Virus record (IMG/VR): IMGVR_UViG_3300016484_000084
Coordinates: 1 to 30,288 of that record
Length of the DNA stretch: 30,288 nt
Strand: one strand, 5' to 3'
Origin: a virus
Lineage: Duplodnaviria > Caudoviricetes
Position numbers and translations under genes: made by a program. Under the pieces are notes generated by a model that had not been told where the DNA came from, made no database searches, and saw nothing but the letters and a program-made list of their open reading frames with translations. This document shows, one piece after another, positions 1 through 30,288 of the stretch (position 1 is the stretch's first letter; each line of letters begins with the position of its first letter).

Positions 1-2
1 AA

Positions 3-71
3 GCCATTGGAAACGGACAAGTCCCATTGTGTGCCGCAACAGCATGGAGATTTTTGAATGACCAAATCTGA
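3..71 (+). CDS. C-terminal end of a C5 cytosine DNA methyltransferase (partial)
   Basis: Frame 3 reads AIGNGQVPLCAATAWRFLNDQI*, matching C5-MTase motif X (GNxxxP); not in the ORF track. Confidence 0.7.
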   Translation, partial: AIGNGQVPLCAATAWRFLNDQI

Positions 72-258
72 AGCAAACCAAATTCTTGATCGAGTAAAAA
101 ATGGAATCCCAACAGCAACCATCCAAATCACAGAAGCGCTCCTCACAACGGGAGATATTGGAGTTAATGAGGCAAACAGAAGCCTTGGAGTGGTTAGATC
201 GTTACCAAGAGCAGATTTATCAGCATGGCAGGAACCATGCGAGAGTTTGGTGGGATAA
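58..258 (+). CDS. Hypothetical phage protein
   Basis: 66-aa ORF starting inside the MTase 3' end, GGAG upstream; overlaps the next ORF. Confidence 0.5.
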   Translation: MTKSEANQILDRVKNGIPTATIQITEALLTTGDIGVNEANRSLGVVRSLPRADLSAWQEPCESLVG

Positions 259-358
259 GACGATTGCAGACATTAAGCGCATCCGTGGCGAGAAAGCCGC
301 TAACCAACTGCGCGAAACCATGAACCGACTGAAAAATGAGATACGCAAAAAGAGTTGA
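167..358 (+). CDS. Hypothetical helical phage protein (start uncertain; ATG 167 follows GGAG)
   Basis: In-frame part of ORF 101..358: MRQTEALEWLDRY... Confidence 0.5.
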   Translation: MRQTEALEWLDRYQEQIYQHGRNHARVWWDKTIADIKRIRGEKAANQLRETMNRLKNEIRKKS

Positions 359-602
359 TGCCAACCAAGAGCAGATCGTTTCAGCCCTCCGCGCTGCTGG
401 CGCTTACGTCTGGATCATTGGCCTACCAGTTGACCTTTTGGTTGGCTACAAAGGCCAGACATTTCTGGTCGAGGTCAAAACGGACTCTAAAAAGCGTTTA
501 ACGGCCCTACAAGCAGATTTTTTTGAGAATTGGTCTGGAAGTACGCTGGCGCGTATCGATGGGCCTGAAGCCGCATTAAGAATGATTGGAGTTGTGAAAT
601 GA
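336..602 (+). CDS. PD-(D/E)XK nuclease, VRR-NUC/resolvase-like
   Basis: PVDLLVGYKGQTFLVEVK catalytic pattern; N-terminal RVDANQ. Confidence 0.75.
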   Translation: MRYAKRVDANQEQIVSALRAAGAYVWIIGLPVDLLVGYKGQTFLVEVKTDSKKRLTALQADFFENWSGSTLARIDGPEAALRMIGVVK

Positions 603-1441
603 ATCCGTTTTTGATAAATGAACCCACTTGCATTAGTTTTTCTGGCGGCAGAACGTCAGCTTATATGCTTTGGCGGGTGCTTGAAGCGCATGGCGGCAAG
701 TTGCCAGATGATGCTGTGGTGTGTTTCGCCAACACAGGGAAGGAAGATGAGGCGACTTTGCGTTTTGTTCGTGATTGTGAAACGCATTGGAATGTGCCGA
801 TTGTTTGGCTTGAATATCAAGACGCTGAAGAATCAAAAGATAGATTCAAAGTCGTGACGTATGAAACAGCCAGCAGAAACGGTGAGCCATTTGAAGCTGT
901 CATTCGCAAGAAAAACTATTTACCAAATCCTGTGACTCGTTTTTGCACGATTGAAATGAAAATCCGAACGATAGCCAATTATTTGTTTTCAATCGGATTA
1001 TGCGAAACAAGGTCGGAAGGAGAATATATGTCTTGGGTTGGTATAAGGGCAGACGAGCCTCGCAGATCAGCCAAAATTCCACGAGACAGGACTCCATTGG
1101 TGACTGCTGGTGTTGGCAAAGAAGAAATAGGAGAATTTTGGAAACGCCAACCATTTGACCTTGAGTTGCCTAATTTCAATGGAGTTACATATCACGGGAA
1201 TTGCGATTTATGTTTTCTCAAGGGTGAATCTCAAACCAGAAGCCTGATTGCAGAAAAACCTGAACGAGCATTATGGTGGGCAAAAATGGAGGCTCTGGCT
1301 CTGGCTCTGGCAAGCAAGCCTGATGGTGCGCGGTTTAGAAAAGACCGAGATTCTTACCAATCCATGTACAACTATGCGCTGAATCAAGTGCCAATGTTTG
1401 ACAACCCCGACGAATCTATTGCTTGTTTTTGTGGAGATTAA
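599..1441 (+). CDS. PAPS reductase-like / adenine nucleotide alpha-hydrolase family protein
   Basis: PP-loop SFSGGRTS, FANTGKE, RFCT, GIRADE, GNCDLC, terminal CFC. Confidence 0.85.
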   Translation: MNPFLINEPTCISFSGGRTSAYMLWRVLEAHGGKLPDDAVVCFANTGKEDEATLRFVRDCETHWNVPIVWLEYQDAEESKDRFKVVTYETASRNGEPFEAVIRKKNYLPNPVTRFCTIEMKIRTIANYLFSIGLCETRSEGEYMSWVGIRADEPRRSAKIPRDRTPLVTAGVGKEEIGEFWKRQPFDLELPNFNGVTYHGNCDLCFLKGESQTRSLIAEKPERALWWAKMEALALALASKPDGARFRKDRDSYQSMYNYALNQVPMFDNPDESIACFCGD

Positions 1442-1776
1442 TGATGAATGAACCAAACAAAGCCGTTGACTACATCCTGAAACACTCAGCCGAGTATGCC
1501 GAGGCCAAAAGCCGCCGTGTATACCTTGAGGAATTCAGAAAAACAAAAAAAGCCTTGTTGATGAAAGATGCGCTGGAGCGAGGAATTGAGGCCGCCAACG
1601 CACAAGAGCGCGAGGCTTACGCTCATGTTGAATATGTAGACCTGCTCAAAGGGTTGGCAGAGGCGATTGCGATTGAGGAAACGTTGAAATGGAACTTGGA
1701 AGCTGCAAGGATGCGAACAGACATCTGGCGCACAGAACAGGCAAATAATCGAACAATTGAAAGGGTAACGCAATGA
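1441..1776 (+). CDS. Coiled-coil phage protein (weakly UvsY-like)
   Basis: TAATG coupling at 1439-1443; helical sequence with EREAYAH..Y and WRT.QANNR. Confidence 0.7.
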   Translation: MMNEPNKAVDYILKHSAEYAEAKSRRVYLEEFRKTKKALLMKDALERGIEAANAQEREAYAHVEYVDLLKGLAEAIAIEETLKWNLEAARMRTDIWRTEQANNRTIERVTQ

Positions 1777-1814
1777 CACAAGATGAAATCATTGAGGCAA
1801 GGGGACAAAAGTGA
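1773..1814 (+). pseudogene. 13-aa mini-ORF MTQDEIIEARGQK, probable collapsed gene remnant
   Basis: ATGA overlap with the upstream stop and GTGA overlap with the downstream start. Confidence 0.4.
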
Positions 1815-2266
1815 GAAAGCGTTGCAAAAGAAAAGTCTATGCTTTGGTTAACCCCATTGATATGGCAATTCAGGGGGCTTGCATTACCGCTGAGCAACCT
1901 TTGCAGCAACTCAGATTAGGAGAATTGTCGGCCTTGGACGCAATGAAACGTGGCATGGGGACAGTAGAGGATTGGCGCATTCTGACGGACATGATGAACA
2001 TTGCCGAACAAATGGGGAAAGACGGAATCGGGCCAGAGGTTTTGCCCTGGTGCGAACAGGCCCAGCAAAGTCTTTATAAAGCCGCCAAACGATATGAAAA
2101 CACAAAACTCATGGGTTTAGACGGTCAAGGCATTAAAGCGCTAACAGAGGTGTTTGAATATCACGACTTGCAACGCACAAACATAGCCAGATCAGTCTAT
2201 GAAAAAGAAATTGAGAAAACTCGCAATCGAATCAAATCACACGGAAAGGATGTTGTTGCAATATGA
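1811..2266 (+). CDS. Hypothetical phage protein
   Basis: 151-aa ORF, GTG start, ATGA-coupled to the next gene. Confidence 0.75.
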   Translation: MRKRCKRKVYALVNPIDMAIQGACITAEQPLQQLRLGELSALDAMKRGMGTVEDWRILTDMMNIAEQMGKDGIGPEVLPWCEQAQQSLYKAAKRYENTKLMGLDGQGIKALTEVFEYHDLQRTNIARSVYEKEIEKTRNRIKSHGKDVVAI

Positions 2267-2628
2267 GCGTGTCTAAAGCAATTCTGGACGCATTGGGATA
2301 CATTGGGCCGATGACGGGGGCAGAGATTTCACAGGAAATCAACTACCCAATCCGGCGCACACACGGAATCACGCAGAGATTGAGAAAAGAGTTGCCAAAG
2401 CGTCCAAAGCGCATTTACGTCAAAGATTATGTGTTTGATGACGATGGAGCAAGGCGGTATCCAAGGCCAGTGTTTGCATTGGGGGACTTGCCTGACAAGC
2501 CAAAGCCAAAATCCGATCCAAAAGAAATCAGAGCCAGATACGAGGCCAAAAAGAAACTGAAAGTAAACTCGGTCTGGATGTTGGGATGGTCAAGAGAAAA
2601 AAGAAGAGAACATGGCAAACGCATTTGA
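2263..2628 (+). CDS. Putative winged-helix DNA-binding protein
   Basis: N-terminal ILDAL..GPMTGAEISQE HTH-like segment; basic protein. Confidence 0.6.
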   Translation: MSVSKAILDALGYIGPMTGAEISQEINYPIRRTHGITQRLRKELPKRPKRIYVKDYVFDDDGARRYPRPVFALGDLPDKPKPKSDPKEIRARYEAKKKLKVNSVWMLGWSREKRREHGKRI

Positions 2629-2869
2629 TTGGAAAAACTGGGTATGTCCAGTAAACGGCAAACCCAAATGGGGTGCGCAAAACCTAGACAAGCAACGAGG
2701 GCAATCTGTTGCTCAAAGGCTTGAAGAGGCCAGGATGGAAAACCGTGGGTATGGAACGGTTACTGGGTTGTCAAAAAAGGCTGAGATCAACCTGCTGCCA
2801 AAAGACTTCCATGTTTTTACAAGAGCGAGGCCAAGTGCAAATTCCAAAACACCAATACGTCAGAAGTAA
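2612..2869 (+). CDS. Hypothetical phage protein
   Basis: 85-aa ORF overlapping both neighbours in operon fashion. Confidence 0.55.
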   Translation: MANAFDWKNWVCPVNGKPKWGAQNLDKQRGQSVAQRLEEARMENRGYGTVTGLSKKAEINLLPKDFHVFTRARPSANSKTPIRQK

Positions 2870-3158
2870 AGCCCTGCTCAAGGCTGTTTCAAGCCTAGAT
2901 TGCCAGCATTGCGGGTCTCCTTACATGGTTCAGGCTGCTCACACAAACTGGGGGCATGGCAAAGGTCGGGGAATCAAGGCCGATGACAACATGACCGCTG
3001 CGCTTTGTCTCAAATGCCATTACGAGGTAGATCAAGGCAAAAATTTGAGCCGCGAGGAACGTCAAGCATTATGGCTTGGAGCGCATAAAAGAACAGTACA
3101 AACCCTCATTGCAAAAGGCGAATGGCCTGATGGTGTGCCATTGCCAGAAATGGTATGA
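2835..3158 (+). CDS. Zn-binding HNH-like protein (DUF1364/DUF968/Ref-like)
   Basis: CQHC...AAH...GRGIKADD...LCLKCH; GTG 2835 follows GAGG. Confidence 0.7.
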   Translation: MQIPKHQYVRSKALLKAVSSLDCQHCGSPYMVQAAHTNWGHGKGRGIKADDNMTAALCLKCHYEVDQGKNLSREERQALWLGAHKRTVQTLIAKGEWPDGVPLPEMV

Positions 3159-3159
3159 T
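3151..3159 (+). promoter_or_regulatory. Extended -10 promoter candidate (TGgTATGAT)
   Basis: TGn-TATGAT ending 7 nt before ATG 3166; no SD in between. Confidence 0.4.
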
Positions 3160-3165
3160 GTAAAC

Positions 3166-3525
3166 ATGGAAAAAGAAGTCGCCTCTTTTGTGTCCGTCCT
3201 GTTGCATAGTTCAACTGTGACGCATTTCATGCATTGGGCGACAGATTCTTATGCCAAACATCAAGCCCTGGGCGAATACTACGATGCCATCATTGATCTG
3301 GTGGACGAGTACGCTGAGGCATTCATGGGGAAATACGGGCAACTAAAAACGTTTCCTGAAGATTTCCATTTGGCAGAGGAACCCGTAGAGTATCTTTCAT
3401 CCATCAAAGATTTCATTGAGGAAAGCCGGGAGCATCTGCCGCAAGACACGGAACTGATGAACTTGGTAGACGAAATTGCCGATCAAGTGAATTCAACACT
3501 GTATAAATTGCGTTTCTTGAGTTAA
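3166..3525 (+). CDS. Ferritin/Dps-like four-helix protein (DUF5856-like)
   Basis: HFMHW..SYAKHQALGEYYD...LVDEYAE; C-terminal TLYKLRFL. Confidence 0.75.
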   Translation: MEKEVASFVSVLLHSSTVTHFMHWATDSYAKHQALGEYYDAIIDLVDEYAEAFMGKYGQLKTFPEDFHLAEEPVEYLSSIKDFIEESREHLPQDTELMNLVDEIADQVNSTLYKLRFLS

Positions 3526-3530
3526 AAGAC

Positions 3531-3586
3531 GAAGCCCCAAAGCGGGAGACAATCGCAATGGGGCTTCTAACCACACAAAAGGGGTT
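3531..3586 (+). promoter_or_regulatory. Double hairpin in the 5' leader of the HNH gene
   Basis: GAAGCCCCA 3531-3539 pairs with TGGGGCTTC 3559-3567, inner GCGG/TCGC; AACC 3569-3572 pairs with GGTT 3583-3586 over the RBS. Confidence 0.6.
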
Positions 3587-3588
3587 GT

Positions 3589-4092
3589 ATGGCTGGTTTA
3601 AATTCTAACTTGACGCAAGATTTGTTACACGAAATTTTTGAATATCGTGATGGCGAATTGTTTTGGCGAGTAAACTCTGGCAACAGAAAAAACCTTGCTG
3701 GATCAAGGTTGAAAACAATAAACAATCATGGATATTTAACTGTTTGCATTCAGCAAAAACAGTACTTAGTTCATCGAGTGATCTATTCAATGTTTTATGG
3801 TGATTTTGATGGACTGATTGACCACATTGATGGCAATAGACTAAACAACCGCATTGAAAATCTAAGGTTGGCAACCCACAGTCAAAATAGTTTCAATTCA
3901 AAACTTTATAAAAACAATAAAACTGGCATCAAAGGTGTATCTTATGTCGCTAAAGACGATAAATTCATAGCTCGTTGTCAAACTAAAGGACAATCAAAGT
4001 ATTTGGGTTCTTTTGATTCTCTTGAGCAAGCGGATGCTGTTTTAAGGGCTTATCGTTTAAGCAGTCATAAGGAGTTTGCCAATCATGGATAA
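3589..4092 (+). CDS. HNH homing endonuclease with AP2-like C-terminal domain
   Basis: HRVIY...IDHIDGNRLNNRIENLR, NKTGIKGVS, YLGSF; more AT-rich than its flanks. Confidence 0.92.
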   Translation: MAGLNSNLTQDLLHEIFEYRDGELFWRVNSGNRKNLAGSRLKTINNHGYLTVCIQQKQYLVHRVIYSMFYGDFDGLIDHIDGNRLNNRIENLRLATHSQNSFNSKLYKNNKTGIKGVSYVAKDDKFIARCQTKGQSKYLGSFDSLEQADAVLRAYRLSSHKEFANHG

Positions 4093-4336
4093 AAATTGTA
4101 AGTCTTGTCGCTTTTATTCGCAAAACGGCAACGTTCTAGGGCTGTGTAAGCGTTTTCCCGAATACCAACACAAGTCTGAAAATGAATGGTGCGGTGAATA
4201 CGCCCCCAAAATGCTGGCGCTTCCAGTGATTGATCCTCCTCAAACTGACAGAATTACCATGACTTTGCCTGAAAACGATGGAACGGCAGAGGTTAAGCGT
4301 CGTGGTCGCCCAAAAAAGGAGTCAAACAATGTTTAA
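4085..4336 (+). CDS. Small Cys-rich protein with C-terminal AT-hook-like RRGRPK
   Basis: CKSC...CKRFP...WCGEY; KRRGRPKK; AAGGAG upstream. Confidence 0.7.
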   Translation: MDKNCKSCRFYSQNGNVLGLCKRFPEYQHKSENEWCGEYAPKMLALPVIDPPQTDRITMTLPENDGTAEVKRRGRPKKESNNV

Positions 4337-4613
4337 GCCATTGCACGACAAGATTATTGTCAAGCCTGAACAGCGTTTTCAATCAGCGTTGCTGGATTTA
4401 AGCCAGATGCAAGGCCCGGACACTGTGGGCCATGTGGTCGCGGTAAGCGAAGAAGCAAAGCGTCAGGGTTTAAGCGTTGGCGACAAAGTGCATTTTGGCA
4501 CTGTGGCAAGCGATGTGACGAATGAATATCTGAAGTTTGAGCCGATCATGATTGACGGGCAAAAGCATCTCAAAATGTCCTGGCAGGACGTTTGTTTTGT
4601 GGAGGAAGTATGA
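4329..4613 (+). CDS. groES: Co-chaperonin GroES-like protein
   Basis: KPLHDKIIVKP, GHVVAVS, VGDKVHF, IDGQKHLKMSWQDV; AAGGAG SD. Confidence 0.85.
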   Translation: MFKPLHDKIIVKPEQRFQSALLDLSQMQGPDTVGHVVAVSEEAKRQGLSVGDKVHFGTVASDVTNEYLKFEPIMIDGQKHLKMSWQDVCFVEEV

Positions 4614-4771
4614 AGCAAGGACTCTATGCCAACATCCACGCCAAGCGTGAGCGTATTGAACGCCAAAAAGCCGAGGGTAAACCCGTAGAAAAGATGCGTA
4701 AACCTGGGACAAAGGGTGCGCCAACTGCTCGAGCATTTAAGGACGCTGCGAAAACAGCGAAAAATAAATGA
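4610..4771 (+). CDS. Small basic phage protein (53 aa)
   Basis: MKQGLYANIHAKRERI...KGAPTARAFKDAAKTAKNK; GGAGG SD, ATGA coupling; below the ORF-track cutoff. Confidence 0.8.
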   Translation: MKQGLYANIHAKRERIERQKAEGKPVEKMRKPGTKGAPTARAFKDAAKTAKNK

Positions 4772-4905
4772 TGCAAGAAGTAATTAAGATTGCTATTGGT
4801 CAGCAAATGCACTTGGCAAAATTGGCCCTTGAGAAAAATCAAGAGCAAAACTGCTTTGCGTTTTTGTTTTTGGCTGAGTTTTACAAAGATATGTTGGAGG
4901 CGTAA
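4768..4905 (+). CDS. Hypothetical 45-aa protein
   Basis: MMQEVIKIAIG...FYKDMLEA; ATGA and TAATG coupling at its two ends. Confidence 0.6.
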   Translation: MMQEVIKIAIGQQMHLAKLALEKNQEQNCFAFLFLAEFYKDMLEA

Positions 4906-5183
4906 TGGCTACCAAGAAGCACGACAAACCAATTCCGCACAAGACAACGGGCAAGGACAAGACATATAACCCGACAGACAAGGGCGCGGGGATGACTGCC
5001 AAGGGCAGGGCTGAATACAACAAAAAGAACAACGCCAACCTTAAGCCGCCAGCGCCAAACCCCAAGACGGACAAAGACAAGGCCCGTAAAGCCAGTTTCT
5101 GTGCCCGTATGGAGGGTGTGGTCAAGAACGCCAAAGGGCCAACAGAACGTGCTAAAGCCAGCTTGAAGAACTGGAACTGCTGA
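4905..5183 (+). CDS. Small basic phage protein (DUF6321-like)
   Basis: GMTAKGRAEYN...RKASFCARM...SLKNWNC; GGAGG SD. Confidence 0.8.
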   Translation: MATKKHDKPIPHKTTGKDKTYNPTDKGAGMTAKGRAEYNKKNNANLKPPAPNPKTDKDKARKASFCARMEGVVKNAKGPTERAKASLKNWNC

Positions 5184-5386
5184 TGGATGTTGTTTACAAG
5201 ACCTATTGGTTCAGCAAGGCGGCCAAGCAGCAACTGAACTGGCTTAGAAAAAACAAAGGTGAGCCTGGGCTTATTTGCGCTTACCAAGAATTTGTGAAAG
5301 ACTACGACCGTAAATTACTGGAGTACGCCCATGCCTTTAATGAAGAGCAAAAGCGAAAAAGCGTTCAAGAGCAACATCAAGGCTGA
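5183..5386 (+). CDS. Hypothetical protein
   Basis: TGATG coupling; overlaps the next ORF by 56 nt. Confidence 0.5.
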   Translation: MDVVYKTYWFSKAAKQQLNWLRKNKGEPGLICAYQEFVKDYDRKLLEYAHAFNEEQKRKSVQEQHQG

Positions 5387-5483
5387 AGTTAAAGCGGGTA
5401 AACCCGTAAAACAGGCCGTGGCGATTGCGTATGAGGTCAAGCGCGAGGCCGCAAAGAAGCCCACACAGGCCAAAAAGAAATAA
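5331..5483 (+). CDS. Small basic phage protein (50 aa)
   Basis: MPLMKSKSEKAFKSNIKAEVKAGKPVKQAVAIAY...; GGAG SD; not in the ORF track. Confidence 0.8.
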   Translation: MPLMKSKSEKAFKSNIKAEVKAGKPVKQAVAIAYEVKREAAKKPTQAKKK

Positions 5484-5492
5484 AATTGCCAA

Positions 5493-5915
5493 ATGACTGA
5501 AACAGCAGAAAAACGCCCTGTTGGACGCCCAACCAAATACGACCCAGCATATTGCGAACAAGTCGTAGAGTTGGGAAAGCTCGGTAAATCCATCGAGCAA
5601 ATCTGCTACGACCTCAACACGCCTGTAAGAACTTTGTACGAATGGCGTGATCGTTACCCAGAATTTTCGCAAGCCTTGGAAGATGCAAAGGCATTTGAAC
5701 AAGCATGGTGGGAAAGTCAGGCTCATGCATACATGGTTGAAACCAAGGATGGGCCAAAACTCAATGCTTCTTTGTGGTCGCGTTCAATGGCTGCAAGGTT
5801 CCCGAAAAAGTATCGTGAAAGCACAAAGACAGAGATCACAGGGGCTGATGGATCACCGCTAGTGACAGGCATCCAAGTGACCTTTGTTAAACCAGATGAA
5901 GCTGGCGCACAGTAA
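5493..5915 (+). CDS. terS: Terminase small subunit
   Basis: GRPTKYDP, HTH segment TLYEWRDRYPEF, TEITGADG; directly upstream of TerL. Confidence 0.88.
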   Translation: MTETAEKRPVGRPTKYDPAYCEQVVELGKLGKSIEQICYDLNTPVRTLYEWRDRYPEFSQALEDAKAFEQAWWESQAHAYMVETKDGPKLNASLWSRSMAARFPKKYRESTKTEITGADGSPLVTGIQVTFVKPDEAGAQ

Positions 5916-5976
5916 TCCAAGCAATTCCGGACTCCTTCCTGGCTTGGAAGCTCCCTGCGCCAGCACCTATAAATGA
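5896..5976. other. Structured palindromic insert at the terS/terL junction, flanked by ATGA direct repeats
   Basis: GCTGGCGCA 5901-5909 / TGCGCCAGC 5956-5964; TCCAAGC 5916-5922 / GCTTGGA 5942-5948; apical GGA-CTCCT-TCC. Confidence 0.65.
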
Positions 5977-7268
5977 CCGCTGAAGTCCAAAACGCCATCA
6001 CCAAAGCGCAGTTTCCGCTGAAACTGCAATGCCTGTTTGAGCCTAAGTCAATCAGGTATCGAGTTCTTTATGGTGGTCGAGGCGGTGCAAAGTCATGGGG
6101 TGTGGCAAGGGCGTTGCTGATTAAAGCTGCCCAAAATCCTCTGCGTATCTTGTGCGCCCGTGAATTTCAATCGTCAATGAAAGACTCGGTTCACAAGCTG
6201 CTGTGCGACCAGATCATTGACTTGGGGCTTACAGGGTTCTATGAAATCACCCAAAACCAGATCAGGGGCGCAAACGGATCGGAATTCAACTTCATTGGCC
6301 TCAAGAACAACATTGCAAACGTCAAATCATCTGAGGGCGTGGATGTGTGCTGGGTTGAGGAAGCGCAGACCGTCAGCCGTTTGTCATGGGATGTGCTGAT
6401 TCCTACCATCCGTAAGGAAGGCTCTGAAATCTGGATTACGTTTAACCCGCACCTTGAGACAGACGAAACCTACAAGCGGTTTGTGCTGAATCCACCGCAT
6501 AACGCTGTGGTGCAGAAAATCAACTGGTCTGATAACCCGTGGTTTCCTGACACACTGCGGGACGAAAAAGACACCCTCAAAGCCCGAGATATTCAGGCTT
6601 ACAACACCGTTTGGGAAGGTTTGTGCCGCCAAACTGTTGATGGGGCCATCTTTGCCCGAGAAATGCAGATGGCTGACATGGAAGGTCGCATTACCAACGT
6701 GCCCTATGACCCAATCAAGCCTGTCCATGCCGTGTTTGACTTGGGTTGGTCTGATATGACCGCCATCTGGTTTGTGCAGTTCATTGGCATGGAAACCCGT
6801 TTGATTCGCTATTTCGAGATCAACCAAACCACGATGAGCGAAATCCTGGCAAAGATGCAGGCGTTTGGGTATATCTACGACACCCTGTGGCTCCCGCATG
6901 ATGCCGAACACAAAACCCTGGCATCTAATGGGCGCAGCATTGAAGAGATTGTCAGATCGGCTGGATTTAAGACCAAAATCCTTGAGCGCGTACCTGTGAC
7001 AGACTCCATTAACGCAGCTAGAACAATTTTTAGGTCGTGCTATTTCGATAGGAATAATTGTGAGCAAGGGCTACAATGCCTCAGACATTACCGCTACGAG
7101 GTTGACCTGGAAACAGGCCAATTCAGCAAGAATCCGCTGCATGACCATTATTCCCATGGTGCAGACGCTTTCCGCTATATTGGCTTAATGGTGAACGAAC
7201 CAAGAGGGCGGCAACGTCAGAAACCACAGCCGCAGTATTACGGCGGTTCAAACGCATGGATGGGTTAA
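5973..7268 (+). CDS. terL: Terminase large subunit (PBSX/Sf6-like)
   Basis: Walker A YGGRGGAKS, Walker B CWVEEA, TFNP, nuclease FDLG and HGADAFRY. Confidence 0.96.
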   Translation: MTAEVQNAITKAQFPLKLQCLFEPKSIRYRVLYGGRGGAKSWGVARALLIKAAQNPLRILCAREFQSSMKDSVHKLLCDQIIDLGLTGFYEITQNQIRGANGSEFNFIGLKNNIANVKSSEGVDVCWVEEAQTVSRLSWDVLIPTIRKEGSEIWITFNPHLETDETYKRFVLNPPHNAVVQKINWSDNPWFPDTLRDEKDTLKARDIQAYNTVWEGLCRQTVDGAIFAREMQMADMEGRITNVPYDPIKPVHAVFDLGWSDMTAIWFVQFIGMETRLIRYFEINQTTMSEILAKMQAFGYIYDTLWLPHDAEHKTLASNGRSIEEIVRSAGFKTKILERVPVTDSINAARTIFRSCYFDRNNCEQGLQCLRHYRYEVDLETGQFSKNPLHDHYSHGADAFRYIGLMVNEPRGRQRQKPQPQYYGGSNAWMG

Positions 7269-9389
7269 ATGGCAGAAACTAACCAAACCGATTACGACCC
7301 TCGGATTGACGAGGCCATCAAGTTTTTGGAGTGGGCAAATGATGCCGACACCATGAACCGACAGGAAGCCCTAGAAGATTTGAAGTTTGTAAATGGTGAC
7401 CAATGGCCCATTGAACTCCAAAACAGCCGAAGCCTGGAATCTCGCCCGGTTTTAACCATTAATAAGCTGGACGGTTATTGCCGACAAGTGGTTAACCAGA
7501 TTCGCCAGCAGCGCCCTCACCCTCGCGTGCATGGCATGAACGACCAAGCAGATGCCAAGGTTGCTGAGGTTATCCAAGGCATCATTCGCCACATTGAAGC
7601 CAATTCCAACGCTGACAACGCATACGACACGGCTGCCGATTACGCTGTTCGCATGGGCTGGGGCTTCATTCGCATCCGTACCGACTACATCAACGAGACT
7701 TCTTTTGAGCAAGAAATCTATATTGACCCCGTAGACAACCCGTTTACGGTTTATTTTGACCCTAACTCGGTTTTACCTGACGGGTCGGATGCAGAGAATT
7801 GCCTCATCACCACAATGATGAGCAAAAAGACGTTTAAAAAGATGTACCCCGACGCTGATGCTGAGAATTTCACGCAGCGCGGAACAGGTGACAGTCAAAG
7901 CGAATGGATCACAAAAGAGGATATTCGTCTTGCTGAATACTATTACACGGTACGCGAAAAAGACACACTGCTTTTATTGAGCGACGGAACTTCTATTTTT
8001 GAAAGCCAGTTCAAAAAGCAAGAGCAGATGTTTGTCGGTGCGGGCATTTACCCGATTGATGAGCGCCCCTCCATGCGTAAGCGCATCAAATGGTGCAAAT
8101 TGACCGCTTGCGAGGTCTTGGAAGAGGGTGAATGGGCTGGCAAATATCTCCCGATCATTCCCGTTTATGGCCGCCACTGCGTGATTGGTGACAAACGCAA
8201 GAAGTTTGGCATGGTGCGTCACGCCAAAGACGCGCAACGGATGTACAACTTCTGGCAAACCTCAACCACTGAATCCATTGCCCTGGCCCCCAAAGCCAAA
8301 TGGTTGCTGGCTGAAGGCCAAGACGAGGGACACGAAAATGAATGGGCGCAAGCAAACATTCGTTCTTTCCCAATCCTGCGTTACAAACAGACAGACATTG
8401 AGGGTCGCCCCGCGCCAGTCCCATCCCGTCTGCAACCCGAGCCGCCGCCAGATGGCATCATGGCCGCAACAGGGATGATTGACAACGACATTAAGACGTT
8501 GATGGGCATCTTTGATCCTGCCCAACTTAAACAAGGCAACATTTCAGGCAAAGCACTGAACGGTCAGCAACAGCAAGTTGACCTGTCGAACTTTGACTTT
8601 TACGACAACCTTACAAAGTCGCAGTGCCAAGTGGCTCGTTTGATCTTGGACTTGATCCCGAAGATTTACGACACGCAGCGCGTTTTGCGAATCATTGGCG
8701 AGGATGGTCAGCCTGATTTGGTGACCGTCAATGAGTATGATTCTGTTCAGCAAGTTGTAAAAAACAACCTTGCTGTGGGTCTTTACGATGTAGTGATGGA
8801 CACTGGCCCAGGTTACAACAGCAAACGCCAAGCCGCTGTGGAGGCCATGACACCCATTCTGGCTGCTGACCCCAACTTGATGGGGCAGATTGGCGATTTG
8901 TGGTTCCGTAACATGGACTTCCCGAATGCCGATTTGATTGCAGACCGCTTGGCAACATTGAACCCGCTGGCGCAGATTGACGAAAAGTCTGACATCCCGC
9001 CACAGGTTCAGATGACCATTAAAAACTTGCAGGCACAGAACGAGCAGATGCAACAGGCTTTGCGCCAATTCCAGCTTGATTTGGCGCAGCGCAAGGAAAT
9101 TGAGGGCATGAAACAGCAAGGCGAAACTAACCGCGAACTCATGCGTCAGACCGCCAAAGCGCACAACACCGAGACTATGGCAGAGGTTAAAGTCAATGAC
9201 CAAAATACCCGCGCCATTACATCGCAGAACAAAATGGAAATTGAAGCAATCATGGAATTGCTCATTCACCACATGGACACAAGCCGCCTTGAGCGTGAAA
9301 TTGAGAAACGTAATGCCGAGCAATATGCGTACATGAACGCAGCGGCTGCGGACATTTCGCACCAAGGCAATCCGTTGACCAATATGTAA
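7269..9389 (+). CDS. Portal protein, P22-like
   Basis: 706 aa; GDQW, RPVLTINKL, DAQRMYNFW, ISGKAL; C-terminal Gln-rich helical barrel. Confidence 0.93.
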   Translation: MAETNQTDYDPRIDEAIKFLEWANDADTMNRQEALEDLKFVNGDQWPIELQNSRSLESRPVLTINKLDGYCRQVVNQIRQQRPHPRVHGMNDQADAKVAEVIQGIIRHIEANSNADNAYDTAADYAVRMGWGFIRIRTDYINETSFEQEIYIDPVDNPFTVYFDPNSVLPDGSDAENCLITTMMSKKTFKKMYPDADAENFTQRGTGDSQSEWITKEDIRLAEYYYTVREKDTLLLLSDGTSIFESQFKKQEQMFVGAGIYPIDERPSMRKRIKWCKLTACEVLEEGEWAGKYLPIIPVYGRHCVIGDKRKKFGMVRHAKDAQRMYNFWQTSTTESIALAPKAKWLLAEGQDEGHENEWAQANIRSFPILRYKQTDIEGRPAPVPSRLQPEPPPDGIMAATGMIDNDIKTLMGIFDPAQLKQGNISGKALNGQQQQVDLSNFDFYDNLTKSQCQVARLILDLIPKIYDTQRVLRIIGEDGQPDLVTVNEYDSVQQVVKNNLAVGLYDVVMDTGPGYNSKRQAAVEAMTPILAADPNLMGQIGDLWFRNMDFPNADLIADRLATLNPLAQIDEKSDIPPQVQMTIKNLQAQNEQMQQALRQFQLDLAQRKEIEGMKQQGETNRELMRQTAKAHNTETMAEVKVNDQNTRAITSQNKMEIEAIMELLIHHMDTSRLEREIEKRNAEQYAYMNAAAADISHQGNPLTNM

Positions 9390-9403
9390 ATTCGTGCTAA
9401 AAC
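9375..9403 (+). promoter_or_regulatory. Possible sigma70-type promoter for scaffold/coat
   Basis: TTGACC-17 bp-TAAAAC with an upstream TG; -10 is imperfect. Confidence 0.35.
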
Positions 9404-9412
9404 TTGCACAAA

Positions 9413-9449
9413 CCTTACCCGTGAGGCACACGGGGCAAAAATCGTAGGG
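9413..9449 (+). promoter_or_regulatory. Structured 5' leader of the scaffold gene that occludes the RBS
   Basis: CCGTG-AGGCA-CACGG hairpin enclosed by CCTTAC 9413-9418 / GTAGGG 9444-9449. Confidence 0.55.
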
Positions 9450-9455
9450 ATACGT

Positions 9456-10364
9456 ATGTCCGAAAACCAAGCAAGTCAGATTTTGACGAGCGAAAATGCG
9501 GCTGAGTTCTATGCACAAAAACTGGGGTTAGCCCAAGCGACTGAGGAGCCTGCGGCTGTTGAAGCGGAAACGCCAGCAGAGCCAGAGCCTCAAGATGCTG
9601 ACGGGAGTGAACCAGAAGCGAAAGAGGAAGCCAAAACACAGGAAGAGCGAAAGCAAAATCCTAAACTTGAACGGCGTTTTTCTGAGATCACAAAGCAACG
9701 TGAAGAAGCGCGTAAAGAAGCGCAACGGGAACGTGAGCAGCGTGAAGCCTTAGAAAGACGGCTTGCGGAGTTGGAATCAAAAGCACAGCCCCAAAAGGTT
9801 GAAACTTCTGATGAAGAGCCGCAACCGAGCCAGTTTGCAGATGCGTTTGAATATGCCAAGGCACTCGCTGAGTACACGGCTGACAAGCGAATCGCAGACA
9901 TGAAACGACAGGAAGCCGAGGAAAAGGTTGCCGCTGAACGCCAAAAGGTCATTGACTCTTGGGCGACCAAAGTGCAACAAGCCAAAGCTGATCTGCCAGA
10001 TTTTGATGACATGGTGGCATCTTCAAATGTTGTCGTGTCAGATGCAATTCGTGATTCGATTTTGGAAAGTGAAGTGGGGCCACAACTCCTGTATCACTTG
10101 GCTGAAAACGAAGAACTTGCACAAAGAATCGCAGGAATGTCGGAACGGGCTGCGCTGAAAGAGTTGGGGAAACTTGAGGCAAAGTTTGAAAACAAGTCTC
10201 AAGAGCCAGAGCAGAAACCTGTGGCGAAAAGCAAAGCACCTGCGCCTGTTCGCCCTATCAAAGCTGCCGCCGGAGTAGCAGACATTAAACTGGACAGTGA
10301 TGGAAAGTTTTATGGAAGTTACGCTGAGTGGAAAGCAATGAGACAGGCTGGCAAGATCAGGTAA
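9456..10364 (+). CDS. Scaffolding protein
   Basis: Acidic coiled coil between portal and coat; ends KAPAPVRP...YAEWKAMR. Confidence 0.85.
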   Translation: MSENQASQILTSENAAEFYAQKLGLAQATEEPAAVEAETPAEPEPQDADGSEPEAKEEAKTQEERKQNPKLERRFSEITKQREEARKEAQREREQREALERRLAELESKAQPQKVETSDEEPQPSQFADAFEYAKALAEYTADKRIADMKRQEAEEKVAAERQKVIDSWATKVQQAKADLPDFDDMVASSNVVVSDAIRDSILESEVGPQLLYHLAENEELAQRIAGMSERAALKELGKLEAKFENKSQEPEQKPVAKSKAPAPVRPIKAAAGVADIKLDSDGKFYGSYAEWKAMRQAGKIR

Positions 10365-10398
10365 AACCCTTTTTTGTCCATAATCTTGGAGTAAAAAC

Positions 10399-11637
10399 AT
10401 GAGCAATAATTTGCTTACCATTAGCAAGATCACCAACGAGGCGTTGATGGTCTTGGAAAACGAATTGACCTTCTCGCAAGGCGTTGACCGCAACTACGAC
10501 GACCAATTTGCCGTTGTGGGTGCAAAAATCGGTAACACCTTGAACGTCCGTAAACCCGGTCGTTTCATCGGTACTACTGGCCCCGCCTTGAACGTTGAAG
10601 ATTTCAACGAAACCAGCGTGCCCGTCACTCTGTCCACACAATTCCACGTTGATACCCAGTTCACCACTCAGGACTTGGCTCTGTCGTTGGATATGTTCTC
10701 GGATCGCGTGTTGAAGCCCGCTATTGCCGCTATTGCCAACAAGATTGACTATGACGGCACGACCTTGGCTGCTAACAACACGGCTAACATCGTCGGAACC
10801 CCTGGCACTCCCTCGACTGACTTTGGCACTTACCTGACTGCCCAAGCCTATCTGGATGCCGAAGGTGCGCCCCGTGATGGCCGCCGCACCTGCGTGTTGG
10901 AACCCTTCACCTCTGCCACTATCGTGAACAGCCTGAAAACTCTGTTTGTGCCGCAAGAAGCCATTGGCTCGCAGTACAAAAAGGGTATGATGGGCCGTGA
11001 CACCGCTGGTATGGACTGGAAAATGGATCAGAACATTTACAGCCACACTTTCGGTTCGTTCGCTGGCACAGCAACTTGCAGCACCACCGCCGCCTCTGGT
11101 TTCTTGACCTCTGGCTGGGCTTCTAGCTCTACCATCACCATCACATCGACTGGTGCTGTGAGCCTGAAGCAAGGTGACGTTATCACTATTGATGGCGTGT
11201 ACGCAGTCAACCCACAGAACCGCCAAGCCTACGGCTCTAACAAGCTCCGTAACTTTGTGGTGAACGCAGCCGCTTCTGGCACTGGCACATCGTTTACTGT
11301 GAACGTCAGCCCCGCTGTTATCAGCGCAGGTCAGTTCCAAAACGTGAGCATCCCGTCCACAAGCACCACTGCTACTGTGAACTTCTACAACAAGACTGGT
11401 GCTGTGTCGCCCCAGAACATCATCATGCACCGCAACGCTTTCACATTGGCTACCGCCGATTTGGAATTGCCTGAAGGCGTGCATTTCGCAGGTCGCGCAT
11501 CTGACAAAGATGTTGGCTTGTCGATCCGTGTTGTTCGCCAGTACACCATCAACAACGATTCGATCCCGACTCGTTTGGATGTTCTGTACGGTTGGGCACC
11601 TCTGTACCCTGAATTGGCTTGCCGCGTTGCCAGCTAA
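10399..11637 (+). CDS. Major capsid protein, P22 coat (gp5) family
   Basis: AKIGNTLNVRKP, LKPAIAAIANKID, GDVITIDGVYAVNP, RLDVLYGW. Confidence 0.95.
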   Translation: MSNNLLTISKITNEALMVLENELTFSQGVDRNYDDQFAVVGAKIGNTLNVRKPGRFIGTTGPALNVEDFNETSVPVTLSTQFHVDTQFTTQDLALSLDMFSDRVLKPAIAAIANKIDYDGTTLAANNTANIVGTPGTPSTDFGTYLTAQAYLDAEGAPRDGRRTCVLEPFTSATIVNSLKTLFVPQEAIGSQYKKGMMGRDTAGMDWKMDQNIYSHTFGSFAGTATCSTTAASGFLTSGWASSSTITITSTGAVSLKQGDVITIDGVYAVNPQNRQAYGSNKLRNFVVNAAASGTGTSFTVNVSPAVISAGQFQNVSIPSTSTTATVNFYNKTGAVSPQNIIMHRNAFTLATADLELPEGVHFAGRASDKDVGLSIRVVRQYTINNDSIPTRLDVLYGWAPLYPELACRVAS

Positions 11638-11645
11638 TTGATTTG

Positions 11646-11665
11646 GTGGGGGAGAAATCCCCCGC
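11646..11665 (+). terminator. GAAA-tetraloop hairpin after the coat gene (weak terminator or mRNA stabiliser)
   Basis: GTGGGGGA-GAAA-TCCCCCGC followed by a poor U-tract (TTCTC). Confidence 0.5.
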
Positions 11666-11695
11666 TTCTCAAACTCTTTTTGTAAGGAAACGAAA

Positions 11696-11929
11696 ATGTC
11701 TAATCCAGGACCAGCATCAACCCAAACCCCCGTTTATTTGCTGAACGGCAACGCCGCAGACGGTTCGCTTATCGCAGCCGCAGGTGGCAAAGTGGGTTTC
11801 TATGGCACAACTCCCGTGGTTCAAGCAGGCGCAATTACTGCCCTGCCCACAACCCCGACCACAGCCGAAATCGTCACTGCGGTGAATGATTTGATTACTG
11901 CTTTGCAGAATGTCGGCCTCACAGCCTAA
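11696..11929 (+). CDS. Putative head decoration / head fibre protein
   Basis: Follows the coat gene; KVGFYGTTPVVQ...VNDLITALQNVGL; AAGGA SD. Confidence 0.65.
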   Translation: MSNPGPASTQTPVYLLNGNAADGSLIAAAGGKVGFYGTTPVVQAGAITALPTTPTTAEIVTAVNDLITALQNVGLTA

Positions 11930-11948
11930 GTTCTAAGCAGTTGCCTTG

Positions 11949-11979
11949 GGGCTATCCTCGAAAGGGGGTAGCCCTTTTT
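11949..11979 (+). terminator. Rho-independent terminator
   Basis: GGGCTATCCTC-GAAA-GGGGGTAGCCC then TTTTT. Confidence 0.85.
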
Positions 11980-11993
11980 ACATTGGAGACACG

Positions 11994-12653
11994 ATGCACG
12001 TAATGATTGCGATACCCGCTTACACGGGTGTGGTTCATGTAGCCACAATGCGCTCACTGTTTAATGATTTGCTTGAGTTGGTCAAAAGGGGTGACAGATT
12101 CACGCTGGTTGACGATATTGGCAATGCTTTAATTGCCGACTCAAGAGGCGTAATTGCCACTAAATTTTGGGAGTCAGATTGTGACTGCTTGGTTTTTGTC
12201 GATAACGACGTTTCTTGGCAGGACGGCGGCTTACTTAGGATTGTTGATGCTCCTGTCGATCTTGTGGGTGGGGTGTATCCTGCTCGTCGCGACCCTATCT
12301 CTTACCCAATTCATTATCTCGAAAAAGAAGAATTGTGGGCAGACCCACAAACGGGGCTTTTAGAGGTCAAATCAATTCCAACTGGGTTCATGAAAATCAG
12401 CCGAAACTGCATCGCTAAGATGATTGAGGCGTACCCTGAAAAACACTATTACACAGCCGAAAGAGACAAGCAGTTTTATCCATTGTTTGACCATGTTTTT
12501 GAAGATGGTTACAAATATGGCGAGGACTTCAGCTTCTGTATTCGCTGGCGCAAAATCGGGGGGCAAGTTTGGATTGACCCTGAAATGCACATGGGGCACA
12601 CTGGCCTCAAAATATTCAAAGGCCACATCGGGAATTGGTTAAAAAACCGCTGA
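11994..12653 (+). CDS. GT-A fold glycosyltransferase (GT2-like)
   Basis: IAIPAY, VFVDND (DxD), TGFMKISR, GEDFSFC.RW, HMGH; GGAG SD before ATG 11994. Confidence 0.85.
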   Translation: MHVMIAIPAYTGVVHVATMRSLFNDLLELVKRGDRFTLVDDIGNALIADSRGVIATKFWESDCDCLVFVDNDVSWQDGGLLRIVDAPVDLVGGVYPARRDPISYPIHYLEKEELWADPQTGLLEVKSIPTGFMKISRNCIAKMIEAYPEKHYYTAERDKQFYPLFDHVFEDGYKYGEDFSFCIRWRKIGGQVWIDPEMHMGHTGLKIFKGHIGNWLKNR

Positions 12654-12692
12654 TTGGGCTAGAATTCAACCATTCTTTGCAAAGGAATCATC

Positions 12693-13037
12693 ATGCCGAT
12701 TACCTCCAATTATTTCCGTCCAATTGGCGTAACTCACGCAATTTCTGTTGGCGCAAGTGCCACATCGGAAGTAAAAATCAACAATTCAAGCAATGACCAA
12801 AATAACACGGTGGCTCTGTTGAACACTGGTTCAACTTCCGTTGCTGTAAAGTTTGGCCAGTCTGGTGTATCTGCCCCTGTTTTGCCTGTGAGTGGCTCCA
12901 CAACTGGCGACTTTGTGCTGCCTCCCAATATGATTACCCCTCTTGTGTACGCAGTACCCACAACCCCAAGTTATGTTCGCATGATTGGATCAGGCGCTGG
13001 CCCGTCCATCGTCTACGTTACACCTGTCGGCGCTTAA
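12693..13037 (+). CDS. Putative small beta-sandwich virion protein
   Basis: Ser/Thr/Pro-rich beta pattern, AAGGA SD, inside the structural module. Confidence 0.6.
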   Translation: MPITSNYFRPIGVTHAISVGASATSEVKINNSSNDQNNTVALLNTGSTSVAVKFGQSGVSAPVLPVSGSTTGDFVLPPNMITPLVYAVPTTPSYVRMIGSGAGPSIVYVTPVGA

Positions 13038-13055
13038 TTTTTAAAGGGGGCAGGA

Positions 13056-15806
13056 ATGTCAGACCCCGCAGAGTCATCAGTTCAAAACCTACTGCCTGTT
13101 CAGGCGTACTTTGACACTGACGGAAATTTTCAGACTTTTATTGGTCAGGGAAAACCGTTTTATGCAACGGTTAACCCTTCCCAATCGGGTCTGCACATCA
13201 CAAACAGCACGATTGACTCAACCACAATCGGTGCAACAACCCCGTCCACTGGTGTTTTCACAAACATCAGCACAACCACAGGCACGATTGCAACCACTCC
13301 AGCAAACTCGCTGGACATTGCAAACAAGCAATACGTTGATGACGTAGCCCAGGGGCTGAGTTTCAAACAGGCTTGCGTTTACACAACGACAGGCGACATT
13401 ACCCTTTCTGGCCTTGCCACACAATCTGGCGGTGATTGGGCATCATCCCTGACCGCTGGTGACCGCATTTTGGTCAAAAACCAAACAGCTACGGCTGACA
13501 ACGGTATTTATGTTGCTACCTCTGGCGCATGGTCACGTTCCGCAGACATGAATACATGGGCAGAAGTGCCTAGTTCGTATGTTTTCATTCAGCAGGGAAC
13601 AGTAAACCTAGACACAAGTTGGGTTTGCACAAGTGACGCAGGCGGCACGATTGGTGTCACGCCAATCACGTTTGTCCAATTTGGTTCATCTGGCACATAC
13701 ACCGCAGGAACTGGCCTTGGGTTGGCTGGAAACCAGTTCTATATTGCCAACACAACCGTCACGGCGGGTTCGTATGGAACAGCAGCAAAAACGCTGTCGC
13801 TCGGCGTAAATGCTCAAGGCCAACTGACCTCAGTTTCAGCCACTGACATTGCCATCGCTGCATCGCAGGTTACCTCTGGCACGTTTGATTCTGCTCGATT
13901 GTCTGGTTCTTACACAGGAATTACAGGCGTTGGCACACTGACAGCAGGCACATGGAACGCCAACACAATCGGCGTTGCTTATGGCGGCACAGGCGCAACC
14001 ACGTTCACGGCTGGTTACCTCAAAGCGAATGGCACAACCGCTTTCAGCACTGTTTCAAGTATTCCAAGCTCAGACATTACTGGCTTGGGCACGATGGCAA
14101 CGCAAGATGCGTCAAACGTGGCAATCACAGGCGGTTCTGCGGCCCTTGGTACGCTTAAAACGCTTGGGCTGACGGGTTACCTGTATGGGAACGATACAAG
14201 CGCTGTAACGGCCTCCACAACGATCCCAAGCTCGGCAATCAGCGGTCTTGGCACAATGGCTGTTCAAAACGCCAACAGTGTGAACATCACTGGCGGCACA
14301 GCCACTGGCCTGACCAACTTGGGCGCGGATTATCTGCAACTTAATACAGGTGCGACAGTCACTGCGGCGGTTGGCAAAGTTTGGTGGGATGGCGGCACGA
14401 CTTTAAACATTGGGATGACCTCAAACGTCACCCAAAAAGTCGGTGAAGATCAGTTTTATTACGTCAAAGCCTCAAGTGCCATCACAAAAGGCCAAGTCTG
14501 TATGTTTACAGGCTCTGTGGGCGCGTCTGGTGTCATTACCGCTGCGCCGGCCACAGGTGTGACCGATGGCTCTTACATTGTTGGCATTGCCGCAGAATCG
14601 ATTGCATTGAATGGCTTTGGTGTCATTCAGTCGTTTGGCATTTTGCGTAACGTGGACACCTCGGCTTTTGCTGATGGCGATATTCTTTGGTACAACCCTG
14701 CGGTCACTGGCGGGCTGACCAAAACACAACCATCTGCGCCAAACGTCAAAGTGCAAATGGCTGCTGTGGTCAATGGCGGCTCGTCTGGTGGTGGCACGAT
14801 TCAAATTCGCGTTAATGCTGGCTCGGTATTGGGCGGCACAGACAGTAACGTTCAGTTTGGCTCTTTGTCCAATAACGACCTGATCCAATATGACAGCGGC
14901 CTGCAATACTGGAAAAACGTTGCGCCAAGCACAGTCTCGGTTGGAACTGCAACCAATCTGGCTGGCGGTGGGGCTGGTTATGTCCCATATCAGTCTGGTT
15001 CTGGTGCTACATCTTTCCTGTCGGCTGGCACTATTGGGCAAGTTCTGACCTCAAACGGGTCAAGTGCGCCAACATGGACAACGCCTGCGTCTGCCATCAC
15101 GATTTCTGATGACACGACCACAAACGCAACTCGTTACCCGCTATTTGCCAACCAAACCACTGGATCGGCATCTACGGAATATGTCAGTTCAACCAAACTG
15201 CAATACAACCCATCAACAGGCGAATTCACATCCACCTCGTTTACGGGTGCAGGCACTGGTCTAACAGGAACTGCGTCAAGCCTTTCGATTGGAGGCAATG
15301 CAGCGACAGCTACAAGCGCGACCACATCCACCAATTTGGCGGGCGGCGCAAACGGCTCTGTGCCTTATCAAACCGCATCGGGAACAACAACCTTCTTGGC
15401 TGCCGGAACAAATGGGTATGTTTTGACTTTGGCTGGTGGAGTTCCAACATGGGCAGCCGCTGCAAGTTCTGGTCTTACCATTACCGATGACACAACAACC
15501 AATGCAACCCGTTATTTGACGTTTACAAGCGCCACAACGGGGTCAATCACTGGTGAAAACGTAGCGTCTACCAAGCTGCAATTTAATCCGTCAACAGGTC
15601 TTTTAAGCTCCACTAGCGTGACAGCTTCCAATACTGTTACTGGGGCTTTGGTTAATGCTACAAATGGCATTTACATCAACAATTTGACGATCTCATCAAA
15701 TTATTCGGTTCCTAGTGGATCAAGCGCAATGTCAGTTGGCCCTGTGACAATATCAAGCGGAATTTCCGTAACAGTTGCAAGCGGTTCTAAATGGGTTGTT
15801 TTGTAA
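13056..15806 (+). CDS. Long Gly/Ser/Thr-rich fibre protein
   Basis: ANKQYVD, GDRILVKNQT..NGIYV, internal repeats, C-terminal VTVASGSKWVVL. Confidence 0.85.
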   Translation: MSDPAESSVQNLLPVQAYFDTDGNFQTFIGQGKPFYATVNPSQSGLHITNSTIDSTTIGATTPSTGVFTNISTTTGTIATTPANSLDIANKQYVDDVAQGLSFKQACVYTTTGDITLSGLATQSGGDWASSLTAGDRILVKNQTATADNGIYVATSGAWSRSADMNTWAEVPSSYVFIQQGTVNLDTSWVCTSDAGGTIGVTPITFVQFGSSGTYTAGTGLGLAGNQFYIANTTVTAGSYGTAAKTLSLGVNAQGQLTSVSATDIAIAASQVTSGTFDSARLSGSYTGITGVGTLTAGTWNANTIGVAYGGTGATTFTAGYLKANGTTAFSTVSSIPSSDITGLGTMATQDASNVAITGGSAALGTLKTLGLTGYLYGNDTSAVTASTTIPSSAISGLGTMAVQNANSVNITGGTATGLTNLGADYLQLNTGATVTAAVGKVWWDGGTTLNIGMTSNVTQKVGEDQFYYVKASSAITKGQVCMFTGSVGASGVITAAPATGVTDGSYIVGIAAESIALNGFGVIQSFGILRNVDTSAFADGDILWYNPAVTGGLTKTQPSAPNVKVQMAAVVNGGSSGGGTIQIRVNAGSVLGGTDSNVQFGSLSNNDLIQYDSGLQYWKNVAPSTVSVGTATNLAGGGAGYVPYQSGSGATSFLSAGTIGQVLTSNGSSAPTWTTPASAITISDDTTTNATRYPLFANQTTGSASTEYVSSTKLQYNPSTGEFTSTSFTGAGTGLTGTASSLSIGGNAATATSATTSTNLAGGANGSVPYQTASGTTTFLAAGTNGYVLTLAGGVPTWAAAASSGLTITDDTTTNATRYLTFTSATTGSITGENVASTKLQFNPSTGLLSSTSVTASNTVTGALVNATNGIYINNLTISSNYSVPSGSSAMSVGPVTISSGISVTVASGSKWVVL

Positions 15807-15815
15807 GGAATCTGT

Positions 15816-16127
15816 ATGTTTAACTGGAAAATCACAGATATTCAAGCCTCGGATGGCTTGATAACTCAAGCTAAATATCATGTGACTTTAAGTAAAGATG
15901 GTGAAACCATTGAAACTGAAGGTCATTGGCGATTTGGCGATCCTGTTGCCAAAGTCGCTTTTGACCAAGTGACAGAGGAAATGGTTATTGATTGGGTGAA
16001 GGAAGAAGCTACCCAATATGGTAAGAACATCATAGAATCATCTTTAACGGAACAGCTTGAACGCCTGAAAGCACCTAAAGTCTTGCCGCCTTGGGTTCCG
16101 CAAGTTTTTTCATTGGATCAAAAATGA
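15816..16127 (+). CDS. Fibre-associated small protein (putative chaperone)
   Basis: FNWKIT...[14 protein letters not shown]...PPW; follows the fibre gene. Confidence 0.6.
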
Positions 16128-17107
16128 CAAAACCAATAGACATTATCAGTAGGGCGCTCAAAGACATTGGCGCTTTAGAGGCGGGTGAAACGCCGACTCC
16201 AGAAGCCGCGCAAGATGCGTTTGATATGTTTAATGACTTGATTGACCAATGGTCAAACGAGCATTACATGGTGTTTAACGTGACAGAGATCATCTTTCCT
16301 GTGGTCGCTGGACAAACCCAATACACCATTGGCCCAAACCCAAGCACATCAAACTTTATTGGCGCATCTTTCACGGGGTCAATTTCTGGAAATGTGCTGA
16401 CGGTTTCTGGAATCAGCTCTGGCGCTGTGGCTCAAGGTCAAACATTGAGTGGCACAGGAATCACGCAGGGCACAAAGATTGTGCGAAACCTGACAGGTGC
16501 CGGCGGCAACGTAAACGAGCAGGGAACTTATGAGGTAAACATTTCCCAAACTGTTGCCTCAACAACAATCACTGCTTATTACCAAAAACCTTTGAGCATT
16601 GATTCTGCGTTTGTGCGTATCAATACAACATCAAACGGACAGCCGATTTTGAACGGCGGTTTGGACTATCCGATTTCTGTTTTGGCTTTGCAGGAATATG
16701 AGTTGATTGGCTTGAAAACGCTTAATGGCCCGTGGCCTAAGGCGATTTATTTCAATCCCAATGAAGAATCTGGCAACTTGTTTGTGTGGCCTAACCCTTC
16801 TCAGGGCGAAATGCACTTGTTTGCCAATACTATTTTCAGCCGTTACGACACCATGTATTCAGACATTGTGATGCCGCAGGGTTACATGATGGCTTTTCGC
16901 TGGTGCTTGGCTGAACGTCTGATGCCTATGTATGGCAAGAGTTCTACGAACCAGATTGAGCTGGTGAATTCCTTTGCTGCTCAAGCAAAAGCTACGCTGA
17001 AGCGCACAAACATGGCCCCGATCCAAACCGCTCAGTTCCCTGATGCACTATTGACAGGCAAAGCAAAAGATGCCGGATGGATTTTGTCTGGTGGTTTCTT
17101 TAGGTAA
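16124..17107 (+). CDS. Head-to-tail adaptor (P22 gp4-like) with an inserted beta domain
   Basis: [11 protein letters not shown]...[15 protein letters not shown] and [10 protein letters not shown]; ATGA coupling. Confidence 0.75.
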
Positions 17108-17112
17108 TTGAT

Positions 17113-17544
17113 ATGGCATACGGAACCGCAAACGTTGATGTAATCCAGAGTAGCACTGCTGGCACGCCTGTTCAATTCAATGATGGCAACGGCACGCAGG
17201 TGGGTACATTGTGTCGTGCTTGGGTGAACTTTAACGGACTTTCTGGAGCAAGTCCTGTTATTCGTGCGTCGTTTAATGTGAGTAGTGTTGTTCGTAGCGC
17301 CACGGGCGACTATACAGTTAATTTTACAAACGCTTTGTCAGATTCAAATTATTCAGTTTGCGGCTCTTGTCTTGGCGGCTCCTCTAGTGGCTCTAATTAT
17401 GTTTTGTTTGGTGGTAAAAATGCTAATACAACCAATACACAAACAACCAGTGCCGTACAAATTACTACTGCGTATGTTGCATCTACTGGTGGCGTTGGTG
17501 GTTTAATAGACCATCCTGTAATTAGCGTTTCTGTTTTCAGATAA
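17113..17544 (+). CDS. Small fibre-tip / receptor-binding-like protein A
   Basis: AWVNFNG...IRASFNVSSV...GDYTVNFTNALSDSNY. Confidence 0.7.
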   Translation: MAYGTANVDVIQSSTAGTPVQFNDGNGTQVGTLCRAWVNFNGLSGASPVIRASFNVSSVVRSATGDYTVNFTNALSDSNYSVCGSCLGGSSSGSNYVLFGGKNANTTNTQTTSAVQITTAYVASTGGVGGLIDHPVISVSVFR

Positions 17545-17553
17545 GAGGCCAAC

Positions 17554-17973
17554 ATGACAACAACAATTAATGCCTCCACTTCAAACGGCCTTGTTCAAAC
17601 TGCCGATGGTTCTGGCATCATCAAGGTGCAGAGCAACGGTGTGACCACTAATGCGTTGGCTTGGGGTAGCTATGCAATGGTTGGCAGTGGCTCAACACCT
17701 ACACTCCGTAGCTCATATAACATTTCCAGTATCACACGAAACAGCGCGGGTAATTACACTTTTGCATTTACAAACTCAATGTCTGATGCGAACTATTCTT
17801 CACCTTGTTGTGTAAATTATCTTTCTGGAACAGGTACGCTTGCATCCGCTGTTGCTTCCACAAACTCAAAGTCAACATCTAGTGTTCAATTTTTAGTTGG
17901 ATATGTAGCAACAGGGGGAGCAGGGGCTACCTTATACGACTACGGTATTGATTTTGCAATTTTCGGAAACTAA
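17554..17973 (+). CDS. Small fibre-tip / receptor-binding-like protein B (paralogue of A)
   Basis: AWGSY...LRSSYNISSI...GNYTFAFTNSMSDANY. Confidence 0.7.
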   Translation: MTTTINASTSNGLVQTADGSGIIKVQSNGVTTNALAWGSYAMVGSGSTPTLRSSYNISSITRNSAGNYTFAFTNSMSDANYSSPCCVNYLSGTGTLASAVASTNSKSTSSVQFLVGYVATGGAGATLYDYGIDFAIFGN

Positions 17974-17981
17974 GGAAACAC

Positions 17982-18383
17982 ATGAACGTCATTATTTACA
18001 CAAACGAAAACGGCGGTGTATCTGTCTGTGTTCCCACAGGAGAACTAGACATTCAAGCTGTAAAAGCAAAAGACACCCCAAGTCATTCCATCATCGTTCA
18101 AGACTCTGAACTGCCTCAAGAAGATAATGATTTCTTTGACGCATGGGAATTGTCTAACGGTGCTGTGAGCGTCAATCTGGACAAGGCCAAAGAGATCACC
18201 AAGAAGCGTCTCCGCGCCATGCGCGAACCGTTGTTAGCTGCTCAGGATGTACTGTTCCAACGCGCTTTAGAGACAGGTTCTGACACATCTGCAATCGTGG
18301 CTGAGAAACAGCGTCTGCGTGATGCGACCAATGCTGTTGATGGTTGCACAACCACAGCAGAACTTCGCGCATTGAGCGTTTAA
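17982..18383 (+). CDS. Putative tail fibre assembly chaperone
   Basis: FFDAWE...LRAMREPLL...EKQRLRDAT. Confidence 0.65.
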   Translation: MNVIIYTNENGGVSVCVPTGELDIQAVKAKDTPSHSIIVQDSELPQEDNDFFDAWELSNGAVSVNLDKAKEITKKRLRAMREPLLAAQDVLFQRALETGSDTSAIVAEKQRLRDATNAVDGCTTTAELRALSV

Positions 18384-18392
18384 GGGGTAGAC

Positions 18393-18905
18393 ATGGCAGC
18401 AACGATTACTGGCGATCAGACGGGAACAGTTGGCCTGATTAACGCCAAAACAGTTGTTGTATCAACAAGCGGTACAAGTATTGATTTCACTGGTATCCCT
18501 GCTGGTGTTAAGCGCATTACTGTGATGTTCGCGGGTGTAAGCACAAGTGGAACAATAGTACCTCTCGTTCAGTTAGGTTCTTCAGGTGGAATTGAAACCA
18601 GTGGTTATTTAGGGTGTGGTGGATACACTCAAAACGCCGGTGCTTCTGGTGCTGGAAACTATACAAACGGTTTCGGCGTAAGCGGTGCAAATAGTGCTGC
18701 ATCTGTCTATCATGGTCATGTTGTTCTAACTTACTTGGGGACTTCTAATACGTGGATCGCATCTGGAGTTTTGGCCCGTTCTGACGCAGCGGTAATTACT
18801 TCGGTGGCTGGCAGTAAAAGTTTGTCTGGCACTTTAGATAGAGTCCGCATCACCTGTGCCGCAGACACCTTCGACGCTGGTTCAATTAACATCTTGTACG
18901 AATAA
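18393..18905 (+). CDS. Small fibre-associated beta-sandwich protein
   Basis: [11 protein letters not shown]...LDRVRIT...[11 protein letters not shown]. Confidence 0.65.
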
Positions 18906-18913
18906 GGAAAATC

Positions 18914-20809
18914 ATGCCTGATTTCGGATTTGTCGGCGCAAGTTACGAGGCTCCAAGCATCTACCAAGATGCCCAAGAGTGCATCAATTGGCGACCAGAA
19001 ATTGACCCAACCAAACAGCCTGGAGAGCGAGGCGTTATTGCTTTGTATCCCACGCCTGGATTGAGTATTGCAGCCACGCTGACAAACACGGATGAAGTTC
19101 GCGGCATATATACTTGCTCTGGCGGTAATACTTTGATTGCTGTTTGTGGCTCTTACGTTTACGCACTCAATGACACTTTGACCCCAAAAATCATTGGCTC
19201 ATTGCACTCAACAAGCGGGCGTGTTTCAATCGTTGACAACGGTGTGAATGTTTACATCGTTGATGGTCTTTATCGCTACACATGGGTGATTGGAAGCCAG
19301 ACTTCGGCCATCTTTACCGCATCTGTTTCTGGCACAACCATGACGGTGACCAGTGTCAAAGAAGGAACGCTTGCGGCAAGCCAGCAGCTTTTCGGCATTT
19401 CTGTTTCAGATGAGACTGTCATTACAGCTTTGGGAACTGGAACAGGTGGCGTTGGTACATATACGCTAAATAACAGCCTCACGCTTTCATCGCGTGAAAT
19501 GTACACCACTTCCGTTGGTGCAACTGTTACAGGTTCAATTTCAGGCTCAACCCTGACCGTTACCGTTGTTTCAAGCGGAACGCTAAAAATTGGGCAAACC
19601 ATTCAAGGCTCTGGTGTTGCTGCAAACACCATGATTACGGCGTTTGGCTCCGGAACTGGTGGAACGGGAACATACACCGTCAGCGGCACTCAAACAGTTC
19701 TATCCACAACGCTTTACGCTTTGAATTGGACGGTTATTCCATCCTCTGATGGCGCTTTCAGTGGTGGTGAGGTGGTGGACATTGTGGACAATTATTTTGT
19801 TTACAACCGACCAGAATCTCAGCAATGGGGTTCGTCAGACCTTCTTTCCCCTGTTAGTGGGGCGTTAAGTTATGGCACAAAAGACGGTGCGCCTGACAAG
19901 CTGATTTCCTTGATCGTTGACCATCGTGAGGTTTATTTGCTTGGGGAAGCCTCATCCGAGGTCTGGGTTGATGTTGGTGCGGTTCCATTTCCGTTTCAAC
20001 GTATTCCTGGCACATCAACACAACACGGCATTGCGGCAAAGTTCTCCATGTCTCGGTTTGGAAATTCTTTTGCCTATGTATCGCGTAATGCTCGCGGTCA
20101 GGGGCAGATCGTTCAAATGAATGGATACACCCCGCAGCGAATTTCCACTCATGCCGTTGAGAATTCCCTTGTTGACCAAAACATTGATGACGCAATCGCT
20201 TGGACGTATCAACTGGAAGGCCACGAGGTTTATGTTGTCACATTCCCGAGCATTGGGAACAACGGTCTTACATGGGCTTTTGATGGTTCAACAGGACTTT
20301 GGCACAAATGGTTGTGGACAAATAATCTTGGTCAGTATGAGCGTCATCGCGGTAACTGCGCCACTCTTTTCAAAGGTCGTGTTTTGGTCGGAGATTACGA
20401 AAATGGCAACATTTACTATTTGAATCAATCTGTTTACACCGACAACGGCCAAAAAGTGCGCCGCCTTCGCCGTTGCCCACATATTACGACAGACTTACAA
20501 CGTCAGTATTTTGATGAGTTACAGATTCAATTCCAGCCTGGGGTTGGTTTGACGGGTACTACCACACCGCTGAATGATGAAGTTGTTGGGGCTGATCCAC
20601 AAGCCATGTTGCGTTGGTCAAATGATGGCGGCTCAACTTGGTCAAACGAGCATTGGGTAAGTATTGGCAAGATTGGTAAATACTTGAACAGAGCCATTTG
20701 GAGGCGCTTGGGATGGTCGCGTGACCGCATTTTTGAGGTGGTGGTGACAGACCCCGTGAAAGCGGTTATTGTGTCGGCAAACCTTAAAGCAACGCAAGGG
20801 GAAAACTGA
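18914..20809 (+). CDS. Tail hub / packaged DNA stabilisation protein (P22 gp10-like)
   Basis: [42 protein letters not shown]. Confidence 0.88.
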
Positions 20810-21042
20810 TGGCTGGTGGAATTTACGGCTCAAGCCAAACCAACCCATATCCGCAGACAGAGTTCTTGGATGGGACAAAACGACCATCCCGCGCTTGGCA
20901 ACAGTTTTTCTTGAATTTGCTTAATTTTTCGTCATCCACCACGGCCACGGCAGGCTCGGCAACGTTGCCAGCCGCACCTGCTGGCTTTATGAATGTGACG
21001 ATAAACGGGCAACAATTCAAGGTTCCCTATTACAATCAGTAA
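20809..21042 (+). CDS. Small tail protein in the gp26 position
   Basis: TGATG coupling; PSRAWQQFF motif; gene position. Confidence 0.55.
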   Translation: MAGGIYGSSQTNPYPQTEFLDGTKRPSRAWQQFFLNLLNFSSSTTATAGSATLPAAPAGFMNVTINGQQFKVPYYNQ

Positions 21043-21043
21043 C

Positions 21044-21484
21044 ATGAACGATCTTGCCCTCAATCATGTCCCAACAAAGGCTGAAATTGATCGTTTGCAA
21101 GCCGAAATGGTCAAGATGCCTCAAGCAGAACTTGAGACGGAGCATTACTTTTCAGGTGGGATGTACTGCCGCAAATTGATTCGTCCTGCGGGGACTTTGA
21201 TTGTGGGAAAGGTTCACAAGAAAGATCATTTTTTCTTGTGTGCAAAAGGGCAAATTATTGCTTGGTCAGAAAAAGGCATGGTTACTCTGAATGAGGGCGA
21301 TGTAATCTGTTCCAAGGCTGGCACAAAGCGGGTGACTTTGGCTGTGACTGATGCGATTGGCATTACGTTTCACAGAACTAACAAAACCGACTTGAACAAA
21401 ATTGAAAAAGAGCTGATTGAGCCTGATGAAACGGCTCTGTTTGACGCTCAAAACAAAGTCAAACTTCCTGAATTGAAGGGGTGA
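21044..21484 (+). CDS. Cupin-fold protein
   Basis: HYFSGGMYCR...AGTLIVGKVHKKDH...AGTKR...TFH. Confidence 0.65.
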   Translation: MNDLALNHVPTKAEIDRLQAEMVKMPQAELETEHYFSGGMYCRKLIRPAGTLIVGKVHKKDHFFLCAKGQIIAWSEKGMVTLNEGDVICSKAGTKRVTLAVTDAIGITFHRTNKTDLNKIEKELIEPDETALFDAQNKVKLPELKG

Positions 21485-21488
21485 TGTT

Positions 21489-22232
21489 ATGTCATGGGTA
21501 GCCGCAGCAGTTGTTGGTGGATCGTTAATTTCTGCAAACGCAGCGCGTTCTGCGGCACAAACTCAAGCTGATGCCGCAGCTCAAGCCGCTGCCGTGCAAA
21601 GAGAAATTTTCAACATTCAAAACGAACAGCAAAAGCCGTATCGTGAGGCTGGATACGCCGCACTGAGCGACATTGCGAATTTGAAACCTTACCTTACTCA
21701 GCGGTATGGCACAGAAGAGTTCATGAAAGGAATTGACCCTGGTTATCAATTCCGACTTGAGCAAGGCCAAATGGCAAATCAGCGAGCCGCAAACGTAGGC
21801 GGTGGCGCATTGTCTGGAAACACGCTAGCTGGCTTGCAAGCCTATACCCAAGGTCAAGCATCACAAGAGTTTGGAAATGCGTTCAATCGTTTTCAGACAG
21901 AGCGCGGCAACATTTACAACACGCTTTCAAACATTGCGGGTCTGGGGCAGACTGCCGTTAATCAAACAACTCAAGCCGCTGGTCAATATGGCGCAAACGT
22001 TGCCAACCTGACAACAGGCGCGGCAGCGGCTCAAGCCGCAGGAACTGTGGGGGCTGCAAATGCCTTGGCTGGTGGAGCGCAATCGCTTGGCAATTATGCG
22101 TTCCTCAATAATTTGATGAATCGTGCGCCAGTAACACCCGTTTCCGCATTGGGCACTGGAGGATATTCTTCTGGGGCTAATTATGATTTAGCCACTGCTG
22201 GTAAGACTGGTGGTTTGGGACTCAGAATTTAA
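21489..22232 (+). CDS. DNA ejection protein (gp7-like)
   Basis: Ala/Gly/Gln-rich; PYREAG, DPGYQFRLEQG, LSGNTL. Confidence 0.75.
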   Translation: MSWVAAAVVGGSLISANAARSAAQTQADAAAQAAAVQREIFNIQNEQQKPYREAGYAALSDIANLKPYLTQRYGTEEFMKGIDPGYQFRLEQGQMANQRAANVGGGALSGNTLAGLQAYTQGQASQEFGNAFNRFQTERGNIYNTLSNIAGLGQTAVNQTTQAAGQYGANVANLTTGAAAAQAAGTVGAANALAGGAQSLGNYAFLNNLMNRAPVTPVSALGTGGYSSGANYDLATAGKTGGLGLRI

Positions 22233-22238
22233 GGATAA

Positions 22239-23672
22239 GTGATGCCACAAATCAATCAAATTCAACCTGTCGCAGCAAACATTCAGCCAACCCCGCCAAT
22301 GTCACTATCTGACATGGTTGGGTTGGCTCGCGGTGTTCAGGCTTATCAGCAAGCCGAACAGATGAATCCTCTTGCTGTGCAAACGGCAAAAGAGACTTTG
22401 ACGCAATCACAAGTCAAATCTGAACAAGATGTGATGGCTCTGAATCAAAAGCGATTCAAGCACATTGCTGACAGTCAGATTTCCATGATTAACAACCCTT
22501 TGGTGATTGCTGCGGAACAAAACCCCAACGCAGTCAATAAAGAGGAGTTGGTCAAACAGATCACACAAAATGGCGTGAATACCGCAAAGGCTTTGGGTAT
22601 TCCTCAAGGTCAGGCTTTGGAGTTGCTCCAGCCTTACATTCAGATTGCTCAAACCAATCCGTCTGCCTTGCGTCAGTATTACAAAGAGCGTCATATTCAA
22701 GGCTTGGATGAAGGCGCACGCACATCCGCTTTGGCTTCAAGTGGGGTTGGTATCAATACAGGTGCTGGCGGTTACAGCGTCCAAACAGGCGAATTTGGCC
22801 CACAACGTGCAGGGACGATTATTCCTGGCACTGCTTACGAATCCAAACTTGGCCCTGGTCAAATCATGGAGCCGACAGGTCGCGTTGATCCTGCTGGAAA
22901 CCCAACCGCATACGTCAAAGATGCGAACGGCAGACTTTTGGGCGAGGTCACTATCCCCGCTGGTGTTGGTCAGCCACAGATTGCGCCTCAAGGTGGTCAG
23001 CCTGCGCCGCAATCAAATGCGCCTGTGCGTATGCCTTATGAAACGCCTGAAACAATGGCTGGCGCACGAAACATTCAACTCAACGCCAACAAAGCAGCCA
23101 CAGGTGTTCAATCTTCGCTGTATAACAACAACAAGATTATTCAGCTGGCTGACAAAGCACTGGTCGGTGCTGGTGCTGAGACATTGAGCAAGTTGGGTGG
23201 CGGTTACGCTGCGCTGCCTTGGACTTCTGACGCAACCCAAAACCGTCAAATCTTGGGTCACCAGATGGCTTTGGAAACCGCAAACCTTGCCTCTGCCGCT
23301 GGCTTGGGAACAGATGCGGCCCGTGGCCTTGCTGAAAAAATGGCCGGAACAACCGAGTGGACTCCAGACGCAATCAAGGCAACAGCCCGCATGAACCGCG
23401 CTTTGTCTACTGGTATTGGTTTGTTCAATGAAGGCGTAAACAACACCGTTAAAGGTGCTGGCAACAATCCATTGGCTGCGCGTGAATTCCAAAATCGTTG
23501 GACTTCTCAGGAAAACCTTGTACCAACATTGCAATTCGTTGATGCTGTTCGCAACGGCGATCAAGCGGCAATCAAACAGATTGTGGATGGCGCAGGCGGT
23601 TACGGTTCAAATGGCTACAAAAAACTGCTGATTCAAGCTGATAATCTCAGCAAACTTGTGAAAGGCAAATGA
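22239..23672 (+). CDS. Putative DNA ejection / internal virion protein (gp20 position)
   Basis: 477-aa Gln/Ala/Gly-rich ORF after the gp7-like gene. Confidence 0.6.
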   Translation: MMPQINQIQPVAANIQPTPPMSLSDMVGLARGVQAYQQAEQMNPLAVQTAKETLTQSQVKSEQDVMALNQKRFKHIADSQISMINNPLVIAAEQNPNAVNKEELVKQITQNGVNTAKALGIPQGQALELLQPYIQIAQTNPSALRQYYKERHIQGLDEGARTSALASSGVGINTGAGGYSVQTGEFGPQRAGTIIPGTAYESKLGPGQIMEPTGRVDPAGNPTAYVKDANGRLLGEVTIPAGVGQPQIAPQGGQPAPQSNAPVRMPYETPETMAGARNIQLNANKAATGVQSSLYNNNKIIQLADKALVGAGAETLSKLGGGYAALPWTSDATQNRQILGHQMALETANLASAAGLGTDAARGLAEKMAGTTEWTPDAIKATARMNRALSTGIGLFNEGVNNTVKGAGNNPLAAREFQNRWTSQENLVPTLQFVDAVRNGDQAAIKQIVDGAGGYGSNGYKKLLIQADNLSKLVKGK

Positions 23673-25765
23673 TGTTTGACTTTTCGGCTGAATCGCTTGA
23701 CTCGGCTGTGCAAGGCGCATACGGCAAAAAGCCTTCTGCGACTCCACAAATGCCGCCACGCCAGAGACTTTTTGGCGCAAACCCACAGTTACAACCAGAA
23801 GAGGAAACACCATCAACAGATGGTTTTTCTTTTGATGCGGTGACGTTGAACAATGCTGTGCGTCAGGCGATGCAAGCGCAGCCTGCGCCTCAAAGCAATG
23901 TCGGTGGCGTGGCACAGGGGTTGTTTGGCAAAGTCAAAGAGGTTGGTCAAGGTCTTGCGTCTTTGGCTGATGTGACTGTTGGTGGTGTAATTCCTGCTGT
24001 GGCTGGTAGCGCAACCTATGCTGGTGCGCGAGCATTTGGGAAAACACCAGAACAGGCGGCACAACTTGAGCAACAAGTGGTAGGCGCAACCGAAAAGCCA
24101 TTTGGCAAAGCATTTGGCTTGACAGAGACTGCTGGATATAAAGGCGAGGCAACCCGTCAACTGATGGACTTTGTTGGTCAAAACGTCAGCAAAGGCGCGG
24201 AATGGATTTCTCAAAAAACAGGACTGCCTGTTTCTGATGTGCAAAACATGATTGGCACATTGACCGTTGCCGCAACTCCCGCTGGTGCAAAGGCCGTTGC
24301 ATCGGAAGCCAAAATGGTTGGTCAGGCTGTTAAACAAGGCGCTGAAAAGGTTGCTAAACCTGTCGCGGAAATGGCTGAACAATTCAAGGCAAAATTACCT
24401 ACGGTTCGCATGGAAAAAGCGCCACAGCCCGTCATGCAAGGTATGGGGGCAGCAGAGGTTAATGCGGCCCGTTTGCGCCAAGAGCGTGGCAATGAATTGC
24501 TTATCCCGATGGGCGATGATTTGACCAGAAGCCAACTCACACGTAATCACGGCGATGTGATGTTTGAGCGTGAGACAGCAAAAGACCCTGAACTTGGTTT
24601 GCCGCTTCAAGAAAAATACGCCCTGCAAAACCGCAAGCTGCAACAGAACTTGCAAGCCGAGGTGGATGCAACTGGCGCAGAAATGGTTGGAATGGATGCG
24701 CCTCAGTTTGGCAAAAACATTGCCGACGCTGTTCAGAACTATCGTAATACTCGATACCAAGAAGTTACGGACGCTTACAAGAAGGCGCAAGAGGCTGGTG
24801 AAACAGCGCAGCCTGTTTCTTATCAGGGCATCAGCGATTTGATTGCCAAAGAAACGCAAGGCCGCCCGACCAAAAAGGCGCAAAACCCGCTTTATTCCAT
24901 TGTTGAGGAAGAACTCAAAGCCAATGATCCTAATGGCACAGGCATGATTTCTGTCAACGCAATGGAGGACATTCGCAAACTCATCAACGATGAAGCCGAT
25001 CCAGCCAAAAAGGGTAGCGTGCGTCTTGGCAAACAGATTAAAGGGCAGATTGATAAAGCCACAGAAAACGCAGGCGGCGACCTATACAAAGAAGCCCGCG
25101 CCAAAAATCGCGAGTTTGAGGCCGAGTTTGAAGATCAAGGCATCATTCGTGACATTAACCGCCTGAAAAAAGGCACATCTGATCGAGTTGTGCCATTGGA
25201 AAACTTGGCTGACAAACTTATTTTCAAGGGAACGGGCGCAGATGTTCAGGCCGTGTTTGCGACTTTGGAAAAGATGGGGCCAGAAGGCCAGCAAATTGCC
25301 AAAGAGTTGCGCGGGTATGCCGCTGAAAAGATTCGTCAAGAGGCCACAAAGGGCGTAGGACGCGACATTGAAGGTCGCCCATACGTTTCCACTGCTGCGC
25401 TTGATAAAGAGATCAAAGCCCTTGATAAAAGCGGAAAACTTGATTTCTTGTTCGGCCCGCAGCAATCTCAGCGATTCAGAACCATCAATGAGTTCACCAA
25501 AGATTTGCAGACCACACCGCAGGGAACGGTCAACACATCTGGCACGACTTCAACATTGTTATCGGCTTTGGCCGAAATGGGCGCGTCTGCGGCAATGACA
25601 GGTGTGCCTGCGCCTGTGGCTACGATTGCAACGTATGGTTACAAACGCCACAAAGCAGCCAAGAAGATGCAAAAAGTGCAAGAATTTGCAAATCCAGGCA
25701 CAAAACTTTCAGACATGAACAAACCAACAAAAATCGACCTGCGTGGTATGGCTAACAAGGAATAA
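23669..25765 (+). CDS. Putative DNA ejection / internal virion protein (gp16 position)
   Basis: 698 aa, helical, NTSGT near the C-terminus; ATGA coupling. Confidence 0.65.
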   Translation: MMFDFSAESLDSAVQGAYGKKPSATPQMPPRQRLFGANPQLQPEEETPSTDGFSFDAVTLNNAVRQAMQAQPAPQSNVGGVAQGLFGKVKEVGQGLASLADVTVGGVIPAVAGSATYAGARAFGKTPEQAAQLEQQVVGATEKPFGKAFGLTETAGYKGEATRQLMDFVGQNVSKGAEWISQKTGLPVSDVQNMIGTLTVAATPAGAKAVASEAKMVGQAVKQGAEKVAKPVAEMAEQFKAKLPTVRMEKAPQPVMQGMGAAEVNAARLRQERGNELLIPMGDDLTRSQLTRNHGDVMFERETAKDPELGLPLQEKYALQNRKLQQNLQAEVDATGAEMVGMDAPQFGKNIADAVQNYRNTRYQEVTDAYKKAQEAGETAQPVSYQGISDLIAKETQGRPTKKAQNPLYSIVEEELKANDPNGTGMISVNAMEDIRKLINDEADPAKKGSVRLGKQIKGQIDKATENAGGDLYKEARAKNREFEAEFEDQGIIRDINRLKKGTSDRVVPLENLADKLIFKGTGADVQAVFATLEKMGPEGQQIAKELRGYAAEKIRQEATKGVGRDIEGRPYVSTAALDKEIKALDKSGKLDFLFGPQQSQRFRTINEFTKDLQTTPQGTVNTSGTTSTLLSALAEMGASAAMTGVPAPVATIATYGYKRHKAAKKMQKVQEFANPGTKLSDMNKPTKIDLRGMANKE

Positions 25766-25767
25766 AC

Positions 25768-26520
25768 ATGAGCGTCAATCTTTCACCTATTGGCAACGGT
25801 TTTCAGTTTTTCACAACCACGGGAGTTCCTCTTGCGGGCGGGAAAATCTACACATACCAAGCTGGCTCAAGCACTCCGCTTGCAACTTATTCGGACAACG
25901 CAGGATTGGTTGCAAACGCAAACCCGATCATCTTGGGGTCTGATGGTCGCCCATCAACAGAAATCTGGCTGACTTATGGTTACAACTATAAGTTTGTTTT
26001 GAAAGACGCAAACGATGTGACCATTCAAACTTACGACAATCTTTACGGAATTATTGGCGTTGAGGCATCTTCTGTCAGCCCGTTCTCGGCTGGCATGATT
26101 ATGTTGTGGTCTGGAGCTATTGGCTCGATCCCTTCGGGTTGGTATTTGTGTGACGGTTCAAACGGAACACCAAACCTGACTGATAAATTTGTTGTTGGCG
26201 CAGGTTCAACATATTCTGTTGGCGGCACAGGCGGTTCTGCTGATTCAATCGTGGTTGCTCACACTCACACGGCATCATCTGTTGTGACAGACCCTGGTCA
26301 CTTCCATGATTTTTATACAAACACAAGCGGTAGTGGCGCAGGTGATTCCACAACAGCAGCTTATGCGGGTTTATCTTCTGCTTCTATTACAAGAAGCCCA
26401 GACACATCAACAAACACCACAGGCATCACTGTTGCCACAACCAACACATCCACTGGTGTTAGCGGAACAAACGCCAACCTGCCGCCTTATTATGCTTTGG
26501 CATACATCATGAAGAGCTAA
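25768..26520 (+). CDS. Short tail fibre: particle-binding N-domain plus tail-collar domain
   Basis: GVPLAGGKIYTY.AG...NPIILGSDGR; GMIMLWSG..IPSGWYLCDG..TPNLTDKF; NLPPYYALAYIMK. Confidence 0.85.
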   Translation: MSVNLSPIGNGFQFFTTTGVPLAGGKIYTYQAGSSTPLATYSDNAGLVANANPIILGSDGRPSTEIWLTYGYNYKFVLKDANDVTIQTYDNLYGIIGVEASSVSPFSAGMIMLWSGAIGSIPSGWYLCDGSNGTPNLTDKFVVGAGSTYSVGGTGGSADSIVVAHTHTASSVVTDPGHFHDFYTNTSGSGAGDSTTAAYAGLSSASITRSPDTSTNTTGITVATTNTSTGVSGTNANLPPYYALAYIMKS

Positions 26521-26522
26521 AC

Positions 26523-26732
26523 ATGGACGACCAAGGAATTGATCTAGTCAAATATGGTGTTTTGTGGCAAAAGGTGCAGGACATGGATAAAAAGATGGAC
26601 AAGATGGAGACTCAGTTAGAACAACTGGTCGCCCTTGCCAACAAAGGTCGTGGCGGCTTTTGGGCGGGGATGATCTTTGCATCCATGTTGTCCACCTGCA
26701 TTGGCTTTTTAATCGGCTGGGTTAAGAGGTAA
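26523..26732 (+). CDS. Small coiled-coil protein with C-terminal TM (holin/XhlA-like)
   Basis: Heptad N-terminus; GGFWAGMIFASMLSTCIGFLIGW hydrophobic helix. Confidence 0.7.
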   Translation: MDDQGIDLVKYGVLWQKVQDMDKKMDKMETQLEQLVALANKGRGGFWAGMIFASMLSTCIGFLIGWVKR

Positions 26733-26735
26733 ATC

Positions 26736-27482
26736 ATTGATCCTTTCACCCTTCTCATGGCGGCACAAGGAATCGTTGCTGGCATACGGCAGGGGTGTGA
26801 ATTTCTGCGAGAAGGCAAAGCCCAAATCGGAGAGGTCAAAAAAGCTATCGGTGAAGTTAAGGCTTTTGTTGGCGAGGCAAAAGGCGTTTGGGGAGAGCTT
26901 CAAAGTCTCTGGGCGATGGTTTCGGGTCTTTTCGGCGCTCAGAAACCAAAGCAAGCTCAACAAAGACCTGTCATCGCCAACGACACGACCACAGAACGTG
27001 TTAATAAAACCGAAAAAAATGAACATGAGCCATATCGAGAGCTGAGTTATGAAGAATATCAAGCTCAAGCCATCCACGACATTTGCGAGAAGCTCAAGAC
27101 GTTTTTTGAGATCAAACGGCAGCTTGCAGAGCATTGCCACAAACTAGAAGAGGAGTCCAAGACCACCACAGACATTGAAGGCGCGGCACTTGACAGGATT
27201 CAGATTGAAATGCAAATGGAACAAATGACAGTGCAGATTCGTGAGGCCATGATCTACACGCCCAAGGACATTGGGTTGCAATCCATCTACACACGATTCC
27301 TTCAGATGTACGACCAAATTTTGGAAGAGCGTGCGTTTGACCGCGAGTTGAAAGCCAAGAAAGCAAGGGATGAAAAATGGCAACGCGAGTACCGCAGCAA
27401 CCTTCTAAAGGCGAAATTGGGATACGCAATAGTGGTAGCAATCGCGGCTCTGTGGATGATGGGACTGTTTTCTCTTCTATGA
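26736..27482 (+). CDS. Coiled-coil membrane-anchored protein with probable ATT start
   Basis: GAGGT-5 nt-ATT GAT CCT TTC (M)DPFTLL; first ATG at 26757 has no SD; C-terminal TM. Confidence 0.7.
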   Translation: MDPFTLLMAAQGIVAGIRQGCEFLREGKAQIGEVKKAIGEVKAFVGEAKGVWGELQSLWAMVSGLFGAQKPKQAQQRPVIANDTTTERVNKTEKNEHEPYRELSYEEYQAQAIHDICEKLKTFFEIKRQLAEHCHKLEEESKTTTDIEGAALDRIQIEMQMEQMTVQIREAMIYTPKDIGLQSIYTRFLQMYDQILEERAFDRELKAKKARDEKWQREYRSNLLKAKLGYAIVVAIAALWMMGLFSLL

Positions 27483-27661
27483 CTGAATTCAAGTTTTGGG
27501 TGATTATTGTCACGCTGCTGATTTTTTTGCTGTTCATGATGTCACTTGGTTTGGTGTATTTGGACAAAAAGATCAAAAAGGCAGAGGCAATCCTGATTCG
27601 TGCCGAACAACTGGACAAGAAGTCCAAACCGAAGATTGAACCTGAGTCTGAAAAGGAATAG
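27479..27661 (+). CDS. Small membrane protein (N-terminal TM, charged tail)
   Basis: ATGA coupling; FWVIIVTLLIFLLFMMSLGLVYL; alternative upstream starts at 27377 or 27452. Confidence 0.65.
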   Translation: MTEFKFWVIIVTLLIFLLFMMSLGLVYLDKKIKKAEAILIRAEQLDKKSKPKIEPESEKE

Positions 27662-27663
27662 TC

Positions 27664-28170
27664 ATGTTACCTATCGTTGCTGGCATCGTTGCCAACCTCA
27701 TCAACAACGGGATGCACAAGGTCGCCGACCAAGTGATCGAAAAAGGCGTTGACGCTGTGCAGGAAAAGCTGGGCATCGAACTGAAGCCCGAAGGCGAAGC
27801 CACCCCCGAGTACAACGCCAAGCTGTCCGCCGAGGCGATGAAGCATGAAGAGTTCATGGCTGAGCTGGATGAGAAAAGCCGACAACGTGCCACCGACATG
27901 CAGATGGCCGCAATGCAGTCTACAGATGTAATGATTCGTAGGTTTCTGTACTACTACGCTTGGTACTGGGGTCTGTTTGCTGGCGCTTATTTCTTTGCTG
28001 TTTCATTCTTGCCCGTTGAGAACCGCAACCGCGACTTCGTGAACATCATCTTGGGCTTCTTGATTGGTACTGCGGTGCCAGCAATCATCGCCTTCTTCTA
28101 CGGCCAAGTGAGCAAGAACCGTGAAGATAACCTAAAGCAAAAGGCAGCACCTGCCGGGGGTGACAAATGA
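27664..28170 (+). CDS. Putative holin
   Basis: Two C-terminal TM helices ending IIAFFYG; directly upstream of the endolysin. Confidence 0.7.
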   Translation: MLPIVAGIVANLINNGMHKVADQVIEKGVDAVQEKLGIELKPEGEATPEYNAKLSAEAMKHEEFMAELDEKSRQRATDMQMAAMQSTDVMIRRFLYYYAWYWGLFAGAYFFAVSFLPVENRNRDFVNIILGFLIGTAVPAIIAFFYGQVSKNREDNLKQKAAPAGGDK

Positions 28171-28823
28171 TCCCAACCATTGCTGACCTTCAGGCCGCCA
28201 AAGTCAAGAACCCTGAAAAGTGGATTGACGCAGTGGTGGCCACCTGCCAAGAGTTCGAGATCAACACACCACAGCGCGTTGCAGCATTCTTAGCGCAAAC
28301 CAGCCACGAGTCTGGTGGTTACACCATGCTCAAAGAAAACCTGAACTACCGCGCCGCAACACTGGCGGCATGTTGGCCAAATCGTTTTGCGGTTCTTGGC
28401 CCCGACAAAAAGCCAATAAAGAAGGACGGCAAGCTGGTGCCAACCAAAGTTGCTGAAGCCATAGCGGGTAAACCCGAACTCATTGCGCCGCTTGTATATA
28501 GCAACCGTATGGGCAACGGCCCCGCTGAATCAGGTGATGCTTTTCGGTACATTGGCAGAGGTCTCAAGCAGCTCACAGGAAAGGACAACTATGCGAGATG
28601 TGGACGCGATCTGGGTGTTGATCTTGTCGGTAATCCTGATCTTTTGCTTGAACCACTGTACGCCGCAAGAAGCGCCGGATGGTTCTGGAAAGCGAACAAC
28701 CTATCCTCATACGCCGACAAAGGCGATCTAGAAGGCATGACCAAAAAGATCAACGGTGGTCTAATTGGTTATGCCCAGCGCAAAGCACTCTATGACAAAT
28801 GTTTGGCTGCCATCAACACATAA
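28167..28823 (+). CDS. Endolysin, glycoside hydrolase family 19
   Basis: AAFLAQTSHES, ENLNY, YIGRGLKQLTGKDNY, SAGWFW, TKKINGG. Confidence 0.95.
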   Translation: MIPTIADLQAAKVKNPEKWIDAVVATCQEFEINTPQRVAAFLAQTSHESGGYTMLKENLNYRAATLAACWPNRFAVLGPDKKPIKKDGKLVPTKVAEAIAGKPELIAPLVYSNRMGNGPAESGDAFRYIGRGLKQLTGKDNYARCGRDLGVDLVGNPDLLLEPLYAARSAGWFWKANNLSSYADKGDLEGMTKKINGGLIGYAQRKALYDKCLAAINT

Positions 28824-28909
28824 CGCATTTCTTGGCATCTGGCGCACTTGTAAAGCAGTGCTAGGCAGTCTCTTTTGCCTTGGAATTCTTCCCATCTATG
28901 TCTGCACAT
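28790..28909 (-). CDS. 39-aa Cys/His mini-protein
   Basis: MCRHRWEE...YKCARCQEMRY...; AGGGGG 5 nt before the ATG; not in the ORF track. Confidence 0.5.
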   Translation of the reverse strand: MCRHRWEEFQGKRDCLALLYKCARCQEMRYVLMAAKHLS

Positions 28910-29118
28910 TTCATCCCCCTGATGTAGACGGCAAATGATGCCACGGTGTCTTGAGCGAATGGGATTTTAAATTCGTTCTCAAGATTTGTGGCGATTTCCT
29001 CAATCACTTCGTTTCTGAATTTCTCAAGTTCTTTGTTTAGATTGGTCATGGCTTTGGCGATCCGTTTGGTGTTGAGTTTGCGGTCAAGTTCCTCAAAGGC
29101 TTCATCTTCAGGAGTCAT
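28861..29118 (-). CDS. Hypothetical protein
   Basis: MTPEDEAFEE...RNEVIEE...DTVASFAVYIRGMK; AAGGAG SD lies in the junction repeat. Confidence 0.75.
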   Translation of the reverse strand: MTPEDEAFEELDRKLNTKRIAKAMTNLNKELEKFRNEVIEEIATNLENEFKIPFAQDTVASFAVYIRGMKCADIDGKNSKAKETA

Positions 29119-29780
29119 GTGTTCTTCTCCTTGAGTTGATAGTCCTTGAACACAGTCCCTTTGCTCGCGTCACCCTTCCAACATTCTTTGACCCACCCAC
29201 GTTTACCTGACTTGTAGGTGCGCCAATGACCTCTGACTTGGTGTCTGCGTGGGCTTGCGTGTGTCCCGCCTTGCGGGTCGTTCTTGGCCTTTGGTGGCTC
29301 AATTTCTACTGTGTGCCAGTCAAACGTCAGGGCTGACTTGCCTTTGGCTTTGCGCTTGGCGTTGATGAATGTACGTTGTGGTGTTGGCTTGTATGCTTGC
29401 GCTTCGCCAGCCAGTTTCAGCAAAACCGCATAGACCATGCGTAGGACGGGCAGGATTTCGTCTTGCGTGACCTTCCTGCCGTGGTTGTAATACTTCATTC
29501 CTTCGTCTGTCAGGATGTAGGCAAACGGCTCAAAATACTTTGTTGGTGCAATGGTGCATCCAGCCACCGTGACGCTGTTTTCTCCTGCGGTTAGCCAAAG
29601 ACTGAACTTCCTGTTTTTGCTGTCTACCCCCGCAATTCCTGTTCGTTTGAATGGCAGATTCATCACCACATCTGCGGGTATGTGCTTGTCAAAGATAGGC
29701 TCCATCATGCCAACATCAAACCACAAAGCAGTTTCAGGCTCTGGAGCAAGTCTGACCGCTTCGCAAATCAAGGGTGTCAT
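29115..29780 (-). CDS. Phage protein with a C-terminal basic His/Arg motif (SPRRHQVRGHWR)
   Basis: 221 aa from the junction-repeat ATG; ends LKEKNT*. Confidence 0.8.
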   Translation of the reverse strand: MTPLICEAVRLAPEPETALWFDVGMMEPIFDKHIPADVVMNLPFKRTGIAGVDSKNRKFSLWLTAGENSVTVAGCTIAPTKYFEPFAYILTDEGMKYYNHGRKVTQDEILPVLRMVYAVLLKLAGEAQAYKPTPQRTFINAKRKAKGKSALTFDWHTVEIEPPKAKNDPQGGTHASPRRHQVRGHWRTYKSGKRGWVKECWKGDASKGTVFKDYQLKEKNT

Positions 29781-30043
29781 GTGTTCTTCTCCTTGAGTTG
29801 TATCTGCGCCCAATGCACACCATCACGCCATGCGCCAGCGGTTTGACCATAGTTGTTGGACTGAATCAGTCCTTGATCTATCTCGGCTGGGTCTAGAGTT
29901 TTCCATTCACACTTGGGTTGCACCAATTCAGTTGCCGCATACGACATGGCTTGCCCTAACTTCTTGACCAGCACTTGTTCAATCAGGGGCACGATGGCCT
30001 CTTGTAGCCACTCACGCAAGGCTTCCTCTTGTTTTGGCGTCAT
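29777..30043 (-). CDS. Hypothetical protein (88 aa)
   Basis: Starts MTPKQ at a junction repeat; ends LKEKNT*. Confidence 0.75.
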   Translation of the reverse strand: MTPKQEEALREWLQEAIVPLIEQVLVKKLGQAMSYAATELVQPKCEWKTLDPAEIDQGLIQSNNYGQTAGAWRDGVHWAQIQLKEKNT

Positions 30044-30177
30044 GTGTTCTTCTCCTTGGGCTTGTTGATCCAACACATCCAGTGATAGACAGTGCCTGAA
30101 TCATTCCAAAACCTGTCTCCCACCTTAAACAGCCCAAAGCATCGTGGGCATTGATGCGGCTTAAATAAATCGTTCAT
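30040..30177 (-). CDS. 45-aa putative Zn-binding protein
   Basis: MNDLFKPHQCPRC...YHWMCWINKPKEKNT*; runs exactly from one repeat to the next. Confidence 0.7.
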   Translation of the reverse strand: MNDLFKPHQCPRCFGLFKVGDRFWNDSGTVYHWMCWINKPKEKNT

Positions 30178-30288
30178 GTGTTCTTCTCCTTGAGTTTGGC
30201 TTCAACTGCACGACCAAATGCTAGGCGGTCTTCTGTTTCCGCAGGTACGGTCAGCCATGTTTTGAACATTTCCTCATCCGTCAGCCCA
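30174..30288 (-). CDS. Hypothetical protein, 3' end (partial)
   Basis: GLTDEEMF...FGRAVEAKLKEKNT*. Confidence 0.7.
   Translation of the reverse strand, partial: GLTDEEMFKTWLTVPAETEDRLAFGRAVEAKLKEKNT

Follow-up and report, generated by a model that had tools for sequence, protein, structure and literature searches.

A 19-base repeat in the window (the whole stretch of viral DNA analysed, 30,288 bases) is a dual-coded gene junction that many unrelated phages have in common. Whole genes come, go and change order at this junction. The repeat is likely (probability roughly 0.7) to be a short boundary sequence for general homology-driven recombination and not the site of an integrase. From comparison of the sequences, we infer that the repeat itself drives this recombination.

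The repeat and its gene junctions

The source contig is a linear viral record, 88% complete, with a P22-like portal, coat and terminase and a GH19 endolysin. The repeat array lies in a leftward series of small genes, oriented toward the endolysin and interrupted by the contig end. Its features are as follows.

30174..30288, minus strand: 3' end of a member of the WVGLTDEE...AIEAKLKEKNT protein family (37 aa; gene truncated by the contig end)
30174..30192, minus strand: repeat copy R1, inside the longer family tail box EAKLKEKNT plus stop (about 30174-30203)
30040..30177, minus strand: g45, 45-aa cassette gene, Cys/His-rich, with no family match
30040..30058, minus strand: repeat copy R2, exact motif match
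29777..30043, minus strand: g88, 88-aa cassette gene, mosaic
29777..29795, minus strand: repeat copy R3, exact motif match
29115..29780, minus strand: g221, 221-aa cassette gene, AcrVA2-like lead
29115..29133, minus strand: repeat copy R4, exact motif match
28861..29118, minus strand: g85, 85 aa, last gene of the leftward operon
28167..28823, plus strand: GH19 endolysin gene, convergent, bounding the array and outside the cassettes

The sequence-only reading had described four perfect copies at consecutive gene boundaries, each with a triple role, and both points were confirmed. Four exact minus-strand copies lie at four consecutive junctions with spacings of 662, 263 and 134, where 0.01 would be expected (100 shuffles), and each supplies the upstream frame's KEKNT and stop, an AAGGAG ribosome site (SD) and an ATGA overlap. 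Pairwise, exact identity between the copies runs to 19, 23, 23, 20, 20 and 25 nt. The proposed scan of the rest of the genome gave no additional copy in the window at up to 3 mismatches, and at the remaining SD+ATGA junctions of the window 6 to 10 of the 16 core positions are different. The 66-nt regions around the copies fold no better than shuffles (z +1.3, +0.1, -0.5 and -1.5; RNA parameters), the repeat is non-palindromic, and no promoter-like site was found in window 28600-30288.

The M-T-P start also ascribed to the pattern is present in three of the four downstream genes (MND, MTP, MTP, MTP) but does not belong to the element. Among 117 hits to the tail (see below), 110 have the ATGA overlap with the SD inside the upstream gene, and the second downstream residue at these 110 junctions is T in 36, S in 24, K in 18, N in 14 and I in 12, the second codon beginning with A because of the overlap. 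M-T-P is kept in the 221-aa family regardless of the preceding junction, and is incidental.

At the far end of the array, relatives of g85 usually end in a different ATGA junction (RGMKR/K plus stop). The window's g85 lacks this terminal junction and reads through to a later stop, running 15 codons further toward the endolysin (28861-28910, minus strand); no terminator-like site was scored at this end. Elsewhere, the right arm carries a PAPS-reductase-like gene (phrog_424; 599-1441, plus strand), in the region of which other relatives have a methylase-like or unrelated gene, and the ORF at 3589-4092 (plus strand) is presumably HNH-type endonuclease-like, to judge by its motif.

Distribution of the repeat and the family from which it derives

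The motif scan was extended to other viral contigs. The exact 19-mer is estimated to occur in approximately 1,800 viral stretches, mostly from freshwater samples (extrapolated from 5 of 64 parts of the collection, which returned 125 stretches). Near-copies with 1 to 4 mismatches in these 125 loci were all (89/89) on the strand of an exact copy. In 37 long records, picked for carrying the motif, there were 1 to 6 copies each, often 1, on one strand per record, and the backwards control gave 0. A homologue of the window's portal was found in only 3 of 23 near-complete carriers, and some carriers encode Sak, ERF or a DNA polymerase of their own; the repeat is common to mostly unrelated phage backbones.

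No cultured carrier of the repeat was found in the GenBank phage set, nor any match to g221 or to one family protein; motif matches came from the metagenome-assembled DSL-LC04/LC05 and spring contigs. All 7 motif hits among 185,579 genomes fell in MAG contigs of betaproteobacteria; as these could be phage contigs caught up in the binning, they are a weak hint of a betaproteobacterial host. The main texts of the literature searched contained no description of the motif, peptide or architecture.

The origin of the repeat was deduced from the proteins that it joins. At 184 junctions, 125 upstream proteins join one cluster through a shared C-terminal module (WVGLTDEE, a variable stretch, then AIEAKLKEKNT), and the downstream genes form 112 clusters. 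When family members were chosen by the internal box alone, 43 of 97 ended within 1 mismatch of the core; 37 of the 97 ended in KEKNT and most others in variants. On the basis of the cluster module and these independently chosen members, the repeat is the 3' end of a large small-protein family, for which no Pfam match and no firm atlas match was obtained. The four upstream proteins of the window had been called dissimilar apart from their tail, and this held: the truncated first one scored 33 bits against the WVGLTDEE profile and the other three 0-1 bit, within shuffles. Unrelated genes have captured the family's 3' end; g45, g88 and g221, for example, have only its last 16-25 bases.

The possibility that g88 is a diverged tail-family member was rejected, as the family profile gave no support. 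A second conserved box (GLTDEE) is seen at the very end of the contig (about 30270-30288, minus strand); in family members the WVGLTDEE box lies 25-65 codons before the stop, in approximately 2,600 stretches (loci L511-L630). Several g88 relatives cease to match the window at about 29903, the place equivalent to this box, and genes are therefore shuffled internally too.

Frozen codons

Codon usage was counted by searching with the amino-acid pattern EAKLKEKNT plus stop, by which 122 stretches gave 117 hits after removal of similar flanks. The codons for E, A, K and L were GAA in 112, GCC in 105, AAA in 88 and CTC in 67, against backgrounds of 58, 23, 58 and 9%; those for K, E and K were AAG in 114, GAG in 104 and AAG in 102 (background 42% for each); and those for N and T were AAC in 112 and ACA in 110 (61 and 36%). 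The modal 30-mer was exact in 50 of the 117. The Ile one codon upstream of the box is free (ATC 43, ATT 37). The first four tail codons and the K-N spacer lie outside the SD and start, and the earlier argument for a constraint at the DNA level was thus upheld, the synonymous positions being frozen and not freely varying even outside the ribosome site. The same codons recur in g221 tails (AAG 47/51, AAC 49/51). The internal WVGLTDEE box, where there is no next gene, is frozen too (GGG 85, CTG 86, ACG 83, GAT 94 and GAG 87; n = 98). The pattern fits homogenisation through exchange at short boxes, for which a bound site would be the rival explanation.

It is scarcely credible that KEKNT is instead a shared C-terminal peptide tag, a targeting or degradation signal as the sequence-only reading had allowed. 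The predominance of KEKNT and its variants in the internal-box family would agree with a tag, whereas conservation is at the codon level and g221 homologues end in KEKNT, KENT, KEPQ, KEKP, LRT, KHDH and others, which refutes the tag for the 221-aa gene.

Gene gain, loss and reordering at the repeat

In the relatives, gene order is not fixed and the breakpoints of gene gain and loss sit at the repeat. For the closest relatives of g221 (L126-L128; 92-94%) and of g88 (L206-L208; 87-93%), the match begins at the upstream repeat and stops with the final base of the downstream one, and the neighbours are unlike those of the window; in L129 the match extends 24 bases further. Ten additional repeat-to-repeat matches were found. 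A metagenome search for the g221 tail gave 58 stretches in 51 distinct contexts with 46 scorable downstream partners in 32 families. In L631 and L655, g221 is followed by g88, the reverse of the window order, and g88 is 99.3% and 97.5% identical to the window, respectively, over exactly R2-R3. In L147, g221 is followed by g45, a homologue that is cleanly absent from L149 with like flanks. Among 65 indel pairs, the insert had the repeat or a KENT variant on both sides in L229/L243, L233/L243, L233/L230 and L149/L147, and the repeat on both sides in part in L136/L137 and L126/L127; many pairs at other junctions had no repeat.

The closest long relative, a 32.8-kb contig from an independent run, tracks the window over 27000-29784 (lysis genes, g85 and g221) and departs inside R3, of which it shares only the last 8 nt. 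Loose contig ends in three runs, one of them possibly the source sample, gather at the repeat edges. Repeat-to-repeat "skips" in the contigs of sequencing runs were rejected as deletions of the source genome, because their short side is only 20-29 letters and the family tail common to other genes explains them. The circles for which a search had been suggested were not found, there being 0 tail-to-head g221 junctions in the metagenome contigs.

Turnover was measured in 335 loci with 1,706 SD+ATGA junctions and anchors 88-99% identical. Repeat junctions retained the neighbour in 10-14% of cases, compared with 32-42% for other SD+ATGA junctions up to 2 kb away and 63-67% for more distant ones; as the loci were gathered via the motif and these genes, with relatedness partly removed, these counts are not a random sample. 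Per anchor cluster, the neighbour was never kept in 18/19 and 17/23 for the repeat versus 59/141 and 61/146 for the others (p 8e-6 and 0.006). High turnover could reflect dispensable genes. Of the 19 repeat swaps, 12 had at least 14 nt of shared sequence before the ATG; of the 64 swaps at other junctions, 10 did. In 7 of the 19 downstream-anchored repeat swaps only 0-7 nt were common before the ATG and, together with the 8 nt shared by the long contig, this indicates that the full repeat is not required for movement. The crossover extent ranged from 0 to 41 nt. Neither of the two refuting conditions set out in the sequence-only reading held, and the claim of a linker that lets single genes be inserted, removed or swapped is supported by the relatives, except that the repeat is not obligatory.

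Duplication of junctions around inserted genes

Of 34 g221 relatives, 13 have a 5' junction that matches the 3' junction (4.1 when shuffled), six of the 13 with non-KEKNT sequences. There was no such excess for g88 (8/47 versus 7.1 shuffled) or g85 (0/30). Among genes with neither junction of KEKNT/KENT type, 9 of 531 are flanked by exact repeats of at least 10 bases plus ATGA, compared with 1.1 expected (maximum 5 in 1,000 shuffles) and with 0.3% for non-adjacent junctions of the same locus. These non-KEKNT flanking repeats start at the SD. Duplication of the junction around inserted genes would likely explain how the repeat spreads.

In L130, L176, L179, L242, L295, L296, L345 and L206, single genes have a duplicate of another junction "dialect" (KEPQ, KEKP, GQV, GEQA, ARGQA and others) on either side. 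L253 differs from L221, L227, L249 and L261 by a 1,109-base insert, which is flanked by a direct repeat, near-perfect and about 40 bases long, with SD+ATGA at its end. In L637, L643, L654 and L686, g221 is followed by a mini-gene of 12 codons (MTRDNIRARGEQ), in which the head of one family seems to be fused to another family's tail.

The g221 cargo

For g221, 469 relatives were found at E<=0.001, many of which carry a precomputed PF26125 (AcrVA2-like) assignment, and its atlas score was 0.97 to clusters in which 19-31% carry PF26125. In the C-terminal HxxRGH motif H180, R183 and G184 are invariant and H185 nearly so. AcrVA2 is described as requiring H286, R288 and H291, and its homologues as widespread without Cas12a (10.1101/2022.11.29.518452); the window's g221 has V at the R288-equivalent position. 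Neither sequence comparison nor Foldseek matched the window's g221 (model pLDDT 84) to a solved structure. As a lead, g221 is a candidate AcrVA2/FinQ-like anti-defence gene. Its assignment as a mobile nuclease was rejected, with no support from family, sequence or fold.

Recombination enzymes

Profile scans of the 88%-complete window for ERF, Sak, YqaJ and tyrosine integrase gave no match, and the window's recombination genes would fall in the missing part of the genome. The suggested search for an annealing recombinase gave candidates in relatives and in other carriers. In P22-like relatives retrieved through the endolysin, the site of the array is the distal end of an operon with ERF and the YqaJ exonuclease, both of which were upstream in the same leftward operon in 5/5 scanned (selected from 80 fetched). 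In L343, L345 and L333 this operon ends with a g85-like gene, as in the window, and the other small genes differ; L343 and L345 have the repeat at the operon's distal end, whereas L333 and L337 have it in the right arm.

The 23 near-complete carriers include ERF in 4, Sak in 3, RecT in 1, AAA_24 over the cut-off in 1, an Enc34-type protein in 1 and Rad52 in 0, so that 10 of 23 have any candidate annealing protein. As the sequence-only reading had stated, no dedicated integrase was in view: a tyrosine integrase (PF00589) was found in 1 of the 23 (3 of 37 records). In the tyrosine-integrase carriers G004, G008 and G026, the repeat lies within about 1 kb of the integrase, like the distal end of a lambdoid left operon. 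Minimal pairing is given as 23-27 bp for Red-beta and 31-34 bp for RecA in PMC3945230, a study in which ERF was as efficient as Red-beta. Three of the six window copy pairs (19-20 nt) fall short of the Red-beta minimum.

Comparison with known systems

Integron cassettes are single promoterless genes in a variable, reorderable array served by IntI, an attC hairpin and a single insertion point. The present array resembles them in that single promoterless genes are gained, lost and reordered, and differs in having no IntI, attC hairpin or single insertion point. PeSL cassettes of T4-type phages (Arbiol et al. 2010, PMC2839356; Comeau et al. 2014, PMC4122927), which their authors themselves compare with integrons, are closer. 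As those accounts describe them, small accessory genes are bordered by a repeated expression signal that has SD and ATG at its end; this element is where genes are inserted, deleted or replaced, and there is no dedicated recombinase. They are described, however, as an intergenic promoter plus stem-loop within one phage group, whereas the present element is 16-30 nt, has no promoter or hairpin, lies inside coding sequence where it rewrites the tail of the upstream protein, and is common to unrelated backbones of 30-68 kb. Mini-circles were demonstrated for PeSLs, in contrast to the metagenome contigs here; circles at the reported PeSL frequency of about 1 in 1e5 virions would be undetectable in contigs.

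The boundary-sequence (linker) model of lambdoid mosaicism (Susskind and Botstein 1978 and Clark et al. 2001, as cited in PMC3029335) likewise takes a short conserved gene-boundary sequence, common to both non-homologous partners, as the exchange site, and the array lies in the matching place, the distal accessory region of the recombination operon of a P22-like phage. According to PMC3029335, no boundary sequence can be detected for the majority of mosaic boundaries. In the present case a single sequence occurs at many junctions, across about 1,800 stretches, and its route of spread is visible. ATGA coupling by termination-reinitiation is reported to be common (Huber et al. 2019, PMC6728339) and shares the stop/start overlap with the SD inside the upstream gene, but ordinary overlaps share no sequence between unrelated gene pairs. 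Start Associated Sequences (SAS) of Cluster K mycobacteriophages, for which a role in translation initiation was proposed (PMC3203893), are also described as asymmetric AGGAG-containing repeats just before the ATG of non-structural genes, in one orientation. They differ in sequence and host and are reported as largely stable per gene family, whereas g221 and g88 relatives follow many different junctions with changing neighbours. The features tested set the element apart from both PeSLs and integrons; in its manner of working it resembles PeSL shuffling, and it agrees with the boundary-sequence model. What is new is a boundary element that is promoterless, inside coding sequence and community-wide, with a visible route of propagation.

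Proposed mechanism and alternatives

In the proposed mechanism, a gene would join the operon by two micro-homology joints, at the target's ATGA and at its ribosome site, by which the target junction would be duplicated and the newcomer would acquire the target's tail. A gene flanked by the common junction would then have 16-30 bases at each end identical to those of thousands of junctions, a length that may suffice, or almost suffice, for the single-strand annealing proteins of phages (in the close backbones, ERF with YqaJ). Such a gene would be exchanged more often, each product retaining stop, ribosome site and start in register, and this feedback could spread one junction sequence across the phage community and keep it uniform. 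In its fullest form, unrelated freshwater phages would share a self-propagating 16-30-base coding junction, copied onto each inserted gene, that recruits community-wide plug-in cassettes (anti-defence genes included), which annealing-protein recombination moves between podo- and other backbones, possibly as gene-sized circles. This fullest form is conceivable, and we would sooner bet against it than on it.

A more passive account is unlikely but deserves weight: illegitimate recombination would move the genes, selection would keep those with intact translation signals, and the repeat, raising no exchange itself, would be no more than a good ribosome site, carried along whenever a common gene end is copied or a gene is inserted. 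In accord with this, swaps at other junctions too mostly lie 0-2 nt from the ATG, many insertions have no repeat, the repeat is used only in part in some swaps, and the repeat region is unstructured as mRNA. It does not readily account for a retention of neighbours that is about three times lower than at the other junctions of these regions, for near-identical units in opposite order, or for codons frozen upstream of the SD and in the internal box, which need continuing homogenisation. The bound site mentioned above, at which a phage or host protein or RNA would co-regulate accessory genes with swapping as a secondary effect, is improbable. The single orientation, the restriction to accessory regions, the AGGAG a few bases before the ATG and conserved positions unable to pair with 16S rRNA, as described for SAS (PMC3203893), would all suit it; the frequent occurrence of one copy only, the presence of the same gene with or without the repeat, the sharing of the repeat by backbones with unrelated genes and the similar duplication of other junction sequences do not.

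A true integron-like system, in which a dedicated site-specific recombinase would act on the repeat and yield circular cassettes, is very unlikely and largely refuted. The analogy drawn in the sequence-only reading stands for the single-gene units, the permuted order and the nearness of the repeat to the integrase in three carriers, and fails on the rarity of integrases among carriers and their absence from the window, on a non-palindromic site that forms no hairpin, on the variable crossover extent and many dialects, and on the lack of a circle junction in the metagenome contigs. The reading preferred here is accordingly the boundary sequence used by general recombination.

Significance

The linker question becomes directly testable: the element offers a defined substrate of 19-30 nt, natural products by the thousand and two candidate enzymes; the empty/filled and reordered pairs and the matched control junctions are natural material for the test. 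In practice, the motif can also be used to flag accessory genes, and candidate anti-defence genes, of uncultured freshwater phages. The duplication from SD to ATGA around inserted genes suggests how linkers originate. If the reading as a self-propagating junction is true, it would provide a direct, countable case of the contested linker model and a mechanism by which linkers arise and take over.
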